Assembly (NCBI RefSeq): GCF_030013205.1
Contig: NZ_CP122648.1
Origin: Escherichia coli
Lineage (GTDB): Bacteria; Pseudomonadota; Gammaproteobacteria; Enterobacterales; Enterobacteriaceae
Length of the DNA stretch: 64,000 bases
Reading direction: 5' to 3' (one strand)
Part shown: positions 1 to 64,000 of the stretch, one piece after another
How positions within the stretch are numbered: the first letter of the stretch is position 1
How the letters are laid out: every line of letters begins with the position of its first letter
Notes under the pieces: generated by a model
What the model was told of the DNA's origin: nothing
The model's database searches: none
Seen by the model: the letters and a program-made list of their open reading frames with translations, nothing else
Position numbers and translations under genes: made by a program

Positions 1-19
1 CCGGCCTACGATGCATTAA

Positions 20-3000
20 TTAGTCAAACGGCGGTGGGGCCAGCACTTCACGATTACCGTTGTGCCCCTGTTCGCTGACAATCCCCTGCGCTTCCATCTG
101 TTCGATAATACGCGCTGCACGGTTATAACCAATGCGGAACTGACGCTGTACGCCAGAAATTGATGCTTTGCGTTTTTCAGTGACAAACTGCACCGCCTGA
201 TCGAACAACGGATCCAGCTCTTCAGCGCCATCGAAACCGCCCGCGCCACCTTCGCTTTCGCTGTCGGAGGTGATGCCATCAACATACTGTGGGCGACCAC
301 GCGCTTTCCAGTCCTGCACCACGGCATGAACTTCCTGATCGCGAACAAAAGCACCATGGACACGTACCGGCAACGTGGAGTTCGGCCCAGAGTAGAGCAT
401 ATCCCCCATACCCAGCAGTGATTCCGCACCAGCCTGATCAAGAATGGTACGTGAGTCAATCTTACTGGATACGGTAAAGGCGATACGGGTCGGAATATTC
501 GCTTTAATCAGACCAGTAATAACATCAACCGATGGACGCTGAGTTGCCAGTACGAGGTGGATACCCGCGGCACGGGCTTTTTGCGCCAGACGTGCTATCA
601 GCTCTTCCACTTTTTTACCTACGGTCATCATCAGGTCGGCAAATTCGTCCACCAAAACCACAATGTATGGTTCTTTTTTCAGCACCGGATGCTGGACGTC
701 CATACTGTCACCCGGCTTCCAGTACGGGTCTGGAATCGGACGCATCATGCGATCGGCTTCAGCAATTTTTTCGTTATAACCCGCCAGATTACGCACACCT
801 AGGGCGGACATCAGCTTATAACGACGTTCCATTTCATTTACGCACCAGCGCAAAGCGTTGGCAGCATCTTTCATGTCGGTAACGACTTCCGTTAACAGAT
901 GCGGAATGCCTTCATAAACCGAAAGCTCCAGCATTTTCGGGTCGATCATGATGAAACGCACATCTTCTGGCTGTGCTTTATAAAGCATGCTCAGGATCAT
1001 CGCGTTCACACCGACAGACTTACCGGAACCGGTAGTCCCCGCAACCAACAAGTGCGGCATTTTCGCCAGATCGGCAACCACCGGCTCACCGGCGATATCT
1101 TTACCCAGTACCACGGTTAATGGCGACGGATTATCGCGGAATTTGGCGTTATCCAAAACTTCGCGCAGATATACGGTTTGTCGTTTTTTATTCGGTAACT
1201 CCAGACCTACATAGGGTTTGCCAGGAATAACTTCAACGACACGCACCGCCACCGTCGAAAGTGAACGGGCAAGGTCACGTGACAAGTTAGAAATACGCGC
1301 CGCTTTTACGCCCGGTGCCAGGTTCAATTCAAAGCGAGTGATAACCGGCCCCGGAGAATAATTGACGACATCGGCTTTAATACGGAAATCAGCCAGACGC
1401 GCTTCCACCAGACGCGCCATTTGTTCAAGCGCAAAGGTATCTACCGGCTCCACTTCGCTCGGCGGAGGTGTCAACAAATCCAAAGAAGGCAGCGGCGTCG
1501 TCGGTTTATGCAACGGACGGCTGTCGCCATTACGCATCAACAGCGGATGAAGCAGGGTATCCTGCGGCTGTGGCGCAACTGGCTGTTGTGGCTGCTGATA
1601 CTGCGGCTGCGGTGCAACCGGTTGTTGTGGCTGCTGATACTGCTGCTGCGGCGCAACCGGTTGTTGTGGCTGCTGATACTGCGGCTGCGGTGCAACCGGT
1701 TGTTGCGGCTGCTGATATTGTGGCTGCGGCGCAACCTGCTGTTGTGGCTGCTGATACTGCTGCTGCGGTGCAACCGGTTGTTGCGGCTGCTGTACAGGTT
1801 CAACAATTGGCGTAAACAACGGTTCGTGTGGACCATCATCCAGCAACGCTTTCATTGGCGAAAATTCAAAATCATCCAGCGAGAACGGATTCGCCCCAGC
1901 CGGTTGTTCGCCGGAATAACGTTGTTGTTGAGTTTGCGCAAACTGACGAGCCAGTTCAGCCTCTGCCGCAGCATCTGCATCTTCTGCGTTTACGGGCACA
2001 TCATGTTGATACTGTTCGCCATAGCGTTGCTGCTGTGTCTGGGCGAACTGACGTGCCAGTTCATCCTGCTGCATCGCATCGATTTCATCATCGTTGTACT
2101 GATCGCCAGAATCGTACTGATTGCGCTGGGCTTCACGGGCTTTTTCTTCTGCCGCACGCTGTGAGGGCAGCTTAATACCGTAAGACGCCAATTCACGACG
2201 AGTTGGCACGCGGATACGTTTCGGTCGTGGCAACTGCGGGCCAATCCCCTCTTTGACCTGCGGACGCGGTCCACCGCTATTTGCCAGACTGAAGACTGGC
2301 GCGGCAACGGTTGCGGCAGCCCCCGTCGCCAGTGTCGCTTTTTTCACGCCAGATGCCAGCGGAGAAACAGCGGCAGCGGCTTCTACTGGAGGTACTGCTG
2401 CAACAGAAGGTGCTTTCAGCGAAGATTTGATCGGTTCTGGTTCTTTAACCGGTTCAGGAATCGGTTGATACCAGGCCGCAAGTTGTTCACGTTCACGGGC
2501 ACGCTTCTCTTCCACTTCTTCAAAATAGTAAAGCGGCGGACGCGCGGGTTTTGTCTCTTCTACAACGGGCTCAGGCTCCACAACAGGGTGCTGTTCAACG
2601 GGTTGCGGCTGTTGGTACAACGGCTCCTGAGCGGCTGGCTGCTGATAAGTTTGCTCAGTCTGGTATGTAGACTGTGGAGCAAAAGTGGATTGCTGCTCTT
2701 CGGCTTGCCAGGCGTTACCTGCCGCCGTTTGTTCTGGCGCAGGGGCGTAATACGGCTGTTGCGCAGACTGTTCCGCCGCAGTTGCATAATACGGCTGCTG
2801 AACAGGTTGTTCCGCCGCAGGAGCGTAGTGAGGTTGTTGCACAGGTTGTTCCGCTGCTGGCGCATAATACGGCGGCTGTGGCTGTACAGGTTGTTGCAGC
2901 GGCTCATTATATTGCACTGCAGGCTGCGCATATTGTGGCTGCTGTGGGTAACCTTCCGGTGCCGGAGCAATCACCGGCTCTCCCGTTTGTGGACCCGGTA

Positions 3001-4087
3001 CAGGCTGCCAGGCTACTGTAGGTTGCGAAGGTGGAACATCAACAGAGGCAACAGGCGGCGTCTGAGTCACAGGTTCAACCGGCGCAGCCCAGCTTTGTGT
3101 CGCCGTGGTAGCAGCAGCTGCTACAGCAACAGGTTCGGTAATTGGCGCACCATTTAATAATGGATCGTATTCGTCATATTCTGGCTGCGTTGCACGATTG
3201 CCCGAAAAGAGGACGTCGTCAGGGTCGGCAGCCACACCGCGTGCAGTGTAGGTAATCTCTTCGTCATCATCCATCCGCTTACCGGAGAACAACGCAGCGT
3301 CTGTTTGCCGCCCCATCGGATTAATGAATTTTTCCGCCAACCGTTTACGACGCGCTAACGCGCCGCGAAGAATACGGGCACGGCGTGATTCATGCTGTTT
3401 GCCGTGATTTTCATCTTCATACTCTTCGTCATCTTCATACTCATCTTCATCGACCCAGGTATCATCGCGACGGGTACGATTACTGGCGAAGGTGAGAATG
3501 TTTAAAATCCAGCCGCCGAGTTTTTCAGCAATGGTCACCCATGACCAACCGGTGAACAGCGTCAGACCCGCAGCCCAAACGCAGAGCAGCGCAATAGTTC
3601 CCCCGCTACTGTGTAGCAGTGGTTGTAGCGTAGTGCTTAGTAAGCTGCCAATGACGCCACCGGAGGCAAAATACCAGATATCGTCAGCGTTGATTGCCGC
3701 CAGACCACAGGAGGTAAGGATGAGCGCCAAAACGCCAATGATGCGTAGCGAAACGGCAAAATAATCAATGTATTCGTCGCTGGACTGATGACGCCAGGCA
3801 AACCAACAACCGCCGACAATAATGACGGGAATGGTGTAAGCCATCACGCCAAAAATAAAGAACAGCGTATCTGCCAGCCACGCACCGGGCATCCCACCTA
3901 AATTATGGATAGGTTCATGCCAGGCCGTTTGCGACCAGCTGGGGTCCGAAGGGTTAAAGCTTAGTAAGGCAGCCATCAACCAGACGGCAAACAGGACAAT
4001 AAGGATCAGCAACGCCTCCAGAAGGCGGCGGCCGCTACTTAACTTTGTCAATGTGACTTCTTTGTCTTCAGTGTATTCCTGGCTCAA
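20..4087 (-). CDS. ftsK: DNA translocase FtsK
   Basis: 1355 aa ORF; N-terminal membrane domain, long PQ-rich linker, C-terminal Walker A (GTTGSGKS) motor domain; matches K-12 FtsK from memory. Confidence 0.95.
1565..1800. repeat. In-frame 39 bp tandem repeats in the ftsK linker (13 aa units of the type [13 protein letters not shown])
   Basis: Visible period-39 repetition of ggctgctgatactgcggctgcggtgcaaccggttgttgt and near-copies. Confidence 0.8.
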
Positions 4088-4221
4088 GAAAGGCTCTCCA
4101 GGTTACAGGCTTTTCCTGCCCGATGCTAAAACGGACAACAGTACCAGGTTACCCCAGTACTGTTGCTGTATGGATTAACAGGAGTGTAATCAAAATACGC
4201 CGATTTTGCACCTGTTCCGTG

Positions 4222-4716
4222 TTAGCGCGTCTTAATAACCAGACGATTACTCTGCTTGACTTCTTCCATAACAACGTATGTCCGTGTGTCATTGACGCCA
4301 GGCAGACGCAGCAGGGTTTCCCCCAGCAACTTACGGTAAGCTGACATATCCGGCACGCGTGTTTTCAACAGGTAGTCGAAATCACCGGATACTAAATGAC
4401 ACTCCTGAATTTCTTCAAGTTTTTGTACAGCGGTATTGAATTGTTCAAACACATCCGGTGCGCCACGATTCAGAGTAATCTCAACGAATACCAGAAGTGA
4501 TGCATCCAGATAATGAGGGTTCAGCAGCGCCGTATAGCCCTGAATAAACCCTTGTCTTTCCAGCCGACGCACACGCTCAAGGCACGGCGTTGGGGAAAGT
4601 CCCACACGTTTAGAAAGCTCGACGTTAGAAATACGCCCATCCTTTTGCAACTCATTAAGAATGTTACGATCGATACGGTCGAGATCTTTGCCTGGGCGCT
4701 TCTTGCTATCTACCAT
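4222..4716 (-). CDS. lrp: Leucine-responsive regulatory protein Lrp
   Basis: ORF contains the 164 aa Lrp sequence starting MVDSKKRPGKDLDRIDRNIL; start trimmed from the 182 aa track ORF. Confidence 0.95.
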   Translation of the reverse strand: MVDSKKRPGKDLDRIDRNILNELQKDGRISNVELSKRVGLSPTPCLERVRRLERQGFIQGYTALLNPHYLDASLLVFVEITLNRGAPDVFEQFNTAVQKLEEIQECHLVSGDFDYLLKTRVPDMSAYRKLLGETLLRLPGVNDTRTYVVMEEVKQSNRLVIKTR

Positions 4717-5142
4717 TATTATTGTCTCTCTGTATTCCTTCCCTACTCCTGTCTGACCCTGAAACATCACTGTTCAGAGTCGCTACCCGTCACGATAGAC
4801 CGAAATCATGAAGATTCACGGCGCGCAATGCCTGGGTCTACGGTGAGAAGACCGTTGCCTTGTGGCAGCTATCGACATCACGAATGGCGTCTGTCCACGC
4901 CATACGTAGATTTCACTAGCACGGTAAACATGGTATTTACATGCATGGTTATGCGCATATAAGAATACTGTTTTTTTCTTCCTCGAATGTTTTCGCAAAA
5001 CACCAGGGGATTGTCAAAGCAAAACATCGATTTTTAGTACAACATGCCAGATATTCATTACCAGGGGCGTTTATTCATCATTTAATCGGCTTATAAAGCG
5101 GGAAATTTAAGTAGCAGAGGTGATAATGACGGGAGAATTTGA

Positions 5143-6225
<1,083 letters not shown>

Positions 6226-6347
6226 TTTTACAAATCAGTAACAAAAGTAAAGAAGGCGACACCATGCGACTATGGGTCGCCTTTATTTTTTCCTCGTTGT
6301 AACATTGCTCTGCAAATAATTCTGATAACTCACCTGCTAAGCGTGCA

Positions 6348-8114
6348 ATGAATAAATCCCGTCAAAAAGAGTTAACCCGCTGGTTAAAACAGCAAAGCGT
6401 CATCTCCCAACGTTGGCTGAATATTTCTCGTCTGCTGGGCTTTGTGAGCGGCATATTGATCATTGCCCAAGCCTGGTTCATGGCGCGAATTCTGCAACAT
6501 ATGATTATGGAGAATATTCCCCGTGAAGCCCTGCTGCTTCCCTTTACGTTACTGGTTCTGACCTTTGTACTGCGCGCATGGGTGGTCTGGTTACGCGAAC
6601 GGGTGGGTTATCACGCCGGGCAGCATATCCGCTTTGCCATCCGCCGTCAGGTTCTCGACCGTCTGCAACAAGCAGGGCCAGCGTGGATTCAGGGTAAACC
6701 GGCGGGGAGCTGGGCGACGCTGGTACTCGAGCAAATTGACGATATGCATGATTACTATGCACGCTACCTGCCGCAAATGGCGCTGGCAGTGTCGGTGCCG
6801 TTGCTGATTGTGGTGGCTATCTTCCCCTCTAACTGGGCTGCGGCGCTCATTCTGCTGGGCACTGCTCCGTTAATTCCGTTGTTTATGGCGCTGGTTGGAA
6901 TGGGGGCTGCCGATGCTAACCGACGTAACTTTCTCGCTCTTGCTCGCTTAAGTGGGCATTTTCTCGATCGCCTGCGCGGCATGGAAACATTGCGTATTTT
7001 TGGTCGTGGTGAAGCTGAAATTGAAAGTATTCGTTCTGCTTCGGAAGATTTCCGCCAACGGACAATGGAAGTGCTACGGCTGGCGTTTTTATCCTCCGGC
7101 ATTCTCGAATTTTTTACCTCGCTGTCAATTGCTCTGGTGGCGGTCTACTTTGGTTTTTCCTATCTCGGCGAGCTGGATTTTGGTCACTATGATACTGGCG
7201 TGACGCTGGCTGCGGGTTTTCTGGCCCTGATCCTTGCGCCGGAGTTTTTCCAGCCATTACGCGATCTCGGTACGTTTTATCATGCTAAAGCCCAGGCTGT
7301 TGGCGCAGCTGACAGTCTGAAAACGTTTATGGAAACCCCGCTCGCCCATCCGCAACGTGGTGAGGCGGAATTAGCATCAACCGATCCGGTGACCATTGAA
7401 GCCGAGGATCTGTTTATTACATCACCAGAAGGTAAAACGCTGGCTGGACCGCTGAACTTTACTTTGCCAGCAGGCCAACGTGCAGTGTTGGTTGGTCGCA
7501 GCGGTTCAGGTAAAAGCTCACTGCTGAACGCGCTTTCTGGTTTTCTCTCATATCAGGGATCGCTACGAATCAACGGGATAGAATTACGCGATTTATCACC
7601 GGAATCATGGCGTAAACATCTCTCCTGGGTTGGGCAAAACCCACAATTACCGGCAGCAACACTACGGGATAACGTACTACTGGCACGACCTGATGCCAGC
7701 GAACACGAGTTACAAACAGCGCTGGATAACGCCTGGGTCAGTGAGTTTCTACCGCTCCTGCCACAAGGCGTTGATACGCCTGTTGGCGACCAGGCTGCCC
7801 GCCTTTCCGTGGGGCAGGCACAGCGCGTGGCGGTGGCCCGAGCATTACTAAATCCCTGTTCGCTATTACTGTTGGATGAACCCGCTGCCAGCCTTGATGC
7901 TCACAGTGAACAGCGCGTAATGGAGGCGCTTAATGCCGCCTCTCTGCGCCAGACAACGTTAATGGTCACCCACCAGTTAGAAGATCTTGCTGACTGGGAT
8001 GTCATTTGGGTAATGCAGGATGGTCAGATTATTGAGCAAGGACGTTACGCGGAATTAAGTGTGGCTGGTGGCCCATTCGCCACATTACTGGCCCATCGTC
8101 AGGAGGAGATTTAA
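6348..8114 (+). CDS. cydD: Glutathione/cysteine ABC exporter CydD
   Basis: 588 aa, TMD plus ABC ATPase (GRSGSGKSS, LSVGQAQR). Confidence 0.95.
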   Translation: MNKSRQKELTRWLKQQSVISQRWLNISRLLGFVSGILIIAQAWFMARILQHMIMENIPREALLLPFTLLVLTFVLRAWVVWLRERVGYHAGQHIRFAIRRQVLDRLQQAGPAWIQGKPAGSWATLVLEQIDDMHDYYARYLPQMALAVSVPLLIVVAIFPSNWAAALILLGTAPLIPLFMALVGMGAADANRRNFLALARLSGHFLDRLRGMETLRIFGRGEAEIESIRSASEDFRQRTMEVLRLAFLSSGILEFFTSLSIALVAVYFGFSYLGELDFGHYDTGVTLAAGFLALILAPEFFQPLRDLGTFYHAKAQAVGAADSLKTFMETPLAHPQRGEAELASTDPVTIEAEDLFITSPEGKTLAGPLNFTLPAGQRAVLVGRSGSGKSSLLNALSGFLSYQGSLRINGIELRDLSPESWRKHLSWVGQNPQLPAATLRDNVLLARPDASEHELQTALDNAWVSEFLPLLPQGVDTPVGDQAARLSVGQAQRVAVARALLNPCSLLLLDEPAASLDAHSEQRVMEALNAASLRQTTLMVTHQLEDLADWDVIWVMQDGQIIEQGRYAELSVAGGPFATLLAHRQEEI

Positions 8115-9836
8115 ATGCGCGCTTTGCTACCCTATCTGGCACTGTATAAACGTCATAAATGGATGTTAAGTCTTGGTATTGTGCTGGCAATTGTCACGCT
8201 GCTCGCCAGTATCGGTCTGTTGACACTTTCCGGCTGGTTCCTCTCGGCCTCAGCGGTAGCGGGGGTTGCCGGACTGTACAGCTTCAACTATATGCTACCC
8301 GCTGCGGGCGTGCGTGGTGCAGCAATCACCCGTACTGCCGGGCGCTATTTTGAACGTCTGGTAAGTCACGACGCGACTTTCCGCGTGTTGCAGCATCTGC
8401 GCATTTATACCTTCAGCAAATTGCTGCCCCTCTCCCCTGCAGGACTGGCGCGCTATCGTCAGGGCGAATTGCTCAACCGCGTGGTGGCGGATGTTGATAC
8501 GCTCGATCATCTTTACCTGCGCGTTATCTCGCCGCTGGTGGGCGCTTTTGTGGTGATTATGGTGGTGACAATCGGGTTAAGTTTCCTTGATTTCACCCTC
8601 GCCTTTACGCTGGGCGGCATTATGTTACTGACGCTTTTCCTGATGCCACCACTGTTTTATCGTGCGGGGAAAAGCACCGGGCAAAATCTGACTCATCTTC
8701 GCGGGCAGTATCGCCAACAACTGACGGCCTGGCTGCAAGGGCAAGCTGAGCTGACCATTTTTGGTGCCAGCGATCGTTATCGCACGCAGTTAGAGAATAC
8801 CGAAATTCAGTGGCTGGAAGCGCAACGTCGTCAATCTGAACTCACCGCATTATCGCAAGCGATAATGCTGCTCATTGGCGCGTTAGCGGTGATCCTGATG
8901 CTGTGGATGGCGTCTGGCGGCGTTGGCGGCAATGCTCAACCCGGCGCGTTAATTGCCCTGTTTGTCTTCTGCGCGTTAGCCGCGTTTGAAGCACTGGCAC
9001 CAGTAACGGGTGCATTTCAGCATCTGGGGCAAGTCATTGCCTCTGCCGTACGGATCACTGACTTAACGGTTCAAAAACCGGAAGTCACCTTCCCTGATAC
9101 CCAAACTCGTGTTGCCGATCGCGTTTCGCTGACGTTACGGGATGTTCAATTCACTTATCCGGAGCAATCCCAACAGGCACTTAAAGGGATTTCTCTTCAG
9201 GTAAACGCCGGGGAACATATAGCGATTCTCGGGCGAACCGGATGCGGCAAATCAACACTGTTACAACTGCTGACCCGCGCATGGGACCCGCAACAAGGCA
9301 AGATTTTGCTTAACGATAGCCCCATAGCCAGCCTGAATGAAGCGGCTCTACGACAGACCATCAGCGTTGTTCCTCAGCGAGTGCATCTGTTTAGCGCCAC
9401 GCTGCGTGATAATCTGTTACTCGCCTCACCTGGCAGTAGTGATGAGGCTCTGGCGGAGATCTTGCGTCGCGTTGGTCTGGAGAAGCTGCTCGAGGATGCA
9501 GGTCTCAACAGTTGGTTGGGTGAAGGCGGACGCCAGCTCTCCGGTGGTGAACTGCGCCGTCTGGCTATCGCCCGTGCGCTGTTACATGATGCGCCGCTGG
9601 TATTGCTGGATGAACCTACAGAAGGCTTAGATGCCACAACCGAAAGTCAGATCCTTGAATTGCTTGCAGAAATGATGCGTGAGAAAACGGTGTTAATGGT
9701 CACCCATCGACTTCGCGGACTCTCTCGTTTCCAACAAATAATAGTGATGGACAACGGGCAAATTATTGAGCAAGGTACTCACGCAGAACTGCTTGCCAGA
9801 CAGGGGCGTTATTACCAGTTCAAGCAGGGTTTGTAA
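8115..9836 (+). CDS. cydC: Glutathione/cysteine ABC exporter CydC
   Basis: 573 aa, TMD plus ABC ATPase (GRTGCGKST, LSGGELRR); start abuts cydD stop. Confidence 0.95.
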   Translation: MRALLPYLALYKRHKWMLSLGIVLAIVTLLASIGLLTLSGWFLSASAVAGVAGLYSFNYMLPAAGVRGAAITRTAGRYFERLVSHDATFRVLQHLRIYTFSKLLPLSPAGLARYRQGELLNRVVADVDTLDHLYLRVISPLVGAFVVIMVVTIGLSFLDFTLAFTLGGIMLLTLFLMPPLFYRAGKSTGQNLTHLRGQYRQQLTAWLQGQAELTIFGASDRYRTQLENTEIQWLEAQRRQSELTALSQAIMLLIGALAVILMLWMASGGVGGNAQPGALIALFVFCALAAFEALAPVTGAFQHLGQVIASAVRITDLTVQKPEVTFPDTQTRVADRVSLTLRDVQFTYPEQSQQALKGISLQVNAGEHIAILGRTGCGKSTLLQLLTRAWDPQQGKILLNDSPIASLNEAALRQTISVVPQRVHLFSATLRDNLLLASPGSSDEALAEILRRVGLEKLLEDAGLNSWLGEGGRQLSGGELRRLAIARALLHDAPLVLLDEPTEGLDATTESQILELLAEMMREKTVLMVTHRLRGLSRFQQIIVMDNGQIIEQGTHAELLARQGRYYQFKQGL

Positions 9837-9877
9837 GCTATTATTGAACGATCCGACTAGCGTGGAGTTTTGCGGTC

Positions 9878-10582
9878 ATGCGCCTGGTTCAGCTTTCTCG
9901 CCATTCAATAGCCTTCCCTTCCCCGGAAGGCGCATTACGTGAGCCTAACGGCCTGCTGGCACTGGGGGGCGATCTTAGCCCTGCGCGCCTGTTAATGGCT
10001 TACCAGCGTGGTATTTTTCCGTGGTTTTCTCCAGGTGACCCCATCCTCTGGTGGTCGCCCGATCCTCGCGCGGTGCTTTGGCCTGAATCACTGCATATCA
10101 GCCGTAGTATGAAGCGATTTCATAAACGCTCGCCCTATCGTGTCACGATGAATTACGCTTTTGGTCAGGTCATTGAAGGCTGTGCCAGCGATCGCGAAGA
10201 AGGAACCTGGATCACGCGTGGCGTGGTCGAAGCCTACCATCGCCTTCACGAACTCGGTCATGCCCACTCTATTGAAGTCTGGCGTGAAGATGAGCTTGTC
10301 GGCGGTATGTACGGCGTGGCCCAGGGAACGCTATTTTGTGGCGAGTCCATGTTCAGCCGGATGGAAAATGCGTCTAAAACGGCGCTTCTGGTATTCTGTG
10401 AGGAATTTATTGGTCATGGCGGTAAACTTATCGACTGCCAGGTCCTTAACGATCACACAGCGTCGCTTGGTGCCTGCGAAATTCCCCGCCGGGATTACCT
10501 CAATTATCTCAATCAAATGCGCCTCGGACGATTGCCGAATAATTTCTGGGTACCACGGTGCTTGTTTTCACCACAAGAATGA
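9878..10582 (+). CDS. aat: Leucyl/phenylalanyl-tRNA--protein transferase
   Basis: 234 aa; matches K-12 Aat. Confidence 0.9.
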
Positions 10583-10863
10583 ATGTTTTCGGCACATTTC
10601 TCCCCAGAGTGTTATAATTGCGGTCGCAGAGTTGGTTACGCTCATTACCCCGCTGCCGATAAGGAATTTTTCGCGTCAGGTAACGCCCATCGTTTATCTC
10701 ACCGCTCCCTTATACGTTGCGCTTTTGGTGCGGCTTAGCCGTGTGTTTTCGGAGTAATGTGCCGAACCTGTTTGTTGCGATTTAGCGCGCAAATCTTTAC
10801 TTATTTACAGAACTTCGGCATTATCTTGCCGGTTCAAATTACGGTAGTGATACCCCAGAGGAT

Positions 10864-11085
<222 letters not shown>

Positions 11086-11338
11086 TTGTTTTACCGCCTG
11101 ATGGGCGAAGAGAAAGAACGAGTAAAAGGTCGGTTTAACCGGCCTTTTTATTTTGTGATATGTATGAAGTACTTTGGAAGTATAAGTCCATAACTTGTCT
11201 CGATGTAGATATACTGCACAACTTGTTTACAGTATGAGCAAACAATAATTATCATTAAAATTCTTCTTGACCGTTTTACTCCAACTCCCTATAGTAGCGC
11301 CCCGTTGCCACCCATGAGGTTTGGTAGCAAAACAATTT

Positions 11339-11426
11339 GGTGAGGTGTCCGAGTGGCTGAAGGAGCACGCCTGGAAAGTGTGTATACGGCAACGTATCGG
11401 GGGTTCGAATCCCCCCCTCACCGCCA
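11339..11426 (+). tRNA. serW: tRNA-Ser (anticodon GGA)
   Basis: GGTGAGGTGTCCGAGTGGCTGAAGG...CCTGGAAAGTG...GGGTTCGAATCCCCCCCTCACCGCCA; long variable arm; anticodon loop CU-GGA-AA. Confidence 0.9.
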
Positions 11427-11588
11427 TATTCAAAGAAGAGCTCGTACGAAAGTAGGGGCTTTTTTTTCGCATATTGCACACACCGGGGGGATGAGAAGCC
11501 CCGACCGGGGTTCGACAACTGGCGCAGCCAGTTGGACAGACCACGAACACAGTGAGTGGGCTGCCCGCAGGGCGAGCGAAGCGAGTCA

Positions 11589-11611
11589 ATCCCCCCCTCA
11601 CCGCCATATTT
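11589..11611 (+). repeat. Direct repeat of the last ~23 nt of serW plus flanking TATT (aatccccccctcaccgccatatt)
   Basis: Near-identical copy of 11404-11430 located ~185 bp downstream; each copy is followed by a related A-rich/ctcgtacgaaagta segment. Confidence 0.8.
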
Positions 11612-11617
11612 AAAGAA

Positions 11618-11647
11618 AAACTCGTACGAAAGTACGAGTTTTTTTTC
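11618..11647 (+). terminator. Rho-independent terminator-like hairpin (ctcgtac-gaaa-gtacgag followed by T8)
   Basis: Perfect 7 bp stem, 4 nt loop, U-run; a degenerate copy sits at 11432-11458. Confidence 0.6.
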
Positions 11648-11889
11648 GCATTTTATCTGCCTGTACGGCAGTGAACTCAAATACTACACGTTTAGTCCGT
11701 TATTAATAAAGCAAAACCATCTCATTTTCCTGCTACCACCCTTTTTTATCCTTACCTTCCCGCAGCACTAATTATCAACAACTTACCATCATCATCAAAA
11801 AAAGGGTCTGAACCTCCTCCACCCCATAAACAAAAAGTCCGTAACCTCTTTCGAGATTACGGACTTCACCAACCTACCTGACAATTAGA

Positions 11890-14166
11890 TTAATGCGCTG
11901 CTTCCGCCTTGTGCTTTTGTGCACTCTGGAATCCGTAAGTCAGCTCATTTTTCTCTTTATCCAGCGCGACGGTGACCTGACCGCCGTCCACCAGCGAACC
12001 AAACAACAGTTCGTTGGCGAGCGGTTTTTTCAGGTTGTCCTGGATGACACGCGCCATCGGACGTGCGCCCATTGCCCGGTCGTAACCTTTCTCGGCTAGC
12101 CAGTTACGCGCTTCCTGGCTCACTTCCAGAGAAACACCTTTCTGATCCAACTGAACCTGCAACTCGACGATGAATTTATCCACTACCTGATGGATCACGT
12201 CGGTTGACAGATGATCGAACCAGATAATGTTGTCGAGACGGTTACGAAACTCCGGCGTAAAGATCTTCTTGATCTCTTCCATCGCATCGGTGCTGTTGTC
12301 CTGGTGGATAAGACCAATCGATTTACGCTCAGTTTCTCGTACCCCAGCGTTGGTGGTCATCACCAATACCACGTTACGGAAGTCCGCTTTGCGTCCGTTG
12401 TTATCGGTCAGCGTACCGTTGTCCATCACCTGCAACAGAATATTGAACACGTCCGGGTGCGCTTTCTCGATTTCGTCCAGCAGCAGCACCGCATGTGGAT
12501 GCTTGATGACCGCATCAGTCAGCAAACCGCCCTGATCAAAACCAACGTATCCCGGAGGCGCACCAATCAGACGGCTGACGGTATGGCGTTCCATATACTC
12601 GGACATATCAAAGCGCAGAAGCTCAATGCCCAAAGCTTTCGAAAGCTGTAGCGTCACCTCTGTTTTCCCGACCCCGGTAGGGCCGGCAAACAGGAACGAA
12701 CCGACCGGTTTATGTTCGTGACCTAAACCTGCACGCGCCATCTTAATGGCTTCAGTCAGCGCCTCGATGGCTTTATCCTGACCGAAGACCAGCATTTTCA
12801 GGCGATCGCCGAGGTTTTTCAGGGTATCGCGGTCACTCTGAGAAACACTCTTCTCTGGAATGCGCGCAATACGGGCCACCACGGACTCAATATCCGCCAC
12901 ATTAACGGTTTTCTTGCGTTTGCTTACCGGCATCAGGCGTGCGCGAGCGCCCGCTTCGTCGATAACGTCAATGGCTTTATCCGGCAGATGACGATCGTTA
13001 ATGTATTTCACCGCCAGCTCTACCGCTGCACGCACCGCTTTTGCGGTATAACGCACGTCGTGGTGCGCTTCATACTTCGGTTTCAGGCCATTGATGATTT
13101 GAACAGTTTCTTCGATCGACGGTTCAGTAATATCAATTTTCTGGAAGCGACGCGCCAGAGCACGGTCTTTCTCGAAAATGTTGCTGAACTCCTGATAGGT
13201 TGTCGAACCAATTACGCGAATTTTACCGCTGGAGAGCAACGGTTTGATTAGGTTAGCCGCATCGACCTGACCACCAGACGCTGCACCCGCACCGATAATG
13301 GTGTGGATCTCATCAATAAACAGGATGCTGTTAGTGTCCTGCTCCAGCTGCTTGAGCAACGCTTTAAAACGTTTTTCAAAGTCGCCGCGATATTTTGTGC
13401 CCGCTAACAGAGAACCGATATCGAGAGAGTAAATCGTACAGTCAGCCATCACTTCCGGCACATCGCCCTGAACAATTCGCCAGGCAAGACCTTCTGCAAT
13501 CGCGGTTTTACCGACACCAGATTCCCCCACCAGCAGCGGGTTGTTTTTACGGCGACGGCAGAGAACCTGAATAGCACGCTCCAGCTCCTTCTCACGACCA
13601 ATCAGTGGGTCGATTCCGCCCACGCGCGCAAGCTGATTCAGGTTCGTCGTGAAATTCTCCATACGTTCCTCCCCACCAGCTTGTTCTTCGCTGTTTGGCT
13701 GGCTGCCAGGATCAGAAGACTGTGTCGGCTCGTCTTTACGCGTGCCATGAGAGATAAAGTTCACCACATCGAGACGGCTGACTTCATGTTTACGCAACAG
13801 ATATGCCGCCTGCGACTCCTGTTCGCTAAAGATAGCGACCAGAACGTTTGCACCGGTAACCTCATTGCGACCGGAGGACTGGACATGGAAGACCGCACGT
13901 TGCAGTACACGCTGAAAACTCAGCGTCGGCTGTGTGTCGCGCTCCTCTTCACTGGCAGGCAGAACAGGTGTGGTTTGTTCAATAAAGGCTTCCAGTTCCT
14001 GACGGAGCGCAACCAAATCCACAGAACACGCTTCCAGCGCCTCCCGGGCAGATGGGTTACTGAGCAGCGCCAGTAACAAGTGCTCGACGGTCATAAACTC
14101 ATGACGGTGCTCGCGCGCTCTGGCGAAAGCCATATTTAAACTGAGTTCCAGTTCTTGATTGAGCAT
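11890..14166 (-). CDS. clpA: ATP-dependent Clp protease ATP-binding subunit ClpA
   Basis: 758 aa from [24 protein letters not shown]; two AAA+ modules ([16 protein letters not shown]). Confidence 0.95.
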
Positions 14167-14196
14167 AGGCACCTCCCCCAATTTTTATGCCTGCAT

Positions 14197-14517
14197 TCAG
14201 GCTTTTTCTAGCGTACACAGCAATGGATGCTCATTCTCCCTCGCGTACTTGTTCACCATCGCCACTTTGGTTTCTGCAACCTCGGCGGTAAAGACTCCGC
14301 AAATGGCCTTCCCCTGGTAGTGAACAGCGAGCATCAATTGCGTTGCACGTTCTACATCATAAGAAAAGAATTTTTGTAACACGTCAATAACAAACTCCAT
14401 CGGAGTGTAATCATCATTGACTAATATCACTTTATACATAGATGGCGGTTTTAGCGCGTCGCGAACTTTTTCTTCCGCCAGTTGATCAAAGTCCAGCCAG
14501 TCGTTCGTTTTACCCAT
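14197..14517 (-). CDS. clpS: ClpA adaptor protein ClpS
   Basis: 106 aa [51 protein letters not shown]... Confidence 0.95.
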
Positions 14518-14603
14518 TGTCAGTTATCATCTTCGGTTACGGTTATCGGCAGAACGCCCTGCCGCTGACAAGAGCTTATTTGCCTGACCAATCTACTCCA
14601 CAT

Positions 14604-14622
14604 GATAGATAACTATCATTTA
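14604..14622. repeat. Putative attL core (gatagataactatcattta)
   Basis: 17/19 identical to 25213-25231. Confidence 0.5.
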
Positions 14623-14691
14623 TATCATTTAGTTAATTAGTCTTTATTTTTCATTATGTTGCAAATAACAACCCCGTCAAAAACAGTGATA

Positions 14692-14714
14692 TTAACTACA
14701 CCATTAACTACACC
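14692..14714. promoter_or_regulatory. Putative integrase arm-type sites (ttaactacaccattaactacacc) followed by cgaacaa repeats
   Basis: Tandem 11-mer direct repeat; a near-identical copy lies at 25069-25091 just upstream of the int start. Confidence 0.45.
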
Positions 14715-15303
14715 GCTTCACGAACAATATCGAACAACCGCGAACAAAGATCAACACGCTTTAATCATTATCATTTTCCGGCTATCCGTCATGAAGCTGG
14801 TGGATGATCTGCGTGGTGATTTCCACCATTCAGAGCAGGGGCGGTCATCATGACCATGCCATAACAAAAACCCCATATTCGTGGTTTTTCTGTGTCGGGG
14901 CTATTCTGCTGTTGCCGTGCTGGTGGATATTCTCCGGTATGCGGCTCCCCATATCGGCATCAGGCCCACCAGCGTGAAGCGTTTTTCATTTTTCGCGGGT
15001 ATAAAAAATCGATGGGGCGGGCAGTCCTGAAGACGTCAGGGTACGGAGATTTGACCCGCCCCTCCCTGTGCATGAGCACAATAAGTAACCGAAGGCGGAA
15101 TTCCGCCCTCGGTACTTACATATGAGAAACGATATTTCTTCCACCGATACCCTTTATTTGGGTATTGCGAGTAAGCCCCAAAATCTGGGTGTTACTCTTA
15201 CTACCCAAACTACGGGTAGTTTCCGTAGTTTCATGGTCGAGTTGCAAATCTGCAACTCACCCACCAGCCAACGCAATTTTGCGTTATCGGGAATATCAGC
15301 AAG

Positions 15304-15591
15304 TTACCGCCGCAGTCGTTCCGGCTTCTTCCACTGGTAAGTATTTTTCGCGCTCTCCCTCCGTTGTTGAGAACGGCGACGGTATGCCAGCAACTCAAGG
15401 ACTCTGGTTCGTATGTTGCGCATATCCACGCCGTTAAGCTCAATACCATCACGGCGCATCACCTCAGCAACAACACGCGCGTAATTTTCAGCGGTGACTG
15501 TATCCGGCTGCGCGGCCTGTTCGTCAGCCAACTGGCTGATTCCACCAGCACAGCGGATTAATCGCAGTATTTCAGATTCGGTCATTATCAT
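15304..15591 (-). CDS. Hypothetical protein (95 aa), island packaging module
   Basis: ORF overlaps the terS-like stop by 4 nt; no recognisable motif. Confidence 0.45.
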   Translation of the reverse strand: MIMTESEILRLIRCAGGISQLADEQAAQPDTVTAENYARVVAEVMRRDGIELNGVDMRNIRTRVLELLAYRRRSQQRRESAKNTYQWKKPERLRR

Positions 15592-16073
15592 GCCTGTTTT
15601 GCGACCTCATTCACTACGTCATTTTTTACCATCCGGCTGATAATCTGATTACACAAATCGTCAATAATTGACTGCACTCTGTTTACTGCCATCGGTTTAA
15701 GCCCGGCATCACGTGCCAGAATATTGGGGAGTTTTGCCAGTTCCTCGCTTACGATTTCCCCCCATATAGCCATCTCTTTTCGCACATCATCGGCGGGTAT
15801 GAGTTGCGCCGTTTCCTGTTCGAACTTGAGGCGTTCACGTTCGGACTGATACCAGGCCTTACGGTCTTGTGGCTCCATTTCTTCCAGTGATGCCGGAACG
15901 GGAAGATCAAGAAAACAGGTCAGAATGTCAGTCACCCGATAGAGTTTCAGCTTGTCATGCCCTCCGGCTGGCTGGATGTTTTTCAGCCTTGCCGCCGCAG
16001 TCTGACGACATATTCCCGCTATCGCCGCCAGTTGATTAATGTTCAGCATCAGATTTTTCAGTTCTCGATCCAT
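15588..16073 (-). CDS. Phage small terminase-like protein (Nu1-like HTH DNA-packaging protein)
   Basis: Start placed at MDRELKNLM (GGAGCGGGT SD); N-terminal HTH LNINQLAAIAGICRQTAAARL; layout resembles lambda Nu1. Confidence 0.55.
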   Translation of the reverse strand: MDRELKNLMLNINQLAAIAGICRQTAAARLKNIQPAGGHDKLKLYRVTDILTCFLDLPVPASLEEMEPQDRKAWYQSERERLKFEQETAQLIPADDVRKEMAIWGEIVSEELAKLPNILARDAGLKPMAVNRVQSIIDDLCNQIISRMVKNDVVNEVAKQA

Positions 16074-16226
16074 ACCCGCTCCAGAATGTTTTAAACATGC
16101 ATCTTGCGAACAACTTTCAGAAGAGGTCAAAAAATGCGCTATATGTTGAGCATAAAACAAGCAAAATTAACATGCCAAAAATAAAAATACTTAAAATTCA
16201 ATACAATATGAAGATGATGATGACGA

Positions 16227-16306
16227 ATGAAAATGCAAAAACTAGCCTTTTTCCGCGCCGCTCCCGCCCCGTGGCAGACCACTCCACCGGGAGGACCCGT
16301 AAAAAA
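16227..16306. repeat. 80 bp conserved element, copy 1 (~92% identical to 18761-18840)
   Basis: atgaaaatgcaaaaac..ccgggaggacccgtaaaaaag; lies between the capsid terminator and terS. Confidence 0.8.
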
Positions 16307-16324
16307 GGCGGCTGTCGCCGCCCT
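16299..16324 (-). terminator. Rho-independent terminator after the protease-capsid gene
   Basis: Minus strand ggcggcgacagccgcc followed by ttttttta. Confidence 0.6.
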
Positions 16325-16329
16325 TGTTG

Positions 16330-18243
16330 TCATGCTCCACTCGATTTCAGTAATCCGCGATAATCGAGGGCCGCGACACCTGCATCTATGCGCACTTTCC
16401 AGGCGACACCATCAACAGTAAAGCCCACCTGCTCCTCAAGATATGGCGTATCCATACCATCAAGATAAGCGACTTCTATTGTGTCCATCCCCTTAGCTGC
16501 GGCTACATACCATTCCTTGCTATTGGCCTTATCAAGACGTGGCTCAACAATTACTTCTGCCATATCTTTCACCACGTTAATGATGCCGGGGTTCTGATTG
16601 ATAGTGCTCTCATCACCAACCGGAAAGACTGATGACGATGACAGAATGGCGCGACGCGCGGCAGATTCCAGCGCGGCAGGGACCAGAACAAAAGCAGGGG
16701 TAATATTCAGTGAGTCGCCGTTAGCATCCTCCTGGAGGCGCATCAGCTTACGGGCTTCATCAAGCCCCACCATGTCCATATCCTTCGCAATAAGATTTTT
16801 ATGATCGGCATGGAATAACGCTTTACCATCCGTAAATTTGCCGTTGCTGGTTAACAGAAGATAAACCAGATTACCTACTGTTCTGGCGGCCGCACGCCCC
16901 ATCGCCATGGGGATTGTAGTTAACTGGGTCAGGTCATCGTTGATAATGGCCTGACGGGTAACAGAAAAAATATTACCGTATGTGGCCAGCGCAATAGGTA
17001 CACCTTTATCGCTGGTGGTGATGTATTTATATTCCGCACCTTCCGGTACTTTATCCAGCTTTGAAAAACCATTCAGACCAACGCGCTTTGCTTCATGAAA
17101 GTTTGAAAGCGATCCGGTACGCGTCCATTTCTGGAACGTTTCGCCGCTGTCCTGCCAGCCTTTCAGCACTGATTTTTCAGCACCACCAGCCAGAATATGA
17201 GAAAAATCGCTGCTGCTGTGTGTGAAAGCTGCATTAACGACCTGCGAGCGATTTAAAAAACTGCCAACACTGATACCACGATCAGTTAGTGATGCCTGGG
17301 CCATTTCAAAAAGGCTCATCATCGCGTAAGGATTTCCCCGCTCTGGGCGTTCATACCCAAGACGAGAATAAAGCCCCTGACGAATTGCATCGCCTGTTAT
17401 GTTCCCGTTACCGGCATAAATATGAGTCGGGATATTTTTATTGGATGGCGTGGACTCGCGCCCCAGCTCGTTCAACAACTTTTCACGGGCCATCTCCGGT
17501 GTACATGATGCATCCTCCAGGCACGCCATTTTGATCCCGTCGTAACGACTGCCGAACAGGCTAAACACTTCACTTATTCCGTTGATGCGCTTCTGTTCAT
17601 TACCAGCAATATTGGCTGCTCCCTGTGGCGGGGTAATCATTCCTTTAATGGTTTCAGGCATGTGTGAAAAATCTCCTGTGCGTTTCGATTCAATTCGCGC
17701 CATTGCTGTGACAGATGGCAACAATTCATCAGCAAAACCGTGCTTAAGGCATTCTTTCCCGTCCATCCAGGTTTCATCTTCCAGCATGGCGGTAATTTCC
17801 TGTGCTGATTTGCCCGTTTTTCTGGCATAAGCAGGGACTAACACGGTTTCCACCTTATCCAGCAAATCAGCATAATCACGCATATCACCAGCATTTCCGC
17901 CAGAGATACCCCACGGCTTATGTATCATCATCATGGCGTTTTCCGGCATCACAACACGATCGCCAGCCATTGCGACAACCGAAGCCATTGAAGCCGCAAC
18001 ACCATCGATATAAACCGTAATTTCTGCCGGATGATTCCGTAACAGGTTATAGATGGCGATGCCTTCAAACACGTCACCACCTGGCGAATGGATCCGCAGG
18101 TCGATATGTGAGACATCGCCCAGGGCTTTCAGGTCTTCCGCAAACTGCTTCGCGGTAATACCGAAGCCGCCAATTTCTTCATAGATGGATATTTCTGCCG
18201 CTCCGCGAACACCCAGCGCCTTAATGGTGTACCAGTGATTCAT
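16330..18243 (-). CDS. Fused prohead protease (ClpP-like) / major capsid protein
   Basis: 637 aa; N-terminal ~200 aa with ClpP-like serine-protease motif (IHSPGGDV); C-terminal ~430 aa of major-capsid size and character. Confidence 0.7.
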   Translation of the reverse strand: MNHWYTIKALGVRGAAEISIYEEIGGFGITAKQFAEDLKALGDVSHIDLRIHSPGGDVFEGIAIYNLLRNHPAEITVYIDGVAASMASVVAMAGDRVVMPENAMMMIHKPWGISGGNAGDMRDYADLLDKVETVLVPAYARKTGKSAQEITAMLEDETWMDGKECLKHGFADELLPSVTAMARIESKRTGDFSHMPETIKGMITPPQGAANIAGNEQKRINGISEVFSLFGSRYDGIKMACLEDASCTPEMAREKLLNELGRESTPSNKNIPTHIYAGNGNITGDAIRQGLYSRLGYERPERGNPYAMMSLFEMAQASLTDRGISVGSFLNRSQVVNAAFTHSSSDFSHILAGGAEKSVLKGWQDSGETFQKWTRTGSLSNFHEAKRVGLNGFSKLDKVPEGAEYKYITTSDKGVPIALATYGNIFSVTRQAIINDDLTQLTTIPMAMGRAAARTVGNLVYLLLTSNGKFTDGKALFHADHKNLIAKDMDMVGLDEARKLMRLQEDANGDSLNITPAFVLVPAALESAARRAILSSSSVFPVGDESTINQNPGIINVVKDMAEVIVEPRLDKANSKEWYVAAAKGMDTIEVAYLDGMDTPYLEEQVGFTVDGVAWKVRIDAGVAALDYRGLLKSSGA

Positions 18244-18449
18244 TGCTCCCCCCCAGATGCAAAACCATTCTTATCAAGCCACGCGTTAACCGCGTGTCTG
18301 ACAATCTGCGCCGCACCTGGTAATGGTTGGTCAGGATGATGATTTATGTGGTCGATCCTGTACTGCTTAAGGCGCATAACGGTCTGCGCATCCAGATGAA
18401 CGGAACCACCTTTTACCTCGCCTGTGTTCAGGTCGTTAATACAATTCAC
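18240..18449 (-). CDS. Hypothetical small protein (69 aa), translationally coupled to the capsid gene
   Basis: GTG start with AAGAGGAAG SD; stop overlaps the capsid ATG. Confidence 0.5.
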   Translation of the reverse strand: MNCINDLNTGEVKGGSVHLDAQTVMRLKQYRIDHINHHPDQPLPGAAQIVRHAVNAWLDKNGFASGGEQ

Positions 18450-18549
18450 AGTAACTTCCTCTTACTGACTAAACTGCGCGCATTATTGATCGATAAAAGT
18501 GGTAGATAAACATATTTCTATCATAAAAATAGATTAATCAGATTCAGAC

Positions 18550-18575
18550 ACAAAAAAGCCGGAGAGAATCCGGCA
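18550..18575 (-). terminator. Rho-independent terminator-like hairpin (gccggattctctccggc followed by T6)
   Basis: Minus-strand stem-loop plus U-run ~100 nt upstream of the 69 aa ORF. Confidence 0.55.
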
Positions 18576-18760
18576 TAAATATCCCGCCATCTGAACACGT
18601 TTTGCACAGGCAACTCCATCTGGCAGGTGAAAAACAAATTTATTTATATATTTCAATTAATTGCAAACTGGTCTAATGACAGGGAGAAAAAAATATTGTA
18701 CAGGTGAAAACAGAAATAACTTTTAATTATCAATAAATTACTACACATGCTGCCGCCGCC

Positions 18761-18840
18761 ATGAAAATGCAAAAACCAGCCTTTTTCCGCGACGCTCCCG
18801 CCCCGTGGCAGGTCACTACACCGGGAGGACCCATAAAAAA
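18761..18840. repeat. 80 bp conserved element, copy 2
   Basis: ~92% identical to 16227-16306. Confidence 0.8.
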
Positions 18841-18858
18841 GCCGGATTGCTCCGGCTT
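18833..18858 (-). terminator. Rho-independent terminator after the SSB-like gene
   Basis: Minus strand gccggagcaatccggc followed by ttttttat. Confidence 0.6.
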
Positions 18859-18872
18859 CTGTTACTCGTTGC

Positions 18873-19295
18873 TTAAAACGGTATGTTATCCCCGTACGGA
18901 TCATCATTTCCCGCCTGTTGTTTTGCTCTGCTCAGTGCATCAGTAGCCTGCCCCTGTTGGCCTTTTTTGCCGCCCGGTCGCGCCGTTCTCGCACTGATTA
19001 CGCTGTCTGCGATAACCTGCCAGCCCTGCCGCGTCTCCCCGTTCTGTCCGGTCCACTGGCTCACCTGCATGTTACCCGCCACGCTCAGGAGTTCACCCTT
19101 GCGGTGCTTTGCCAGTGCTTCGGCCTGTCTGCCAAACGCCAGGACGGATAACCACATCGTCGCCGTTCCGTCATCTGCCTGGCTGCACGGAAGTGGGACC
19201 GCCATACTCGCCATCGTCATTTGTGTACCCTTGCTGGTGGTCTTTAACTGCGGGTCAGCCACCAGCCGCCCGTAAGCCGCTATCTGTGCTGTCAT
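18873..19295 (-). CDS. Single-stranded DNA-binding protein-like
   Basis: 140 aa; OB-fold-like N-terminus (GRLVADPQLK...), Gly/Gln-rich tail ending DDPYGDNIPF, resembling the SSB acidic tip DDDIPF. Confidence 0.65.
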   Translation of the reverse strand: MTAQIAAYGRLVADPQLKTTSKGTQMTMASMAVPLPCSQADDGTATMWLSVLAFGRQAEALAKHRKGELLSVAGNMQVSQWTGQNGETRQGWQVIADSVISARTARPGGKKGQQGQATDALSRAKQQAGNDDPYGDNIPF

Positions 19296-19537
19296 GCTGT
19301 CTGCTCTCCGGTTTTAACGTTGATGGTTGTCACCTGTTCCGCTTCGGCAATCTCCCGTTCTGTCAGCGTGGCAAAGTTTGCAGCTGCCGTTGTCATGAAT
19401 GAGCTAATCAGTTCGGGATGTGCTTTCGCATATCCTTCCCCGGCGTTGCGGTCGATGATTTTTATCGACACCCTTAACCAGTGTTCCGTCAAATCAAGGG
19501 CGTGCGATTGTGATTTTTTTGTGTGCTTCGCTGTCAT
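19292..19537 (-). CDS. Hypothetical protein (81 aa)
   Basis: ORF between the ori and the SSB-like gene; overlaps the ssb start by 4 nt. Confidence 0.45.
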   Translation of the reverse strand: MTAKHTKKSQSHALDLTEHWLRVSIKIIDRNAGEGYAKAHPELISSFMTTAAANFATLTEREIAEAEQVTTINVKTGEQTA

Positions 19538-19584
19538 AGGCTTTATCTCACAGCAGTAAATTAAAATTTTTGCGTTTTAACCCT

Positions 19585-19812
19585 TCACCTGTTCACCTTT
19601 TGATATTTTATCTTTTAATTCATAATGTTAAGGGGTGAACAGTTTCACAAAAACTATTCACCAACTGTTCACCACTGTTCACCCTTGAAGCTCAATAAAC
19701 AATCAAAAAGGTGAACAGTGAATAGTTTGGTGAACAGTTCATAAATAACTGTTCACCCTATAACATACTGATACAAAAGATATTTATGACAGGGTGAACA
19801 GTGGTGAACAGT
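19585..19812. promoter_or_regulatory. Putative replication origin: iteron cluster (at least 9 copies of GTGAACAG/CTGTTCAC) in AT-rich DNA
   Basis: Repeats at about 19587, 19634, 19665, 19676, 19710, 19729, 19750, 19794, 19803 in both orientations, immediately 3' of the primase gene. Confidence 0.65.
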
Positions 19813-19824
19813 TATTCCATAAGT

Positions 19825-29911: not shown

Positions 29912-31566
29912 TCCGCGCGACCGCGCGCCAGCCACAGCACGCGTGAGAACATTTTTTTCAGCAGCGTCGGTACGGAATCCACACCACGACGTCCTGCCTC
30001 CATTGCCACTTCAATGGCAAGATCGGGTTTGGAAGAGCGATGGATCGCTTTCGAGATAATTTTGCGCAGATTCATCGGTACATTTTCCGGGATTTGCGCC
30101 ACGCGGTGGAACACATCGGAAAATCCCTGGCGATACATAAAATGTTCCATATCCAGCGCCGGTAACGCCGTTAAATGTTCTCGTTCGGCTTCCCGATCGT
30201 TATTCAACAGGCTGCGTACCGTAGCGGCATATTTCTTCCCTGCCTCATCGCCATCGACCAGTACATGCCATTCAATCCCCATTCGCCGGGCAAATTTAAC
30301 CAGTGGCTTTAGCCCGGACTGGGCAAACTCAATGACCTTGATCCCTTCGGCATCAAAATGATGTCCGCACTGACGCGCCAGTTCATTGATAACCCAGGTT
30401 TCCGTTTCGCCTTCCACCAGCAGCCAGCAGCGTGCAAACAGCGATGACGGACGATTAAAACGAATGTGGAAAGAGATGCGTCGGCTGTCTTCGGTACTCA
30501 AACCACTCGGCCCCAGACGCCAGGCGGCAACGCGCGAGGACTCACGTACCAGTCGGCAAACATGTTCTACCGGCGTTAACGAAAGCAGCTCGCCAGAGTT
30601 GGTGGTGGCAATGCGCTGCAATGGCAGAAGATTCAACAGATGCCAGGCAACTGAAAGCATAATGGGGTGTAAACGGGTTTCTGGATCTTCGATCAGCAAC
30701 AATGGACGGGCGTCTTTATCCAGTCGCAATGTGCCTTTTGCCTGCAACAAAGTAGCAAACAGGCCGAGCAAAATAACCCGATACGAGCGCCCTCCTGGTC
30801 GGTCAATCATCCGGTTGATGATATCCAGATAGCGCCAGCTTCGTTGCTCATTGCTGGCTCGCCGCCGCATTAAACGATATCGCGCCTGTCCGGCCCCCTG
30901 CTCAGAGAAATAATGCTCAAGCAGCTGTACCATTGCGGAAAGTCCCTGACGAATCTGTCCATCAGAGAGATTTTGCGGATGTGAGGACAACTCACGGGCG
31001 AGGAAATCGAGCTGGCGCGCGGTGACTTCCACATTGGGGACATTTGGCACCGTGCCGTTACGAATACGGCGCATAAAACGGGCATCACGCAAGCGCAGCA
31101 CCGGCATTAAACGCACCAGATGGCGTGCCTGATCGTTAATATCCTCGACATCAATCGGATGTCCGTCTTTATCGAGAAAACTGCGCAGTGTCATCACGCT
31201 GCCGTCTTCCGCACTCTCCCCTTCCAGACGATAAAAAATACGGTGATAGCCATCGGTGCATGGCGTCCAGCACGCTTCCAGCGGCCGATAGCGGCGAACC
31301 CGATGTCGGCCTGGCAGCGATTCGCGGAAGGTCAAAATAATATGCAGATGATGTTCTCGCCCGTTGATATCTCCCGGCGGGAACCAGAAATCGTCGCGCT
31401 CAAAATGGTAGAGATCTAATTCTGGCGATAGCAGCAGGGTTAAGGCGTCCAGCAAGCTGGATTTACCCCACGCGTTCTCCCCAATCAGGACGTTGTTTTG
31501 TTCCAGCATCAACGACAAACGGTTGATACCGCGAAAACCCACAATTTCAACGCGCTCAAGAATCAT
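29908..31566 (-). CDS. ybjD: OLD-family ATPase-like protein YbjD
   Basis: 552 aa; N-terminal AAA ATPase (GENAWGKSS). Confidence 0.9.
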   Translation of the reverse strand: MILERVEIVGFRGINRLSLMLEQNNVLIGENAWGKSSLLDALTLLLSPELDLYHFERDDFWFPPGDINGREHHLHIILTFRESLPGRHRVRRYRPLEACWTPCTDGYHRIFYRLEGESAEDGSVMTLRSFLDKDGHPIDVEDINDQARHLVRLMPVLRLRDARFMRRIRNGTVPNVPNVEVTARQLDFLARELSSHPQNLSDGQIRQGLSAMVQLLEHYFSEQGAGQARYRLMRRRASNEQRSWRYLDIINRMIDRPGGRSYRVILLGLFATLLQAKGTLRLDKDARPLLLIEDPETRLHPIMLSVAWHLLNLLPLQRIATTNSGELLSLTPVEHVCRLVRESSRVAAWRLGPSGLSTEDSRRISFHIRFNRPSSLFARCWLLVEGETETWVINELARQCGHHFDAEGIKVIEFAQSGLKPLVKFARRMGIEWHVLVDGDEAGKKYAATVRSLLNNDREAEREHLTALPALDMEHFMYRQGFSDVFHRVAQIPENVPMNLRKIISKAIHRSSKPDLAIEVAMEAGRRGVDSVPTLLKKMFSRVLWLARGRAD

Positions 31567-31991
31567 ACCCCCTCCAGAAATATGTGACTTATCCTTTACG
31601 CTGGCAGTATAACGGGAAAGGCCTTGCTAATACGTGATGACATCACATTTAAGCATGGCAAATGTCTGAAAAATGAGCGAATAATCGCGTTATACTCCCT
31701 CTTGCTGATAAGCCTGCAAAAACAACAAAATCAAATAATTAGCATGATAAATTATTTTTTATTACGCCTAAAGGATTAAATCTTTCGCTTGCACTACACT
31801 GTCAATCAGACAAATGACTATATGGGGCAACCCGCTGTTGCCCTAAATCAAATTTACTGGATTTATTTATCTGGCGAATGATTTGCCTTCGTTTTTAAAA
31901 TAGCCGCGCATTATTTCCGTCGTCACTTTTTTACGACGACCCTATAAAACGACCATATTTTTCACAGGGTCAATTTTTAATTGAGGTGGAT

Positions 31992-32687
31992 ATGTTCAGA
32001 AAATTAGCAGCTGAATGTTTTGGTACTTTCTGGCTTGTTTTTGGTGGCTGTGGTAGTGCCGTACTGGCCGCAGGCTTCCCGGAATTAGGCATTGGTTTTG
32101 CCGGCGTGGCGCTGGCATTCGGTCTGACCGTTCTGACGATGGCCTTTGCTGTTGGTCATATTTCTGGTGGTCATTTTAACCCGGCGGTCACTATTGGTTT
32201 ATGGGCTGGCGGACGTTTCCCGGCAAAAGAAGTCGTTGGCTACGTAATTGCCCAGGTTGTCGGCGGTATTGTTGCGGCGGCGCTGCTGTATTTAATTGCC
32301 AGTGGTAAAACGGGTTTTGACGCGGCAGCCAGCGGTTTTGCTTCTAACGGTTATGGCGAGCATTCGCCAGGCGGTTATTCCATGCTTTCCGCGCTGGTAG
32401 TTGAACTGGTATTGAGTGCAGGTTTCCTGCTGGTGATCCACGGCGCAACCGAGAAATTCGCTCCTGCTGGTTTTGCGCCGATCGCTATTGGTCTGGCCTT
32501 AACCCTGATTCACTTAATCAGTATTCCGGTGACTAACACTTCTGTTAACCCGGCGCGCAGCACCGCGGTTGCTATCTTCCAGGGCGGCTGGGCATTAGAA
32601 CAACTGTGGTTCTTCTGGGTGGTGCCAATTGTCGGCGGTATTATCGGTGGTCTGATTTACCGGACTCTACTGGAAAAGCGTAATTAA
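31992..32687 (+). CDS. aqpZ: Aquaporin Z
   Basis: 231 aa [21 protein letters not shown]...; two NPA motifs. Confidence 0.95.
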
Positions 32688-32697
32688 TTAACGCAGA

Positions 32698-32726
32698 AGG
32701 CCTGGCGCAATGTCAGGCCTTTTTTA
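32698..32726 (+). terminator. Rho-independent terminator of aqpZ
   Basis: aggcctggcgcaatgtcaggcct followed by T6. Confidence 0.7.
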
Positions 32727-32769
32727 AATATATTGATTCATCTTCCTGTTGCGCTCCTTGATGTGTTAA

Positions 32770-33020
32770 GCCACATATAGTCACTGGCGCAGGGAGCGCG
32801 CAGGGGGCGGCCAATCGCCGCCGCCCCCTGCACCCCCGGGCTCTGGCGAACAAAATCGCCGCTGCGCGGTGCCCTCGACTTATCCCTTACGGCTACCGGG
32901 TCGGGCGCGAGGTAACATCCCTGTAAAACGCGCCCTCAGCCCACATCCATGTGGGCTGCCCCGGCCTTCAGGGAACGCCTCGGCGATTTTGACGCCACCA
33001 ACACCGGTGCGGTTTGTAAT
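32770..33020. repeat. GC-rich structured intergenic element with nested inverted repeats
   Basis: Hairpins gggggcggc..gccgccccc and gcccacat..atgtgggc enclosed by a long-range inverted repeat ggcgaacaaaatcgccg / cggcgattttgacgcc. Confidence 0.4.
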
Positions 33021-33170
33021 TAAAACGCAAGAATATCTTTAAATGAAAATGAATACCCTACCGATCCTTATGCATAACATTTCCTTTTAATTGCAACTTT
33101 ACTCGCCCTTCCGCTTTCAGTAGTGTGTCATCGCGCATTTCGACTTCATCTTTGCAAGGACTGGGTTTTC

Positions 33171-34070
33171 ATGTTTTCTGGGCTGTTAATCATTCTGGTT
33201 CCCCTGATTGTGGGTTACCTCATTCCTCTTCGCCAAAAAGCTGCATTAAGAGTTATTAATCAGCTATTAAGCTGGATGGTTTACCTTATTCTCTTTTTTA
33301 TGGGTATCAGTCTGGCGTTTCTCGATAACCTCGCCAGTAACCTGTTGGCGATTCTGCATTATTCTGCTGTCAGTATTACCGTTATTTTACTGTGTAATAT
33401 TGCCGCCCTTATGTGGCTGGAGCGCGGTCTGCCGTGGCGCAACCACCACCAGCAAGAAAAACTCCCGTCGCGTATTGCGATGGCGCTGGAGTCGCTAAAA
33501 CTGTGCGGCGTAGTAGTGATTGGTTTTGCCATTGGCCTGAGTGGACTGGCTTTCTTACAACACGCGACCGAAGCCAGTGAATACACCTTAATTCTGCTAC
33601 TTTTCCTCGTCGGTATTCAGTTGCGCAATAATGGCATGACCTTAAAGCAGATTGTCCTTAATCGCCGGGGAATGATTGTCGCCGTGGTGGTGGTTGCCAG
33701 TTCATTAATTGGTGGTTTAATTAACGCCTTTATTCTTGATCTTCCCATCAATACCGCGCTGGCAATGGCCTCTGGTTTCGGCTGGTATTCTCTTTCCGGT
33801 ATTTTATTGACTGAATCTTTTGGTCCGGTAATCGGGAGCGCGGCGTTTTTTAATGATCTGGCCCGTGAGCTGATTGCAATTATGTTGATCCCTGGGCTGA
33901 TTCGCCGCAGCCGCTCTACCGCACTGGGCTTATGCGGTGCGACGTCGATGGATTTCACCCTGCCCGTTCTTCAACGTACTGGCGGGCTGGATATGGTCCC
34001 GGCGGCAATTGTTCACGGTTTTATTCTTAGCCTGTTAGTGCCGATCCTCATCGCCTTTTTCTCTGCGTAA
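33171..34070 (+). CDS. lysO: Lysine exporter LysO (YbjE)
   Basis: 299 aa from MFSGLLIILVPLIVGYLIPL. Confidence 0.9.
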   Translation: MFSGLLIILVPLIVGYLIPLRQKAALRVINQLLSWMVYLILFFMGISLAFLDNLASNLLAILHYSAVSITVILLCNIAALMWLERGLPWRNHHQQEKLPSRIAMALESLKLCGVVVIGFAIGLSGLAFLQHATEASEYTLILLLFLVGIQLRNNGMTLKQIVLNRRGMIVAVVVVASSLIGGLINAFILDLPINTALAMASGFGWYSLSGILLTESFGPVIGSAAFFNDLARELIAIMLIPGLIRRSRSTALGLCGATSMDFTLPVLQRTGGLDMVPAAIVHGFILSLLVPILIAFFSA

Positions 34071-34213
34071 TACCTCTCTGGCGGTAGATCCCTGCCGCCA
34101 AAATTGCGCTAAATCAATCTCCCTTAAAGTTGCATGAAAAATCCCTTTTATCCCTGCGTTAAGCGTCTTAACCTTAAACATGTATATTAAATATAACTTT
34201 AAAAGGTGTGATC

Positions 34214-35866
34214 ATGTTTTGTGTGCAATGTGAACAAACTATCCGTACTCCGGCAGGAAACGGCTGCTCATACGCGCAGGGGATGTGTGGTAAAACGGCG
34301 GAAACCTCTGACCTTCAGGATTTACTCATCGCGGCGCTGCAAGGGCTTTCGGCCTGGGCGGTAAAAGCGCGTGAATACGGCATCATCAACCACGATGTAG
34401 ACAGCTTTGCGCCACGCGCATTTTTCTCAACCCTGACCAACGTTAACTTCGATTCTCCGCGTATAGTCGGCTACGCTCGTGAAGCGATTGCCCTGCGCGA
34501 GGCGCTGAAAGCACAATGCCTGGCTGTAGATGCCAACGCCCGCGTCGATAACCCGATGGCTGACCTGCAACTGGTGAGCGATGATCTCGGCGAGCTGCAA
34601 CGTCAGGCAGCAGAATTTACCCCTAACAAAGATAAAGCGGCGATTGGCGAAAACATTCTCGGCCTGCGTCTGCTGTGCCTGTATGGCCTGAAAGGTGCGG
34701 CGGCCTATATGGAACACGCACACGTTCTCGGTCAATACGACAATGATATTTACGCCCAGTACCATAAAATCATGGCGTGGCTGGGGACCTGGCCTGCCGA
34801 TATGAACGCGCTTCTTGAGTGTTCAATGGAAATCGGCCAGATGAACTTCAAAGTGATGAGCATTCTGGATGCAGGCGAAACCGGTAAATACGGTCACCCG
34901 ACGCCAACCCAGGTCAACGTCAAAGCGACGGCGGGTAAATGCATTCTGATTTCCGGTCACGATCTCAAAGATCTCTACAACCTGCTGGAACAGACCGAAG
35001 GCACGGGCGTTAATGTCTACACCCACGGCGAAATGCTGCCTGCGCATGGCTACCCGGAGCTGCGTAAATTCAAGCATCTGGTCGGTAACTACGGCAGCGG
35101 CTGGCAGAATCAGCAAGTGGAGTTCGCTCGTTTCCCTGGCCCCATCGTGATGACCTCGAACTGCATCATCGACCCAACCGTAGGCGCTTATGACGATCGT
35201 ATCTGGACCCGCAGCATCGTTGGCTGGCCGGGTGTGCGTCATCTGGATGGCGAAGATTTCTCTGCGGTCATCGCCCAGGCGCAACAAATGGCGGGCTTCC
35301 CGTACAGCGAAATTCCGCACCTGATCACCGTAGGCTTTGGTCGTCAAACGCTGCTTGGCGCAGCGGATACGCTGATTGATCTGGTAAGCCGTGAAAAACT
35401 GCGTCATATCTTCCTGCTTGGCGGCTGTGACGGCGCACGCGGCGAGCGTCACTACTTCACCGATTTCGCCACCAGCGTGCCGGATGACTGTCTGATCCTG
35501 ACTCTCGCCTGTGGTAAATATCGCTTTAACAAACTCGAGTTTGGCGATATCGAAGGTCTGCCGCGTCTGGTAGATGCTGGTCAGTGTAACGATGCTTACT
35601 CAGCGATTATTCTGGCGGTAACGCTGGCAGAGAAACTGGGCTGCGGAGTCAACGATCTGCCGCTGTCGCTGGTGCTCTCGTGGTTTGAACAGAAAGCGAT
35701 TGTCATTCTGCTGACACTGCTTTCTCTGGGTGTGAAAAATATCGTCACCGGCCCGACTGCACCTGGTTTCCTGACACCAGACCTGCTGGCGGTGCTGAAC
35801 GAGAAATTCGGCCTGCGTTCTATCACCACTGTTGAAGAAGACATGAAGCAACTGTTGAGCGCGTAA
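34214..35866 (+). CDS. hcp: Hydroxylamine reductase (hybrid-cluster protein)
   Basis: 550 aa [27 protein letters not shown]... Confidence 0.95.
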
Positions 35867-35877
35867 GGAGTTTGTCG

Positions 35878-36846
35878 ATGACGATGCCAACGAATCAATG
35901 CCCGTGGCGGATGCAGGTTCATCACATTAAGCAAGAAACGCCGGATGTGTGGACGATTTCCCTGATTTGCCACGATTACTACCCATATCGCGCCGGGCAA
36001 TATGCACTGGTCAGCGTGCGTAACTCAGCCGAAACGCTGCGTGCTTACACCATTTCCTCCACGCCAGGCGTGAGTGAATACATCACCCTGACTGTGCGGC
36101 GGATTGATGACGGTGTCGGCTCCCAGTGGCTGACGCGCGATGTAAAACGCGGTGATTATCTCTGGCTTTCGGACGCGATGGGGGAATTTACCTGCGACGA
36201 TAAAGCAGAAGATAAATTCCTGTTGCTGGCGGCAGGCTGCGGCGTCACGCCGATTATGTCGATGCGTCGCTGGCTGGCGAAGAACCGTCTGCAGGCCGAT
36301 GTGCAGGTGATCTACAACGTGCGTTCGCCGCAGGATGTTATTTTCGCCGATGAGTGGCGCAACTATCCGGTGACGCTGGTGGCAGAAAATAACGTTACCG
36401 AAGGCTTTATCGCTGGTCGTCTCACTCGCGAACTGCTGGCAGGTGTCCCTGACTTAGCTTCACGTACCGTGATGACCTGCGGCCCGGCTCCGTATATGGA
36501 TTGGGTAGAGCAGGAAGTGAAAGCGCTCGGCGTGACGCGTTTCTTTAAAGAGAAATTCTTCACCCCAGTAGCGGAAGCGGCGACCAGCGGTCTGAAATTC
36601 ACCAAACTGCAACCGGCACGAGAATTTTACGCCCCGGTTGGCACCACGCTACTGGAGGCGCTGGAAAGCAATAACGTTCCGGTTGTCGCCGCCTGCCGTG
36701 CAGGTGTTTGCGGCTGCTGTAAGACAAAAGTGGTTTCCGGTGAATATACGGTAAGCAGCACAATGACGCTGACCGACGCCGAAATCGCTGAAGGTTACGT
36801 ACTGGCCTGCTCCTGCCATCCGCAGGGAGATTTGGTTCTCGCATAA
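35878..36846 (+). CDS. hcr: NADH oxidoreductase Hcr
   Basis: 322 aa MTMPTNQCPWRMQVHHIKQETPDVW...; C-terminal 2Fe-2S cysteine cluster. Confidence 0.93.
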   Translation: MTMPTNQCPWRMQVHHIKQETPDVWTISLICHDYYPYRAGQYALVSVRNSAETLRAYTISSTPGVSEYITLTVRRIDDGVGSQWLTRDVKRGDYLWLSDAMGEFTCDDKAEDKFLLLAAGCGVTPIMSMRRWLAKNRLQADVQVIYNVRSPQDVIFADEWRNYPVTLVAENNVTEGFIAGRLTRELLAGVPDLASRTVMTCGPAPYMDWVEQEVKALGVTRFFKEKFFTPVAEAATSGLKFTKLQPAREFYAPVGTTLLEALESNNVPVVAACRAGVCGCCKTKVVSGEYTVSSTMTLTDAEIAEGYVLACSCHPQGDLVLA

Positions 36847-36978
36847 TCGCCTTATGCCCGATGATATTCCTTTCATCGGGCTATTTAACCGTTAGTGCCT
36901 CCTTTTTCTCCCATCCCTTCCCCCTCCGTCAGATGAACTAAACTTGTAACCGTTATCACATTCAGGAGATGGAGAACC

Positions 36979-38697
36979 ATGAAACAAACGGTTGCAGCTT
37001 ATATCGCCAAAACACTCGAATCGGCAGGCGTGAAACGCATCTGGGGAGTCACGGGCGACTCTCTGAACGGTCTTAGTGACAGTCTTAATCGCATGGGCAC
37101 CATCGAGTGGATGTCCACCCGCCATGAAGAAGTGGCGGCCTTTGCCGCTGGCGCTGAAGCACAACTTTCAGGAGAACTGGCGGTCTGTGCCGGATCGTGC
37201 GGCCCCGGAAACCTGCACTTAATCAACGGCCTGTTTGATTGCCACCGCAATCACGTTCCGGTACTGGCGATTGCCGCTCATATTCCCTCCAGCGAAATTG
37301 GCAGCGGCTATTTCCAGGAAACCCACCCACAAGAGCTATTCCGCGAATGTAGTCACTATTGCGAGCTGGTTTCCAGCCCGGAGCAGATCCCACAAGTGCT
37401 GGCGATTGCCATGCGCAAAGCGGTGCTTAACCGTGGCGTTTCCGTTGTCGTGTTACCGGGCGACGTGGCGTTAAAACCTGCGCCAGAAGGGGCAACCTCG
37501 CACTGGTATCATGCGCCACAGCCAGTCGTGACGCCGGAAGAAGAAGAGTTACGCAAACTGGCGCAACTGCTGCGTTATTCCAGCAATATCGCCCTGATGT
37601 GTGGCAGCGGCTGCGCGGGGGCGCATAAAGAGTTAGTTGAGTTTGCCGGGAAAATTAAAGCGCCTATTGTTCATGCCCTGCGCGGTAAAGAACATGTCGA
37701 ATACGATAATCCGTATGATGTCGGAATGACGGGATTAATTGGCTTCTCGTCAGGTTTCCATACCATGATGAACGCCGACACGTTAGTGCTACTCGGTACT
37801 CAGTTCCCCTACCGCGCCTTCTACCCGACCGATGCCAAAATCATTCAGATTGATATCAACCCAGCCAGCATCGGCGCTCACAGCAAGGTGGATATGGCAC
37901 TGGTCGGCGATATCAAGTCGACTCTGCGTGCATTGCTGCCATTGGTGGAAGAAAAAGCCGATCGCAAGTTTCTGGATAAAGCGCTGGAAGATTACCGCGA
38001 CGCCCGCAAAGGGCTGGACGATTTAGCTAAACCGAGCGAGAAAGCCATTCACCCGCAATATCTGGCGCAGCAAATTAGTCATTTTGCCGCCGATGACGCC
38101 ATCTTTACCTGTGACGTTGGTACGCCAACGGTGTGGGCGGCACGTTATCTGAAAATGAACGGCAAGCGTCGTCTGTTAGGTTCGTTTAACCACGGTTCGA
38201 TGGCTAACGCCATGCCGCAGGCGTTGGGTGCGCAGGCAACCGAGCCGGAACGTCAGGTGGTCGCCATGTGCGGCGATGGCGGTTTTAGCATGTTGATGGG
38301 CGATTTCCTCTCAGTAGTGCAGATGAAACTGCCGGTGAAAATTATCGTCTTTAATAACAGCGTGCTGGGCTTTGTGGCGATGGAGATGAAAGCCGGAGGC
38401 TACCTGACAGACGGTACTGAGCTGCACGACACCAACTTTGCCCGCATTGCCGAAGCGTGCGGAATTACGGGTATTCGCGTGGAAAAAGCCTCTGAAGTCG
38501 ATGAAGCCCTGCAACGCGCCTTTTCCATCGACGGTCCGGTGCTGGTGGATGTGGTGGTCGCCAAAGAAGAATTAGCCATTCCACCGCAGATCAAACTCGA
38601 ACAGGCCAAAGGTTTCAGCCTGTATATGCTGCGCGCAATCATCAGCGGACGCGGCGATGAAGTGATCGAACTGGCGAAAACAAACTGGCTAAGGTAA
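36979..38697 (+). CDS. poxB: Pyruvate oxidase (ubiquinone), thiamine-diphosphate enzyme
   Basis: 572 aa [32 protein letters not shown]... Confidence 0.95.
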
Positions 38698-38733
38698 AAA
38701 GGGTGGCATTTCCCGTCATAATAAGGACATGCC

Positions 38734-39735
38734 ATGATTGATTTACGCAGTGATACCGTTACCCGACCGAGCCGCGCCATGCTCGAAGCGATGATGGCCG
38801 CCCCGGTTGGGGACGACGTTTACGGAGACGACCCTACCGTTAATGCTCTGCAGGACTATGCAGCAGAGCTTTCCGGTAAAGAAGCCGCCATTTTTCTGCC
38901 TACCGGCACTCAGGCCAACCTGGTCGCTCTGCTCAGTCACTGTGAACGCGGCGAAGAGTATATTGTCGGTCAGGCCGCGCATAACTATCTGTTTGAAGCC
39001 GGTGGCGCGGCGGTGCTGGGCAGTATTCAACCGCAACCCATCGACGCGGCTGCCGACGGCACGCTACCGCTGGATAAAGTGGCGATGAAGATCAAACCCG
39101 ATGATATCCATTTCGCCCGCACCAAATTACTCAGTCTGGAAAACACCCACAACGGCAAAGTGCTGCCGCGGGAATACCTGAAAGAAGCATGGGAATTTAC
39201 TCGCGAGCGCAATCTGGCGCTGCATGTTGACGGTGCACGCATCTTTAATGCCGTGGTGGCTTACGGCTGCGAACTGAAAGAGATCACGCAATATTGTGAT
39301 TCGTTCACCATTTGCCTGTCGAAAGGTCTTGGGACGCCAGTCGGCTCGTTACTCGCCGGTAATCGTGATTACATTAAACGCGCCATCCGCTGGCGGAAAA
39401 TGACCGGTGGCGGGATGCGCCAGTCCGGCATTCTGGCTGCCGCCGGGATGTATGCCCTGAAAAATAACGTCGCGCGCTTACAGGAAGACCACGACAACGC
39501 CGCCTGGATGGCGGAGCAGTTACGTGAAGCAGGCGCGGATGTGATGCGTCAGGACACCAATATGCTGTTTATTCGCGTCGGGGAAGAAAATGCTGCCGCG
39601 TTAGGCGAATACATGAAAGCGAGAAACGTGCTGATTAACGCCTCGCCGATTGTCCGCCTGGTGCCCCATCTTGACGTCTCGCGCACTCAGCTGGCGGAAG
39701 TCGCCGCCCACTGGCGCGCATTCCTGGCGCGTTAA
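38734..39735 (+). CDS. ltaE: Low-specificity L-threonine aldolase
   Basis: 333 aa [39 protein letters not shown]... Confidence 0.93.
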
Positions 39736-39745
39736 GGAGGGAGAC

Positions 39746-41176
39746 GTGCCGCAACGCATTTTAGTTCTCGGTGCCAGTGGCTACATTGGTCAGCATCTGG
39801 TGCGAACTCTCAGCCAGCAAGGGCATCAGATCCTGGCGGCGGCACGTCATGTCGACAGGCTTGCAAAGCTGCAACTGGCAAACGTCAGTTGCCATAAAGT
39901 CGATCTCAGCTGGCCGGATAACCTTCCGGCCCTGTTGCAGGATATCGATACGGTCTATTTTCTGGTGCACAGCATGGGCGAAGGCGGCGATTTTATCGCT
40001 CAGGAGCGCCAGGTGGCTCTCAACGTCCGCGATGCGCTACGTGAAGTCCCAGTTAAGCAATTAATCTTTCTCAGTTCGTTGCAGGCCCCGCCACATGAGC
40101 AGTCGGACCATCTGCGTGCCCGTCAGGCTACGGCGGATATTCTTCGTGAAGCGGGTGTCCCGGTGACCGAATTGCGTGCCGGAATAATCGTTGGTGCAGG
40201 TTCAGCGGCGTTCGAAGTCATGCGCGATATGGTCTACAACCTGCCAGTGTTAACGCCGCCACGCTGGGTTCGTTCACGCACCACGCCCATCGCGCTGGAA
40301 AACTTGCTGCACTATCTGGTGGCGCTGTTAGATCATCCGGCCAGCGAACATCGCATCTTCGAAGCCGCCGGACCAGAAGTGCTCAGTTATCAGCAACAGT
40401 TTGAACATTTTATGGCGGTGAGCGGTAAGCGCCGCTGGTTGATCCCCATCCCCTTTCCGACCCGCTGGATTTCGGTGTGGTTTCTCAATGTGATTACTTC
40501 CGTACCGCCCACCACCGCCAAAGCGTTGATTCAGGGGCTGAAACATGATCTGCTGGCGGATGACACCGCGCTACGTGCACTCATCCCACAACGGCTGATC
40601 GCTTTCGATGACGCGGTACGTCGCACCCTGAAAGAGGAAGAAAAGCTGGTTAACTCCAGCGACTGGGGCTACGACGCTCAGGCCTTTGCCCGCTGGCGAC
40701 CGGAGTACGGTTATTTCGCCAAACAGGCGGGGTTTACCGTTAAAACGTCCGCCAGCCTTGCGGCTTTATGGCAGGTGGTGAATCAAATCGGCGGTAAAGA
40801 GCGTTATTTCTTTGGCAATATTTTGTGGCAAACCCGGGCGTTGATGGACCGCGCGATCGGTCATAAGTTAGCGAAAGGCCGCCCGGAGCGTGAATATTTG
40901 CAGACCGGAGATGCGGTGGATAGCTGGAAAGTGATTGTCGTTGAACCGGAAAAACAACTTACGCTGTTATTTGGCATGAAAGCGCCGGGGCTGGGACGAC
41001 TGTGTTTTACCCTGGAAGATAAAGGTGACTATCGTACTATCGATGTTCGCGCATTCTGGCATCCGCACGGTATGCCGGGGCTGTTTTACTGGTTATTGAT
41101 GATCCCCGCGCATCTGTTTATTTTTCGCGGAATGGCAAAACGAATCGCCAGACTGGCAGAACAAAGCACAGATTAA
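39746..41176 (+). CDS. ybjT: NAD(P)-binding oxidoreductase YbjT
   Basis: 476 aa from a GTG start ([18 protein letters not shown]) with GGAGGG SD; Rossmann GxxGxxG. Confidence 0.85.
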
Positions 41177-41274
41177 TCGACAAAACCTGCGTTATTCTTT
41201 CATGTTTCCCATTGCATCATGGGGGAAATCACGGAAGAATGCGCACGTCATTTTCTCAACAACAGTGGATTGAT

Positions 41275-42288
41275 ATGAAGGTACTGGTTACCGGCGCCAC
41301 CAGCGGCTTAGGTCGAAACGCGGTAGAGTTTTTATGCCAGAAAGGCATCAGCGTGCGAGCGACCGGTCGCAACGAGGCAATGGGTAAATTGCTGGAAAAA
41401 ATGGGCGCAGAGTTTGTTCCGGCGGATCTGACCGAGCTGGTCTCATCACAAGCTAAAGTGATGCTCGCGGGCATTGATACGCTGTGGCACTGCTCCAGCT
41501 TTACCTCGCCCTGGGGGACACAACAGGCTTTCGATCTGGCTAACGTTCGCGCCACTCGCCGCCTGGGTGAATGGGCTGTCGCCTGGGGTGTGCGTAACTT
41601 TATTCATATCTCTTCCCCCTCCCTGTACTTCGATTATCACCACCATCGCGATATTAAAGAAGATTTTCGCCCTCACCGCTTCGCCAACGAGTTTGCCCGC
41701 AGCAAAGCAGCCAGCGAAGAGGTGATCAATATGCTTTCGCAGGCGAATCCACAAACGCGCTTTACTATTCTGCGCCCACAAAGTCTGTTCGGACCGCACG
41801 ATAAAGTCTTTATTCCCCGTCTGGCGCATATGATGCACCACTATGGCAGCATTCTGTTACCGCACGGCGGCAGTGCGCTGGTGGATATGACCTACTATGA
41901 AAATGCCGTGCACGCCATGTGGCTGGCAAGCCAGGAAGCCTGCGATAAGCTACCTTCCGGGCGTGTGTACAACATCACCAATGGCGAGCATCGCACACTG
42001 CGCAGCATCGTGCAGAAGCTGATCGACGAGTTGAATATTGACTGTCGTATTCGTTCCGTCCCCTACCCGATGCTGGATATGATCGCCCGCAGCATGGAGC
42101 GTTTAGGCCGCAAGTCAGCAAAAGAGCCGCCGCTGACCCACTACGGCGTCTCCAAGTTGAATTTTGACTTTACGCTGGATATTACGCGTGCGCAGGAAGA
42201 GTTAGGTTATCAACCAGTCCTCACCCTGGATGAAGGTATCGAGAAAACTGCCGCCTGGCTACGCGACCACGGAAAACTGCCGCGCTAA
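41275..42288 (+). CDS. ybjS: NAD-dependent epimerase/dehydratase-family protein YbjS
   Basis: 337 aa from [19 protein letters not shown]. Confidence 0.88.

Positions 42289-64000: not shown

Follow-up and report, generated by a model that had tools for sequence, protein, structure and literature searches.

Repeat-number alleles of two 39-bp arrays in the linker of Escherichia coli FtsK and their correspondence to the MLVA loci ms06 and ms07/CVN001

The length of FtsK in the window and in K-12

The FtsK protein encoded in the window (by which we mean the whole 64,000-nucleotide stretch of E. coli contig NZ_CP122648.1 that was analysed) exceeds that of K-12 by 26 aa, and this excess consists of exactly two units of a 39-bp repeat, the MLVA locus ms06, with the window carrying a 4-unit allele of ms06 and a 6-unit allele of ms07 against alleles of 2 and 6 units in K-12, an explanation in which, taken as a whole, our confidence is high. 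The repeat-length polymorphism is VNTR variation of an already known kind; both arrays are long-established markers, there is nothing new or surprising in the way they vary, and the finding is real but ordinary, its biological weight being small. A practical outcome is that the E. coli/Shigella MLVA loci ms06 and ms07/CVN001 can now be pinned to the ftsK linker.

The coding sequence of the DNA translocase FtsK occupies positions 20–4087 on the minus strand (4068 nt, 1355 aa, TTG start) and, according to the ORF list of the window, is the only long open reading frame across the repeat-bearing region at 1565–2960. The architecture of its product is complete, with four Pfam FtsK domains that score far above their gathering thresholds: the N-terminal membrane anchor with four transmembrane segments (PF13491, FtsK_4TM; aa 20–191, 143.8 bits, cut-off 23.1), FtsK_alpha (PF17854; aa 866–966), the P-loop ATPase motor FtsK_SpoIIIE (PF01580; aa 974–1187, 292 bits) and the KOPS/XerD domain FtsK_gamma (PF09397; aa 1290–1350). 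The Walker A motif GTTGSGKS can be read in the translation, lrp (4222–4770) lies upstream on the same strand, as in the gene order lrp-ftsK-lolA, and from K-12 coordinate 937232 downwards the two sequences are collinear. The gene is the E. coli orthologue of the FtsK/SpoIIIE family of DNA translocases. The lolA end of that gene order falls past the window edge. Several further ORFs in this region, including those at 1421–2164 and 2465–3157 on the plus strand, lie entirely within ftsK and were dismissed as genes; in our reading, such opposite-strand and other-frame ORFs are a product of the stop-poor repeat sequence.

In K-12 MG1655, ftsK (b0890) is 3990 nt long and encodes 1329 aa, likewise from a TTG start, so that the preliminary description, which had set an ORF of 1355 aa against a K-12 length of 1329 aa, was right on both figures. 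Alignment of the two proteins places the whole difference in one gap of 26 aa at aa 416–441, with no second indel, and leaves 14 substitutions outside the gap, 12 of which fall within the linker. The 78 bp responsible are units 2 and 3 of the repeat array that we call array B (2762–2839, minus strand; aa 417–442), in which the window has four units and K-12 two. The excess had been ascribed beforehand to in-frame 39-bp tandem repeats at 1565–1800 together with a second repeat family at about 2700–2960, and the linker alignment and unit count that had been suggested as a check, once run, confirmed the reference length and put the difference inside array B. The attribution thus stands for in-frame repeats of the second family, in which the 78-bp gap lies, but not for the first array (array A). 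That both arrays contribute to the difference from K-12 would be in keeping with the greater variability of array A across E. coli (5–9 units, n=60), but window and K-12 alike have six array A units and a 587-bp ms07 amplicon, and the two proteins align without a gap at array A, which makes a joint contribution extremely improbable.

A second way of accounting for the additional array B units is that they are an assembly artefact, a repeat mis-expanded in the course of sequence reconstruction. Repeat arrays do attract assembly errors, and in one genome of our sample, CRE10, array A is garbled. The window allele is nevertheless found, over the entire 4068-nt gene, as a single-piece match of 100.0% in 18 complete E. 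coli genomes, all of them pig-derived and with O139:H1 and ETEC-named strains among them, while ftsK identity in every other E. coli is 95–99%. Moreover, a 4-unit array B occurs in about one-third of the sampled genomes, the four units can be told apart and correspond one-to-one with units 1–4 of other strains, and the reading frame of the window gene is intact. An artefact is therefore hardly conceivable as the source of the two units.

Structure of the arrays and origin of their alleles

Both arrays lie within the Pro/Gln-rich linker of about 650 aa (FtsK-L) that joins the FtsK-N membrane anchor to the FtsK-C motor. Array A (1556–1789, minus strand), the locus ms07/CVN001, consists of six in-frame 39-bp units at aa 767–844, and Tandem Repeats Finder reports it at 1562–1792 with a period of 39, 5.9 copies, 88% matches and a score of 364. 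Array B (2723–2878, minus strand), the locus ms06, consists of four in-frame 39-bp units at aa 404–455, and is reported from 2729 to 2873 or 2878, with a period of either 39 (3.7 copies, 73%) or 78 (1.9 copies, 79%). Upstream of array B are two degenerate, repeat-like units (2879–2956, minus strand; 26 residues at aa 378–403, read in the 13-aa register) that fall under the detection level of Tandem Repeats Finder yet are present in every allele examined; since array B and these units together reach about 2956, the bounds of 2700–2960 given earlier for the second repeat family were loose but fair. Identity at a lag of 39 nt amounts to 169/195 (87%) in array A and 85/117 (73%) in array B, against a maximum of 72/150 (48%) in the best 150-nt window of the control, for which the PQ-rich linker by itself was codon-shuffled 200 times and every lag between 6 and 120 was scored. 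Both arrays are head-to-tail 39-bp repeats, in frame and far above chance.

The units of array A differ from one another by 1–7 nt only, and those of array B by 8–12 of 39 nt within one array. Among all pairs of array A units, 42 codon differences are synonymous and 23 are not, and the peptide motif is therefore under some constraint. Allele counts were taken from evenly spaced samples of 60 drawn from the complete E. coli genomes, 5,426 in all; array A was sized with a flank-only BLAST query from which the array had been deleted. Array B alleles of 2, 3 and 4 units make up nearly equal thirds of the sample (19, 19 and 21 genomes, respectively), and the one remaining genome has 2 units minus 18 bp. 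At array A, 7 units are commonest (26 genomes), followed by 6 units (20), 8 units (6), 5 units (2) and 9 units (1); one genome has 6 units minus 3 bp, three have partial-unit inserts, and one gave a partial match that is an assembly artefact. A few alleles carry indels of part of a unit (+15, +24 and −18 bp). The arrays had been called slippage-prone beforehand, a term that suits array A, with its 5–9 units and its small differences between units, and suits array B less well; in the 60 genomes, as in each of three data sets from the literature, array B has only three size classes (2, 3 and 4).

Since ms06 and ms07 lie in the ftsK linker, the annotated length of FtsK varies with them, from 1316 to 1394 aa among the alleles that we fetched. 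Of the eight fetched loci, seven are annotated as 1316, 1328, 1342, 1347, 1350, 1381 and 1394 aa and the eighth is labelled 'frameshifted', and copy differences of whole units were confirmed unit by unit in the eight fetched alleles. All nine intact alleles that were fetched or compared (1316–1394 aa) are in frame, and every change in length falls inside the two arrays. The 4250-nt 'frameshifted' ftsK of CRE10 was considered as an extreme allele and rejected as an assembly artefact, its array A being garbled and containing an error-ridden duplicate of the flank that lies upstream. The ftsK arrays are spots at which noisy assemblies yield false calls of a 'frameshifted' ftsK.

Comparison of units between strains bears on how the alleles arise. 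Units 1–4 of array B in the window match units 1–4 of strain 2014C-3655 with 5, 1, 3 and 3 differences, respectively, and units 1 and 4 of this 4-unit allele have exactly the sequences of the two K-12 units. Set against the window, K-12 unit 1 has its nearest counterparts in units 1 and 3, with 5 differences to either, and K-12 unit 2 in unit 4 (3 differences). In 3-unit alleles, the third and last unit is hybrid, joining the 5′ end of unit 3 (1 difference) to the 3′ end of unit 4 (0 differences). These hybrid and identical units are footprints of in-register misalignment, which slippage and unequal exchange would leave alike. Misalignment of units in register, via replication slippage or unequal homologous exchange, very probably creates the alleles, and whole 13-aa modules are gained or lost in this way without the frame ever being broken, a 39-bp unit being a whole number of codons. 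Array B also has a super-period of 78 bp, unit 1 resembling unit 3 and unit 2 resembling unit 4, and its units 2 and 3 are 8–12 of 39 nt away from units 1 and 4; both features point to an old 4-unit form that came from a duplicated block of two units, although this falls short of proof that it is ancestral. A degenerate DNA-pattern scan of genome contigs yielded one outgroup locus, that of Escherichia sp. MOD1-EC7003 (91% identical), which has two array B units that resemble units 1 and 4.

Array A is the livelier of the two arrays, and its equal-length alleles have different internal unit orders. This applies to the window and K-12, in which array A (aa 741–818 in the K-12 protein) has the same number of units with the unit variants in a different order: unit 2 of the window corresponds to unit 3 of K-12, and the 'VPP' unit of K-12 is missing from the window. 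Because alleles of equal length differ in internal order, the shared 587-bp size is homoplasy, and fragment-length typing therefore under-resolves ms07.

That tandem repeats occur within a coding sequence, the sole point that speaks for phase variation, might lead one to regard the arrays as a contingency locus by which FtsK is turned on and off, or from one form to another, at high frequency. With a unit of 13 codons and nine intact alleles in frame, however, neither the frame shift nor the change in promoter spacing on which phase variation depends is found. The essential nature of the FtsK N-terminal domain argues against on/off switching, and alleles appear to be stable within clones, as judged by the 100% identity of the 18 porcine genomes and by the low within-serotype diversity of Shigella flexneri (0–0.11 at ms06 and 0–0.50 at ms07). 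We consider the probability of such switching to be negligible.

Consequences for the FtsK linker

FtsK-L has been described as unstructured, variable in length between species and non-essential for growth (PMC5357621, citing Bigot 2004 and Dubarry 2010), and arrays A and B lie inside the linker so described. The work of Bigot 2004 and Dubarry 2010 used large deletions of the linker, in contrast to the natural repeat-number alleles described here, and among the linker studies that we read none dealt with such alleles in E. coli. Mutations and deletions of the linker are reported to raise filamentation, and FtsK-L is described as having a part in normal division, some of its regions being in contact with FtsQ, FtsL, FtsI and FtsZ.

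Two extra 13-aa modules lengthen a tether of about 650 aa by about 4%, and added units would accordingly alter the length of this flexible tether only slightly, probably with little or no phenotypic effect. A swap of ftsK repeat alleles between two strains of Salmonella Enteritidis left survival in egg white unchanged in one assay. From this single Salmonella assay, and given that several common alleles coexist, we infer a neutral or nearly neutral polymorphism that marks lineages, which would be the reason why the arrays work for typing.

It is also conceivable, though in our judgement improbable, that the copy number of the two 13-aa PQ modules tunes FtsK, by setting the reach of the tether or by supplying modules that bind divisome partners. 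Copy number would then act as an adaptive knob, the length or valency of the PQ tether altering motor reach or divisome engagement, and each allele would suit the lifestyle of its lineage, a proposal to which we likewise attach a low probability. The filamentation that follows linker deletions and the contacts with divisome proteins are consistent with it, as are the retention of the 13-aa motif at the peptide level despite synonymous divergence and the occurrence of a 39-bp array in Salmonella ftsK at aa 757–784, the position of array A. Against it, the three array B alleles are about equally frequent and at least five alleles of array A occur side by side, in genomes from different hosts and pathotypes; a change of 13–26 aa is 2–4% of a disordered linker; the Salmonella allele swap was without phenotype in its single assay; and equal-length alleles of array A differ internally, as drift predicts. 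If tuning did occur, copy number might shift septum closure in time with respect to chromosome-dimer resolution, and it would be balancing or lineage-specific selection, not drift, that holds the ms06 alleles of 2, 3 and 4 units at nearly equal frequencies. The reading that we prefer remains that of essentially neutral, lineage-marking variation.

The Salmonella repeat is itself a known 39-bp VNTR, STTR7/SENTR2, which lies in the ftsK linker and has 9.3 copies in S. Enteritidis, where the indel at aa 757–784 corresponds in position to array A. It belongs to a different genus, and its putative homology to array A is judged by gene, position and period.

Correspondence to the published typing loci

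The two arrays possess the features of VNTR typing loci, namely a 39-bp unit, flanking published primers and variation by whole units, and the expectation that they could serve in strain typing had been anticipated in practice, given that they are already in use as ms06 and ms07/CVN001. Both loci were assigned to ftsK by primer mapping in the present analysis, and the E. coli and Shigella typing papers that we read do not name the gene. Primer sequences for ms06 and ms07, taken from PMC4553163 and PMC8215070, were mapped onto the window and K-12. The same papers describe the two loci as 39-bp VNTRs with alleles 2–4 and 1–12, respectively.

The predicted ms06 amplicon of the window spans 2610–2988 on the minus strand and measures 379 bp (forward site 2969–2988 with 1 mismatch, reverse site 2610–2629 with 0 mismatches), versus 301 bp in K-12. 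The published sizes range from 301 to 379 bp, for alleles 2, 3 and 4 (PMC4553163, PMC8215070), and the window and K-12 amplicons are the two extremes of this range. The locus, which belongs to the Shigella/E. coli panel of Gorge et al. 2008 and has the alias SF33, agrees with array B in its 39-bp unit, in the position of its primers, which bracket the array, and in its allele classes, which match those of our sample; apart from the single mismatch in the forward site of the window strain, there is no essential difference between the two. In S. flexneri, alleles 2–4 have been reported for ms06 and alleles 2–8 for ms07.

The predicted ms07 amplicon spans 1466–2052 on the minus strand (forward site 2033–2052 with 0 mismatches, reverse site 1466–1485 with 3 mismatches), and its size of 587 bp, the same in the window and K-12, falls inside the published range of 392–821 bp. 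One of the three mismatches in the reverse site sits 3 nt from the 3′ end. According to PMC4553163, ms07 is equivalent to CVN001, for which 4–8 repeats have been reported; the locus, with the alias SF12, is found both in the panel of Gorge et al. 2008 and in the generic E. coli MLVA of Lindstedt et al. 2007, and its unit is 39 bp, with primers that bracket array A. The published locus and the array are both multi-allelic (1–12, 2–8 and 4–8 in the literature, 5–9 in our sample). In the porcine lineage to which the window belongs, the three mismatches to the ms07 reverse primer could weaken or abolish the PCR product.

Unit order and primer match at array A

The first of the two 39-bp repeat arrays in the ftsK linker (array A, window 1556-1789, the MLVA locus ms07 = CVN001) has six units and yields a 587-bp amplicon both in the window and in the ftsK locus of K-12, and the order of the unit variants differs between the two: unit 2 of the window matches unit 3 of K-12, and the window lacks the 'VPP' unit that K-12 has. 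The equal length of the array in the two sequences is a case of size homoplasy. In this lineage the site of the ms07/CVN001 reverse primer (window 1466-1485) carries three mismatches, reading AGGTGTCAACAAATCCAAAG against CGGTGTCAGCAAATCCAGAG in the primer, and one of them lies 3 nt from the primer 3′ end. During MLVA of these porcine strains, such mismatches could lower PCR yield at this locus, or could produce a null allele.

Irregular ftsK alleles and further repeats

In addition to whole-unit changes, some ftsK alleles contain partial-unit indels, as found in strains MS15046, 2012C-4502 and ZJ3920, whose FtsK proteins are 1347, 1350 and 1328 aa long, respectively. Among these three alleles, array A carries partial-unit inserts of +15 bp (an additional YQQPQ) and +24 bp, and in ZJ3920 an 18-bp deletion has removed the junction of the degenerate, repeat-like units with unit 1 of the second array (array B). 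The ftsK gene of E. coli CRE10 (NZ_CP034404.1), 4250 nt in length, is annotated as 'frameshifted'. Its array A region (positions 2577-3031 of the extracted locus, L008) contains a second copy of the upstream flank that is full of errors, together with several 1-nt indels. The error-ridden flank duplicate and the 1-nt indels suggest that noisy assembly has produced an artefact within the VNTR and that the gene is not a real pseudogene.

Two internal repeats beyond arrays A and B are present in ftsK, neither differing from K-12. One is a stretch with 18/9/6-bp periodicity (window 3411-3451) that codes for a 14-aa acidic run, and the other is a 14-aa motif present in two copies (aa 675-688 and 711-724, window about 1916-2065), the first of which contains the ms07 forward primer.

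In the collection of complete E. coli genomes, a few ftsK linker matches fell on plasmid-classed records. Queries with array B and flank-only queries had 8 such places and queries with array A had 20-24, none of them among the matches listed.

Segments that differ from K-12

Comparison with K-12 revealed differences elsewhere in the window. A small segment adjoining tRNA-Ser (serW; window 11476-11656) had no K-12 alignment by megablast. Between ybjP and ybjQ, about 2.5 kb (43497-46044) is missing in K-12; its single ORF (43646-45448, minus strand, 600 aa) gave only weak pentapeptide-repeat matches, all under the Pfam cut-offs. Collinearity ends at window 62332 (K-12 coordinate 887963), beside rybB, a small-RNA gene located at 887979-888057 in K-12, and no counterpart of the last 1.7 kb (62332-64000) was found within the K-12 region compared; a prophage or island at rybB may have its edge here.

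The cspD-clpS interval contains an insertion of about 10.6 kb (14624-25211) that is missing in K-12 and carries every ORF on the minus strand. They encode a tyrosine integrase (23806-25053) that has an Arm-DNA-binding domain, a D5-type primase-helicase (19825-21657), an SSB (18873-19295), a fused ClpP-protease and phage-capsid ORF of 637 aa (16330-18243) and a DUF1441 protein (15588-16160). The insertion resembles a small phage satellite or an island of the PICI type, perhaps one that forms capsids.

Follow-up and report, generated by a model that had tools for sequence, protein, structure and literature searches.

A unit of the RtT tRNA-linked tandem repeat behind the serW gene of Escherichia coli

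The analyzed stretch of Escherichia coli DNA (64,000 nucleotides of contig NZ_CP122648.1, assembly GCF_030013205.1; hereafter, the window) carries a duplication of the serW 3' end that very probably represents a single unit (1.37 copies) of the tRNA-linked tandem repeat RtT, situated behind serW; its copy number most likely changes by recombination, and it is probably expressed by read-through from the tRNA gene. The RtT unit behind serW is itself already known: it is a member of a curated RNA family, and RefSeq genomes contain annotations of exactly this sequence.

The serW locus and its duplicated tail

Only one tRNA gene was detected in the window by ARAGORN, a tRNA-Ser(GGA) at positions 11339-11426 of the plus strand, which also scored 53.8 bits against the Rfam tRNA model and is annotated by PGAP in an identical record. 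Its location between infA (10867-11085, plus strand) and clpA (11890-14181, minus strand) identifies it as the serW locus of E. coli, with cydD, cydC, aat and infA on the upstream side and clpA and clpS downstream on the opposite strand. A 501-bp query around the gene was 100% identical to the corresponding region of strain ETEC1748 (NZ_CP122719.1), and approximately 27 genomes matched this region at 99% identity or higher. A consensus scan revealed a sigma-70-like promoter of serW (TTGACC, 17-nt spacer, TATAGT; 11267-11295, plus strand; 10 of 12 consensus matches), the sole candidate promoter on the plus strand upstream of the RtT unit, and returned no promoter-like site on the plus strand between 11427 and 11650. 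Open reading frames covering the unit (e.g., 11353-11613 on the plus strand and 11276-11680 on the minus strand) were treated as spurious, as was the "hypothetical protein" that PGAP places over the RtT/CRISPR stretch in strain JNE25-001.

The initial annotation had noticed that the 3' end of serW recurs downstream, and the repeat was readily recovered: the window contains the 23-mer AATCCCCCCCTCACCGCCATATT at two positions only, 11408 and 11588, and this 23-mer was absent from all 100 shuffled sequences (0/100), even when two mismatches were allowed. The dimensions given there have to be corrected. Instead of ~23 nt of the tRNA, the exact tRNA-derived part of the repeat is 19 nt (AATCCCCCCCTCACCGCCA, at 11408 and 11588), just upstream of which the copies diverge (ttcgAAT vs gtc-AAT), and the start-to-start spacing is 180 rather than 185 bp. 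According to a repeat search in the window, the segment 11408-11466 matches 11588-11646 (59 nt, 90% identity), and the direct repeat goes on as 11460-11475 versus 11639-11654 (94% identity), giving a total length of ~68 nt. The repeat thus reaches ~48 nt past the end of the tRNA, through a hairpin, a T-run and CGCAT(A/T)TT, and the segment between the two copies is 112 nt long.

In both copies, an AU-rich trailer leads into a hairpin of 8 bp closed by a GAAA loop, after which come a T-run and CGCAT(A/T)TT. Copy 1 (11408-11475, plus strand), recognized by the repeat search and by its fold, comprises the last 19 nt of the tRNA, the trailer, hairpin 1, a T8 run (11460-11467) and CGCATATT; copy 2 (11588-11654, plus strand), recognized by the repeat search, by its fold and by a terminator-like site at 11613-11646, comprises the 19-nt tRNA 3' end (11588-11606), the trailer, hairpin 2, a T-run and CGCATTTT. 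Hairpin 1 (11440-11459; GCTCGTAC-GAAA-GTAGGGGC) contains one G.G mismatch and one G.U pair, and the pairing of hairpin 2 (11620-11639; ACTCGTAC-GAAA-GTACGAGT) is perfect, which agrees with the earlier description of a degenerate hairpin after the gene and a perfect one after the duplicate. When the A/U extensions are included, the folds reach -17.3 kcal/mol for hairpin 1 and -18.1 kcal/mol for hairpin 2, so hairpin 1 is just mildly weakened; the terminator scan was passed by hairpin 2 only. In most other strains and species, hairpin 1 has an intact 8-bp stem, the GAAA loop and the T8 run. The G.G mismatch in the window is a lineage-specific change and no design feature, and the order "degenerate, then perfect" is not a general pattern of RtT units. 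The serW transcription unit probably ends in copy 2 (11588-11654), where the A-rich and T-rich flanks of hairpin 2 make up a putative two-way terminator.

Hairpin 2 is adjoined by a single degenerate type I-F CRISPR repeat, GTTCACTGCCGTACAGGCAGataaaatg (11649-11676, minus strand), which lies outside the RtT repeat, beside leader-side sequence, and is degenerate at its 3', far end. Its score against the Rfam model CRISPR-DR4 was 29.7 bits, under the gathering score of 35. An array requires at least two 28-nt repeats with 32-nt spacers, and one repeat and no spacer were found here; this segment is the collapsed remnant of the CRISPR4 array of the clpA-infA locus. The same position is occupied in K-12 by a repeat-spacer-repeat arrangement with one spacer and in JNE25-001 by an array with three spacers, and in strain E10 cas6f-csy3-csy2-csy1-cas3f directly follow serW. 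The clpA-infA CRISPR locus has been described as CRISPR-III (PMC3903273).

Family assignment and conserved structure

The segment 11471-11606 (plus strand), which ends in the copy of the tRNA 3' end (...CACCGCCA), is assigned to the RtT RNA family by Rfam, PGAP annotation, minimum free energy (MFE) folding and covariation. It matched Rfam RF00391 over model positions 1-130 of 130 with 47.2 bits (E=1.5e-7), a small margin of just 2 bits over the gathering score of 45. In the 100%-identical record NZ_CP122719.1, the PGAP annotation of the segment reads "RtT sRNA, processed from tyrT transcript", and one or two "RtT sRNA" features are annotated at serW in other strains. Other Rfam matches (sX4, Leu and Thr leaders, MicC, plastid 3'UTR) remained far under their gathering scores and are explained by the tRNA and terminator sequence.

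The arrangement also corresponds to that of the family. The core motif begins 62 nt after serW, directly 3' of the tRNA and on the same strand, and the spacing of 180, with AATCCCCCCCTCACCGCCA present twice, matches a family unit of 178-180 bp ending in the last ~19 nt of the tRNA; in addition, a conserved structure with compensatory changes was found across 46 distinct Ser-type units. The unit of ~180 bp thus consists of the hairpin and T-run after the tRNA, a GC-rich structured core of ~112 nt and the copy of the last 19 nt of the tRNA, which includes the end of the T-loop, the 3' strand of the T-stem, the 3' strand of the acceptor stem, the discriminator base and CCA, and after which the trailer and hairpin recur. 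In line with the initial annotation, which had seen no obvious tRNA between the copies, no second tRNA was called there by ARAGORN or the Rfam tRNA model.

In the MFE fold (-55.8 kcal/mol, z=-2.6), the G-run at 11485-11491 pairs with the duplicated T-stem/acceptor strand at 11589-11597, and this closing helix encloses four hairpins. The central pairing of the Rfam consensus (TTCG with CGAA) differs from the MFE hairpins, and the latter fit the Ser-type units better. To assess covariation, the 46 distinct Ser-type units were aligned, and pairs were counted in both terminator hairpins as well as in the closing helix and each of the four internal hairpins of the MFE fold. Paired cells amounted to 94.5%, compared with 30-48% when the 3' partners were slid by 1-3 columns; 18 pairs were changed on both sides, and the observed values were reached by none of 500 shuffles. 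Covariation was found in both terminator hairpins and in internal hairpins 2 and 3 of these units. It was strong in the terminator hairpins (for example, GCTCGTAC/GTACGGGC, GCCGGTAC/GTATCGGC, GCTCATAC/GTATGAGC and GCTCGCAT/ATGCGGGC), and internal hairpin 2 showed CAACTGGC/GCCAGTTG versus CAACGGGC/GCCCGTTG. RtT was also among the families with covariation support in the CaCoFold study. The covarying internal hairpins indicate selection on the RtT element itself.

The G-run/C-run closing helix is invariant inside the Ser class and changes along with the host tRNA between classes. Four segments of the unit, namely, the 5' G-run, both strands of internal hairpin 1 and the duplicated 3' end, match or complement the T-stem of the host in all three classes compared: they read GGGGG / CCCC / GGGG / CCCCC in enteric tRNA-Ser units, GAAGG / CTTC / AAGG / CCTTC in enteric tRNA-Tyr units and GGTGG / CCACC / GGTGG / CCACC in Marinobacterium tRNA-Tyr units (the Tyr values were read directly from the sequences; the scripted extraction mis-registers the Tyr 3' end, ACCACCA). 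The unit contains the 5' strand of the T-stem and the start of the T-loop (GGGGTTCGA), and ~66 nt beyond follow the end of the T-loop, the 3' strand of the T-stem, the acceptor strand and CCA; upstream of each of these T-arm pieces lies the complementary strand.

Relatives, copy number and alternative origins

The closest comparison is with the serX array of K-12, located between ghrA and ycdU, where three full units and one partial unit (3.2 copies) with a 180-bp period carry three PGAP "RtT sRNA" features. The tRNA of serW in the window reads identically to that of serX in K-12 (88 nt), the trailers differ by 1 base, and the hairpin, the 19-nt end and the period are shared; the differences are the locus, the single unit at serW in the window and small allele differences. 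The tyrT-tyrV locus of K-12 contains the unit in a diverged form: the two tRNA-Tyr genes are separated by an RtT-like spacer, and tyrV is followed by 3.14 repeats of 178 bp, each of which closes with the 3' end of tRNA-Tyr (...AATCCTTCCCCCACCACCA). This RtT/rttR locus (b4425) resembles serW in the position directly behind the tRNA, the unit of ~178-180 bp ending in the last ~19 nt of the tRNA, the core motifs GGATGAGAA..TTCGA and CCCG.AGGGCGAG, and a closing helix formed by a 5' G-rich run and the duplicated T-stem/acceptor strand. It differs in the host tRNA (Tyr instead of Ser(GGA)), in the T-stem-related segments (GAAGG/CCTTC instead of all-G/C) and in the number of copies (3.14 versus one); moreover, Ser-type units open with a hairpin and a T-run, whereas E. 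coli Tyr-type units do not. According to later papers that cite the work (PMC3318445; bioRxiv 10.1101/2024.07.17.603846), the 178-bp tyrT repeats have been known since Bosl and Kersten 1991.

A scan of one genome per species for the motif GGATGAGAANCNNCGANNNNGGTTCGA, which is common to Ser and Tyr units, revealed at least 120 loci with at least 195 units. Among the 195 units in the matches listed, 86 follow tRNA-Ser(GGA) and 83 follow tRNA-Tyr(GTA), the upstream flank is cut in 25 cases, and one unit lies near tRNA-Asp. The genera in these matches include Escherichia, Citrobacter, Enterobacter, Klebsiella, Salmonella, Pluralibacter, Kosakonia, Atlantibacter, Serratia and others, and a few of the matches listed come from Marinobacterium, Neiella, Kangiella and Sedimenticola. 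Among the matches listed, the distance from the tRNA to the first unit is 58-67 nt, tandem units are spaced by ~173-183 bp, and arrays contain up to five matched units, at three tRNA loci and in dozens of genera; the syntenic contexts are purU/narI (tyrT/V), ghrA (serX) and infA/clpA (serW). Outside E. coli, serW-linked units among the matches listed were found in Citrobacter sp. R56, Citrobacter sp. Cu233, C. amalonaticus and a Citrobacter metagenome-assembled genome.

Within E. coli, approximately 944 of 5,426 complete genomes (~17%) carry one or two copies of the RtT unit at serW, as counted by coverage of at least 80% of 11250-11750, which needs both the serW-specific flank and the unit (the K-12-type locus covers 63-78%). 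In K-12 (C600) and an O157:H7 strain, serW is followed by one intact hairpin and no unit, and strains E30 and KGu016 have two units. Two genomes share the inserted element on the clpS side of the window (100.0% over 4 kb); they contain 0 and 2 units at serW, compared with one in the window. Regardless of the locus, 4,584 genomes contain the RtT core, ~3,361 of them at full length (in K-12, the copy is at serX), so that serX units are common and serW units belong to a minority. Two further counts have to be read with restrictions: a two-unit query returned 2,915 genomes, in which both loci are mixed since serX arrays match 82% of the query, and the 3,776 genomes returned by a serX flank-plus-unit query are an upper bound, as some loci without a full unit reach 88% through the double use of one segment. 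A change in rtT copy number has also been reported for Salmonella Paratyphi A strains, as a 175-bp VNTR (PMC2658671).

The "ancient fixed duplication" that the initial annotation had suggested is right as to age, given the units at the same locus in Citrobacter, and wrong as to fixation.

Units are probably gained and lost through unequal recombination or replication slippage between the ~68-nt direct repeats, a process that would convert the arrangement of the window into that of K-12 by one deletion between the repeats. Is the unit at serW then an old resident, or could it have been acquired recently from another locus? The identical 88-nt tRNA genes and nearly identical trailers of serW and serX might permit ectopic recombination or gene conversion, by which a unit of the serX array would have been copied to serW; the cores are 96% identical, and the serW and serX units of C. 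amalonaticus are nearly alike, so exchange between both loci does occur. However, the core in the window is closer to other serW units than to serX: its identity is 98-99% to other E. coli serW units, 97.6% to the serW unit of Citrobacter sp. R56 and 96.0% to the serX core of K-12. The serW units of E. coli share an allele of their own, with CCAC...GTGG in internal hairpin 3 where serX has CCGT...GCGG, a compensatory difference, and with GCGCAGC instead of GCGACAGC in the loop. Besides several E. coli strains, Citrobacter sp. R56 has this allele at serW, which points to a long separate history and makes a recent copy from serX very improbable. The distinct serW allele suggests, in place of a recent event, that the unit has long been present at serW and has repeatedly been lost or changed in copy number, and the occurrence of the unit at serW of Citrobacter also indicates that it is old.

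Even less probable is that the unit is a decayed tandem duplicate of serW, a pseudogene that has no role of its own. Both T-arm pieces, GGGGTTCGA and the sequence ~66 nt on, from the end of the T-loop to CCA, follow the T-stem of the host tRNA and would suit a decayed tRNA, and a tRNA-derived origin of the two ends of the unit is possible. The D-arm and the anticodon arm are absent, however, and no tRNA was called in the unit; the core motifs GGATGAGAA and CCCG-AGGGCGAG are common to Ser and Tyr units and absent from either tRNA, the same architecture extends across genera, and the internal hairpins covary.

The other of the two readings offered by the initial annotation was the scar of a lost tRNA-targeting element. 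In this case, an island would have integrated at serW, its attL and attR doubling the tRNA 3' end, and an internal deletion would have left the repeats with a short remnant. serW and serX are indeed genuine island targets: the 14-bp repeats on either side of OI-43, OI-48 and SRL-PAI correspond to the last 14 bp of the tRNA, given as TGGCGGTGAGGGGG, and excision of these islands restores the intact gene (PMC3064760). The 14-mer CCCCCTCACCGCCA is present twice in the window (11413-11426 and 11593-11606, plus strand), the second copy, contributed by the RtT unit, being a putative integrase site, and the arrangement at serW is polymorphic among strains. The att duplications of P4-family integrases at serW/serX (OI-43, OI-48, SpLE1, SRL-PAI) thus resemble the present case as direct repeats of the tRNA-Ser 3' end with CCCCCTCACCGCCA; however, those are 14 bp long and enclose tens of kb including an integrase gene, whereas the ~68-nt repeat at serW extends 48 nt past the tRNA end, beyond the att core, and encloses a 112-nt conserved, covarying RtT core, with no integrase or island sequence between the copies. 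Furthermore, among the matches listed, the same units form arrays of up to five with a ~173-183-bp period at three tRNA loci, including serX and tyrT/V, the core is almost wholly chromosomal (10,287 of 10,295 places, with 8 on plasmids), and excision of known islands leaves an intact site (PMC3064760). Universal occurrence in island-free genomes, which had been named as the observation that would speak against a scar, does not apply to a unit limited to the above minority at serW; the scar fails on these other grounds and is extremely improbable.

Expression and possible role

An RtT unit of the recombining tandem repeat, as preferred here, would have no promoter of its own; its transcripts would start at the serW promoter and reach the core by passing through hairpin 1. 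Downstream of each CCA, cleavage in the AU-rich trailer would then be followed by trimming of the kind that tRNA 3' ends undergo, and the predicted product, by analogy to the rtT RNA of the tyrT operon, is an RNA of ~170-180 nt. Hairpin 2 would end the unit and might also stop minus-strand transcription coming from the CRISPR leader/clpA side. The serW unit is thus probably co-transcribed with serW, as the tyrT precedent and the lack of a separate promoter suggest. In most strains, the intact hairpin 1 and T8 run should stop the majority of transcripts short of the core, so that the RNA may be of low abundance. If formed, it would share with 3'ETS-leuZ the character of a stable RNA cut from the 3' trailer of a tRNA operon transcript; 3'ETS-leuZ, in contrast, is a short sponge RNA bound by Hfq; it extends to the operon terminator, is not tandem and has no copy of the tRNA 3' end at its end. 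RtT is not known to have a base-pairing target. As described in citing papers, the rtT RNA of tyrT is a discrete species of ~170-180 nt produced from the tyrT operon (PMC3318445; bioRxiv 10.1101/2024.07.17.603846), and RNA-seq signal from annotated RtT RNAs has been recorded in Klebsiella (PMC4147364). The sole published proposal for a function connects the tyrT rtT RNA with the stringent response (bioRxiv 10.1101/2024.07.17.603846).

The four T-stem-related segments may allow two mutually exclusive pairings: the closing helix together with internal hairpin 1, or a T-arm-like hairpin together with a T-arm split by an insert of ~66 nt. This opens the idea that the RtT unit is, beyond a passive repeat, a mimic of the top half of the tRNA that co-evolves with its host, an idea that we consider unlikely. 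A processed RtT RNA with a free NCCA end may divert, in the manner of a decoy, factors that recognize the T-arm and the CCA end of uncharged tRNA.

Several consequences follow for the locus and the family. A duplicated tRNA 3' end at serW should not be counted as evidence of a lost island. Each RtT unit doubles the 14-bp att core and could thereby affect the insertion sites of serW/serX islands. With its polymorphism of zero, one or two units at serW and its variable CRISPR4 remnant, the infA-clpA spacer represents a small hypervariable marker. Finally, the tracking of the host T-stem across classes provides a modest lead on the biological role of RtT RNA, and a decoy role, if true, would agree with the connection long drawn from rtT to the stringent response.

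CRISPR remnant and inserted element around clpA and clpS

On the minus strand beside serW, at 11649-11676, we identified a single type I-F CRISPR repeat, GTTCACTGCCGTACAGGCAG, followed by a degenerate ataaaatg; its leader-side sequence reaches ~11889, and neither a spacer nor cas genes were found at this repeat in the window. The CRISPR4 array of the clpA-infA locus has collapsed here to this single repeat. At this position, K-12 has one spacer, JNE25-001 has three spacers, and E10 carries the full cas6f-csy-cas3f operon. The 132-aa "hypothetical protein" WP_012602745.1 called by PGAP in JNE25-001 (positions 1802-2200 of its serW region, L005) covers the 3' portion of one RtT unit, the ~180-bp repeat behind the tRNA, together with CRISPR repeats and spacers, and is almost certainly a spurious ORF.

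Further along the window, an inserted element of ~10.7 kb (~14,600-25,250) lies between clpS and yljB/cspD, with an integrase (23806-25053) and a DUF1441-like ORF (15588-16160), both on the minus strand. The element is present in 166 of the 5,426 complete E. coli genomes compared and is missing in K-12 and ETEC1748. Its annotation in KGu016 includes a tyrosine integrase, an HTH regulator, an Icd-like protein, DUF4222, a DNA primase, SSB, DUF1441 and a ClpP-like prohead protease/major capsid fusion. The element resembles a phage satellite, either P4-like or a capsid-forming PICI.

Sequences complementary or similar to the serW tRNA

The T-arm of serW (11397-11416) and the 5' portion of the RtT core (11485-11504) form a 20-nt inverted repeat that is 85% complementary; consequently, in a read-through transcript, the G-run of RtT could compete for the T-stem and acceptor strand of the tRNA itself. 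Alternatively, the inverted repeat may be a mere by-product of the RtT closing helix.

On the 104.9-kb plasmid NZ_AP027855.1, a segment annotated as "tRNA-OTHER" (29534-29635; hits H30 and H90) shares ~95% identity with a portion of tRNA-Ser(GGA) plus trailer. It may represent a copy of the 3' region of serW/serX, such as an att site, that belongs to a mobile element.

RtT units in other taxa

RtT-like units that contain the motif GGATGAGAA...TTCGA were also found beyond Enterobacterales, in Marinobacterium (L020, L044, L091, L116, L123), Neiella (L066), Kangiella (L081) and Sedimenticola (L072). In Marinobacterium, they sit behind tRNA-Tyr, each preceded by an unrelated terminator hairpin of its own, and the segments related to the host tRNA T-stem are changed to GGTGG/CCACC. 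Some copies (Neiella, Kangiella) are missing the tRNA-like 3' end.

Within E. coli, the serW and serX RtT units retain separate alleles. The serW and serX units of Citrobacter amalonaticus (L093/L094) are almost identical and have a common, different hairpin 3 (AATGGCC-GCA-GGCCAT) inside the core; such sequence similarity suggests that the two loci have been homogenised with each other in this species.

Follow-up and report, generated by a model that had tools for sequence, protein, structure and literature searches.

How much of its native transcriptional input does clpS keep when a mobile element settles directly upstream of it? The question arises from the 64,000-nt stretch of Escherichia coli DNA analyzed here (contig NZ_CP122648.1; the window), in which clpS, encoding the 106-aa adaptor of ClpAP (14197 to 14517, minus strand, an open reading frame that is also annotated in matching genomes), and the annotated downstream gene clpA (11890 to 14166, minus strand) are separated from cspD (25449 to 25673, plus strand, ATG at 25449) by an island. 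The original prediction stated that the island separates the divergently transcribed clpS and cspD by 10.6 kb, that about 90 bp of native sequence remains upstream of clpS and about 215 bp upstream of cspD, and that native promoter elements of clpS may have been displaced or replaced. We consider it likely that a phage-inducible chromosomal island (PICI), a phage satellite, lying inside the leader of clpS-clpA parts the operon from its dominant promoter and leaves clpS with a weaker proximal promoter, the −35 hexamer of which is regenerated by the att core. Under this explanation, to which that judgment applies as a whole, the flagged 103 bp consist of the leader of clpS and a single PICI junction.

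The junction bounds were set by base-by-base comparison with a K-12-type genome (locus L001), walked upstream from the clpS ATG (14517). The 102 nt at 14518 to 14619 are identical to K-12, or 106 nt if one mismatch is allowed: position 14620 is T where K-12 has C, 14621 to 14623 match, and from 14624 onward the island and K-12 sequences are unrelated. On the cspD side, native sequence resumes at 25218 (231 nt of perfect identity up to the cspD ATG at 25449) or, with one mismatch, at 25212 (237 nt). With a K-12 cspD-clpS intergenic region of 322 bp, the island locus must contain 21 bp in duplicate. Once this repeat is excluded, 85 bp of unique native upstream sequence is left to clpS and 216 bp to cspD, and both of the predicted lengths are thus borne out, the former as 85 nt of unique leader plus a 21-nt copy of the att core. 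The retained unique leader (14518 to 14602, minus strand, identical to K-12) contains a transcription start at 14583 with its −10 hexamer and minor starts at 14601 and 14527 (K-12 922,052 and 922,126); when the retained 66-nt clpS leader was folded, its structure did not go beyond chance (z = −1.0). The 10.6-kb separation was likewise confirmed, with direct repeats 10,609 bp apart and a tyrosine integrase gene beside one of them. The interruption is not a chance arrangement: an integrase gene lies beside a repeat, the locus is uninterrupted in 5,057 of 5,424 complete E. coli genomes, and all of the approximately 365 interrupted ones break at the same core.

The two copies of the att core form direct repeats that are identical at 19 of 21 positions, with 10,588 bp between them. 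The clpS-side copy (14603 to 14623) reads as a B arm GATAGAT, a 7-bp overlap AACTATC, and a P' arm ATTTAT, and the cspD-side copy (25212 to 25232) reads as a P arm GATAAAT, the same overlap AACTATC, and a B' arm ATCTAT; the two mismatches between the copies arise because the island contributes arms of its own, GATAAAT and ATTTAT. The attB is a 7-7-7 palindrome (GATAGAT, AACTATC, and ATCTATC), the layout of a classic tyrosine-recombinase core. The cspD-clpS site has been catalogued as a PICI attC with the core ATGATAGTTAT, occupied by EcCIIHE3034 and EcCI18098 (Fillol-Salom 2018, ISME J, Table S1, PMC6092414), and this published 11-bp core corresponds to window positions 14609 to 14619 read on the minus strand and occurs at both junctions. 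In K-12, the att core occupies 922,030 to 922,050, within the clpS-clpA leader. The end of yljB (25225 to 25299, minus strand), with its final codons and stop codon, extends into the cspD-side copy of this core. The gene encodes a validated small protein of 24 aa (PMC8921622, PMC10117436); it is intact and an exact match, and is now followed by int rather than by clpS. A PhoB ChIP site, TGTCACATTCCTGTCAAT (PMC10294691), lies at about 25251 to 25268, inside the yljB coding sequence, and has thus remained with cspD. The island end on the clpS side, an attP arm (14624 to 14780, minus strand), carries two arm-type repeats GGTGTAGTTAAT at 14691 to 14714, CGAACA repeats, and a stretch of 85% A+T; paired GGTGTAGTTAAT repeats are located near both island ends. 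The island would thus have entered by site-specific tyrosine-recombinase recombination into an attB flanked by the stop codon of yljB on one side and by the proximal promoter of clpS on the other.

Judged by its gene content, the 10.6-kb insertion is a Gram-negative PICI of a known type at a known site, and we assign it to this class because its gene organization matches that described for the class (PMC6092414). In the PICI body (14624 to 25211, minus strand), all annotated genes are codirectional with clpS except for one small YlcI/YnfO-family open reading frame. The integrase gene int (23806 to 25044, ATG at 25044; Pfam Phage_integrase and Arm-DNA-bind_3) comes first, and alpA (23177 to 23386; Pfam Phage_AlpA), an icd-like gene, a DUF4222 gene, a primase/D5 gene (19825 to 21657; Pfam D5_N/Pox_D5/DUF5906), and ssb (18873 to 19295) are all on the minus strand, so that the integrase, AlpA, and primase/replication functions typical of PICIs appear in unidirectional order on one strand. 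Immediately downstream of the primase/D5 gene, at least eight copies of GGTGAACAGT in direct and inverted orientation (19610 to 19826) form an iteron cluster that is probably the replication origin of the island. A gene encoding a fusion of a ClpP-like prohead protease with a major capsid protein (16330 to 18243), a gene for a DUF1441 protein (15588 to 16073), and a 95-aa open reading frame (15304 to 15591), also on the minus strand, lie toward clpS. Gram-negative PICIs are typically 12 to 15 kb, and the catalogued entries at cspD-clpS are 10.5 to 10.8 kb (PMC6092414), a range that includes the 10,588 bp found here. The site also behaves as a PICI-specific attC unused by prophages, as about 365 of the approximately 367 interrupted genomes have a homologous island arm.

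Annotation and Pfam searches detected no lysis, tail, portal, or large-terminase genes in the island. A capsid-forming PICI (cf-PICI) is described as encoding every protein required for making its own small capsid and for DNA packaging (10.1101/2022.09.08.507074); assignment to this group was rejected, as the island has the protease-capsid fusion and the DUF1441 protein only, without portal, large-terminase, or connector genes. A PDB sequence search with the DUF1441 protein returned no match and hence no tie to the solved PICI Rpp protein. Apart from these genes, the island contains two copies of a 94-nt element (16227 to 16320 and 18761 to 18854, 88% identity), one after the capsid-protease gene and the other after ssb. 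Read on the minus strand, the element comprises a clean intrinsic terminator and then conserved GC-rich nested hairpins ending in ...GCATTTTCAT; it has no Rfam match and may represent a regulated terminator, an antiterminator, or a small RNA. An Rfam search of 11000 to 26500 at the gathering threshold found nothing in the junction or the island, and its only matches were one tRNA and one RtT; these lie at 11339 to 11606, where a tRNA (tRNA-Ser in related genomes) is directly followed by the RtT match (47.2 bits versus a cutoff of 45).

The island junction is present in about 365 of 5,426 complete E. coli genomes (6.7%), at 87 to 100% identity, and these 365 account for essentially all interruptions of the cspD-clpS locus. 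The converse history, in which the island is ancestral and was deleted in K-12, was ruled out by the att duplication, the integrase gene, and the 93% of sites that are empty. The nine junction variants aligned show no differences between the clpS ATG and the core. EcCIIHE3034 and EcCI18098 share with this island the site, the core, the orientation, the size of 10.5 to 10.8 kb, the identical clpS junction, and a common backbone of int, alpA, the icd-like gene, the DUF4222 gene, the primase gene, and ssb; over the integrase region, this island and that of IHE3034 are about 93% identical in nucleotide sequence. Published cspD-clpS islands also carry capsid-type genes (the IHE3034 island was inspected), and the islands of MS6198, GB089, and IHE3034 are mosaic relatives whose packaging modules differ: in IHE3034 and GB089, the capsid, decoration, and small-terminase genes are separate, whereas this island has the protease-capsid fusion and DUF1441. 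Neither the element nor its attachment site is thus new to the catalogue, and the copy described here adds a new mosaic member to the family.

Several single genomes deserve mention. Over most of the island, identity to the closest complete genome, that of strain Res13-Lact-PEB08-01, is 99.5%; it is only 96% in a block on the int side, and no alignment was returned for window positions 22532 to 22802; the island of the window is 12 bp shorter overall. These differences suggest recent mosaic exchange within the island family. In strain ZH063 (locus L011, 3001 to 3189), a homologous island arm of 87% identity lies beside bioD and P27-type small- and large-terminase genes, without the clpS leader, and looks like a related satellite end at another chromosomal site. 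In IHE3034 (locus L005, 11540 to 12701), TAAATT replaces TAGATT as the proximal clpS −10 hexamer, and the annotation of clpA indicates a frameshift; the two changes could reflect compensation, decay, or sequencing error.

What the insertion means for clpS depends on where the operon is transcribed from, and all of the start maps behind our preferred explanation come from K-12, an island-free strain. In the U00096.2 frame, with the clpS start at 922,136, Cappable-seq (PMC4782308) gives relative read scores for clpS-strand starts of 277.4 at 921,583, 2.9 at 921,856, 2.9 at 922,052, 35.85 at 922,070, 4.0 at 922,126, 40.9 at 922,231, and 14.4 at 922,301. Kim 2012 (PMC3415461) reports a single clpS start at 921,583 (368 reads, 553-nt leader), clpA starts at 922,231 and 922,301 with 10 and 23 reads, and a cspD start at 921,899 on the opposite strand. 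SMRT-Cappable-seq (PMC6131387) places the clpS-clpA operon starts at 922,359, 922,632, and 922,665 (U00096.3); the first is the same position as 921,583 in U00096.2, and the latter two are at −280 and −247. Two checks support the coordinate frames: the promoter strings from the publications have exact matches in the window, and proper −10 hexamers stand at the expected distance from the mapped starts.

In island-free E. coli, as mapped in K-12, the main clpS-clpA transcript therefore begins beyond cspD, runs antisense through it, crosses yljB, and reaches clpS. Its start, the strongest on the clpS strand, is 553 nt upstream of clpS. The same start lies 6 nt past the cspD stop codon (25449 to 25679 on the minus strand of the window), so that the transcript is antisense to the whole of cspD and the supposedly divergent transcripts overlap fully. 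Treating clpS and cspD as simple divergent neighbors hence gives an incomplete picture, and the original prediction needs correcting in that the main promoter is beyond cspD and outside the 322-bp region. A distal transcript of this kind may in part serve mainly as cspD antisense RNA, or it may be attenuated ahead of clpS. One alternative is that the 921,583 start mainly yields cspD antisense RNA or yljB mRNA and little ClpS, in which case its displacement would affect cspD and yljB regulation and int instead. The antisense overlap and the leader of about 380 nt ahead of yljB are compatible with such a role, as are the SMRT-Cappable-seq rows, in which only 72 of 236 and 20 of 64 reads end at the clpA terminator. 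However, the 72 reads of the first row (M9 sheet), which run from 922,359 to 925,600, are single molecules that span clpS and clpA (b0881 and b0882) in full; Term-seq (Adams 2021, PMC7815308) lists no clpS-strand 3' end between the 921,583 start and clpS; and Kim 2012 reports no other clpS start. We regard this alternative as unlikely.

In the window, all three K-12 operon starts lie beyond the att core, on its cspD side: the dominant promoter at 25679 to 25729 (minus strand, start at 25679, −10 hexamer CACAAT, with its 51-nt promoter string 100% conserved) and the minor starts at 25406 and 25373 (minus strand; K-12 921,856 and 921,889 in U00096.2, from SMRT-Cappable-seq and Cappable-seq). The island therefore displaces them from clpS by 10.6 kb. 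They now point through antisense-cspD and yljB into the island arm and int, and a hairpin scan detected no terminator-like hairpin between them and int; the cspD-antisense transcript would thereby be uncoupled from clpS in the island strain. The cspD gene keeps its own mapped promoter (TTGACG-16-TAAATT, 25327 to 25354) intact, together with its 5' UTR (25363 to 25448, plus strand; the start at 25363 is K-12 921,899 of Kim 2012) and 131 to 137 bp upstream of its own start.

What clpS retains is a proximal promoter on the minus strand, with a start at 14583 (−66; K-12 922,070), a −10 hexamer TAGATT at 14590 to 14595, and a −35 hexamer ATGATA at 14614 to 14619. It has the features of a sigma-70 promoter, namely, a 5'-triphosphate start in K-12 Cappable-seq, TAGATT at −12 to −7, ATGATA at −36 to −31, and an 18-nt spacer, and its sequence is identical in the window. 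The −35 hexamer lies entirely inside the core segment common to attB and attP and is kept because integration regenerates the duplicated att core. Island-specific sequence sets in at base 14620, position −37 of this promoter, and the flagged interval therefore ends exactly at the end of the −35 hexamer. The clpA gene also retains two promoters internal to clpS, with starts at 14422 and 14352 (minus strand; K-12 922,231 and 922,301 in Cappable-seq and Kim 2012). The prediction that clpS promoter elements were displaced or replaced thus stands for the three mapped K-12 starts, which are displaced, and for the native sequence upstream of −37, which is replaced, and does not extend to the proximal −10 and −35 hexamers, which are intact. 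The counterpossibility raised with it, that known clpS promoters map within the retained ~90 bp, holds for the −66 start (score 35.9 versus 277) and not for the dominant one.

The preferred explanation can then be set out as follows. As the sequence and the published K-12 maps show, the PICI is integrated codirectionally with the operon inside the 553-nt leader of clpS-clpA, and the dominant (−553) and minor (−280 and −247) promoters are moved 10.6 kb away from clpS, where they face yljB and then int. With only the −66 promoter left to clpS, and the two promoters inside clpS left to clpA, clpS and much of clpA would lose most of their transcriptional input, unless the AT-rich arm or an outward island promoter compensates. 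Host transcription probably enters int, and the native operon would be re-formed if the island excised. Read counts at start sites do not equate to mRNA or protein output, and the −66 start was seen in one of three K-12 start data sets (Cappable-seq only), which makes its strength uncertain either way.

We also weighed whether the insertion is neutral for clpS transcription, the proximal promoter being enough, perhaps aided by an outward site or by the AT-rich arm in the role of an UP element, with an att core that evolved to rebuild the promoter as elements targeting tRNA genes do for the tRNA 3' end. Its −10 and −35 hexamers are fully intact in all nine aligned junctions, and the island is common (365 genomes). 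Further, the flank from −37 to −70 is 85% A+T in the island arm versus 50% natively, where it is the end of yljB, and, in the manner of an UP element, this new flank could make the proximal promoter more active. In addition, the region's best consensus match, the promoter-like site TTGACG-16-CATAAT (14653 to 14680, minus strand), matches 10 of 12 consensus positions, points toward clpS from 129 nt ahead of its ATG, and has an invariant TTGAC in the nine island variants. Against neutrality, the proximal start draws about eightfold fewer Cappable-seq reads than the distal one in K-12 and is absent from Kim 2012 and from the operon starts of SMRT-Cappable-seq, and the second hexamer of the island-end site varies among the nine variants, including at position 2, the most critical one (CATAAT, CACAAT, CGTAAT, CGCAAT, CTCAAT, and CATAGT). 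The number of promoter-like sites in the island is also not above chance. Given a −10 that is not conserved and the lack of enrichment for such sites, we keep the outward site as a weak lead only; in the circular form of the island, it would be placed about 220 nt upstream of int and could equally be an int promoter. Taken together, neutrality seems to us a real but lesser possibility.

A further alternative is that clpS is transcribed by read-through from the codirectional island genes or from the distal host promoter across the whole island, given that every annotated island gene but one small open reading frame, as well as the displaced host promoters, faces clpS. At least four intrinsic-terminator-like hairpins, however, lie on the clpS strand between int and clpS (18858 to 18836, 18574 to 18558, 16322 to 16302, and 15113 to 15088), the last of which, located after the last island gene (15088 to 15113, minus strand), is strong, with 11 pairs, 8 of them G-C. 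Because these hairpins intervene, transcription from within the island would not be expected to reach clpS, and island read-through as the main supply of clpS was rejected on this basis. PICI operons are also reported to be silent until induction by a helper phage (PMC6092414). Transcription of clpS across the island thus appears very improbable.

Under the preferred explanation, in which the operon is parted from its dominant promoter, the consequences would extend beyond this strain. ClpS and ClpA set N-degron and ClpAP proteolysis, and if the island removes most of the operon input, about 1 in 15 E. coli genomes would differ in this pathway in a manner invisible to gene-content comparison; the island-bearing genomes include O157:H7, O145:H28, and ExPEC strains. 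The stable carriage of the island in about 7% of genomes, successful lineages included, implies that any loss of ClpS and ClpA is tolerated or compensated. More speculatively, and with considerable doubt, we suggest that a PICI at cspD-clpS might act as a reversible promoter swap, in which ClpS and ClpA are lowered and N-degron and ClpAP proteolysis is reduced in about 7% of E. coli, the host promoter feeds yljB and then int, an island-end promoter that serves int in the excised circle instead points into clpS, and helper-induced excision restores full ClpSA expression. If the island does remove most of the operon input, the locus would also provide a clean natural example of an att core placed so as to save a −35 hexamer and the stop codon of a small open reading frame while splitting a long 5' leader.

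Main-text searches for literature linking cspD and clpS with integrases or islands returned nothing, the link appearing only in Table S1 of PMC6092414. That paper, in its main text and searched supplements, names the site only as "cspD-clpS," without relating it to clpS promoters or to yljB. No report was found in the literature searched that relates the att core to the −35 hexamer, the core to the yljB stop codon, or the site to the long leader of the operon.

Several known systems offer points of comparison. Among integrative elements at tRNA 3' ends, which use P4-like and other integrases, attP carries a copy of the end of the target, and the duplicated core rebuilds the host sequence on one side. 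This PICI resembles them in that the core duplicate rebuilds the proximal clpS −35 hexamer and the yljB stop codon; it differs in that its target is a promoter and leader region, where such rebuilding cannot restore promoters further upstream. Regulatory-switch prophages ("active lysogeny") excise reversibly, and the end promoters of ICEs (Pcirc of ICEclc) drive int only after circularization. Similarly, excision of this PICI could restore the host operon, and its outward site would sit upstream of int in the circle, although, unlike Pcirc of ICEclc, this promoter-like end site is poorly conserved in its −10. As with a PICI residing in a helper-phage late gene, the element is co-oriented inside a transcription unit whose parts are rejoined only on excision; here, however, the interrupted unit is the leader of a host housekeeping operon rather than a late gene of the helper phage.

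Follow-up and report, generated by a model that had tools for sequence, protein, structure and literature searches.

Several satellite and phage systems provide the framework for reading the locus described here. The PICIs EcCIIHE3034 and EcCI18098 lie at cspD-clpS and have ATGATAGTTAT as their att core (Fillol-Salom et al. 2018, PMC6092414 Table S1). In a sibling element, EcCICFT073, overexpression of AlpA led to int-dependent excision, and the activity of a Pint fusion was unchanged by AlpA (PMC6092414). For helper-embedded PICIs (HE-PICIs), a doubled motif was proposed to bind four Int arm domains and was described by the authors as absent from other PICIs (PMC10111431). Excisionase (RDF) sites are usually direct repeats one helical turn apart, located at att and at controlled promoters (PMC7498355). 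Regarding the control of int, an int promoter overlapping an att arm is a common design (Panis et al. 2010, PMC2951348), negative autoregulation has been shown in KplE1 and predicted for 61.5% of tRNA-linked integrases (PMC2951348), and P4 Int is cited in PMC7286903 as repressing its own promoter.

The island and its recombination core

The window (the whole 64,000-nucleotide stretch of Escherichia coli DNA that was analyzed) contains a 10.6-kb phage-satellite island (PICI) between clpS and cspD, and the 19-mers at its ends are attL and attR. Considering that ATGATAGTTAT in PMC6092414 Table S1 is the reverse complement of ATAACTATCAT, the att site was already known.

14604 to 25233, no strand assigned: whole island, 10,609 bp from repeat start to repeat start
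Island genes, minus strand, in order: int, alpA, icd-like, DUF4222, D5-type primase, SSB, protease-capsid fusion, DUF1441
23806 to 25044, minus strand: int, P4-type tyrosine integrase (Pfam Phage_integrase 2.7e-18, Arm-DNA-bind_3 7.9e-17)

The gene organization is that of Gram-negative PICIs, with a one-directional int-alpA-...-pri module in the 10-15 kb range; the product of the capsid-fusion gene is a ClpP-protease/capsid fusion, and no tail or lysis genes were found among the island genes. Int is 77% identical to EcCICFT073 Int and 24% identical to P4 Int (E 5e-17). The 19-mers read GATAGATAACTATCATTTA (14604-14622) and GATAAATAACTATCATCTA (25213-25231), and no third match was present in the 64 kb with up to three mismatches allowed (chance expectation, 0.01). 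A sequence-only reading of this stretch had proposed that these att-like repeats bracket the island; all sequences that it quoted were found at the coordinates it gave, and the repeats proved to be the true island ends, as only a single copy is present in the empty site, which is smaller by exactly 10,609 bp. This empty site, from a K-12 derivative (L001), is 1392 bp long (12001 minus 10609) with a single core copy, GATAGATAACTATCATCTA, and alignment to the uninterrupted clpS-cspD site revealed that the insertion boundaries coincide with the 19-mers and lie nowhere else. The inner repeats proposed at the same time flank the core on both sides, and none of them occurs in the K-12-type empty site.

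The distribution of the island was searched with a 12-kb query (12,001 bp, island plus flanks) against 5,426 complete E. coli genomes. Results revealed that 51/5426 genomes contained 80% or more of this query and that nearly all of the others had the uninterrupted 1,392-bp site, while this int type was found beside yljB in about 365 genomes, as estimated from identity bands and among the matches listed. An O157:H7 element (L003, Z1615) has the same att site and arms, but its int and alpA are separated by one further ORF of 257 aa (8293-9066); it has no array of the class B type described below upstream of alpA, and its capsid/terminase module differs. Comparison of this element with the window island thus reveals a mosaic cargo, with the int-att module staying constant.

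Other repeats were also observed in the window. A 94-nt direct repeat (88% identical) occupies 16227-16320 and 18761-18854, and the copies come right after the minus-strand capsid-fusion and SSB genes, respectively; on that strand, both copies comprise a GC-rich hairpin and a T-run that are probably paired terminators, and each opens an unannotated plus-strand ORF at the first ATG of the repeat. At 19609-19826, a GGTGAACAG iteron cluster with 56-nt and 36-nt inverted arms lies directly downstream of the primase gene, the location reported for PICI replication origins (PMC10111431). A role of the end repeats as replication origin or packaging site was considered and rejected, because these repeats are centered on the crossover point and the iteron cluster is separate. 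An Rfam scan of the island returned nothing relevant, and the cspD leader and gene (25337-25737) matched the Rfam cspA thermoregulator below threshold (41.7 bits versus a gathering score of 78), as is expected of a paralogue.

14604 to 14624, no strand assigned: attL core, with GATAGAT at 14604-14610 (B half-site), AACTATC at 14611-14617 (overlap) and ATTTATA at 14618-14624 (island half-site)
25213 to 25233, no strand assigned: attR core, with GATAAAT (island half-site), AACTATC at 25220-25226 (overlap) and ATCTATC (attB half-site)
25225 to 25299, minus strand: yljB, small host gene; its stop codon is the complement of 25225-25227 and straddles the overlap/B' boundary
25152 to 25164, no strand assigned: A+T-rich block TTTATAATCAtag, conserved, with AATCA invariant in the P-arm alignment A1

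Judged from its letters, the core reads as a 21-bp site in which the 7-bp inverted repeats GATAGAT and ATCTATC flank the putative overlap AACTATC. Agreement with the empty site extends through 14619 in attL, which diverges after that position, and from 25218 rightwards in attR. In attL, core position 5 is the attB-type G and position 17 the attP-type T; attR is the reciprocal, with A and the attB C at these two positions, and the same reciprocal pattern was found in L003, L026 and L030. These polymorphisms indicate that attP is GATAAATAACTATCATTTA and that the exchange took place inside ATAACTATCAT. In this arrangement attB is GATAGAT, AACTATC and ATCTATC, where the outer 7-mers on either side of the central 7 bp are perfect inverted repeats, and attP is GATAAAT, AACTATC and ATTTATa. 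Relatives occur at three other sites, where the 7-bp overlap, in the same register right after AACACTAAnTGATAAA, reads TATGTCC (phoQ-roxA), TCACGAT (smrA-abgR) and TGCTGTT (tqsA), and in each case the predicted overlap falls within the attL/attR identity block of that class. The host gene yljB is intact at attR, with an identical RefSeq protein accession in the empty and occupied sites.

Moreover, the predicted attP junction GATAAATAACTATCATTTA was found, with the P and P' arms in one piece, in a metagenome contig (L026). This junction would represent the excised product, with a tandem array as another possible source. The contig (IMGVR_UViG_3300019373_000108; 10,780 bp) has attL and the clpS flank at one end and the attP junction at the other, an arrangement that points to islands in tandem or else to an assembly in which integrated and excised forms were merged. 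A circular sibling element (L067) with a 119-nt terminal overlap has its own attP. Most contigs from the IMG/VR scan with Int end exactly at the int start, without the P arm, and about 12 were informative.

The A+T-rich block at 25152-25164 is a weak candidate for an IHF site; relatives have AATCAAAAACATA at this block, one mismatch from WATCAANNNNTTR, and the window copy is poorer. In the rebuilt attP, the sole match to the IHF consensus at no more than one mismatch was TATCATTTAGTTA (14624-14636), beside the core, and a single match of this quality was considered too weak to serve as a basis for interpretation.

Two classes of arm repeat

The repeat search identified 66-nt modules at 14691-14756 and 25068-25133 that form a 73% direct repeat. 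The sequence-only reading had described mirrored arm-type repeats at both island ends; their presence at both ends was confirmed, but the modules are co-oriented direct repeats and not mirror images. It had also treated as one set what are two classes, of which the tandem 11-mers do fit the arm sites of P4-type integrases. Alignments of the arms of seven islands from four att sites revealed 74-82% identity with only the core replaced, and the blocks invariant in these alignments were the two ACTACACC units, the AACAA/GAACAA units, the AATCA block and the core-adjacent block.

14692 to 14714, plus strand: class A pair of the P' arm, TTAACTACACC a TTAACTACACC, at +78 to +100 from the overlap center
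25069 to 25091, plus strand: class A pair of the P arm, TTAACTACACC at 25069, then a, then TTGACTACACC at 25081, at -154 to -132 from the overlap center

Class A is TTRACTACACC in two copies with a 12-bp period, one pair per arm, with pair starts 232 bp apart, and the window contains exactly four copies (14692/14704 and 25069/25081). Within these copies, ACTACACC is invariant in the seven islands at four att sites while the spacers vary. We read class A as proposed integrase arm sites. The Int N-domain is suggested as the partner by the four half-sites, suited to a tetramer, by the fixed geometry and by a sequence that changes with the integrase. In the E. coli set, for instance, the 5' part of A changes from TTA to GTG only in the class in which the Int beta-strand SVRHSTxGLL is replaced by SVKYLTSGKL, and in that class AlpA and class B are unchanged. 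The doubled motif, again with a 12-bp period, was also found, with other sequences, in the following elements.

Klebsiella capsid-forming PICI (L009): TGTTTATACA, pairs 233 bp apart
Klebsiella phage (L094): the L009 motif, read on the int strand, pairs 234 bp apart
Phages 2H10 and cdtI: TTGTACATA, pairs 265 bp apart
P4: ATGCCCCC, pairs 209 bp apart

No doubled motif was seen in a Klebsiella prophage record (L091), in which the DNA some 135 bp upstream of int is already that of the host.

14721 to 14757, plus strand: class B array of the P' arm, CGAACAA three times (14721/31/41) and a degenerate TCAACAC at 14751
25098 to 25134, plus strand: distal class B array of the P arm, CGTACAA, CAAACAG, CGAACAA and CGAACAA at 25098/108/118/128, conserved blocks in alignment A1
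25191 to 25207, plus strand: B' pair beside the core, CGAACAC at 25191 and 25201
23177 to 23386, minus strand: alpA, winged-helix regulator/excisionase family (Pfam Phage_AlpA, PF05930, 2.9e-16)
23510 to 23546, minus strand (gene strand): B-type array upstream of alpA, TAAACA, CGAGCT, CGAACC and CGAACAA with a 10-bp period

Class B is GAACA[AC] with a 10-bp period, in 4+2 copies on the int arm and three on the other arm, at offsets of -125, -115, -105, -95, -32 and -22 and of +107, +117 and +127 from the overlap center. Exact GAACA[AC] occurs seven times on the plus strand in the 297 bp of arms (14722/32/42, 25119/29 and 25192/202), versus 0.17 expected, with all spacings multiples of 10 bp, and the copies at 25098 and 25108 are degenerate. 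The AACAA/GAACAA columns are conserved in the P'-arm alignment A2, and AACACTAAnTGATAAA, which adjoins the B' pair, is conserved in all four att classes (alignment A1). These arrays comprise at least three direct repeats about one helical turn apart in an element that encodes an excisionase-family protein, AlpA, which is 42% identical to P4 Vis (alignment A3). In relatives, B-type units are likewise located upstream of alpA (five phased units, right after int, in EcCICFT073 and about 15 in L009). In addition, the two variants of the motif, CGAACA and TG[A/G]AACA, switch in concert at the three locations, in line with the class of AlpA.

We read class B as proposed AlpA (excisionase-type) sites. 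The sequence-only reading had assigned the CGAACAA repeats to Int; AlpA is the likelier partner, given that the same motif stands upstream of alpA and that its variant tracks the AlpA class. That AlpA left the Pint fusion of EcCICFT073 unaffected counts against the scheme, as B arrays are present in that int arm, but AlpA acting directly at the arms would fit both the excision obtained with AlpA and the unchanged Pint fusion. The covariation of Int and AlpA with the motifs was seen in three lineages only, and since Int, the arms and alpA are physically linked, shared ancestry could also yield this pattern.

A very long array of this period was observed in the Klebsiella cf-PICI vB_KppS-Ant (L009) at 7130-7340, between int and alpA, where about 10 units (variants of CATTCAACAG and CACGTAACGA among them) precede some six TGTTCAT units in inverted orientation. 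Shared Vis sites in P4 were sought as a parallel and found no support: the 10-bp "ori type 2" repeats upstream of vis read CACTTAAAGN, unlike the GGAnnA triplet of the int arm.

The assignment of partners may instead be reversed or merged, with Int on the GAACA arrays and AlpA or another factor on the 12-bp pairs, or with Int on both. In favor of this, GAACA arrays are found on both arms with a 10-bp spacing like that of the tandem lambda P' sites (P'1-P'3). Linkage confounds the covariation of Int and AlpA with the motifs, and the HE-PICI authors left it undecided whether Int or AlpA binds the doubled motif (PMC10111431). Nevertheless, we consider a reversed or merged assignment unlikely: the P4 record labels the 12-bp pairs as arm repeats, the pair sequence is wholly different among integrases 24-48% identical to the island Int whereas a GAACA-like motif persists in L009, and GAACA arrays are also found 1.5 kb from the core, upstream of alpA, without an obvious role for Int.

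Slightly less probable again is that the GAACA arrays bind no island protein and that the phased AACAA tracts confer intrinsic curvature or serve as Fis, IHF or H-NS sites folding the arms. A-rich tracts at a 10-bp repeat are compatible with such a role, as is a motif core that stays similar despite diverged AlpA proteins (44-60% identical), but the motif flanks (CG versus TG[A/G]) co-switch at three locations per element class, which one sequence-specific partner fits better. Given the 73% identity of the 66-nt direct repeats, the island ends might also have been duplicated long ago, with the inner repeats as a leftover that has no function; this is very improbable, considering that the motifs are invariant and the spacers drift across islands at four att sites and that the geometry is kept in relatives with unrelated motif sequences.

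The int start and its control

The class A pair of the P arm had been placed 16 bp upstream of the int start, a distance that holds for the ATG at 25053 but not for the start at 25044 (MSRA...), which is conserved in relatives, was chosen by PGAP and lies 24 nt from the pair. The ATG at 25053, in frame, three codons upstream of 25044 and 15 nt from the pair, was observed only in the clpS-cspD class. Two alternative starts have been discussed for P4 int as well.

A scan of 24950-25460 for promoters gave no sigma-70-like candidate on the int strand in the interval from the core to int, and the only match was on the plus strand, upstream of cspD; the minus strand upstream of int, read by eye, has only poor -35/-10 pairs. 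No terminator was predicted on either strand in 24950-25460, and with none between yljB and int, read-through from yljB into int is possible. By analogy to P4, bound Int may autoregulate int, although the outcome of the promoter scan counts against it.

As seen at 25225-25299 and 14517-14604 on its two sides, the island also parts yljB from clpS, which lies downstream on the same strand. As yljB now points into attR and int, an effect on clpS or host-driven int transcription is possible. At the other end of int, a hairpin right after the stop codon (23767-23799; 16-nt arms, 81% complementary) is possibly the int terminator, and a 10-bp tandem at 23727-23746 (AGATATTTGC/AGATATTTTC) is possibly another operator.

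Proposed mechanism and comparison with known systems

With class A taken as Int sites and class B as AlpA sites, the following mechanism is proposed. A P4-family tyrosine integrase would integrate the island between clpS and cspD, at the yljB 3' end, with strand exchange in the 7-bp overlap AACTATC flanked by the 7-bp inverted core sites. Excision would join both island ends into an attP of about 300 bp, on which the four TTRACTACACC half-sites would be bound by the N-terminal arm-binding domains of four Int subunits, and Int on the A half-sites would bridge arms and core, as in P4 and lambda. AlpA would bind the GAACA arrays cooperatively, on both arms and upstream of alpA, bending the arms to favor excision and activating its own promoter. 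Int bound to the A pair nearest int, a mere 15-24 nt away from its start codon, would probably also damp int expression. We give a probability of about 0.7 to this scheme as a whole, that is, a PICI recombination site with Int on the A pairs, AlpA on the B arrays and Int damping int. The empty-site and arm alignments together with the L026 contig establish the boundaries, the core, the attP junction and the conserved architecture; which protein binds which repeat, and the autoregulation, are inferred.

A broader proposal, to which we assign slightly less than even odds, is that AlpA acts as the direct excision switch of Gram-negative PICIs on phased arrays and that the doubled motif is an integrase-specific arm code across the whole P4 family. 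AlpA induced by a helper phage would polymerize on the GAACA arrays at both att arms and at its own promoter. If so, one protein would couple self-amplifying expression with the remodeling of attL and attR for excision, which would account for AlpA-triggered, int-dependent excision without a change in int transcription, and the fixed geometry of the doubled motif would let the core be retargeted.

Comparison with EcCIIHE3034 and EcCI18098 was made by the table entry alone, which gives an 11-bp core only; these elements share with the present island the insertion site, the att core and the size class of 10.5-10.8 kb. Inverted half-sites, overlap and arm repeats, which do not appear in PMC6092414 Table S1, are described here for the present island, and the 21-bp core structure is new relative to published tables, which list the 11-bp core only. 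Also new, on a modest scale, are the division of the arm repeats into two classes, the generality of the doubled arm motif discussed below and a testable role for AlpA at the arms, which would explain how PICI excision starts.

The P4 attP (Pierson and Kahn 1987; features in NC_001609) is similar in several respects, including an integrase with an arm-binding N-domain, annotated tandem 12-bp "attP arm sequence repeats" at 3942-3965, 16 bp from the int ATG, a second co-oriented pair across the core at 4151-4174, an int gene reading away from attP and an encoded Vis/AlpA-family protein. In contrast to the island, P4 has the repeat ATGCCCCC instead of ACTACACC, pairs 209 bp rather than 232 bp apart, a tRNA-Leu gene instead of yljB as target (PMC7286903), an Int only 24% identical, additional inverted copies of the repeat where int begins and, at the place of the island's B array, no more than a loose 10-bp GGAnnA triplet. 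KplE1 IntS/TorI (PMC2951348) resembles the island in that int abuts its own att arm and that the sites for Int and excisionase overlap the int control region, but its integrase has an N-domain of another family, and for the island an int promoter in the att arm and such regulation are putative. The arrays of 186 Apl, P2 Cox and lambda Xis (PMC7498355) are likewise helical-turn direct repeats at att and at a regulated promoter; those of the island differ in lying on both arms, and their binding by AlpA is putative.

In the HE-PICI attP, two co-oriented copies of a tandem doubled motif with a 12-bp period lie 81 and 132 bp from the attP center (PMC10111431), compared with 78 and 132 bp for the near edges of the island A pairs; the HE-PICI motif itself differs, being TGTATTGC. 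The evidence indicates that the doubled arm motif is general and not special to helper-embedded PICIs, the layout being common to P4, classical PICIs, capsid-forming PICIs and some temperate phages. The base-level att map presented here, comprising core half-sites, overlap, four arm half-sites and phased arrays, may be of use for PICI annotation and engineering and leaves the current view of site-specific recombination unchanged: the island belongs to a known satellite family at a known site, and it is arranged in the usual manner of satellite phage P4.

Follow-up and report, generated by a model that had tools for sequence, protein, structure and literature searches.

What is held in a stretch of about 600 bp that lies at the left end of a chromosomal island in Escherichia coli, is crowded with hairpins and appears to lack a gene? 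An initial annotation offered three possibilities, i.e., a packaging (cos/pac) site, given an adjacent terS-like gene, a structured RNA, or the remnant of a decayed gene. We examined the stretch within a 64-kb piece of chromosome (64,000 nucleotides), which is called the window below and supplies all coordinates. The stretch is probably a composite, made up of a captured cos site of the SfV class, a structured operon 3′ end with a terminator, flanking Chi octamers, and attP-arm repeats.

The island and its non-coding terminal region

The window comes from the E. coli chromosome and, in the stretch used as query, shows 100% identity to NZ_CP062865.1; the gene order at the locus is infA, tRNA-Ser, clpA, clpS, a minus-strand island block, and then yljB and cspD. 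The empty site of strain K-12 aligns to window 13930-14623 and 25212-27000 with an overlap of 21 bp, and this att duplication, 14603-14623 and 25212-25232, sets the island at ∼10.6 kb (about 10,609 bp excised) and places the stretch at its left end, as had been proposed. All island genes are on the minus strand. In the RefSeq annotation of the identical locus they encode, in minus-strand order, an integrase, an HTH regulator, Icd-like proteins, DUF4222, a primase, and SSB; the remaining genes encode a ClpP-protease/major-capsid fusion, a DUF1441 protein and, as the last gene, a hypothetical protein of 93 to 95 residues, for which an AF2 model is all-helical with low confidence (pLDDT 64). The non-coding terminal region, 3′ of this last gene, covers 14624-15303 (680 bp).

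The island is a PICI-type phage satellite inserted between clpS and yljB/cspD. It has an integrase, a primase/replication module, att repeats, and a size in the ∼10-15-kb class, and no tail or lysis genes; the AlpA-like regulator is identified from its annotation as an HTH regulator. Its helper-type packaging functions consist of a DUF1441 TerS, two lambda-type cos sites, and one SfV-type cos site. Regarding the terminal region, the view that it holds no convincing ORF was borne out: in the identical genome, the RefSeq annotation is empty between clpS and the hypothetical gene of 282 bp, none of three tested plus-strand ORFs of 65-77 aa had a Pfam match, and the sole hit of a tRNA/tmRNA search was the tRNA-Ser at 11339-11426, outside the stretch. 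The features found in and next to the terminal region are as follows.

14603-14623, no strand: attL core, 21 bp, duplicated at 25212-25232; left island boundary
14691-14747, no strand: putative integrase/excisionase arm repeats, ATTAACTACACC twice in tandem (14691-14714) and CGAACAA three times with a 10-bp period (14721-14747)
14796-14803, plus: Chi, exact octamer GCTGGTGG
14848-14952, minus: 34-codon ORF fragment (...QKNHEYGVFVMAWS) with weak KilA-N motif similarity
14919-14926 (plus) and 14966-14973 (minus): convergent pair of Chi octamers immediately beside the cos cassette
14984-15066, minus: cos cassette of the SfI/SfV/SfII/ST64B/phiP27 class, 83 bp, from the phage sequence search
15014-15023, minus: cosN cohesive end by homology, 10 nt, GGGGCGGGCA on the plus strand and TGCCCGCCCC on the minus strand, identical to the SfI end
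15088-15113, minus: hairpin 2, intrinsic-terminator-like, 11-bp stem with eight G-C pairs and one G·U pair, AAUU loop
15141-15263, minus: conserved hairpin module, 123 bp, with hairpins 3 and 4 and those at 15169-15197 and 15146-15166
15261-15268, minus: Chi octamer between hairpin 4 and the hairpin at 15270-15285
15270-15285, minus: hairpin AACGCA-AAAU-UGCGUU, 19 nt after the stop codon, of a recurring xxGCA-N4-UGCxx type
15304-15591, minus: last gene, conserved across the satellite family (93-95 aa, phrog_1561), with the non-coding stretch downstream
15588-16073, minus: DUF1441 small terminase of the lambdoid mEp460/606R10 type (PF07278; phrog_141, "terminase small subunit")
16253-16273, minus: lambda/mEp460-type cosN-like core CACGGGGCGGGAGCGGCGCGG just upstream of the DUF1441 terS, with 0 expected by chance
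18787-18807, co-oriented: second lambda/mEp460-type cos copy, upstream of the capsid-fusion gene

A cos cassette of the SfV class

A sensitive search of 14650-15310 against 50,697 phage records returned a single phage-similar segment, 14984-15066, with 90-94% identity to SfII, SfV, SfI, SfIV, ST64B, and 720R4 and 82% identity to phiP27. In those phages the match is restricted to the cos region, with the rest of the genomes unmatched. It covers the annotated cos-site of phiP27, where 15014-15023 aligns with GGGGCGGGCG, and falls at the ends of the linear records of SfV and SfI; the block lies directly upstream of a P27-family terS in 720R4, SfII, and SfV, and a gene of the size of an HNH endonuclease lies directly upstream of it in SfI, ST64B, and phiP27. 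Read on the minus strand of the window, the cassette has the orientation that the cos has in the phage order HNH, cos, terS. Sequencing of virion DNA ends gave the cohesive end of SfI as 5′-TGCCCGCCCC-3′ (PMC3636060), and window positions 15014-15023 are its exact reverse complement and are unique in the window. Altogether, the homology indicates that 14984-15066 is a phage-type cos of the HNH-dependent, P27-TerS class of phages. The earlier suggestion of a cos/pac site was therefore right for this block, hairpin 1 included; hairpins 2 to 4 lie outside the region of cos homology. Of 5426 complete E. coli genomes, 1108, about a fifth, contain prophages with a P27-type terS and this cos.

When seven island variants and four phages were aligned, 57 columns were invariant, including GGGGC-GG, CCCGCCCC, and TTTCGCGGG. 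The borders of the block are identical in the seven island variants; beyond 14984 and 15066, one flanking sequence is common to the islands and a different one to the phages. Because the island flanks are as well conserved as the cassette, conservation among the islands does not by itself demonstrate selection on the cassette. Hairpin 1 is an 8-nt inverted repeat with a 33-nt spacer (GGGGCGGG at 15014-15021 and CCCGCCCC at 15055-15062), with both arms inside the cassette, and the same inverted pair occurs in the phage cos. The left arm is GGGGCTGG in five of these seven island variants, and the right arm carries no change that would restore pairing, which argues that hairpin 1 is not being kept as a paired stem; its arms are probably two elements recognized by protein and not a folded structure.

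A G-to-T change inside the cohesive end (GGGGCTGGCA) is found in five of the seven island variants and in 15 further IMG/VR satellites. A scan for this variant found none in phages, as 15 of its 16 matches were satellites and the other was a chance match in high-GC coding sequence. Because the change is seen in satellites and is absent from the scanned phages, the cassette may be drifting, or it may serve an element that is not SfV-like. As a side observation, ends with the altered overhang are still self-complementary. The cassette also lacks its phage setting, with no HNH gene and no P27-family terS or terL beside it; its neighbors are the 95-aa gene and the att site. Since the island has neither an HNH endonuclease nor a P27-family TerS, any use of the SfV-class cos would depend wholly on another element.

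The terS-like neighbor that had been the reason for suspecting a cos site proved to be the wrong reason, because it is a lambdoid DUF1441 TerS with a cos type of its own, at 16253-16273 and 18787-18807. The DUF1441 protein is 65-70% identical to the TerS proteins of mEp460, phi458, PhiR55_1, and 606R10 and is more distantly related to those of Gifsy-2 and some Stx2a phages. In phages with this TerS, its gene is the first after cos, ahead of a gpA-type TerL, and the cos region contains ...CACGGGGCGGGAGCGGCGCGGAAAAAGG..., which resembles the lambda cosN sequence. The two island copies show 92-97% identity to the mEp460-type cos over about 65 bp, and each is preceded by a hairpin and a T-run in the gene-sense direction; both the capsid fusion and the TerS of the island resemble proteins of 606R10-type phages. 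The island has three co-oriented cos sites of two classes. As a candidate for the cos cognate to this TerS, 14984-15066 was rejected, since the cos regions of mEp460 and 606R10 share with the stretch only chance words of 9-11 nt. Judged by these comparisons, the DUF1441 TerS is not cognate to the cos at 14984-15066. In a sequence search of PDB chains, RppC included, neither the 95-aa nor the DUF1441 protein had a match below E = 0.1, and no Rpp homologue was thus found at the sequence level.

Hairpins, a predicted terminator, and Chi octamers around the cassette

All four of the stem-loops listed in the initial annotation are present in the sequence. The positions given for two of them needed adjustment: hairpin 3 (AAACTACGG-N7-CCGTAGTTT) lies at 15207-15231 rather than 15213-15237, and hairpin 4 (GAGTTGCA-AATC-TGCAACTC) at 15239-15258 rather than 15243-15262. 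Further hairpins are found at 15270-15285, 15146-15166, 15169-15197, and 15125-15139. This density is not random, as 15070-15304 has fold energies of -101.5 (z = -9.2) and -89.4 kcal/mol (z = -8.8) for the minus and plus strands, respectively, values equaled in 0 of 200 shuffles; the stretches to the left of 15070 have z-scores of -1.6 to -3.7.

Hairpin 2 (ACCGAAGGCGG-AATT-CCGCCCTCGGT) is followed on the minus strand by UACUUAUUGU, with the tail TACTTATTGT, and its minus-strand G·U pair corresponds to an A·C mismatch on the plus strand. It is the only terminator-like site in 14500-15700, lies 190 nt past the stop of the last minus-strand gene, and is kept in relatives with its outer stem remodeled. 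With these features of a Rho-independent site, and with a poor U-tract (UACUUAUUGU), hairpin 2 is the predicted minus-strand intrinsic terminator of the region.

Copies of the 123-bp hairpin module with 91-95% identity occur in satellites with three kinds of packaging module as well as in relatives devoid of the SfV-class cos. Because it is kept where the cos is lacking, the module belongs with the operon 3′ end and not with the cos. Its loops vary (GAUU/GAUC and AAAUAAA/AAAUUUG/AUAUUUU) while its stems persist, and one stem pair changes from C-G to U-A, with the U·G intermediate present. The covariation check across related islands, which the initial annotation had called for, came out partly in favor of pairing: for twelve distinct sequences RNAalifold predicted 69 pairs, five of which carry changes on both sides, a thin signal because the sequences differ little (mean column identity, 93%). 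Changes on one side only are mostly switches between G-C and G-U on the gene-sense strand, and this strand folds 6-14 kcal/mol better than the other in 12 of 12 sequences, with consensus energies that are close between the strands (-69.8 versus -66.7 kcal/mol). In hairpins of the 15270-15285 type, pairs 19-36, 21-34, and 22-33 are changed on both sides in one group of relatives (L035/L022/L025). The z-scores, being equal on both strands, do not separate structure at the RNA level from structure at the DNA level; of the two, structure at the RNA level is favored. A structured RNA, the second of the original suggestions, is plausible for 15070-15304, for which covariation is limited, and Rfam returned no match in 10000-36000 or, with laxer filters, in 14600-15320, where the best score was 16 bits against cut-offs of 33-70.

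The octamer GCTGGTGG, the E. coli Chi site, occurs 31 times in the window, 13 times in the island, and four times in the 473 bp that surround the cos. From its rate in the flanking chromosome, 0.16 octamers would be expected in 14796-15268 (Poisson P of about 2e-5). The terminal regions of relatives contain 2.2 Chi per kb on average, and a convergent pair, 47-55 bp apart, lies beside a packaging cassette in three of them as well (L032, L060, and L087); no Chi cluster was seen in the phage cos regions examined. RecBCD recognizes Chi when approaching from its 3′ side; Chi near a cut cos is active only in the orientation set by the entry end, and it protects rolling-circle concatemers. For an enzyme entering at the cos cut, correctly oriented Chi octamers lie on the left at distances of about 90 and 215 bp and on the right at about 240 bp, so that three of the four are suitably oriented, and 14966-14973 faces the opposite way. 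This arrangement suggests that Chi may protect cos-cut ends or concatemer tails. The octamers are embedded in motifs that recur and that could have another role.

The remaining features lie nearer the att site. The repeats at 14691-14747 differ from the short tandem repeats found at the same place in relatives with other att types, and CGAACAC occurs twice at the island's other end; they are most simply taken as putative arm sites of the integrase or excisionase. In the ORF fragment at 14848-14952, 7 of 13 residues are identical to a KilA-N motif (E = 0.005 for one comparison), and 14843-14922 is 94% identical to a module in a group of relatives (L063 type). The fragment is possibly a gene remnant, and it is the one part of the stretch to which the idea of a decayed gene could still apply.

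Proposed origin, function, and helper range of the terminal region

A peptide scan of genome contigs with the 95-aa protein yielded no confirmed relative, and its relatives were taken from a scan of viral contigs. There, the 93-95-aa last gene is conserved in a large satellite family with at least three packaging modules: a DUF1441 TerS with a capsid fusion; a capsid, a decoration protein, and another TerS; and a full cf-PICI set of capsid, protease, portal, connectors, HNH, TerS, and TerL. The DNA downstream of the gene is mosaic among these relatives. The SfV-class cassette is found with all three module types; in other relatives, one segment in the same slot corresponds to the right end of the HK97-like phage Fraca and to the spacer between HNH and terS in phage 640R1, and another corresponds to the 156 bp that directly precede the terminase genes in the Stx-type phage Lys8385Vzw. 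Because segments of the SfV, HK97, and Stx classes occur at the same position, the slot appears to hold alternative phage packaging-site segments independently of the island's packaging genes. One cluster of relatives (L018) and a further relative (L008) have no such cassette; their similarity to the window stops exactly at the cos border, 15066, and beyond it they run into a truncated prophage terminase gene. The terminal regions of relatives are mostly strongly structured (z down to -10), with hairpins that recur as units whose stems differ between copies while the flanks are kept. Hairpin units repeated in tandem in relatives run antisense to a conserved segment of phage roi genes, and fragments similar to roi, ant, and kilA genes are found in these regions. 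A more general idea, which we put forward tentatively and consider rather unlikely as a whole, is that the terminal non-coding region might be a swappable "packaging and survival" slot, in which packaging sites copied from several helper classes would set or widen the helper range whatever packaging genes the island has, convergent Chi pairs would shield cut ends and concatemers from RecBCD, and arrays of covarying hairpins, some antisense to roi/rha, would be functional RNAs rather than spacers.

If the composite reading of the window's stretch is correct, the island would excise and replicate after induction, forming concatemers, and the HNH, TerS, and TerL proteins of an SfV-class phage, resident or infecting, would cut these at 15014-15023. 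Packaging would then proceed toward att and int; the orientation of the cassette matches the phage order HNH, cos, terS and the two lambda-type cos sites. The latter would be cut by the TerL of a lambdoid helper together with the island TerS, and the SfV-class cos would provide a second helper class besides the lambdoids served by the DUF1441 TerS, the capsid-protease fusion, and the lambda-type cos. By arithmetic only, three 10.6-kb units (31.8 kb) would make up 77-91% of the genomes of SfV-class phages, 35-41 kb by record length. On the transcript, the run of hairpins from 15285 to 15125, which probably stabilizes the 3′ end of the message, and then the terminator at 15113-15088 would end the minus-strand late operon, stopping transcription before the cos, the att site, and the co-oriented clpS-clpA genes. 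With Chi on both sides of cosN, RecBCD loading at either cut end would meet an active octamer within about 90-240 bp.

Several other explanations were weighed against this reading. The 83-bp cos could be an inactive relic of recombination between a satellite and an SfV-like phage, retained because exchange moves the terminal region as one piece, with packaging only through the lambda-type cos and the DUF1441 TerS. The two lambda-type copies with a matching TerS, the G-to-T change that most satellites carry and that was not found in phages, and the other apparent phage-gene fragments nearby all fit such a history. Nonetheless, we consider it unlikely, as the copy in the window has the exact 10-nt end and both conserved flanks, and the block ends where the phages' own conservation ends, which suggests that a functional unit was retained; moreover, the presence of three different phage packaging-site segments in one slot is hard to explain by random debris, and the overhang change leaves the ends self-complementary. 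The idea that the entire stretch is a decayed protein-coding gene fares far worse and is very improbable. The KilA-N-like fragment of 34 codons at 14848-14952 and the roi-, ant-, and kilA-like fragments of relatives speak for it, but the KilA-like match extends over 13 residues only, the plus-strand ORFs of 65-77 aa have no Pfam match, and the cos, terminator, Chi, and att-arm features cover most of the length.

For the hairpin cluster at 15125-15285, the question is rather at which level it would act. As DNA, it could provide sites for the 95-aa protein or a terminase subunit, similar to cosB or cosQ, or single-strand initiation signals for the primase; its palindromes can fold on either strand equally well, the 95-aa gene invariably precedes the region, the short sequence AAACTAC is repeated in direct and inverted orientation at 9-bp spacing, and E. 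coli PICIs with an island-specific cosB are known (PMC6739421). This would hardly account for a module that persists in relatives without the SfV-class cos, is absent from many relatives with the same 95-aa gene, and lies on the side of cosN away from the start of packaging, nor for stems that are kept while loops vary, with single changes that are mostly G·U-compatible on the gene-sense strand; neither island protein is Rpp-like by sequence, and we regard action as DNA as having a small chance of being right. Less probable still is a regulatory small RNA, derived from the 3′ UTR or independent, that might interfere with helper or host expression. A strong fold (z = -9.2) that ends in a terminator, some compensatory pairs, and the roi-antisense tandem units of relatives, with differing stems and kept flanks, would suit it; against it, no Rfam family is matched even at E = 10, a promoter-like site is absent from 14700-15300, and the module in the window resembles no phage gene. 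The preferred reading is a structured 3′ end of the operon next to a captured cos.

That PICIs and P4 carry helper cos sites is already established, with two lambda-type sites in EcCICFT073 and an HNH-class site in SaPIbov5 (PMC6092414, 10.1101/2022.09.08.507074). EcCICFT073, an E. coli PICI with helper-like cos1 and cos2 sites (Fillol-Salom et al. 2018, PMC6092414; 2019, PMC6739421), resembles the present island in its integrase/AlpA/primase type, its similar size, its possession of more than one helper-like cos, and its need for a helper terminase, and its cos1 and cos2 are mirrored by the two lambda-type copies. It differs in that the terminal-region cos described here is of another class, with a 10-nt end and HNH/P27-TerS phages, and in that the present island encodes a DUF1441 TerS and a protease-capsid fusion and has no Rpp homologue by sequence. 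The staphylococcal PICI SaPIbov5 (cited in PMC6092414 and 10.1101/2022.09.08.507074) carries the cos of HNH-dependent cos phages; it is similar in having the cognate cos of such helpers with no terminase of its own for the site, the TerS, TerL, and HNH of the helper being used. It belongs to another phylum and has no sequence relation, and the HNH-class cos of the present island is additional to a lambda-type cos and a TerS. With cf-PICIs of the EcCIEDL933 type (10.1101/2022.09.08.507074) the island shares its backbone, the conserved last gene, and the kind of terminal non-coding region, and some cf-type relatives carry the SfV-class cassette and the hairpin module; unlike them, the window island has no portal, TerL, HNH, or connectors and only a TerS and a protease-capsid fusion.

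Compared with the cos of SfI, SfV, SfII, ST64B, and phiP27, the island copy has the exact 10-nt end, the GGGGCGGG/CCCGCCCC pair, and the same orientation to the packaging direction; unlike the phage sites, it has no HNH and terS genes at its flanks, the shared sequence amounts to only 83 bp, and most satellite copies carry the G-to-T change in the overhang. The placement of Chi near cos, in orientations that fit entry from cut ends, recalls work on lambda Chi and RecBCD. Wild-type lambda has no Chi and uses Gam, whereas the satellite has a natural Chi cluster beside its cos, with a putative effect. In the literature that we searched, we found no second, unrelated cos class within one PICI, no terminal slot holding different phage packaging-site segments, and no Chi cluster adjoining a satellite cos; a search directed at Chi clusters beside satellite cos sites likewise returned nothing relevant.

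PICI-type satellites move virulence and defense genes, and packaging genes are usually invoked to explain which hosts and helpers they can use. The data suggest that the island may be packageable by helper phages of a second kind. If the sites are active, a single satellite could use several helper classes, and the helper range could change by the swapping of a cassette of 80-180 bp; predictions of gene flow would then have to take this into account, as would the design of delivery vehicles based on PICIs. The Chi cluster in turn suggests a simple means of protecting linear DNA in a satellite with no obvious RecBCD inhibitor.

Cos copies and a cohesive-end variant

Two cos copies of the lambda/mEp460 type were found in the PICI-type satellite island, both with the core CACGGGGCGGGAGCG[G/T]CGCGG and each preceded by a hairpin and a T-run:

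16253-16273 (block ~16236-16300), minus strand: lambda/mEp460-type cos core, copy 1, directly upstream of the DUF1441 small-terminase gene (terS)
18787-18807 (block ~18770-18832), minus strand: lambda/mEp460-type cos core, copy 2, upstream of the protease-capsid fusion gene

Together with the SfV-type copy, the island thus carries three cos sites of two classes, all in the same orientation. In most satellite SfV-class cassettes (L011, L015, L020, L025, L035, and L097-L111), the cohesive end GGGGCGGGCA is replaced by GGGGCTGGCA. When IMG/VR was scanned for this variant, 15 of the 16 matches were satellites, and none of the 16 was found beside phage terS or HNH genes.

Chi octamers were also enriched, with 13 in the island (14624-25232, 10.6 kb) versus 18 in the remaining 53 kb of the window; the enrichment extends over the whole island, with octamers in both orientations.

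Icd-like genes and the ends of related satellites

The island also contains Icd-like cell-division inhibitor genes, one intact and one truncated, in the 22258-23400 region (L001 19109-20056). In P1, the c4 antisense RNA lies upstream of icd; no Rfam match to a C4-type RNA was obtained at the Icd-like genes of this region.

In some related satellites, the end of the element directly abuts packaging genes of a lambdoid prophage (gpA terminase, portal) in truncated form, as seen at L008:6700-7000, in the L018 cluster, and at the downstream ends of L087 and L072; these satellites appear to have integrated into, or recombined with, a prophage packaging module. Outside the window, relatives carry tandem units of ~50 nt (e.g., L063 downstream 250-400, L042, and L062), in which taacccRttgatWttYtcgRaaa is followed by a 5- to 6-bp stem with a triloop and then by aRRtcgg. 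The stems vary among copies (CCTCA, CCCCC, CCTGC, CAGCC) and the flanks are conserved; one unit matched the antisense strand of VT2-Sakai roi with 90.6% identity over 53 bp, at codons for RNPPMVVFEKINNLG.

Chromosomal surroundings and the clpS-proximal end

The following features were recorded in the flanking chromosome and at the island end near clpS:

11339-11606: tRNA-Ser (GGA), then a repeat of the RtT type (RF00391 in Rfam; 47 bits)
25337-25737: cspA thermoregulator model, matched below its cut-off (41.7 versus 78 bits)
14653-14680, minus strand: promoter-like site TTGACG-16-CATAAT (10/12), within the island end

The tRNA-Ser and RtT repeat are ordinary chromosomal context, and the cspA thermoregulator match overlaps cspD and its leader. 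Further away, positions 44001-46000 are very AT-rich (GC of 0.31-0.34 versus ~50% in the rest of the window), probably representing another acquired segment. The promoter-like site is directed outward over att, the duplication bounding the island, toward clpS; this predicted promoter could drive clpS-clpA expression after insertion.

Follow-up and report, generated by a model that had tools for sequence, protein, structure and literature searches.

A mosaic small terminase and its companion gene at the end of a PICI-type island of Escherichia coli

Results

Two adjoining genes on the minus strand

Two co-oriented minus-strand ORFs occupy one end of an island in the window, the 64,000-nt stretch of E. 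coli DNA that was analysed as a whole. The upstream ORF (15588..16073, minus strand, with its start ATG at 16073-16071) encodes a satellite small terminase (TerS) of the DUF1441/phrog_141 family. An earlier note on this DNA, made from the letters alone, had given the product as 160 aa; the gene is real, and its length is 161 aa, as in the RefSeq homologs. A reading from a TTG start at 16160 (190 aa) was dropped, all homologs beginning with MDRELK. The downstream ORF (15304..15591, minus strand), which is the last gene of the island, encodes a 95 aa homolog of c1504 of EcCICFT073, and its start ATG overlaps the TerS stop as ATGA, an overlap already described in the note. Most homologs begin two codons later, and the product would be 93 aa long if the ATG at 15585 were used. 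We consider both ORFs to be real genes and not chance readings because of their profile scores, their homologs and the dN/dS of the 95 aa gene (0.24-0.25 against three homologs). Of 5,426 complete E. coli genomes, about 190 (~3.5%) contain the contiguous pair, which is annotated there as 'DUF1441 family protein' followed by 'hypothetical protein'.

No cognate TerL gene adjoins terS, the next gene being the 95 aa ORF. Beyond it, after about 190 nt, come a terminator-like hairpin with an 11 bp stem (15088..15113, minus strand) and, past this, the end of the island, in agreement with the earlier observation that no TerL follows. The whole window held no large terminase gene, and its other 54 kb showed no ORF of at least 180 aa in a phage-like gene cluster, as judged by gene clustering. 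A missing TerL next to terS is the expected state for a satellite.

The island is a PICI-type element of 10.4 kb

The island spans 10.4 kb between clpS and cspD and is bounded by 25 bp direct repeats. One copy, ATTAACTACACCATTAACTACACCG, forms the end on the clpS side (14691..14715), and the other, with one mismatch, lies beside int on the cspD side (25068..25092); the same att core also ends EcCICFT073 and L004. Encoded on the minus strand are a tyrosine integrase of 415 aa (23806..25053; ORF and family search), an AlpA-family regulator (23177..23386), a D5-type primase/helicase, pri-rep (19825..21657), and an SSB homolog of 140 aa (18873..19295), the last three recognised by profile match, together with a 637 aa fusion of a ClpP-like prohead protease and major capsid protein (16330..18243; profile and alignment). 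Immediately past the primase gene lie GGTGAACAGT iterons (19634..19822), which form the presumed ori at a position relative to pri that fits the description for Gram-negative PICIs. The island carries no TerL, portal, tail or lysis genes, and Rfam returned no RNA family in it. An ORF of 302 aa at 22258-23166 was rejected as spurious, being of low-complexity composition and overlapping a YlcI/YnfO-like gene on the other strand.

Following published descriptions, Gram-negative PICIs were taken to be elements of about 10-15 kb with co-oriented int, alpA, pri-rep with ori, a capsid homolog and terS or rpp, and with no tail or lysis genes; by its gene content and att repeats, the island belongs to this class. 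A circular 'plasmid' record of 10,790 bp has this gene set too and would fit an excised episome. In the strain whose island copy matches best there is no second DUF1441 gene, and therefore no resident helper of that type.

The upstream gene encodes a small terminase of the DUF1441 family

The 161 aa protein matched Pfam PF07278 (DUF1441) with 123.4 bits against a cut-off of 35.1 (9e-36), the match spanning aa 9-147 of the profile's 147 positions, and phrog_141, 'terminase small subunit', at 8.7e-56. It is 65-70% identical to the annotated TerS of mEp460, phi458 and 606R10, and 45% identical to that of Gifsy-2. Ten phages were inspected, and in each the gene of the homolog lies straight before a gpA-type TerL gene and overlaps it. 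Judged by these relationships, the 161 aa protein is a true small terminase, belonging to the family that serves mEp460, Gifsy-2 and Stx phages. The note's proposal of a small terminase was thus borne out by profile search and TerS identity, and neither of the outcomes that it had named as speaking against it, a lack of similarity to small terminases or a regulator-type fold instead, was encountered.

The AF2 model (pLDDT 80.6) places a predicted winged HTH at aa 8-54, followed by three long helices; the domain consists of a strand (8-10), two helices (11-18 and 22-28), a hairpin (36-45) and a further helix (46-54), with pLDDT of about 80. Foldseek matched the model weakly (E 0.2-1) to MerR-type winged-HTH proteins and to the N-domain of lambda TerS, 6hn7_B, so that the N-terminal HTH anticipated from the letters reappears as a predicted winged HTH. 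The likeness to Nu1 held in part. Phrog_57, the Nu1 family, is distantly linked to the protein (4.7e-7, aa 64-143 only), which resembles lambda gpNu1 in its predicted MerR-like winged-HTH N-domain, its helical C-part and the place of its gene beside cosB; however, it falls outside the Nu1 family proper and in DUF1441 instead, with no match to Pfam Phage_Nu1 at E up to 0.1. A phmmer search against PDB gave no meaningful match, and 1j9i, 6hn7_B and 6hlk were absent at E up to 1. NCBIfam contained no match for either the 161 aa or the 95 aa protein.

cos sites

TerS is encoded directly downstream of a lambda-like cos, the same layout as that of cos and terS in phages. A cosN-like 12-mer, GGGCGGGAGCGG (16258..16269, minus strand), aligns column for column with GGGCGGCGACCT of EcCICFT073 cos1, which was experimentally validated there, and the alignment also places a cosQ-like element, GGGTCCTCCCGG (16287..16298, minus strand), upstream of cosN. 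Together the two elements span 16258-16298, and about 185 nt separate them from the terS ATG. Immediately upstream of cosQ, at the end of the capsid gene, is a GC-rich hairpin with a T-run (16307..16322, minus strand). The spacer from cosN to the terS start (16074..16257, minus strand) is the cosB equivalent and the presumed TerS binding region; a repeat search found no R-type repeats in it, only one imperfect palindrome. A stretch of about 90 nt upstream of terS matches the cos region of phage 606R10 almost exactly. A second copy, cos2 (18761..18854, minus strand), is 88% identical to cos1 over cosQ and cosN, and the sequence downstream of it is unrelated to that of cos1. EcCICFT073 likewise has two cos sites, of which cos1 alone is essential there.

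The mosaic structure of terS

Comparison with a complete lambdoid prophage (P0169/L014; gene order lysis genes, TerS, TerL, portal, protease/MCP) and with a sister island at the same chromosomal site, clpS/cspD (L017), revealed that terS is composed of two parts of different relationship. TerS codons 1-72, the DNA-binding half (15858..16073, minus strand), share 99% of their amino acids with the prophage and 53% with the sister island. For codons 98-161 (15588..15782, minus strand) the corresponding values are 50% and 100%, and the 95 aa gene, too, is 100% identical to its copy in the sister island. Upstream, the phage likeness continues through the cosB spacer and cosN, which together with codons 1-72 are 95-100% identical to the prophage, the spacer being only 30-65% identical to that of the sister island. 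The hairpin at 16307..16322 is the left boundary of the swapped segment. In the sister island, the stretch delimited by the same two breakpoints matches an Stx2a-converting phage. The mosaic was seen by protein alignment, DNA alignment and sliding identity. The capsid fusion is 56% identical to that of the prophage, with a 29 aa linker deletion.

In these comparisons, the cosN-proximal DNA, cosB and TerS codons 1-72 form an exchangeable recognition cassette, and the TerS C-terminal half with the 95 aa gene forms the constant, satellite-only part. The note had spoken of the island's own packaging site. This description does not hold, since a complete lambdoid prophage has cosQ, cosN, cosB and a TerS DNA-binding half of 95-100% identity to those of the island; within the predicted packaging module, the island-specific portion is the TerS C-terminal half. 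This half reached at most 58% identity to any phage among 50,697 phage records. Its tail is not acidic, and D116 and E119, nearly invariant in phage TerS, are replaced in it, as is R140, which is phage-conserved too, in some copies. The protein is nevertheless co-linear with phage TerS within 2-3 residues (161 against 163-164 aa). Phage TerS proteins (mEp460, phi458, 606R10, Gifsy-2, Stx2a) thus share with it family, length, the slot after cos and up to 99% of the N-half, but their genes are followed by TerL and they end in an acidic C-tail. We regard the mosaic structure as the main new detail, a PICI with TerS itself being a known kind of element.

The 95 aa protein

The 95 aa protein matched phrog_1561 at 1.1e-52 and has 934 database homologs. 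In length, in its phrog_1561 match, in the invariant and strongly basic C-terminal WKKPERLRR of its family, and in its position as the last gene after a TerS- or Rpp-like gene, it is a c1504-like terminal protein. Alignment with c1504, which follows rppA in EcCICFT073, gives 74% identity, the value for L005:3374-3655. Homologs of 74-90% identity are encoded after RppA in EcCICFT073 and, in other islands, after Nu1-like TerS genes, and with identities down to 47% a homolog comes after TerS- or Rpp-like genes in five island types. A c1504-like gene occurs in roughly one fifth of E. coli genomes, always after a packaging-specificity gene. The note had suggested that the 95 aa protein could be a specificity factor; because its homologs follow three kinds of TerS-like gene, including RppA and Nu1-like TerS, it is not tied to any single type of TerS. 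At 90% identity, the copy beside a Nu1-like TerS resembles it more than some copies beside TerS of the same type do.

An exhaustive search with the 95 aa protein yielded 36 representative clusters only, mostly fragments or chimeric gene calls. Two giant repeat proteins were rejected as relatives, as they match only through an ankyrin-like segment, and so were DARPins matched weakly by phmmer against PDB, which share one ankyrin-like helix-loop motif and not homology. A PADLOC match to BrxA (E 0.008, 14 bits) was judged to be chance. BLASTP and hhalign found nothing to suggest an origin from the TerL N-terminus, a gpW-like 70 aa protein or TerS. When helper and prophage loci were translated in six frames, WKKPERLRR was absent outside homologs of the 95 aa protein. 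The AF2 model comprises three helices (pLDDT 75), and Foldseek against PDB returned nothing below E 1.6 for it.

Discussion

A probable packaging module for use with a helper phage

We put at about 70% the probability that the two genes form the packaging module of a Gram-negative PICI and that this island is a parasite of lambda-like cos phages of the mEp460, Gifsy-2 or Stx-phage type. A helper phage would induce the island, leading to its excision and its replication into concatemers. The winged-HTH half of the island TerS would then bind the spacer that separates cosN from the terS start codon, and the C-terminal half would recruit the gpA-type TerL of the helper, which would nick cosN and pump island DNA into procapsids. 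Because the recognition unit is an exchangeable cassette nearly identical to that of a phage, the island appears to copy a phage's packaging address instead of inventing one. When the helper has a different cosB and DNA-binding domain, its terminase would be diverted to the island; when it has the same cassette, the address would merely be shared. A helper of the latter kind leaves the satellite TerS without selectivity, and therefore the benefit must come from elsewhere. The satellite-specific C-half may be adapted to TerL capture, or to keeping the assemblies of island and helper TerS apart.

For the 95 aa protein, probably co-expressed with TerS, our guess is that it is most likely an accessory acting on something that all these helpers have in common, the gpA-type TerL or the gpB-type portal, or on the complex of cos and TerS, and we would also guess that it is not the specificity determinant. 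As a tentative extension, which we hold possible, the TerS C-half and the 93-95 aa protein may together be a terminase-capture device, the satellite-only unit, into which cosB and the TerS DNA-binding half are plugged as a cassette that PICIs and lambdoid phages, Stx2a-converting ones included, would have exchanged repeatedly at two fixed sites of recombination, cosN and the conserved central TerS helix.

The closest known system is the cos1-rppA-c1504 module of the E. coli PICI EcCICFT073 (Fillol-Salom 2018, 2019). Both elements share the plan of int, alpA, pri/ori, ssb, a capsid homolog, cos, a winged-HTH packaging protein and a last gene of 93 aa in EcCICFT073. In each, cos is present twice and a terminator hairpin directly precedes cosQ; the att core sequence is shared as well. 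In contrast, the packaging protein of our island is a full-length TerS of DUF1441 type and not an Rpp, its capsid gene is a protease/MCP fusion whereas EcCICFT073 has gpE and gpD homologs, and its cosB matches a phage whereas that of EcCICFT073 is unlike its helpers'. A satellite TerS in an element without TerL recalls the TerS_S of pac SaPIs such as SaPI1 and SaPIbov1, a TerS homolog that pairs with helper TerL; those SaPIs package by headful from a SaPI-specific pac site, whereas the island is of cos type with a recognition half copied from phages. A satellite copy of the helper packaging site is also found in the cos SaPI SaPIbov5, which carries a capsid-protein homolog too, and, as mimicry of a pac site, in PLE, but SaPIbov5 lacks its own TerS and PLE uses the unrelated small proteins Gpi and GpsA/B.

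Alternative explanations

One alternative is that the island TerS poisons helper packaging as RppA and RppC do, co-assembling with helper TerS through its central helix and DNA-binding domain, blocking helper packaging and borrowing the helper C-terminus for contact with TerL. Since the central helix (aa 67-95) is identical in the island and phage proteins, a heterodimer of the two is plausible. The acidic tail and the acidic residues lost from the island C-half could have been the TerL contact, and with them, D116 and E119 among them, that half may have lost TerL binding; in sister islands, moreover, Rpp proteins hold the same slot, between cos and a c1504 homolog. Rpp proteins are, however, shorter than TerS (139-154 aa) and are devoid of the C-terminal TerL-binding part, whereas the island TerS is not truncated and retains the conserved RVQSIIDDL helix. 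It showed no homology to RppA, RppB or RppC by phmmer against PDB, where an RppA control matched 6hlk at 5e-31. Furthermore, a heteromer with the TerS of the phage whose DNA-binding domain it shares would yield no new specificity. We therefore consider Rpp-like action unlikely.

Alternatively, the 95 aa protein could interfere with the helper in the manner of Ppi or Gpi, binding the helper TerS tail or TerL, an action that the island TerS would bypass. The overlap of its start with the terS stop and its synteny across the five island types are in keeping with such a role, as is its basic, invariant C-terminus, in contrast to the acidic tail that phage TerS has and island TerS lacks; SaPI TerS with Ppi, and PLE Gpi with GpsA/B, are precedents. 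The experiments on the nearest tested relative speak against it. In EcCICFT073, genes of the region after ori were cloned, and of these c1503 (rppA) alone blocked lambda and cut its plaques; c1504, not named in the main text of that paper, is assumed to have been one of them. RppA by itself sufficed to redirect the packaging of cos1 plasmids. A role of c1504 by itself in interference or specificity, the two functions that the note had considered for the 95 aa protein, is thus not supported. The 95 aa sequence also does not track the TerS type, as the 90% identical copy beside a Nu1-like TerS illustrates, and the searches gave no homology to TerL, gpW-like protein or TerS, no fold match and only a chance-level PADLOC match. 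We find this role doubtful for the island protein.

It is far less probable that TerS and the capsid genes are functionless leftovers of a decayed lambdoid prophage. Their close phage homologs and the loss of TerL, portal and tail genes would suit such an origin, but the same compact architecture with intact ORFs recurs in the ~190 complete genomes, the 95 aa gene, as the island-specific part of the module, is under purifying selection, and int, alpA, a primase with iterons and att repeats all belong to the island itself. The order of capsid, cos and terS also departs from the phage order of cos, terS, terL, portal and capsid, the circular episomal record exists, and the organisation is that of the experimentally mobile EcCICFT073. 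Finally, although the best Foldseek matches are MerR-family regulators and the Pfam family is named merely 'DUF1441', it is hardly credible that the 161 aa protein regulates transcription in the manner of MerR instead of being a terminase subunit, as the DNA-binding domains of lambda Nu1 and RppC share the MerR-like fold, in each of the ten phages an ortholog takes the place of TerS, after cos and before TerL, and the phrog_141 and phrog_57 terminase profiles match strongly.

Implications

PICIs carry virulence and defence genes between enterobacteria and suppress the phages that they exploit. To our knowledge, Rpp is the sole packaging mechanism of E. coli PICIs worked out so far. The island described here would represent a second and fairly common packaging solution, a full-length satellite TerS with a DNA-recognition half copied from phages. 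If its C-terminal half captures the helper terminase, it would define the TerS-TerL interface in the large DUF1441 family, and the propagation of Stx phages could be modulated by resident PICIs. If the recognition half is indeed a plug-in cassette, packaging specificity would be a traded commodity in the arms race between satellites and helpers, in which satellites copy the address of a helper or phages escape by copying that of a satellite, and these PICIs would be implicated as parasites of Stx phages.

Genes at the end of the island

The terS ORF lies on the minus strand at 15588..16073 (ATG at 16073, product starting MDRELKNL) and encodes 161 aa rather than the 160 aa given in an earlier note. 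As that note had described, a 95 aa ORF (15304..15591, minus strand) overlaps its stop; TGA of the first and ATG of the second form an ATGA junction, and most homologs of the 95 aa protein use a start two codons on, at 15585, giving 93 aa. The profile search against terminase small-subunit families that had been proposed matched the 161 aa protein to Pfam DUF1441 with 123 bits (cut-off 35) and to PHROG 141, 'terminase small subunit', at 9e-56. The 95 aa protein matched PHROG 1561 (unknown function) at 1e-52, had 934 homologs in the database, and its gene showed a dN/dS of 0.24-0.25 against three homologs. RefSeq labels the pair 'DUF1441 family protein' and 'hypothetical protein', and it is contiguous in ~190 of 5,426 complete E. 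coli genomes. Based on the profile scores, homologs, dN/dS and annotation, both ORFs are real genes. The absence of a large terminase (TerL) gene 3' of the pair was also borne out, as only a terminator-like hairpin (15113-15088) follows the 95 aa gene before the island ends. Judged by ORF layout alone, the remainder of the 64 kb window resembles ordinary chromosome and holds no other phage-like gene cluster.

The island itself is a 10.4 kb insert between clpS and cspD, bracketed by a 25 bp direct repeat, ATTAACTACACCATT(A/G)ACTACACCG, at 14691-14715 and 25068-25092. Its minus-strand genes encode a tyrosine integrase (23806-25053), AlpA (23177-23386), a DUF4222 protein (21639-21938), a D5-type primase (19825-21657, next to GGTGAACAGT iterons at 19634-19822), an 81 aa protein (19292-19537), SSB (18873-19295), a 69 aa protein (18240-18449) and a ClpP-protease/major-capsid fusion (16330-18243). 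This gene set is the published core of Gram-negative phage-inducible chromosomal islands (PICIs), namely int, alpA, pri-rep/ori, a capsid homolog and terS, without tail or lysis genes. The likely exception to the minus-strand order, and the island's only plus-strand gene, is a 117 aa ORF (22478-22831), which lies inside a spurious-looking 302 aa minus-strand ORF (22258-23166) at the position of a YlcI/YnfO-family gene annotated in sister islands.

The same genes in the same order are present in NZ_CP148328.1 (L022), a circular record of 10,790 bp deposited as an E. coli 'plasmid', whose packaging module is 97.5% identical to that of the window; this is the form in which an assembly would show an island that had excised and was replicating. 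In L022, as in some copies on chromosomes (H13, H14), the capsid gene and cos/terS are separated by an additional 'tail assembly protein' gene. The att core CGGTGTAGTTAATGGTGTAGTYAAT ends both the clpS/cspD island and islands at phoQ (L005 ~4100-4130; L004 ~8470-8500) of the type of EcCICFT073, an E. coli PICI, and thus related integrases seem to use near-identical att cores at different chromosomal loci. The 95 aa gene is separated from the island end by ~590 nt of non-coding DNA (14716-15303), in which no Rfam family was found. The ~45 nt next to the stop codon are conserved (alignment A10) between islands that occupy different sites, and a ~100 nt block in the middle, containing hairpins, also occurs in L003 (NZ_CP138217.1 1527843-1546124). 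L003 is a relative of the island that has a Nu1-like small terminase (TerS) and a 93 aa gene; it has integrated into a lambda-like prophage, within the portal gene, and is a helper-embedded PICI of the type in PMC10111431. Outside the island, between infA and clpA, a tRNA (11339-11423) is followed by an RtT RNA element (11471-11606).

TerS family and cos sites

Over aa 1-149, the 161 aa protein was 65-70% identical by tblastn to annotated TerS of the lambdoid cos phages mEp460, phi458, PhiR55_1 and 606R10, with lower identity to mEp043/mEp213 (~52%), Stx2a-converting phages (47%) and Gifsy-2 (45%). The homolog is located directly 5' of a gpA-type TerL, mostly overlapping it, in every phage opened (606R10, mEp460, Gifsy-2, Cr-LKS3, Aliivibrio, Aeromonas and Vibrio phages, Hafnia yong2, an Stx2a phage and mEp043), and therefore DUF1441 is the TerS family of the mEp460/Gifsy-2/Stx2a-type phage group. 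On one E. coli contig, a 234 aa fusion (P0160) joins a ClpP-protease N-terminus to a DUF1441 TerS (90% identity), apparently through a deletion that took out the capsid part and cos.

AlphaFold2, run with an alignment of 11 sequences, gave a model with mean pLDDT 80.6 in which aa 8-54 form a strand, a pair of helices, a beta-hairpin wing and one more helix; three long helices come after them. The model's Foldseek matches in the PDB were weak (E-values 0.2-1) and were nearly all MerR-type winged-HTH proteins (CarH, CbpM, BrlR, MtaN, BldC, RacA), the fold class of Nu1 and RppC (Fillol-Salom et al.); 6hn7_B, the lambda TerS N-domain of the RppC-TerS complex, was among them. Since aa 64-143 also matched the Nu1 PHROG (phrog_57) at 4.7e-7, 'Nu1-like layout' is a fair description. 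The earlier term 'Nu1-like small terminase' holds for this layout and not for family membership; the protein matched neither Nu1 in the Pfam search nor 1j9i by phmmer, and its assignment to the Nu1 family proper was rejected.

The capsid gene and terS are 260 nt apart. Read along the coding strand, this gap contains a GC hairpin and T-run (16322-16307, capsid terminator), a cosQ-like GGGTCCTCCCGG (16298-16287), a cosN-like ACG-GGGCGGGAGCGG-CGCGG (12-mer at 16269-16258) and a 185 nt spacer from cosN to the terS ATG. About 90 nt of it are nearly identical to DNA 5' of terS in phage 606R10. The island cos aligns column for column with cos1 of EcCICFT073, which is located 5' of rppA, carries the lambda cosN GGGCGGCGACCT, and has a function demonstrated by experiment. 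A second copy, cos2 (18761-18854), lies 2.5 kb away with the capsid gene between the two; it is 88% identical to the first (16227-16320) over cosQ/cosN, with unrelated flanks and downstream DNA. EcCICFT073 likewise has two cos sites, of which cos1 alone is required.

Mosaic structure of terS

Our main result is that terS is a mosaic gene. Sorted by C-terminus in a protein alignment, database homologs of TerS fell into a phage type, ending in ...AKAVVQVLETLPDILERDCGLQPAAVSRVQSIIDDLRDQIALRVTEAGADDEEELQQEE with an acidic tail, and an island type, ending in ...GEIVSEELAKLPNILARDAGLKPMAVNRVQSIIDDLCNQIISRMVKNDVVNEVAKQA, and at least three N-terminal (DNA-binding) types were each found with either. 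P0169 combines the N-half of the window's TerS with a phage-type C-half and is encoded in complete lambdoid prophages (lysis genes, TerS, TerL(gpA), W-like, portal, 675 aa protease/MCP fusion), while P0170 combines an Stx-phage N-half with an island-type C-half and is encoded by a sister island that also occupies the clpS site, with a 93 aa gene next. In sliding windows, the DNA from ~16290 down to ~15860 (cosN, spacer, codons 1-72) was 95-100% identical to the P0169 prophage locus (L014) and 30-65% to the sister-island locus (L017). From ~15850 to 15262, a stretch that covers codons ~75-161 and the 95 aa gene and runs past it, identity was 100% to L017 and at most 70% to L014, which then became unrelated; 5' of cosQ, the window is island-like again. 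Protein identities of the N-half and C-half were 99% and 50% for the prophage, and 53% and 100% for the sister island. The sister island is 90-100% identical to an Stx2a-converting phage from cosN to ~codon 75, and island-type on either side.

Since the two breakpoints fall on the two stretches conserved in everything, cosQ/cosN and the central TerS helix RKAWYQSERERLKFEQETAQLIPA, we infer homologous recombination there as the obvious exchange mechanism. No record among 50,697 phage genomes exceeded 58% identity to the island-type C-half; this half of TerS is the satellite-specific part. Different copies of the same island backbone carry the packaging addresses of different phages. The island's protease/capsid fusion and its counterpart in the cassette-sharing prophage (L014:10256-12283) share only 56% identity, and the island fusion is 29 aa shorter in the linker joining the protease and capsid parts, a deletion that could bear on capsid size given that 10.4 kb is about a quarter of a 44 kb helper genome.

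The 95 aa protein

In EcCICFT073, the last gene, located 3' of rppA (c1503), should correspond to c1504; its 93 aa product shares 74% identity with the 95 aa protein. Identity is 76-90% for the last-gene products of two other islands, in which a full-length Nu1-like TerS (180 aa, phrog_57 5e-51) precedes them. More distant homologs (47-70% identity) lie directly 3' of a gene whose N-terminus matches the Nu1 DNA-binding profile and are likewise the last island gene, including one in a different island backbone. On this evidence, the order of TerS/Rpp-like gene, 95 aa-type gene and island end is conserved. The sequence of the 95 aa protein does not track TerS type, which argues against a type-specific partner or the specificity factor suggested earlier.

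The family is found in Enterobacteriaceae only, with 36 clusters at 50% identity, and some copy of the gene is present in ~1,170 of the 5,426 genomes. Its AlphaFold2 model (pLDDT 75) has helices at 5-15, 34-47 and 54-84 and gave no PDB fold match; the basic tail ends in an invariant WKKPERLRR, and no homology to TerL, a gpW-like protein or TerS was found. The sole match in the phage database was Klebsiella phage P12620-1 (PQ569648.1 92675-92836, 48% identity over aa 40-95); the matching part of this 106 kb record is unannotated and may be a satellite or chimeric region within it.

Our guess, held with low confidence, is a packaging-module accessory acting on gpA-type TerL, gpB-type portal or the cos-TerS complex, where the TerL and portal targets would be common to all these helpers. 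The main rival is an inhibitor like Ppi of SaPIs or Gpi of PLE; against interference, published work found c1503 to be the only lambda inhibitor among the cloned post-ori genes of EcCICFT073, assuming that c1504, unnamed in the paper's main text, was included. In that island, RppA alone was enough to redirect packaging of a cos1 plasmid.

Proposed packaging model

The island must borrow a TerL, and its pairing of TerS with cos makes the broad idea of redirection right; the address, which had been thought the island's own, is probably a copy of a phage's. In lambda Nu1, the C-terminal half is the seat of self-assembly and TerL binding, and by analogy the island C-half may serve both. We give a probability of roughly 70% to the outline in which island TerS acts on the spacer, helper TerL is recruited, cosN is cut and island concatemers are packaged. 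The winged HTH would contact the spacer and the C-half would bring in the helper's gpA-type TerL, which would cleave cosN and package the concatemers. A helper with a different cassette would have its terminase diverted, as in SaPIs; the address of one with the same cassette would be shared by the island, in the manner of SaPIbov5 or the pac mimicry of PLE. Since neither the acidic tail nor D116 and E119, acidic residues nearly invariant in phages, are retained in the island C-half, we keep in view an unlikely alternative, in which island TerS, like the redirecting phage packaging (Rpp) proteins, co-assembles with helper TerS, whose tail brings in TerL; however, island TerS has no similarity to Rpp, is full length, and has a DNA-binding half identical to a phage's.

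The closest known system to this island end is the cos1-rppA-c1504 end of EcCICFT073, and the closest in function is the SaPI TerS strategy. TerS homologs of Gram-negative PICIs have already been noted in the literature and terS is a core marker in SatelliteFinder, so that a TerS-carrying Gram-negative PICI is a known kind of element. In the searchable literature we found no phage-identical cos/DNA-binding cassette, satellite-only TerS C-half or conserved linkage with a c1504-like gene. These three features merit specialist attention, above all the link to the cassette of Stx2a phages.

Follow-up and report, generated by a model that had tools for sequence, protein, structure and literature searches.

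Satellites with two cos sites and the island of this locus

In the satellite EcCICFT073, two cos sites have been found functional by experiment: they combine phage-like cosQ and cosN elements with a divergent cosB that is recognised by way of a satellite protein, both work when cloned, and deletion of cos2 increased transfer (Fillol-Salom et al. 2018, ISME J, PMC6092414; 2019, Mol Cell, PMC6739421). The staphylococcal satellites SaPIbov5 and SaPIbov4 carry a helper cos together with a capsid-protein homologue, and SaPIbov4 reportedly has two putative cos sites (cited in PMC6092414). Compared from the literature alone, these last two differ from the island described here in their unrelated sequence, Gram-positive host and HNH-dependent terminase system.

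The 64,000-nucleotide stretch of Escherichia coli DNA analysed here (the window) holds an island of the PICI type, inserted between cspD and clpS (Table 1). This agrees with the preliminary description, which had placed a duplicated 80-bp element in a helper-dependent island. The island is 10.6 kb long, is flanked by direct repeats and encodes an integrase. All its genes lie on the minus strand in the order int, alpA-like gene, primase, iteron origin, SSB gene, cos2, capsid cassette, cos1, terS and a 93-aa ORF, so that int, alpA and primase are followed by an origin downstream of the primase. Its phage structural content is limited to a protease/capsid fusion and TerS; annotation and a PHROG search gave no TerL, portal, tail or lysis gene in the island. 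The annotation is based on a 100%-identical region in strain EC13, and this version of the island is present in about 3% of complete E. coli genomes. At 11000-11900 the window strain is unlike EC13, with serW in place of an annotated CRISPR; Tandem Repeats Finder returned nothing in this interval, for which the CRISPR annotation of EC13 was checked.

Like EcCICFT073, the island shows the Gram-negative PICI backbone (int, alpA, DUF4222, primase, SSB, capsid genes and the 93-aa ORF), two predicted cos sites with phage-like cosQ and cosN and a divergent cosB, and a terminator abutting the cos upstream of the packaging-specificity gene. It differs in its cohesive end, GGGCGGGAGCG(G/T) instead of the lambda end GGGCGGCGACCT, and in the arrangement of the sites, which are direct repeats around the capsid cassette whereas those of EcCICFT073 are inverted around rppA. 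It also has a full TerS homologue where EcCICFT073 has Rpp and no TerS, and a cos after the SSB gene, where EcCICFT073 has none. Two-cos islands are already known from EcCICFT073, and the present island is a further example, not a new kind of system.

EcCIIHE3034 has the same att core and the same insertion site (PMC6092414, supplementary table), and its integrase is 94% identical. Its layout is also similar, running from the SSB terminator through a complete helper-type cos, the capsid cassette, a terminator and a second cos to terS. In contrast, it has a lambda-E-like capsid protein with a decoration protein, a Nu1-like TerS, and cos sites of other types: VT1-Sakai-type after the SSB gene, lambda-type before terS, and a third, inverted site of lambda type.

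Table 1. Features of the island in window coordinates, listed along the minus strand
Feature	Position	Strand	Basis or remark
Whole satellite (PICI), 10.6 kb	14609-25228	-	direct att-core repeats ATGATAGTTAT at 14609-14619 and 25218-25228
int	23806-25053	-	
alpA-like gene	23177-23386	-	phrog_2790
Primase	19825-21657	-	
TGTTCACC iterons	19589-19826		origin region downstream of primase
Intrinsic terminator closing SSB gene, GCCGGAGCAAUCCGGC+U6	18841-18856	-	dG -15.4 kcal/mol, z -6.0
cos2 conserved core (copy 2)	18761-18840	-	lambda cos alignment; cdtI/Tritos record starts
cos2 proximal conserved block CGCGGAAAAAGGCTGGTTTTTGCATTTTCAT	within 18761-18840	-	
Predicted cos2 cohesive end, 12 nt, GGGCGGGAGCGT	18792-18803	-	after cosQ, spacer and ACG
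Predicted cosB of cos2, cdtI type	18596-18791	-	homology to cdtI
Intrinsic terminator downstream of cos2, replacing phage terS	18558-18574	-	terminator scan; dG -10.6, z -3.5
Capsid cassette between cos sites	16330-18449	-	PHROG matches; PGAP annotation of identical islands
69-aa ORF	18240-18449	-	phrog_4934, function unknown
ClpP-like prohead protease/major capsid protein fusion, 637 aa	16330-18243	-	
Intrinsic terminator closing capsid gene, GGCGGCGACAGCCGCC+U6	16307-16322	-	dG -16.2, z -4.5
cos1 conserved core (copy 1)	16227-16306	-	lambda alignment; same core in mEp460, phi458, VT1-Sakai
Predicted cos1 cohesive end, 12 nt, GGGCGGGAGCGG	16258-16269	-	ACG before, proximal conserved block after
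Predicted cosB of cos1, satellite-specific ("private")	16074-16257	-	between cohesive end and island terS start codon
Island small terminase subunit, DUF1441 family, 161 aa	15588-16073	-	phrog_141 "terminase small subunit", E 3e-56

The duplicated element and the lambda cos site

A repeat search of the window returned a two-copy family (16227-16320 and 18761-18854) with 88% identity over 94 nt, rising to about 92% over the first 80 nt. The repeat thus lies at 16227-16306 and 18761-18840, where the preliminary description had put it, and its copies differ by the same six substitutions. The two lie in direct orientation at a distance of 2,534 bp, on either side of the capsid cassette. Within the window the 31-nt consensus of the element matched these two places only; none of 100 shuffles contained any match, and none was expected by chance.

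We conclude that the element very probably represents the conserved core of each of two lambda-type cos sites in a PICI, comprising cosQ, cosN and the beginning of cosB, a reading that draws directly on homology, on the register with phage genome ends and on the conserved architecture. When aligned with the lambda cos, the two copies were identical to it in 49 and 52 of 82 columns; cosQ (GGGTCCT), both flanks (ACG and CGCGG) and the initial 6 nt of the cohesive end are among the identical positions. On the minus strand, cosQ occupies positions 16292-16298 in cos1 and 18826-18832 in cos2; its distance to the cohesive end is 22 nt in both, in the same register as in lambda and inside the range of about 20-30 bp upstream of the nick where a cosQ is looked for. 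Both copies have the nick context ACG-GGGCGGGAGCG(G/T)-CGCGG (lambda, ACG-GGGCGG...-CGCGG), which would define 12-nt cohesive ends, as in lambda, at the same base as the starts of two phage records. The records of phages cdtI (NC_009514) and Tritos (OV696610) begin with GGGCGGGAGCGT, equivalent to window position 18803, and that of cdtI ends with ...GGGTCCTTCCGGTGGGGTGGCCTGCCACG, that is ...CCACG, exactly at the predicted nick. Analogy with lambda, and not end sequencing, may have decided where these records start; a literature search returned nothing on the cohesive ends of cdtI.

The location just upstream of a small terminase gene is also that of the lambda cos, and the same core is found 110-150 nt upstream of terS in mEp460, phi458 and VT1-Sakai, between the lysis genes and terS. 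The similarity to lambda is otherwise partial: 7-8 of the 12 cohesive-end bases are common, the cosB is unrelated and the island TerS belongs to the DUF1441 family whereas that of lambda is Nu1. In the alignment of related copies, conservation was centred on the nick site and had no helix as its centre. The six substitutions between the window copies leave cosQ untouched, together with 11 of the 12 positions of the cohesive end; position 12 (G/T) is polymorphic in phages as well. Next to each core lies a candidate cosB, which in cos1 is a 184-nt region leading into the island terS and in cos2 shares 94% identity with the cdtI cosB.

The element was present in about 2,560 of 5,426 complete E. 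coli genomes, mostly in lambdoid prophages and just upstream of terS. It is therefore not specific to the island, which corrects the preliminary description, and the concern voiced there that it might be a common repeat unrelated to the island was partly justified: it is common outside the island, as the apparent cos of a prophage group that is widespread. When 100,044 species-representative genomes were scanned for this cos type, one match appeared, in a Bryobacterales MAG, which gives no taxonomic breadth. For annotation, these observations suggest the rule cosQ-N22-cosN, with a terminator abutting cosQ in satellites only.

Two unlike predicted cos sites and their terminators

Over core and cosB (223 nt, up to the terS ATG), cos2 was 94.2% identical to the cdtI cos, the type also found in Tritos and HannyBb; blastn against phages gave 93.5% over 168 nt. 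Its cosB contains two direct TTTTCACCTG-containing repeats, 77 nt apart (plus-strand 18624-18662 and 18701-18739), which flank an A+T-rich stretch and are putative TerS-binding (R) elements. It terminates in a degenerate remnant of the cdtI terS start, with ATG changed to GTG. Unlike cdtI, Tritos, HannyBb, mEp460 and phi458, the island has no terS directly 3' of this site, and a terminator stands in place of the phage gene. As cos2 is a near-exact, complete cdtI-type cos without terS, it would probably be read by the TerS of a cdtI-type helper.

The situation at cos1 is different. Its core is about 90% identical to those of mEp460 and phi458, whose pre-terS region is homologous, and the whole cos1 region (16074-16306) is about 80% identical. 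The private cosB is 86-100% identical among satellites, but its best match in 50,697 phage records reached only 75.8%, and no phage in this collection exceeded 66% aa identity with the island TerS. The closest proteins were those of phi458 and mEp460 (65-66%); over the N-terminal 60 residues, the DNA-binding region, identity was 70% with these two and 18% with the cdtI TerS. Since its private cosB adjoins the gene of the island's own TerS, cos1 is probably read by that protein together with a helper TerL. One promoter-like site was observed in the cos1 cosB region, at 16178-16149.

Between the two sites, the capsid fusion shares 55-57% aa identity with the homologues of cos-sharing phages, cdtI included. 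With this low identity to every phage homologue, we rejected a recent joint capture of the capsid cassette and cos2 from cdtI. The 69-aa ORF was considered as a gpW-like head-tail adaptor and also rejected, since comparison with gp03 of cdtI and of mEp460 gave no similarity at E 1e-3.

A terminator scan and folding placed all three intrinsic terminators at the positions given in the preliminary description, and each copy of the element does abut one of them, that of the SSB gene or that of the capsid gene. The U-run of the SSB terminator (18835-18840) runs directly into the cosQ of cos2, and that of the capsid-gene terminator (16301-16306) leads into the cosQ of cos1. The SSB hairpin is likewise found ahead of the post-SSB cos of EcCIIHE3034 and of IMG/VR satellites. 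Overall, a terminator abutted cosQ at 33 of 39 satellite cos sites and at none of 50 phage cos sites surveyed, and lambda lacks it too. We propose that these terminators are operon ends which would also keep upstream transcription off cos, in an arrangement specific to satellites.

A possible role for two sites, and competing explanations

Among 120 IMG/VR loci, 15 had at least two cos sites, and all 15 were satellites whose integrases and primases differ. At least 13 have two co-oriented cos sites surrounding the capsid cassette, in the order replication genes, cos, capsid cassette, cos, TerS where present, and 93-aa ORF. The cohesive ends can be mixed within one island, as in EcCIIHE3034 (GGGCGGGAGGCG and GGGCGGCGACCT) and in locus L126; since differing ends are unable to anneal, this argues for alternative rather than joint use of the sites.

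By reference to the PICI family, helper induction would lead to excision of the island, replication from the primase/iteron origin and formation of concatemers. A terminase including the helper large subunit would then nick cosN within ACG-GGGCGGGAGCG(G/T)-CGCGG to leave 12-nt 5' cohesive ends, packaging would proceed towards lower window coordinates, and cosQ (GGGTCCT) would serve termination at the next usable cos. Helpers would be lambdoid phages of the cdtI/mEp460/Stx group; the likely ones are of the cdtI/Tritos/HannyBb type and the mEp460/phi458 type, some with cdt or stx toxin genes. Cleavage itself, the pairing of each TerS with its cosB and the purpose of having two sites are what we infer from sequence comparison. 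Most likely, carrying both sites would widen the range of helpers or terminases able to package the island. A deliberate dual design would have a helper-identical cos without terS, served by the helper TerS, and a private cos, served by the satellite TerS, bracketing a diverged capsid cassette, with the cosQ-fused terminator as a satellite-specific adaptation. We put this forward tentatively, as possible but short of probable. Were it true, the island could enter helper capsids by either of two independent routes, or could draw on two helper ranges; now and then, packaging that runs from cos1 to cos2 would yield 8.1-kb capsid-less derivatives with a hybrid cos; and the terminator at cosQ would protect cos against transcription or leave expression of the capsid and terS operons dependent on antitermination. 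With the element read as two cos sites, the two-cos phenomenon, experimentally shown only for EcCICFT073 with its lambda-type cos and Rpp, extends to a second group that pairs a non-lambda cohesive end and a satellite TerS with a helper-identical cos.

It may also be, though we think it rather unlikely, that cos2 is a relic without function: the left arm of a cdtI-like phage (cos, terS, terL, ..., capsid) would have recombined in and been mostly deleted, leaving cos1 as the only site in use. The cdtI homology does end at the degenerate terS start codon, with a terminator in the gene's place, so that cos2 adjoins what a recombination relic would leave; the capsid cassette is of phage origin; and one EcCICFT073 cos is dispensable, its deletion raising transfer, so a second cos is not necessarily beneficial. 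Against this, cosQ and cosN were intact in 14 of 14 satellite copies of the cdtI-type site, taken from islands that differ in integrase and primase, and the cosB of these copies has stayed 90-96% identical to that of phages when the neighbouring capsid protein is only about 56% identical. Derivatives without cos2 are moreover rare (3 genomes against about 150), and both EcCICFT073 sites functioned once cloned.

The direct repeats could instead act mainly as recombination substrates for gain or loss of the 2.5-kb capsid cassette, with packaging from one of them only, which we regard as improbable. Relatives without the cassette exist (L081, L102 and 1-3 E. coli genomes), and they have a single hybrid cos whose left half goes with cos2 variants and right half with cos1 variants. 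However, packaging from cos1 through to cos2 would give the same hybrid, the crossover falls within a 19-nt block holding the nick, and such recombination would be a consequence of two cos sites, not an alternative identity for the element.

The preliminary description had suggested a stand-alone small transcript (18576-18832); the element would supply its promoter or 5' portion, and the other copy would lie ahead of the terS operon. The region does have terminators on both sides and an A+T-rich downstream stretch, and cos1 cosB has its promoter-like site. Nevertheless, 18576-18832 is in its entirety homologous to the left end of the cdtI genome, from the cohesive end through cosB to the terS start codon. 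No Rfam family matched: the whole window was searched with gathering thresholds and 15900-19900 with permissive E-values, and the overlaps with the element were at chance level only. The two copies fold differently, with unremarkable z-scores (minus strand, -0.8 and -2.1; plus strand, +0.2 and -1.3), a consensus scan found no sigma-70-like promoter in or beside copy 2, and conservation peaks at the nick site and not at a helix. Of promoter, 3' terminator and conserved structure or family, the terminator alone was present, and we consider a small RNA here very improbable. An annotation with base-level predicted cleavage positions replaces this speculative satellite sRNA.

The same description had preferred a non-coding DNA signal over a peptide, and the apparent cos identity bears this out: a plus-strand short peptide (MKMQK...) antisense to the island genes, for which speak an ATG-initiated ORF in both copies and a 27-codon frame that stays open in 116 of 127 related copies, can practically be dismissed. 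The copies cease to resemble each other beyond the cos core, where the ORF tails are unrelated; 12 copies have lost the start codon (IKMQK...) and 11 of 127 contain stops; the cdtI frame reads ATG GAA ATG TAA; each of the six substitutions that separate the window copies is non-synonymous; and no ribosome-binding site is evident. The minus-strand ORFs 16139-16333 and 18653-18907, considered as a conserved protein, read the repeat in different frames.

Identity of the duplicated element

The repeat search gave a direct repeat in two copies, cos1 after the capsid gene and cos2 after the SSB gene (Table), with 88% identity across 94 nt, rising to about 92% when only the first 80 nt are compared. 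The 31-nt consensus of the repeat had only these two matches in the window and none in 100 shuffles. All the neighbouring genes lie on the minus strand and, in the minus-strand sense, a strong hairpin followed by U6 stands directly before each copy; repeat and terminators are thus where the preliminary description had placed them.

A blastn search with copy 1 as the query matched about 2,560 of 5,426 complete E. coli genomes, along with 36 phage records, among them mEp460, phi458, Stx phages, VT1-Sakai and Fels-1. In the three phages inspected (mEp460, phi458 and VT1-Sakai), the element is located between the lysis genes and terS, the small terminase subunit gene, 110-150 nt upstream of the latter. 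When aligned with the lambda genome-end junction, the minus strand of the element reads ...TTTACGGGTCCTCCCGGTGGAGTGGTCTGCCACG/GGGCGGGAGCGG/CGCGGAAAAAGG..., and its lambda counterpart ...TTTACGGGTCCTTTCCGGTGATCCGACAGGTTACG/GGGCGGCGACCT/CGCGGGTTTTCG.... The two sequences agree in the cosQ heptamer (GGGTCCT), in the ACG and CGCGG that flank the nick sites and in bases 1-6 of the 12-nt cohesive end. The independent records of phages cdtI (NC_009514) and Tritos (OV696610) both start with GGGCGGGAGCGT, and the cdtI record finishes with ...GGGTCCTTCCGGTGGGGTGGCCTGCCACG, which places these genome ends exactly on the predicted nick. None of the six substitutions between the window copies falls in cosQ, and within the 12-nt cohesive end only position 12 is affected; this position (G or T) is polymorphic among phages too. 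In a comparison of 83 distinct sequences of this cos type, conservation extends from about -7 to +43 relative to the nick, and beyond this block the sequences fall into discrete cosB types. The element is therefore the conserved core of a lambda-type cos site, and we are highly confident that its two copies are the two cos sites of a phage-inducible chromosomal island (PICI).

The earlier view of a DNA element, not a peptide, in a helper-dependent island was right. The small RNA and promoter proposed with it are not supported: we found no Rfam match for the element, no RNA fold common to the two copies and no promoter-like site at copy 2, and the supposed transcript unit corresponds, by homology with cdtI, to a phage genome end plus cosB. 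The plus-strand MKMQK ORF is very unlikely to encode a peptide, its start being lost or stops gained in a minority of related copies and its tail not being conserved.

Among 100,044 species-representative genomes, the sole match for the cos type (positions 2043-2083) was on JAEUQE010000042.1, a phage-sized contig of 46,115 bp in an Acidobacteria MAG ('Bryobacterales'), so this contig probably comes from a lambdoid phage that was mis-binned or is a contaminant.

The host island and its two cos sites

Several E. coli strains carry a chromosomal sequence 100% identical to the island region, located between clpS and cspD and with its genes on one strand. PGAP annotates there a tyrosine integrase, an HTH regulator, an Icd-like protein, a DUF4222 protein, a DNA primase, SSB, a ClpP-like prohead protease/major capsid protein fusion and a DUF1441 protein; according to PHROG profiles, the latter is the small terminase subunit (TerS) and a 69-aa HTH protein is AlpA-like. 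Direct repeats of ATGATAGTTAT bound the element; this att core, and the insertion site, are those listed for the PICI EcCIIHE3034 (supplementary table, Fillol-Salom et al. 2018, PMC6092414). Between the primase gene and an 81-aa ORF, direct and inverted iterons (TGTTCACC / GGTGAACAG) are densely packed; this block, also present in two related IMG/VR satellites (L026 and L071), is presumably the replication origin of the island and fits a PICI origin. Gene content, att repeats and site, and iterons together identify the host element as a Gram-negative PICI of 10.6 kb.

Table. Features located in the window
Feature	Position	Strand	Remarks
Repeat copy 1 (cos1)	16227-16320		
Terminator after capsid gene	16307-16322	-	dG -16.2 kcal/mol, z -4.5
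Repeat copy 2 (cos2)	18761-18854		
Predicted nick, copy 2	18803	-	
Terminator after SSB gene	18841-18856	-	dG -15.4 kcal/mol, z -6.0
Third terminator	18558-18574		dG -10.6 kcal/mol
att direct repeats	14609-14619; 25218-25228		
Iterons	19589-19826		
69-aa ORF	18240-18449	-	good ribosome-binding site; overlaps capsid gene start; phrog_4934, E 5e-30
57-aa hypothetical	18336-18509	+	annotated by PGAP in identical region of E. coli EC13
302-aa ORF	22258-23166	-	intact; C-terminal ~90 residues match phage transcriptional-repressor PHROG phrog_6196
serW, tRNA-Ser(GGA)	11339-11426		
serW 3'-end duplication	11408-11466; 11588-11646		59 nt, includes downstream sequence; 90% identical
RtT	11471-11606		borderline Rfam match
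RybB sRNA	62240-62318	+	canonical; Rfam RF00110, 104 bits

The two sites differ in their cosB. As a whole, cos2 resembles the cdtI cos, with 94.2% identity over 223 nt covering cosQ and the entire cosB; the homology ends at the cdtI terS start codon, and a terminator stands in place of terS. About 730 E. coli genomes have the cos2-type cosB in the prophage form, with a DUF1441 terS downstream; 157 genomes have it in the island form. For the cosB of cos1, the best match among 50,697 phage records was 75.8%. Directly beyond it lies the island TerS, which is 65-66% identical to the phi458/mEp460 TerS; over its first 60 residues, presumably the part that binds DNA, identity is 70% to the TerS of phi458/mEp460 and only 18% to that of cdtI. 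These comparisons suggest a split in TerS specificity, in which the island TerS would read cos1, not cos2, and cos2 would need a cdtI-type helper TerS. Since the protease/capsid fusion between the cos sites is only 55-57% identical to every phage homologue, cdtI included, the capsid cassette is an old satellite lineage, with cos2 in contrast kept phage-like. The best-supported mechanism, that both cos sites are used with different TerS specificities, seems to us evenly poised, its main rival being that cos2 is a tolerated relic.

Two IMG/VR contigs, L081 and L102, are nearly identical to the window island (integrase 98%, primase 100%, SSB 100%, TerS 98%) and lack the 2.5-kb cassette, with a single cos each (L081 6290-6600; L102 ~991). 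The left half of this cos carries 4/4 cos2-specific variants and the right half 2/2 cos1-specific ones, the crossover being within a 19-nt block that contains the nick. Such a hybrid is expected from homologous recombination between the two copies, and equally from packaging initiated at cos1 and terminated at cos2. The same form was found in E. coli NZ_AP027844.1 (3007185-3008355). As it is present in only 3 of 5,426 E. coli genomes, against about 150-157 for the two-cos form, the latter is the maintained state.

Conservation of the arrangement among satellites

Scanning IMG/VR by exact pattern for this cos type yielded 120 loci. Fifteen had two or more cos sites; all 15 were satellites, whose contigs mostly measured about 10-12 kb, and at least 13 of them have a capsid cassette between two co-oriented sites. 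The gene order in at least 13 satellites was primase/SSB, terminator, cos(a), 69-aa ORF, capsid gene(s), terminator, cos(b), TerS if present and 93-aa ORF, and it was kept although the integrases were 22-100% and the primases 47-100% identical to those of the window. At cos(a) (14 sites), the cosB was of the cdtI type (90-96% identical), without terS; at cos(b) (15 sites), a private cosB was followed by the satellite TerS. Other relatives, EcCIIHE3034 (described below) and L126, mix cos types within one island; ends with differing cohesive sequences could not anneal, which favours alternative over joint use of such sites, by different terminases or with different helpers.

We scored a terminator as abutting when a hairpin with a dG of -7 or lower and a T-run of at least 5 lay directly against cosQ. 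This was the case for 33 of 39 cos sites in satellites, compared with 0/50 in phages and 0/46 in unclassified loci; the abutment first noticed on the two copies is thus a general satellite trait. Between islands, the hairpin structure is kept and its sequence is not. These terminators may close the operons upstream and prevent transcription from entering cos; alternatively, they would make the downstream capsid and terS genes dependent on regulated read-through. One of the six exceptions is the cos of the helper prophage itself, in the IMG/VR contig L094. There, a satellite of the same family (168-3675), whose integrase is 22% identical to that of the window, lies ~7 kb from a complete cdtI-type cos and a terS encoding a protein 100% identical to cdtI TerS (10530-11250); this satellite is possibly an example of the helper-embedded PICIs reported in PMC10111431.

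Comparison with known islands and other window features

In the two cos sites of the PICI EcCICFT073, cosQ/cosN resemble those of lambda but cosB is divergent, and the satellite protein Rpp redirects the helper TerS to this cosB; both sites are functional when cloned, transfer requires cos1, and deletion of cos2 raises transfer (Fillol-Salom et al.; PMC6092414, PMC6739421). In the HE-PICI study, a 258-bp segment at the cos position is 90% identical between PICI and helper (PMC10111431). From these published features, the window island is of the same kind in a different version. Its cohesive end differs from that of lambda, its two cos sites stand in direct orientation around a capsid cassette, and it has a complete TerS in place of Rpp and a helper-identical cos beside a private one, whereas in EcCICFT073 we located cos1 upstream of rppA with a terminator abutting, cos2 inverted downstream of rppA, and no cos after SSB. 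EcCIIHE3034 (E. coli IHE3034, NC_017628.1; locus L008) has three cos-like sites, at 7028-7074 (+), 9470-9517 (+) and 10361-10409 (-), with two cohesive-end sequences: the cos after SSB is of the VT1-Sakai type (GGGCGGGAGGCG) and the other two of the lambda type (GGGCGGCGACCT), one being inverted downstream of its terS. The conserved design of helper-identical plus private cos, the satellite-specific terminator-cosQ fusion and the natural hybrid-cos derivative may be of interest to satellite specialists; none of them alters the picture of PICI packaging.

Within the island, the 57-aa plus-strand annotation opposite the 69-aa ORF is a probable strand mis-annotation in RefSeq, and the EC13 counterpart of the 302-aa ORF is labelled by PGAP as an incomplete 'ash family' pseudogene. 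The repeat at serW resembles a duplicated tRNA 3' end and may be an old att scar; at the serW position (11339-11646), EC13 has a type I-F CRISPR-Cas locus instead. The RybB gene belongs to the ordinary chromosomal surroundings and has no relation to the island.

Follow-up and report, generated by a model that had tools for sequence, protein, structure and literature searches.

Why should a genomic island that encodes neither a portal nor a large terminase carry a gene for a phage capsid protein fused to a protease? The question arises from a 64,000-nucleotide stretch of an Escherichia coli genome (contig NZ_CP122648.1; this whole stretch is called the window here), in which a 10.6-kb island delimited by 11-bp att direct repeats lies between clpS and yljB/cspD (positions 14609-25228). 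An original prediction, made from the sequence letters, proposed that a protease-capsid fusion is the only structural gene of this island, and that its presence implies remodelling of the capsid on portal and packaging machinery derived from a helper phage. Here we establish what the gene is and which phages it relates to, and we weigh what a satellite might do with a capsid gene of its own.

A Gram-negative PICI

The island has the features by which Gram-negative PICIs are recognised (Fillol-Salom 2018), that is, an integrase at one end and att repeats, alpA, a primase of its own and an origin 3' of that primase, together with a length of 10.6 kb, the absence of lysis and tail genes, and the presence of cos and a terS/rpp-type gene (Table 1). 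The att core occurs exactly twice in the window, against 0.01 copies expected by chance. The primase scores 95 bits with TIGR01613, under the cutoff of 108.7 bits; in a related Logan contig (L013) its equivalent carries D5_N/DUF5906/Pox_D5 domains, and the equivalents of alpA and the integrase carry PF05930 Phage_AlpA and Arm-DNA-bind_3 plus Phage_integrase, respectively. The iteron cluster 3' of the primase gene is the probable replication origin; PICI origins directly adjoin the 3' end of the gene for the replication initiator (PMC6092414). The 93/95-aa backbone ORF has 78% amino acid identity to the last ORF of EcCIIHE3034 and is found in most related loci, and no PDB relative of the 95-aa form was found. 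The sequence of a sibling element (L016) is on record as a circular replicon of 10,790 bp, which has a single att core where the island ends join. Contig L013 (10,658 bp) was considered as a further excised circle and rejected, being an integrated island with 19-nt flanks whose ends do not overlap.

Portal, large terminase, tail and other virion genes are absent from the island by both PHROG and PGAP annotation, and none of its remaining ORFs has a structural PHROG match, so the frameshift that might have concealed further structural genes was not encountered. An Rfam scan of the island returned a single spurious, sub-threshold match to a human lncRNA, and no helper prophage was found in the first 50 kb of the window, which holds core genes from ftsK to artJ. 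Since the island has no portal and no TerL, both must be borrowed from a helper, as had been foreseen; the helper provides the portal, TerL and tails.

Table 1. Features of the island, in window coordinates
Feature	Position	Strand	Basis
att core copy ATGATAGTTAT, clpS-side island end	14609..14619	-	two exact copies in window
93/95-aa conserved PICI backbone ORF	15304..15591	-	PHROG 1561, E 1e-52
Small-terminase (TerS) homolog, DUF1441, 161 aa	15588..16073	-	PHROG 141 'terminase small subunit', E 9e-57; PGAP start 16073
cos1: lambda-like cosQ, cosN-like site, cosB-like stretch up to TerS	16210..16300	-	mEp460 similarity, 94-nt repeat
Intrinsic terminator 3' of capsid gene, GGCGGC-GACA-GCCGCC + T6	16301..16322	-	sequence
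Protease–scaffold–capsid fusion ORF	16330..18243	-	637 aa, ATG start, intact
HK97-fold major capsid domain, residues 331-637	16333..17253	-	Pfam Phage_capsid_4, model, Foldseek
Tether and helical linker/scaffold-like region, residues 181-330	17254..17703	-	full-length model
ClpP-type prohead protease domain, residues 1-180 (Ser85, His108)	17704..18243	-	Pfam CLP_protease, NF045542, Foldseek
69-aa ORF, conserved PICI gene	18240..18449	-	PHROG 4934, E 5e-30
Intrinsic terminator, cos2/capsid operon interval	18558..18574	-	scan: GCCGGATTCTCTCCGGC then TTTTTTGTGT
cos2, second cosQ/cosN copy after ssb terminator	18761..18854	-	94-nt direct repeat
ssb, replication module	18873-19295	-	TIGR00621, 59 bits vs cutoff 54; PHROG 44 / PHROG 1231 (jointly with 81-aa ORF)
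81-aa ORF, replication module	19292-19537	-	PHROG 44 / PHROG 1231 (jointly with ssb)
Iteron/inverted-repeat cluster, GGTGAACAG units	19589..19826	.	families D4, D18; I1, I2, I7, I16, I22, I23
P4-family primase / replication initiator	19825..21642	-	PHROG 864, E 6e-193
alpA-type excisionase/activator	23177..23386	-	PHROG 2790 'excisionase and transcriptional regulator', E 3e-17
Tyrosine integrase	23806..25044	-	PGAP
att core copy, yljB/cspD-side island end	25218..25228	-	same 11-bp core

The tripartite capsid gene

That the 637-aa ORF is a genuine protease-capsid fusion is confirmed by Pfam (CLP_protease at residues 38-175, E 1.6e-34; Phage_capsid_4 at residues 335-634, E 4.4e-54), by a score of 903.9 bits (cutoff 475) with NCBIfam NF045540, 'ClpP-like prohead protease/major capsid protein fusion protein', and by a match to PHROG 133 at E 8e-284; PGAP places it at the same coordinates in a genome that matches this one at 100% identity over the island region. 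The protease domain scores 228 bits with NF045542 ('head maturation protease, ClpP-related') and Foldseek matches it to ClpP with TM 0.74-0.81, normalised to the target. The IHSPGGDV motif that had been read as the mark of the protease is indeed present (residues ~51-58) and is the conserved G-G motif of the ClpP family, but it is not the nucleophile; the catalytic residues are Ser85 (AASMAS) and His108 (MIHKP), both near-invariant among 77 homologs. Conservation of this active site suggests that the fusion may process itself into a mature capsid protein.

Since a fold search with the whole fusion returned ClpP throughout the matches listed, residues 281-637 were modelled separately. The resulting AlphaFold model (pLDDT 93, pTM 0.88) had among its 50 best listed PDB matches only HK97-fold phage or satellite capsids, encapsulins and one phage-related protein (probability 1.00), and the structure prediction that had been suggested as a check on the C-terminal domain therefore upholds its assignment to the HK97 fold. 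A sequence-based PDB search of the capsid half gave weak Mu gpT-like matches only. Between the two domains, the full-length model has helices at residues 210-228, 235-243, 249-262, 282-295 and 311-321, and disordered stretches at 205-210 and 268-279.

We regard the identity of the gene, as a tripartite capsid gene, and that of the island, as a PICI, as almost certain. The fusion is not new: it belongs to an NCBI-curated family, and PGAP annotates precisely this gene. Nor are fusions of this kind unusual, for they serve as the regular capsid gene in a very large phage family (7,351 clusters at 50% identity, E<=1e-30), and ~40% of complete E. coli genomes contain a homolog.

The capsid operon and packaging module

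The upstream 69-aa ORF is joined to the fusion start by an ATGA overlap and carries a Shine-Dalgarno-like run (GGGGGAG), in keeping with the coupling of the two genes proposed earlier. Its homologs lie upstream of the capsid gene in PICIs of E. coli, Klebsiella, Pectobacterium and Serratia and in EcCIIHE3034, and no Pfam family was found for the ORF or these homologs. A beta-alpha-alpha pattern suggests a ribbon-helix-helix protein. The ORF was also considered as a gpW-like head-tail adaptor, and this was set aside because it has no similarity to the 70-aa gpW-like gene of mEp460. Downstream, the terminator expected after the fusion is a GC hairpin (16307-16322) followed by a T-run (16301-16306) 3' of the stop codon; the same stem appears in the opposite-strand terminator scan. 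No sigma-70-like promoter was found on the minus strand upstream of the capsid operon in a promoter scan whose total counts were no higher than in shuffles.

The two cos sites form a 94-nt direct repeat, 88% identical and 2534 bp apart, that flanks the capsid operon. In cos1, the cosQ ACGGGTCCTCCCGGTG occupies positions 16285-16300 and the predicted 12-nt cosN end GGGCGGGAGCGG positions 16258-16269; the site is near-identical to the sequence upstream of TerS in mEp460, and the similarity extends to the TerS start. The predicted end of cos2, GGGCGGGAGCGT (18792-18803), differs from that of cos1 in its last base. The satellite TerS aligns over near-full length with phage TerS proteins (161 aa against 158-172 aa), having 60% identity to TerS of mEp460 and 48% to H0025 of VT1-Sakai, which lies upstream of TerL. 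Its C-terminal tail is satellite-specific and non-acidic, and may be compatible with replacement of the phage TerS or with an Rpp-like heterocomplex. Homology of the DUF1441 protein to Rpp was considered and rejected, there being no PDB sequence match to Rpp structures at E<=1, nor a match to solved Nu1 structures; the TerS of EcCIIHE3034 likewise gave no such match.

The island's late module is thus made up of the small conserved ORF, the capsid polyprotein gene, cos and the TerS homolog. The description of the fusion as the only structural gene holds in that no other virion gene accompanies it, but the TerS homolog and both cos sites had been missed, and it is not the sole late gene.

Probable helper phages and embedded relatives

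Matching cos, TerS homology and the occurrence of sister islands within such prophages lead us to name Gifsy-2/mEp460-like lambdoid phages as the probable helper type. The fusion has ~56% identity to its counterpart in mEp460, mEp043, mEp213, cdtI and Stx phages, in all of which the capsid gene comes after TerS-TerL-portal. Helpers also possess a gene for a decoration protein, which is absent from the island. The same late module is found inside the TerL gene of a mEp460-like prophage (L008; also L021 and L031), and inside the helper's own fusion gene (L014; also L045 and similar loci). Such helper-embedded islands account for 19 of 79 related IMG/VR loci; the other 60 are not embedded, and non-embedded carriers of the satellite allele also include the window island, L009, L011 and L015. 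At none of the 79 loci does the satellite allele lie directly downstream of a portal gene. Of the 60 best island-type E. coli records, 51 contain a second fusion homolog; ~39% of E. coli genomes overall hold a phage-type copy.

A conserved satellite lineage

Alleles at least 90% identical to the fusion occur in 196 E. coli records, and alleles that are intact over their full length are found in ~190 complete E. coli genomes as well as in several further genera. Between E. coli, Klebsiella, Pectobacterium and Serratia, capsid domains of the satellite share 81-100% identity, against 68-79% for phage copies among themselves; in this domain the satellite lineage is at least as conserved as its phage counterparts. 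Satellite and helper capsid domains share only 53-62% identity, even where the helper is the host prophage of an embedded island, and by their sequences the satellite alleles form a separate clade. Two indels mark this clade: an insertion of 11-15 aa near residues 535-545, in the capsid domain,, and the loss of ~30 aa that follow residue ~210 in phage copies. The latter was entertained as a determinant of capsid size but is not relied upon, because the model places it in a disordered tether, where it may well leave geometry unchanged. Clade-fixed substitutions are concentrated in fusion residues 282-400, which, judging by secondary structure in the model, would correspond to the N-arm/E-loop part of the fold.

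In each of the three parts (protease, linker and capsid), dN/dS is ~0.08, similar to that of phage copies. The expectation that related islands keep the fusion is thus borne out, in several genera and under strong purifying selection, and the gene is very probably functional in the satellite. By sequence, the late module as a whole appears to be a satellite-specific, long-diverged counterpart of the Gifsy-2/mEp460-type head and packaging module.

What the satellite capsid might do

The best explanation, to which we give a probability of roughly 0.55, is that this is the tripartite capsid gene of a PICI that exploits Gifsy-2/mEp460-type helpers, and that it provides a satellite shell on the helper portal. 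Precise excision at the 11-bp core would release a circle, as shown for the sibling element. Infection by a helper, or its induction, would turn on alpA and int, and the gene content indicates that replication would proceed from the island's own primase, origin and SSB. The near-identical cos and 60% TerS identity suggest that the satellite TerS would bind the satellite cosB by cos1 and recruit the helper TerL. In the least certain step, the satellite polyprotein would assemble into procapsids around the helper portal, and its protease domain would then excise itself together with the linker. Satellite DNA would fill the resulting shell, which may be smaller than the T=7 head of the helper, and helper connectors and tails would complete the particle. 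Taken separately, we put the building of shells by the satellite at slightly under an even chance, and consider small capsids doubtful.

Cross-genus uniformity of the satellite clade, its fixed substitutions in residues 282-400 and its specific indels speak for a shell of the satellite's own, as do lambda-type sister PICIs, which encode both shell proteins, E-like and D-like; the lack of a decoration gene in the island and of a sigma-70-like promoter upstream of the operon speaks against it. In the literature, Pasteurella PmCI172 encodes a capsid homolog and makes small capsids (PMC6092414), and capsid size is redirected by Ccm, a capsid-protein homolog of SaPIbov5 (PMC8569155). Deleting the capsid or decoration gene of the lambda-type sister PICI EcCICFT073 left interference in place, and packaged DNA was phage-sized only (PMC6092414); PICI capsid genes have also been reported to be dispensable for helper-assisted transfer (PMC10111431). 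Capsid remodelling, which the original prediction drew as an implication, hence goes beyond what the gene content implies.

The EcCICFT073 results leave room for a different reading, in which heads are exclusively T=7 and helper-built, filled with concatemers of ~4 units as has been shown for EcCICFT073 with lambda, and the polyprotein is a factor of interference or competition and not a building block; it may co-assemble with or cap the helper capsid protein, titrate the portal or process the helper scaffold prematurely, or it may be relevant with some helpers only. Four island units (4 x 10.6 kb = 42.4 kb) come close to the helper genome length of 42.8-44.5 kb, so that concatemers in helper heads need no satellite capsid. 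EcCICFT073 is found in phage-sized capsids, the Ccm protein of SaPIbov5 is a minority component that redirects phage capsid assembly (PMC8569155), and purifying selection would be equally expected of an interference protein that must fold and dock. However, a co-assembling poison subunit should track helper sequences, whereas satellite alleles are uniform from one genus to another and only 53-62% identical to every helper, including the one in which an island is embedded. All three parts and the protease active site are conserved, which exceeds the needs of a decoy, and the negative results in the literature were obtained with another type of capsid gene, the lambda E type, and with laboratory helpers. 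We think this reading somewhat unlikely.

A shell provided by the satellite is also preferred to complementation, in which the satellite copy would replace or supplement the helper capsid gene and the window island would merely have inherited it. Embedded relatives do disrupt the fusion gene or TerL of the helper, and the HE-PICI literature includes satellites with a homolog of the disrupted gene (PMC10111431), but excision restores the helper gene and makes complementation unnecessary, as the same study argues; moreover, the satellite allele occurs mostly outside embedded islands, and islands inserted in TerL hold no TerL copy of their own. We consider it improbable. Least credible of all is a non-functional leftover, a captured helper late gene or defective-prophage remnant drifting to loss, for although PICI late zones are dynamic, with a proposed origin by prophage capture (PMC10111431), and decayed copies exist (in L010 the fusion is truncated beside IS1), it is contradicted by low dN/dS in every domain, by the number and spread of intact alleles, by a conserved operon with its overlapping upstream ORF, and by precise att ends and a sibling found as an excised circle.

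Implications

Gram-negative PICIs are a widespread means of gene transfer, and a capsid gene is present in the majority of reference PICIs (21 of 29; PMC10111431). Published tests of such genes cover only lambda-type capsid genes with laboratory helpers, in which the gene was dispensable. Here the capsid gene has been exchanged along with cos and TerS, matching the head type of the helper, and natural helpers can be named from embedded copies. With this exchange, a separate and conserved lineage and nameable helpers, the role of a satellite capsid becomes directly testable, with a mEp460-type phage and the island. If small, satellite-built shells are real, a single self-processing gene for a DNA-packaging head would be of interest for engineered transducing particles.

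Comparison with known systems

The order of ClpP-type protease, linker and capsid protein is that of the Gifsy-2-type tripartite capsid (NF045540), a type traced to a 2010 description of phage Gifsy-2. In phages with the fusion, TerS-TerL-(gpW-like)-portal precedes the gene and decoration and tail genes follow it; in the window island the fusion stands alone behind a PICI-specific small ORF, belongs to its own clade with its own indels, and, there being no portal or TerL, does not take the Gifsy-2-type position directly after a portal.

The closest satellites are EcCIIHE3034 and EcCI18098, which share the att core and the cspD-clpS integration site. EcCIIHE3034 has the same int-alpA-icd-DUF4222-primase-ssb backbone, with 88-97% nucleotide identity outside the late module, where the two differ. 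EcCIIHE3034-type islands likewise have a small ORF before the capsid gene, the 93-aa last ORF and two cos sites, and two cos sites are also known in EcCICFT073. EcCIIHE3034, EcCI18098 and EcCICFT073 carry a lambda E-like capsid, a D-like decoration protein, a lambda-type cosN (GGGCGGCGACCT) and a different TerS/Rpp-type gene, in place of which the window island has the fusion, the mEp460-type cosN and the DUF1441 TerS. Rpp proteins are shorter than TerS and lack its C-terminal, TerL-binding part; the satellite TerS has no sequence match to Rpp structures at E<=1 and is not shortened.

PICIs with a CLP_protease gene, including tRNA-Ile2 PICIs, have been noted before (PMC10111431), and the structure and function of the fusion clade lie outside that analysis. 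The late module of the window island recurs in HE-PICIs located within helper TerL or fusion genes and in PICIs at tRNA-Ile sites. The window island itself occupies a chromosomal intergenic site, has a different integrase from HE-PICIs and tRNA-Ile2 PICIs, and is not itself an HE-PICI.

The Ccm protein of the cos-type satellite SaPIbov5 is a capsid-protein homolog that alters capsid size and shape (PMC8569155; PMC5052747). Both Ccm and the fusion are satellite homologs of the HK97-fold capsid protein of a helper, but Ccm is a capsid homolog only and acts with the phage capsid protein, whereas the fusion brings a protease and linker of its own.

Finally, cf-PICIs such as EcCIEDL933 resemble the window island in combining PICI int, alpA and rep with capsid and protease functions. 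They also encode a portal, head-tail connectors, HNH, TerS and TerL, and take nothing but tails from a helper; the window island has TerS and the fusion, without portal, connectors, HNH or TerL, and is not a cf-PICI. As a tentative and rather unlikely extension of the preferred reading, islands of this kind might be 'half capsid-forming' PICIs, in which one self-processing gene would build an all-satellite shell on the helper portal, giving a small T=3/T=4 head for one 10.6-kb genome, with the helper contributing only portal, TerL, connectors and tails. Such an element would stand midway from classical PICIs to cf-PICIs, and would represent a natural, minimal, one-gene HK97 capsid system whose own lineage is conserved across the Enterobacterales.

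The fusion protein and its operon

The 637-aa product of the fusion gene joins, as the original prediction had it, a prohead protease to a capsid protein: residues 38-175 match Pfam CLP_protease (E 1.6e-34), residues 335-634 match Phage_capsid_4 (E 4.4e-54), and the protein matches PHROG 133 (E 8e-284) and scores 904 bits against NCBIfam NF045540, whose curated cutoff is 475. In E. coli KGu016, a strain 100% identical to the window across the island region, PGAP places a 'ClpP-like prohead protease/major capsid protein fusion protein' at identical coordinates. Judged by its sequence, the protein belongs to the curated family NF045540, the single missing context feature being an adjacent portal. 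The IHSPGGDV motif cited for the protease is present, but it is the conserved glycine motif of the ClpP family; the catalytic residues are Ser85 and His108, near-invariant across 77 diverse homologues. The full-length AlphaFold model (pLDDT 88.5) comprises a ClpP-like domain, for which Foldseek returns ClpP matches, a disordered tether with a helical linker, and a C-terminal domain. When residues 281-637 were modelled alone (pLDDT 93, pTM 0.88), the PDB matches listed were capsids of phages and satellites, encapsulins and a single phage-related protein (HK97, D3, SaPI1/80alpha and a cf-PICI capsid among them, all with probability 1.00), so that the capsid fold proposed for this region stands.

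Translational coupling to a 69-aa ORF was also correctly foreseen, since that ORF overlaps the fusion start codon through ATGA and a G-rich ribosome-binding run is present; so was the terminator, a GC hairpin with a T6 tail directly 3' of the fusion-gene stop codon. In several genomes PGAP calls a 57-aa ORF on the opposite strand. Of this overlapping pair only the 69-aa ORF has a PHROG family, overlaps the capsid gene by ATGA and has homologues in all related PICIs; PGAP itself calls it in strain MS20653, and the plus-strand call is likely a wrong-strand annotation. The fusion gene had been regarded as the island's only structural gene, and a PHROG search of the remaining island ORFs found no structural match, hence no hidden structural gene; what that view overlooked is a TerS homologue and two cos sites.

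Coordinates of the features discussed (window positions unless another locus is named)
Feature	Position	Strand	Remark
PICI	14609-25228		clpS to yljB/cspD
att core copies	14609; 25218		
DUF1441 protein, small-terminase (TerS) homologue	15588..16073	-	PHROG 141, E 9e-57
cos1	16210-16300		between fusion gene and TerS
Fusion gene	16330..18243	-	637-aa ORF
69-aa ORF	18240-18449	-	
57-aa ORF	18336-18509	+	PGAP call
cos2	18761-18854		after ssb
End repeats	14691-14756; 25068-25206		
tRNA-Ser/rtT repeat region	11339-11880		downstream of clpA
Low-GC patch	44000-46000		ybjQ to ybjP
EcCIIHE3034 locus (L003), cos sequences	7557; 9998 (+); 10880 (-)		
Klebsiella fis-site PICIs (L011/L012), tape-measure-like ORF	12186-14618		810 aa
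Circular E. coli sibling (L016), tail-assembly gene fragments	8473-9173		

Identity of the island: a PICI whose late module was exchanged

Two copies of ATGATAGTTAT delimit the island (chance expectation 0.01 copies); this sequence is the att core of the PICIs EcCIIHE3034 and EcCI18098 at cspD-clpS (Fillol-Salom et al. 2018). A backbone of integrase, AlpA-type regulator, Icd-like gene, DUF4222, primase, small ORF, SSB and 93-aa last ORF is common to the window island and EcCIIHE3034; nucleotide identity outside the late module is 88-97% and the last ORFs are 78% identical as proteins, while the stretch from ssb to the last ORF is not alignable. There EcCIIHE3034 carries a lambda E-like capsid, a D-like decoration gene, one additional ORF and a different 'terminase small subunit', whereas the window island carries the fusion gene and the DUF1441 protein. 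Iterons of the form GGTGAACAG cluster 3' of the primase gene, and PICI origins sit 3' of the primase/replication initiator gene (PMC6092414). On the strength of the common att core, backbone and iterons, together with the unalignable late regions, the window island is to be read as a Gram-negative PICI whose late module has been exchanged, and every PICI feature that sequence can reveal was found in it. By sequence it has all that a PICI requires for excision, replication and cos-specific packaging, together with a capsid gene that is complete and probably self-processing; it has no portal, TerL, connector, decoration or tail genes.

Just inside both island ends lie CGAACA-containing repeated motifs and a 66-nt direct repeat, both probably arm-type binding sites for integrase/AlpA. 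Elsewhere in the window, a low-GC patch (0.32 versus about 0.51 around) holds a pentapeptide-repeat pseudogene in the matching genome and is probably a separate horizontally acquired remnant. The tRNA-Ser/rtT repeat region differs in length from that of KGu016 (tRNA at 11339 versus 11162), so that genomes which are otherwise almost identical vary in rtT repeat number.

A complete-genome deposit includes, as a 10,790-bp circular 'plasmid' (pZ1323HEC0475-3, NZ_CP148328.1), a sibling PICI that shares 91-97% identity with the window island over the alignable parts; because its only att core is the one at which both island ends meet, it can be recognised as a precise excision product. It lacks the ssb of the window island. 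A Logan contig (SRR27339636_1382), in which the island is otherwise identical, stops 19 nt past each att core, which suggests that the sample was a mixture of cells that carry the island and cells that lack it or have excised it; the contig has no end overlap that would prove a circle.

TerS and the cos sites

The DUF1441 protein is 60% identical to mEp460 TerS and 48% identical to the product of the gene upstream of TerL in VT1-Sakai. It aligns with phage TerS nearly end to end, its C-terminal tail being non-acidic where phage tails are acidic; by sequence and length it is not an Rpp. The two cos sites are direct repeats of 94 nt that share 88% identity and lie 2,534 bp apart, with the 69-aa ORF and fusion gene between them. 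On the coding strand each consists of a terminator, then a lambda-like cosQ (ACGGGTCCTCCCGGTG) and then a cosN-like site (CACG GGGCGGGAGCGG CGCGG). cos1 and the region upstream of mEp460 TerS are almost identical in sequence, and the similarity runs on to the TerS start. The pair brackets the capsid operon exactly, and the last base of the predicted 12-nt end differs between them.

These repeats look like recombination joints for exchange of the late module. In EcCIIHE3034 a lambda cosN (GGGCGGCGACCT) adjoins lambda-type genes, and from this lambda-type set, as against the mEp460-type set of the window island, we infer that cos, capsid gene and TerS change together, matched to the head type of the helper. 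EcCIIHE3034 also has an mEp460-type cos remnant after ssb, and besides the lambda-type cos beside its lambda-type genes a third, inverted, lambda-type cos.

Helpers and the satellite lineage

In the phage collection searched, full-length relatives of the fusion protein reach at most about 57% identity and are encoded by lambdoid coliphage capsid genes (mEp460, mEp043, mEp213, LLS, cdtI, VT1-Sakai, Stx2 phages, CP-1639), ordered TerS-TerL-(70-aa gene)-portal, then fusion gene, then decoration and lambda-like tail genes. This tripartite type of capsid gene has been described for phage Gifsy-2. In E. coli strain 20 a prophage TerL is interrupted by an island whose fusion gene is 95.6% identical and whose TerS and last ORF are the same; the fusion gene native to that prophage is almost the same as the mEp460 one (dS 0.03). 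A related Pectobacterium satellite is inserted within its helper's own fusion gene. Satellite-type alleles were present at 79 IMG/VR loci, of which 19 are helper-embedded and none has the allele directly downstream of a portal. A second fusion homologue occurs in 51 of the 60 best island-type records from complete E. coli genomes and a phage-type copy in about 39% of all such genomes; these are raw counts, uncorrected for clonality, and point the same way. The helpers of the window island would thus be Gifsy-2/mEp460-type phages.

Fusion-gene nucleotide identity in complete E. coli genomes is bimodal, with 196 records at 90% or above and 2,062 prophage-type records at 60-80%. The late module also occurs with other integrases and primases, at the tRNA-Ile/mug site in E. 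coli and at fis in Klebsiella and Serratia, and the fusion, as regards the question of whether related islands keep it, is retained in E. coli, Klebsiella, Pectobacterium and Serratia satellites. The capsid domains of these satellites are 81-100% identical to one another and 53-62% identical to any helper's, their own embedding helper included; those of phages are 68-79% identical among themselves. Relative to phage copies, the satellite clade lacks about 30 aa of tether behind the protease and has an 11-15-aa insertion near residues 535-545, and its clade-fixed substitutions concentrate at residues 282-400, in the model the likely N-arm/E-loop part of the fold. A third satellite clade, in E. 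coli-type PICIs from IMG/VR, shares 62% identity with the window protein and 51% with that of mEp460; a homologue of the 69-aa ORF was detected in none of its ten loci (L086-L095), and a TerS match only in the helper-embedded L095. In the Klebsiella fis-site PICIs a tape-measure-like ORF (TMP_2, Tape_meas_lam_C) directly follows the fusion gene in place of TerS, and the circular sibling has tail-assembly gene fragments at the matching position.

A decaying capture is contradicted by dN/dS in island alleles, about 0.08 in protease, linker and capsid parts alike (phage copies 0.07-0.10), by the intact alleles and by the separate, conserved clade; the gene is instead a maintained, satellite-specific capsid polyprotein.

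A model for the polyprotein

We propose that satellite TerS, bound beside cos1, would recruit helper TerL, and that the polyprotein may assemble on the helper portal to give satellite-built shells, this last being the weakest step. It is favoured by the independence and high conservation of the satellite clade, by conservation of protease and linker alongside the capsid domain, by the carriage of both shell proteins in lambda-type sister PICIs, by precedents in Pasteurella PmCI172 (PMC6092414) and SaPIbov5 Ccm (PMC8569155), and by an island unit of 10.6 kb that falls within the predicted range of a T=3 head. However, four units (42.4 kb) equal one helper genome length, EcCICFT073 goes into phage-sized heads with its capsid and decoration genes dispensable for interference (PMC6092414), and PICI capsid genes are reported to be dispensable for transfer (PMC10111431); moreover, the window island has no decoration gene, and a minus-strand scan found no sigma-70-like promoter upstream of the capsid operon. 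The main rival is accordingly that the polyprotein serves as an interference or competition factor, transfer proceeding in helper-built heads.

Comparison with known systems

In the literature examined we found neither the joint exchange by which cos, capsid gene and TerS follow the head type of the helper, nor a conserved clade of tripartite capsid genes specific to satellites, both of which emerge from the sequence comparison. The fusion itself, PICIs at cspD-clpS and PICIs with capsid genes are already in the literature or annotation, as are PICIs 'bearing a CLP_protease gene', noted in the HE-PICI paper (PMC10111431), where capsid genes are the commonest late genes of Gram-negative PICIs (21/29 references). 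The joint exchange and the satellite clade sharpen, rather than answer, the question of what role a satellite capsid gene plays. Capsid-forming PICIs have a portal, connectors, HNH and TerL, whereas the window island carries none of these four and is thus not a cf-PICI.

Follow-up and report, generated by a model that had tools for sequence, protein, structure and literature searches.

The 64-kb stretch of E. coli DNA analyzed here (the window) contains a dense cluster of short repeats in a 287-bp gap between two genes, and the question that this locus raises is whether the repeats form the replication origin of the element that carries them. The initial annotation had described at least nine copies, in both orientations and partly tandem, and this description was borne out by nine exact and three degenerate copies at 19582-19811. 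A total of 14 copies of GTGAACAG occur in the window compared to a shuffle expectation of 1.7, and 0 of 100 shuffles reached 14. Nine of these 14, counted as exact GTGAACAG/CTGTTCAC copies, lie within 19589-19811, where five read GTGAACAG on the plus strand and four on the minus strand; at the rate taken from the remainder of the window, 228 bp would be expected to hold 0.018 copies. The conserved core of the iteron is the octamer TGTTCACC, which is frequently extended as CTGTTCACC. The three degenerate iterons are TATTCACC at 19655, CCTTCACC at 19582, and TATTCACT at 19717, and a tandem pair, GGGTGAACAGTGGTGAACAG, is found at 19792-19811. There is no second iteron cluster in the window, as every other 250-bp stretch holds two copies or fewer even with one mismatch allowed. 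The proposed location, in AT-rich DNA directly downstream of a "primase" gene, was likewise correct. The gap is 67% A+T, with a local G+C content of 30-35% versus 50-60% in the flanking genes, and the first iteron starts 13 bp past the stop codon (19825-19827) of the minus-strand 610/605-amino-acid (aa) open reading frame (ORF) that bears this label. The far end of the cluster lies 45 bp short of the ATG (19537) of the next minus-strand ORF.

The 12 iteron sites are organized in a 230-bp imperfect palindrome (19582-19811), with the best ungapped dyad centre near 19695.5. Each half is built, from the outside to the centre, of an outer tandem iteron pair, an A+T-rich spacer, one inverted iteron, and an inner triplet with 10- to 11-bp spacing, and the proximal half, on the helicase-gene side, is a mirror image of the distal-half module. 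The distal half begins with the degenerate CCTTCACC followed by TGTTCACC on the plus strand (19582-19597), a pair kept across 57 distinct related sequences. It continues with a 36-bp spacer of 83% A+T (19598-19633) that is a candidate unwinding element, a minus-strand TGTTCACC that reads GGTGAACA on the plus strand (19634-19641), and the plus-strand triplet TATTCACC, TGTTCACC, and TGTTCACC, with start-to-start distances of 11 and 10 bp (19655-19683). A central spacer of 26 bp and 73% A+T (19684-19709) contains the dyad centre. Beyond it lie the mirror triplet on the minus strand, composed of TGTTCACC, the degenerate TATTCACT, and TGTTCACC (19710-19736), a plus-strand TGTTCACC (19750-19757), a 35-bp spacer of 74% A+T that is a second candidate unwinding element (19758-19792), and the outer pair on the helicase-gene side, two minus-strand copies of TGTTCACC at 10-bp spacing (19793-19810). 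As single-stranded DNA the region is predicted to fold at -50.7 kcal/mol, compared to -22.8 kcal/mol for shuffles (z-score of -8.3). Across 57 distinct TGTTCACC-type origins, the iteron columns were more conserved than the spacers (0.909 versus 0.791; permutation P value of 0.001), a comparison in which independence is overstated given that the sequences are related.

We also searched the region for other elements. No DnaA box was present, with no TTATCCACA-like site even at two mismatches, nor was there any GATC site. No perfect integration host factor (IHF) site was found either, and three IHF-like sites carry one mismatch each. A scan of 19200-20100 returned no sigma-70-like promoter and no terminator-like site, and transcription therefore probably reads through the origin. 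An RNA gene at 19581-19809 was considered and rejected: an Rfam scan of 19200-20100 gave only subthreshold matches to plant and animal microRNA precursors (best score of 45.7 bits versus a gathering threshold of 249), which are an artefact of the long palindrome.

The cluster lies within a mobile island. The 11-bp sequence ATGATAGTTAT is the att core of phage-inducible chromosomal islands (PICIs) inserted between cspD and clpS (Fillol-Salom et al. 2018, Table S1, PMC6092414). Two exact copies of this core are present in the window, at 14609-14619 on the clpS side and at 25218-25228 on the cspD side, and these define an island of 10.6 kb inserted between clpS and cspD. All of the ORFs from 15.3 to 25.1 kb are on the minus strand. 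In the direction of transcription they include a tyrosine integrase (23806-25053), the homologous gene of which is annotated as a tyrosine recombinase in two comparison loci (L001 and L005), an AlpA-family regulator (23177-23386; Pfam Phage_AlpA, E value of 2.9e-16), a DUF4222 protein listed between AlpA and the "primase family" gene, and the initiator-helicase or "Pri-Rep" (19825-21642; Pfam D5_N, DUF5906, and Pox_D5), the ORF of which can be extended to a GTG at 21657. Directly after the origin are an 81-aa ORF (19292-19537), annotated as hypothetical in L001 and without a match in Pfam or NCBIfam, and the island's own single-stranded DNA-binding protein (SSB; 18873-19295; Pfam SSB, E value of 7.3e-16). 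These are followed by a 637-aa ClpP-protease/major-capsid fusion (16330-18243) and a DUF1441/small-terminase-like protein identified by a domain match (15588-16160). A 302-aa minus-strand ORF at 22258-23166 is probably not a gene; the equivalent stretch in RefSeq holds short genes only, an Icd-like gene on the strand of the island genes and a YlcI/YnfO gene plus a small hypothetical gene on the opposite strand. The integrase, alpA, the unidirectional genes, the length of 10.6 kb (about 10 to 12 kb for the class), and the PICI-specific att site identify the island as a Gram-negative PICI.

A circular "plasmid" of 10,790 bp in PLSDB (NZ_CP148328.1) is a complete island, from the integrase to the DUF1441 protein, opened at a single att core. 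It is colinear with the window island at 91-98% identity and is without the 81-aa ORF and SSB segment that the window island has. This record shows the excised circle in enough copies to be assembled; it documents a circular form, which is compatible with autonomous replication but is no proof of it. The packaging modules differ around one and the same helicase-origin unit, as seen when 15588-18243 of the window is compared with the island of strain TCM3e1 (L001 3826-6356), which carries an identical 801 bp but encodes its capsid protein separately, along with a decoration protein and a small terminase. Among the findings that, according to the initial annotation, would speak against an origin is that the repeats are a generic element found across the genome. 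We found the 287-bp region in 593 of 5,426 complete E. coli genomes, always unannotated and always in this context, and a generic genomic repeat is ruled out by the median of one copy per genome and the constant context.

The protein encoded next to the repeats has the features of an origin-binding helicase. Its 610-aa ORF starts five codons ahead of the ATG used by RefSeq homologues, which are 605 aa long. Pfam assigns it a D5_N domain, a superfamily 3 (SF3) helicase core (DUF5906), and a Pox_D5 C-terminal domain. Residues 502-598 match the origin-binding domain of the satellite phage P4 alpha protein (PDB 1KA8; E value of 1.8e-24 over 97 residues), identity to P4 alpha is 50.7% over residues 150-600, and the helicase core matches PriRep5 of the staphylococcal island SaPI5 (PDB 7OLA; E value of 2.6e-10). 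The initial annotation of this neighbour as a primase/helicase held only in part: a helicase combined with an origin-binding protein was confirmed, no primase domain was detectable, and "primase" is only a family label. P4 alpha matches both Zn_Ribbon_Prim and Toprim_3, whereas neither the window protein nor the CFT073 protein gave a match to a Zn-ribbon or Toprim domain. The N-terminus of the window protein holds a Toprim-like domain without catalytic residues, the acidic residues having been replaced, and its N-terminal 166 aa gave no significant BLASTP match to alpha. Homology between this N-terminus and the P4 Zn-ribbon, suggested by a MAFFT alignment, was unsupported by BLASTP and was set aside. 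The adjacent "primase" is thus probably not a primase, and the domain content suggests a helicase-initiator with a decayed Toprim domain.

Identity along the protein is uneven. Compared to the CFT073 protein, the window protein is 69% identical over the N-terminal 150 residues, 35% over D5_N, 56% over the helicase, and 32% over the C-terminal domain. Its identity to P4 alpha is 63% in the helicase and 48% in the C-terminal domain. Over residues 151-600, identity ranges from 83 to 91% with vB_KppS-Ant, from 38 to 63% with P4 alpha, and from 32 to 56% with CFT073. Given that identity to the CFT073 protein is highest over residues 1-150 and that residues 151-600 are far closer to vB_KppS-Ant and P4 alpha, the initiator is a mosaic, implying recombination near residue 150.

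The likeness to P4 extends to the DNA. A passage of PMC8628076 that cites Ziegelin et al. 1993 describes the alpha protein as recognizing the P4 origin, and the name of entry 1KA8 points the same way. The P4 record (NC_001609) annotates 16 "ori type 1 repeats," which are TGTTCACC and its variants TATTCACC, TCTTCACC, and TGTTCACA. The octamer TGTTCACC is identical to the nine exact iterons of the window, and the variant TATTCACC is present in the window origin too. For positions 141-209 of the window origin (in gene orientation), which belong to the distal half, the alignment to the P4 ori core reaches 79% across 70 nt (E value of 9e-12 against the P4 genome). In both, three iterons are followed by an inverted one, then by an A+T spacer of 35/36 bp, and finally by two further iterons, such that the window triplet at 19655-19683 lines up with the P4 ori triplet at 9310-9338 and the spacer at 19598-19633 with the 35-bp P4 spacer at 9361-9395. 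The lack of DnaA boxes is a further feature shared with P4. The two elements differ in that P4 has an ori and a distant crr, both required in cis, whereas the window island has a single palindromic cluster; compared to P4, the island has condensed into one palindrome the sites that P4 splits. They also differ in the initiator, as the window protein has neither the Zn-ribbon nor the active-type Toprim primase domain of alpha. None of the P4 genes sid, psu, delta, and epsilon was found among the island proteins scanned, and, unlike a P4-like satellite, the island carries the protease-capsid fusion and the DUF1441 protein in their place.

Gram-negative PICI origins have been described as lying immediately 3' of pri-rep, with an A+T-rich region between two sets of iterons (Fillol-Salom et al. 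2018, ISME J, PMC6092414). In that study, a temperature-sensitive plasmid carrying pri-rep and ori of EcCICFT073 gave colonies at 44°C; deletion of rep abolished colonies, and deletion of ori significantly reduced colony formation (PMC6092414). The cluster described here has the same features, being 3' of pri-rep with mirror-image iteron sets around spacers of 36, 26, and 35 bp at 73-83% A+T. The EcCICFT073 gap is 288 bp compared to 287 bp in the window, and iteron positions and orientations are homologous: the A+T-rich spacer at 19758-19792 aligns with its EcCICFT073 counterpart, and the outer pair at 19793-19810 with the first tandem pair of the EcCICFT073 origin. The two origins differ in that all of the EcCICFT073 iterons are TGTCTACC, which departs from TGTTCACC at two neighbouring bases, and the C-terminal domain of the EcCICFT073 initiator is the one that is only 32% identical to that of the window protein. 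Closer relatives share the window iteron. In the published PICI EcCI224, the gene layout and the nine iterons are the same and the protein is 99% identical, and EcCIRM13514 has TGTTCACC iterons and a protein that is 86% identical. The window origin therefore belongs to a class already published in 2018, and in sequence it essentially matches a PICI already listed. To our knowledge, no TGTTCACC allele has been tested in a PICI, the published plasmid-maintenance test having used the TGTCTACC allele of CFT073. Literature text searches for the iteron strings GGTGAACAG and TGTTCACC returned unrelated papers only.

The existence of two iteron types allowed us to compare the repeats with the protein encoded beside them. 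A scan of IMG/VR gave 80 loci with proteins 75-100% identical to the window protein, and the reference elements brought the usable total to 84 loci, among which 41 C-terminal domains are distinct, after one frameshifted locus was set aside. In the 400 bp downstream of the stop codon, there were either three to nine copies of TGTTCACC and zero of TGTCTACC or three to six copies of TGTCTACC and zero of TGTTCACC. The iteron type followed the C-terminal domain subtype with no exception among these 84 loci, which are related, so that the counts are not independent, and the switch was seen in two lineages only. One group of TGTCTACC users (L072-L076, L078, L079, L081, and L082) has proteins about 77% identical to the window protein, in which the five residues PDKGR are inserted into the C-terminal hairpin (wing), with differences at residues 517, 519, 522, 546, 576, 579, and 583. 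The insertion and the seven substituted residues are candidate specificity determinants.

Collectively, the PICI att site, the P4-alpha-type domain, the P4 type 1 repeat, the layout shared with EcCICFT073 and P4, and the co-variation of iteron and protein support the original proposal of an ori beside the pri-rep of a self-replicating satellite. Judged on these comparisons, 19582-19811 is very probably the vegetative replication origin of the 10.6-kb PICI between clpS and cspD. An alternative is that the cluster acts only as an auxiliary cis element of the crr kind, one that would stimulate or regulate replication or set copy number through pairing, with initiation elsewhere; owing to the P4 precedent, this is the most serious rival. 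Of the P4 type 1 repeats, the 10 that lie directly downstream of alpha belong to crr, and the six in ori are 4.5 kb apart from them. Position downstream of the gene is thus by itself no proof of initiation at this site, because the P4 equivalent is crr. Parts of the window region do align with P4 crr, at 71-75% over 64-75 nt, but the distal half has the same order of elements as the P4 ori core, the A+T-rich spacer included, and it was the homologous region of EcCICFT073 that was removed as ori in the published test (PMC6092414). Moreover, a second cluster at which initiation could occur was not found in the island, which holds scattered single sites only. We therefore regard a crr-like role as improbable.

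The repeats could also be operators for the downstream operon of the 81-aa ORF and the SSB, capsid, and terS-like genes, bound by the helicase protein or another regulator. The region does sit between two codirectional gene blocks, and initiators commonly autoregulate via their iterons, such that a regulatory side role may exist and would be compatible with origin function. As the sole function it is very unlikely, given that 19200-20100 holds no sigma-70-like promoter or terminator, that the iteron type tracks the helicase C-terminal domain whereas the downstream genes differ among islands with an identical origin, and that the same sites are found in the proven origin of P4. A third alternative is a packaging (pac/cos) signal for the small-terminase-like protein. 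Satellites do carry packaging sites and this island does encode such a protein, but in the TCM3e1 island the identical origin is joined to another terminase and capsid module, P4 uses this octamer although it lacks genes of that kind, and it is the helicase domain that predicts the iteron type, all of which leave this reading with hardly any likelihood.

As an origin, the palindrome would be expected to work as follows. After induction and excision of the island, the SF3 helicase encoded upstream, a P4 alpha homologue, would bind the TGTTCACC iterons via its C-terminal winged-helix domain, and the two mirror-image iteron sets would place protein assemblies on both sides of easily melted DNA. 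The initiator would then melt the A+T-rich DNA and load itself as a hexameric helicase, and replication would probably be bidirectional. Priming is probably carried out by the host primase, given that the initiator is without a Zn-ribbon and without catalytic Toprim residues, and the island's own SSB and the host polymerase would finish replication.

Other origin systems show parts of this arrangement. Iteron origins of theta plasmids rely on RepA-type initiators, DnaA boxes, and a host helicase with its loader. Like those of the pSC101, R6K, P1, and F types, the window origin has repeated initiator sites adjoining an A+T-rich unwinding region; unlike them, it has no DnaA box or GATC site, and its initiator is itself an SF3 helicase. 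In SaPIs, the PriRep/Rep initiator is a helicase that loads itself, and its contacts to the iterons are made by a winged helix at the C-terminus (Qiao et al. 2022, PMC9371898). SaPI origins resemble the window origin in that they lie directly downstream of rep and have iterons of opposite orientation on the two sides of an A+T-rich centre, for a protein with its winged helix at the C-terminal end (PMC9371898), and the helicase domains are homologous, as the match to 7OLA indicates. They differ in having iterons of 5-6 nt compared to 8-9 nt here and in belonging to Gram-positive hosts, and the sequences are unrelated outside the helicase core.

More distant relatives carry other repeats at the equivalent place. 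After its alpha-like gene, the Serratia phage Scapp carries GAAAAGTGCAA repeats that run in both orientations (L094 2911-3408); the arrangement matches that of the window origin, but the specificity is a different one. Scapp is a true phage with an 839-aa alpha-like primase, and in it the core AAAAGTG occurs eight times and the 9-mer AAAAGTGCA five times. A Pasteurella element, a more distant relative, has repeats with a TTCAC core. PICIs with a RepA-family helicase have AAAGTGAG-type repeats in the equivalent gap (EcCI042, L086 6225-6424; also L090 and L091), origin and initiator being exchanged as a pair. These PICIs sit at other sites, and the alpha-like protein has been replaced in them.

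In summary, our analysis marks the origin of a mobile island carried by roughly one complete E. coli genome in nine, a call that is useful for annotation and that adds no new kind of system. Three points may go beyond the literature available as text: a PICI allele with the exact P4 iteron, a P4-like binding domain, and an origin colinear with P4 ori; a specificity switch with two clear-cut states that goes along with changes in the winged-helix hairpin; and a "primase" that is probably a helicase-initiator instead. We tentatively propose, as a possibility that is still rather doubtful, that P4-like satellites and one E. coli PICI subfamily share an origin specificity through the octamer TGTTCACC and a 48%-identical binding domain, such that co-resident elements might fire, titrate, or block each other's origins. 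Under this proposal, the recurrent switch to TGTCTACC, accompanied in one lineage by the wing insertion, would be an escape from this cross-talk, and the PICI protein would have lost primase function, as its missing Zn-ribbon and replaced Toprim acidic residues suggest. If this is true, the PICI protein depends on a host or helper primase. The two iteron specificities found in closely related proteins represent a natural experiment on how a winged-helix domain changes its target.
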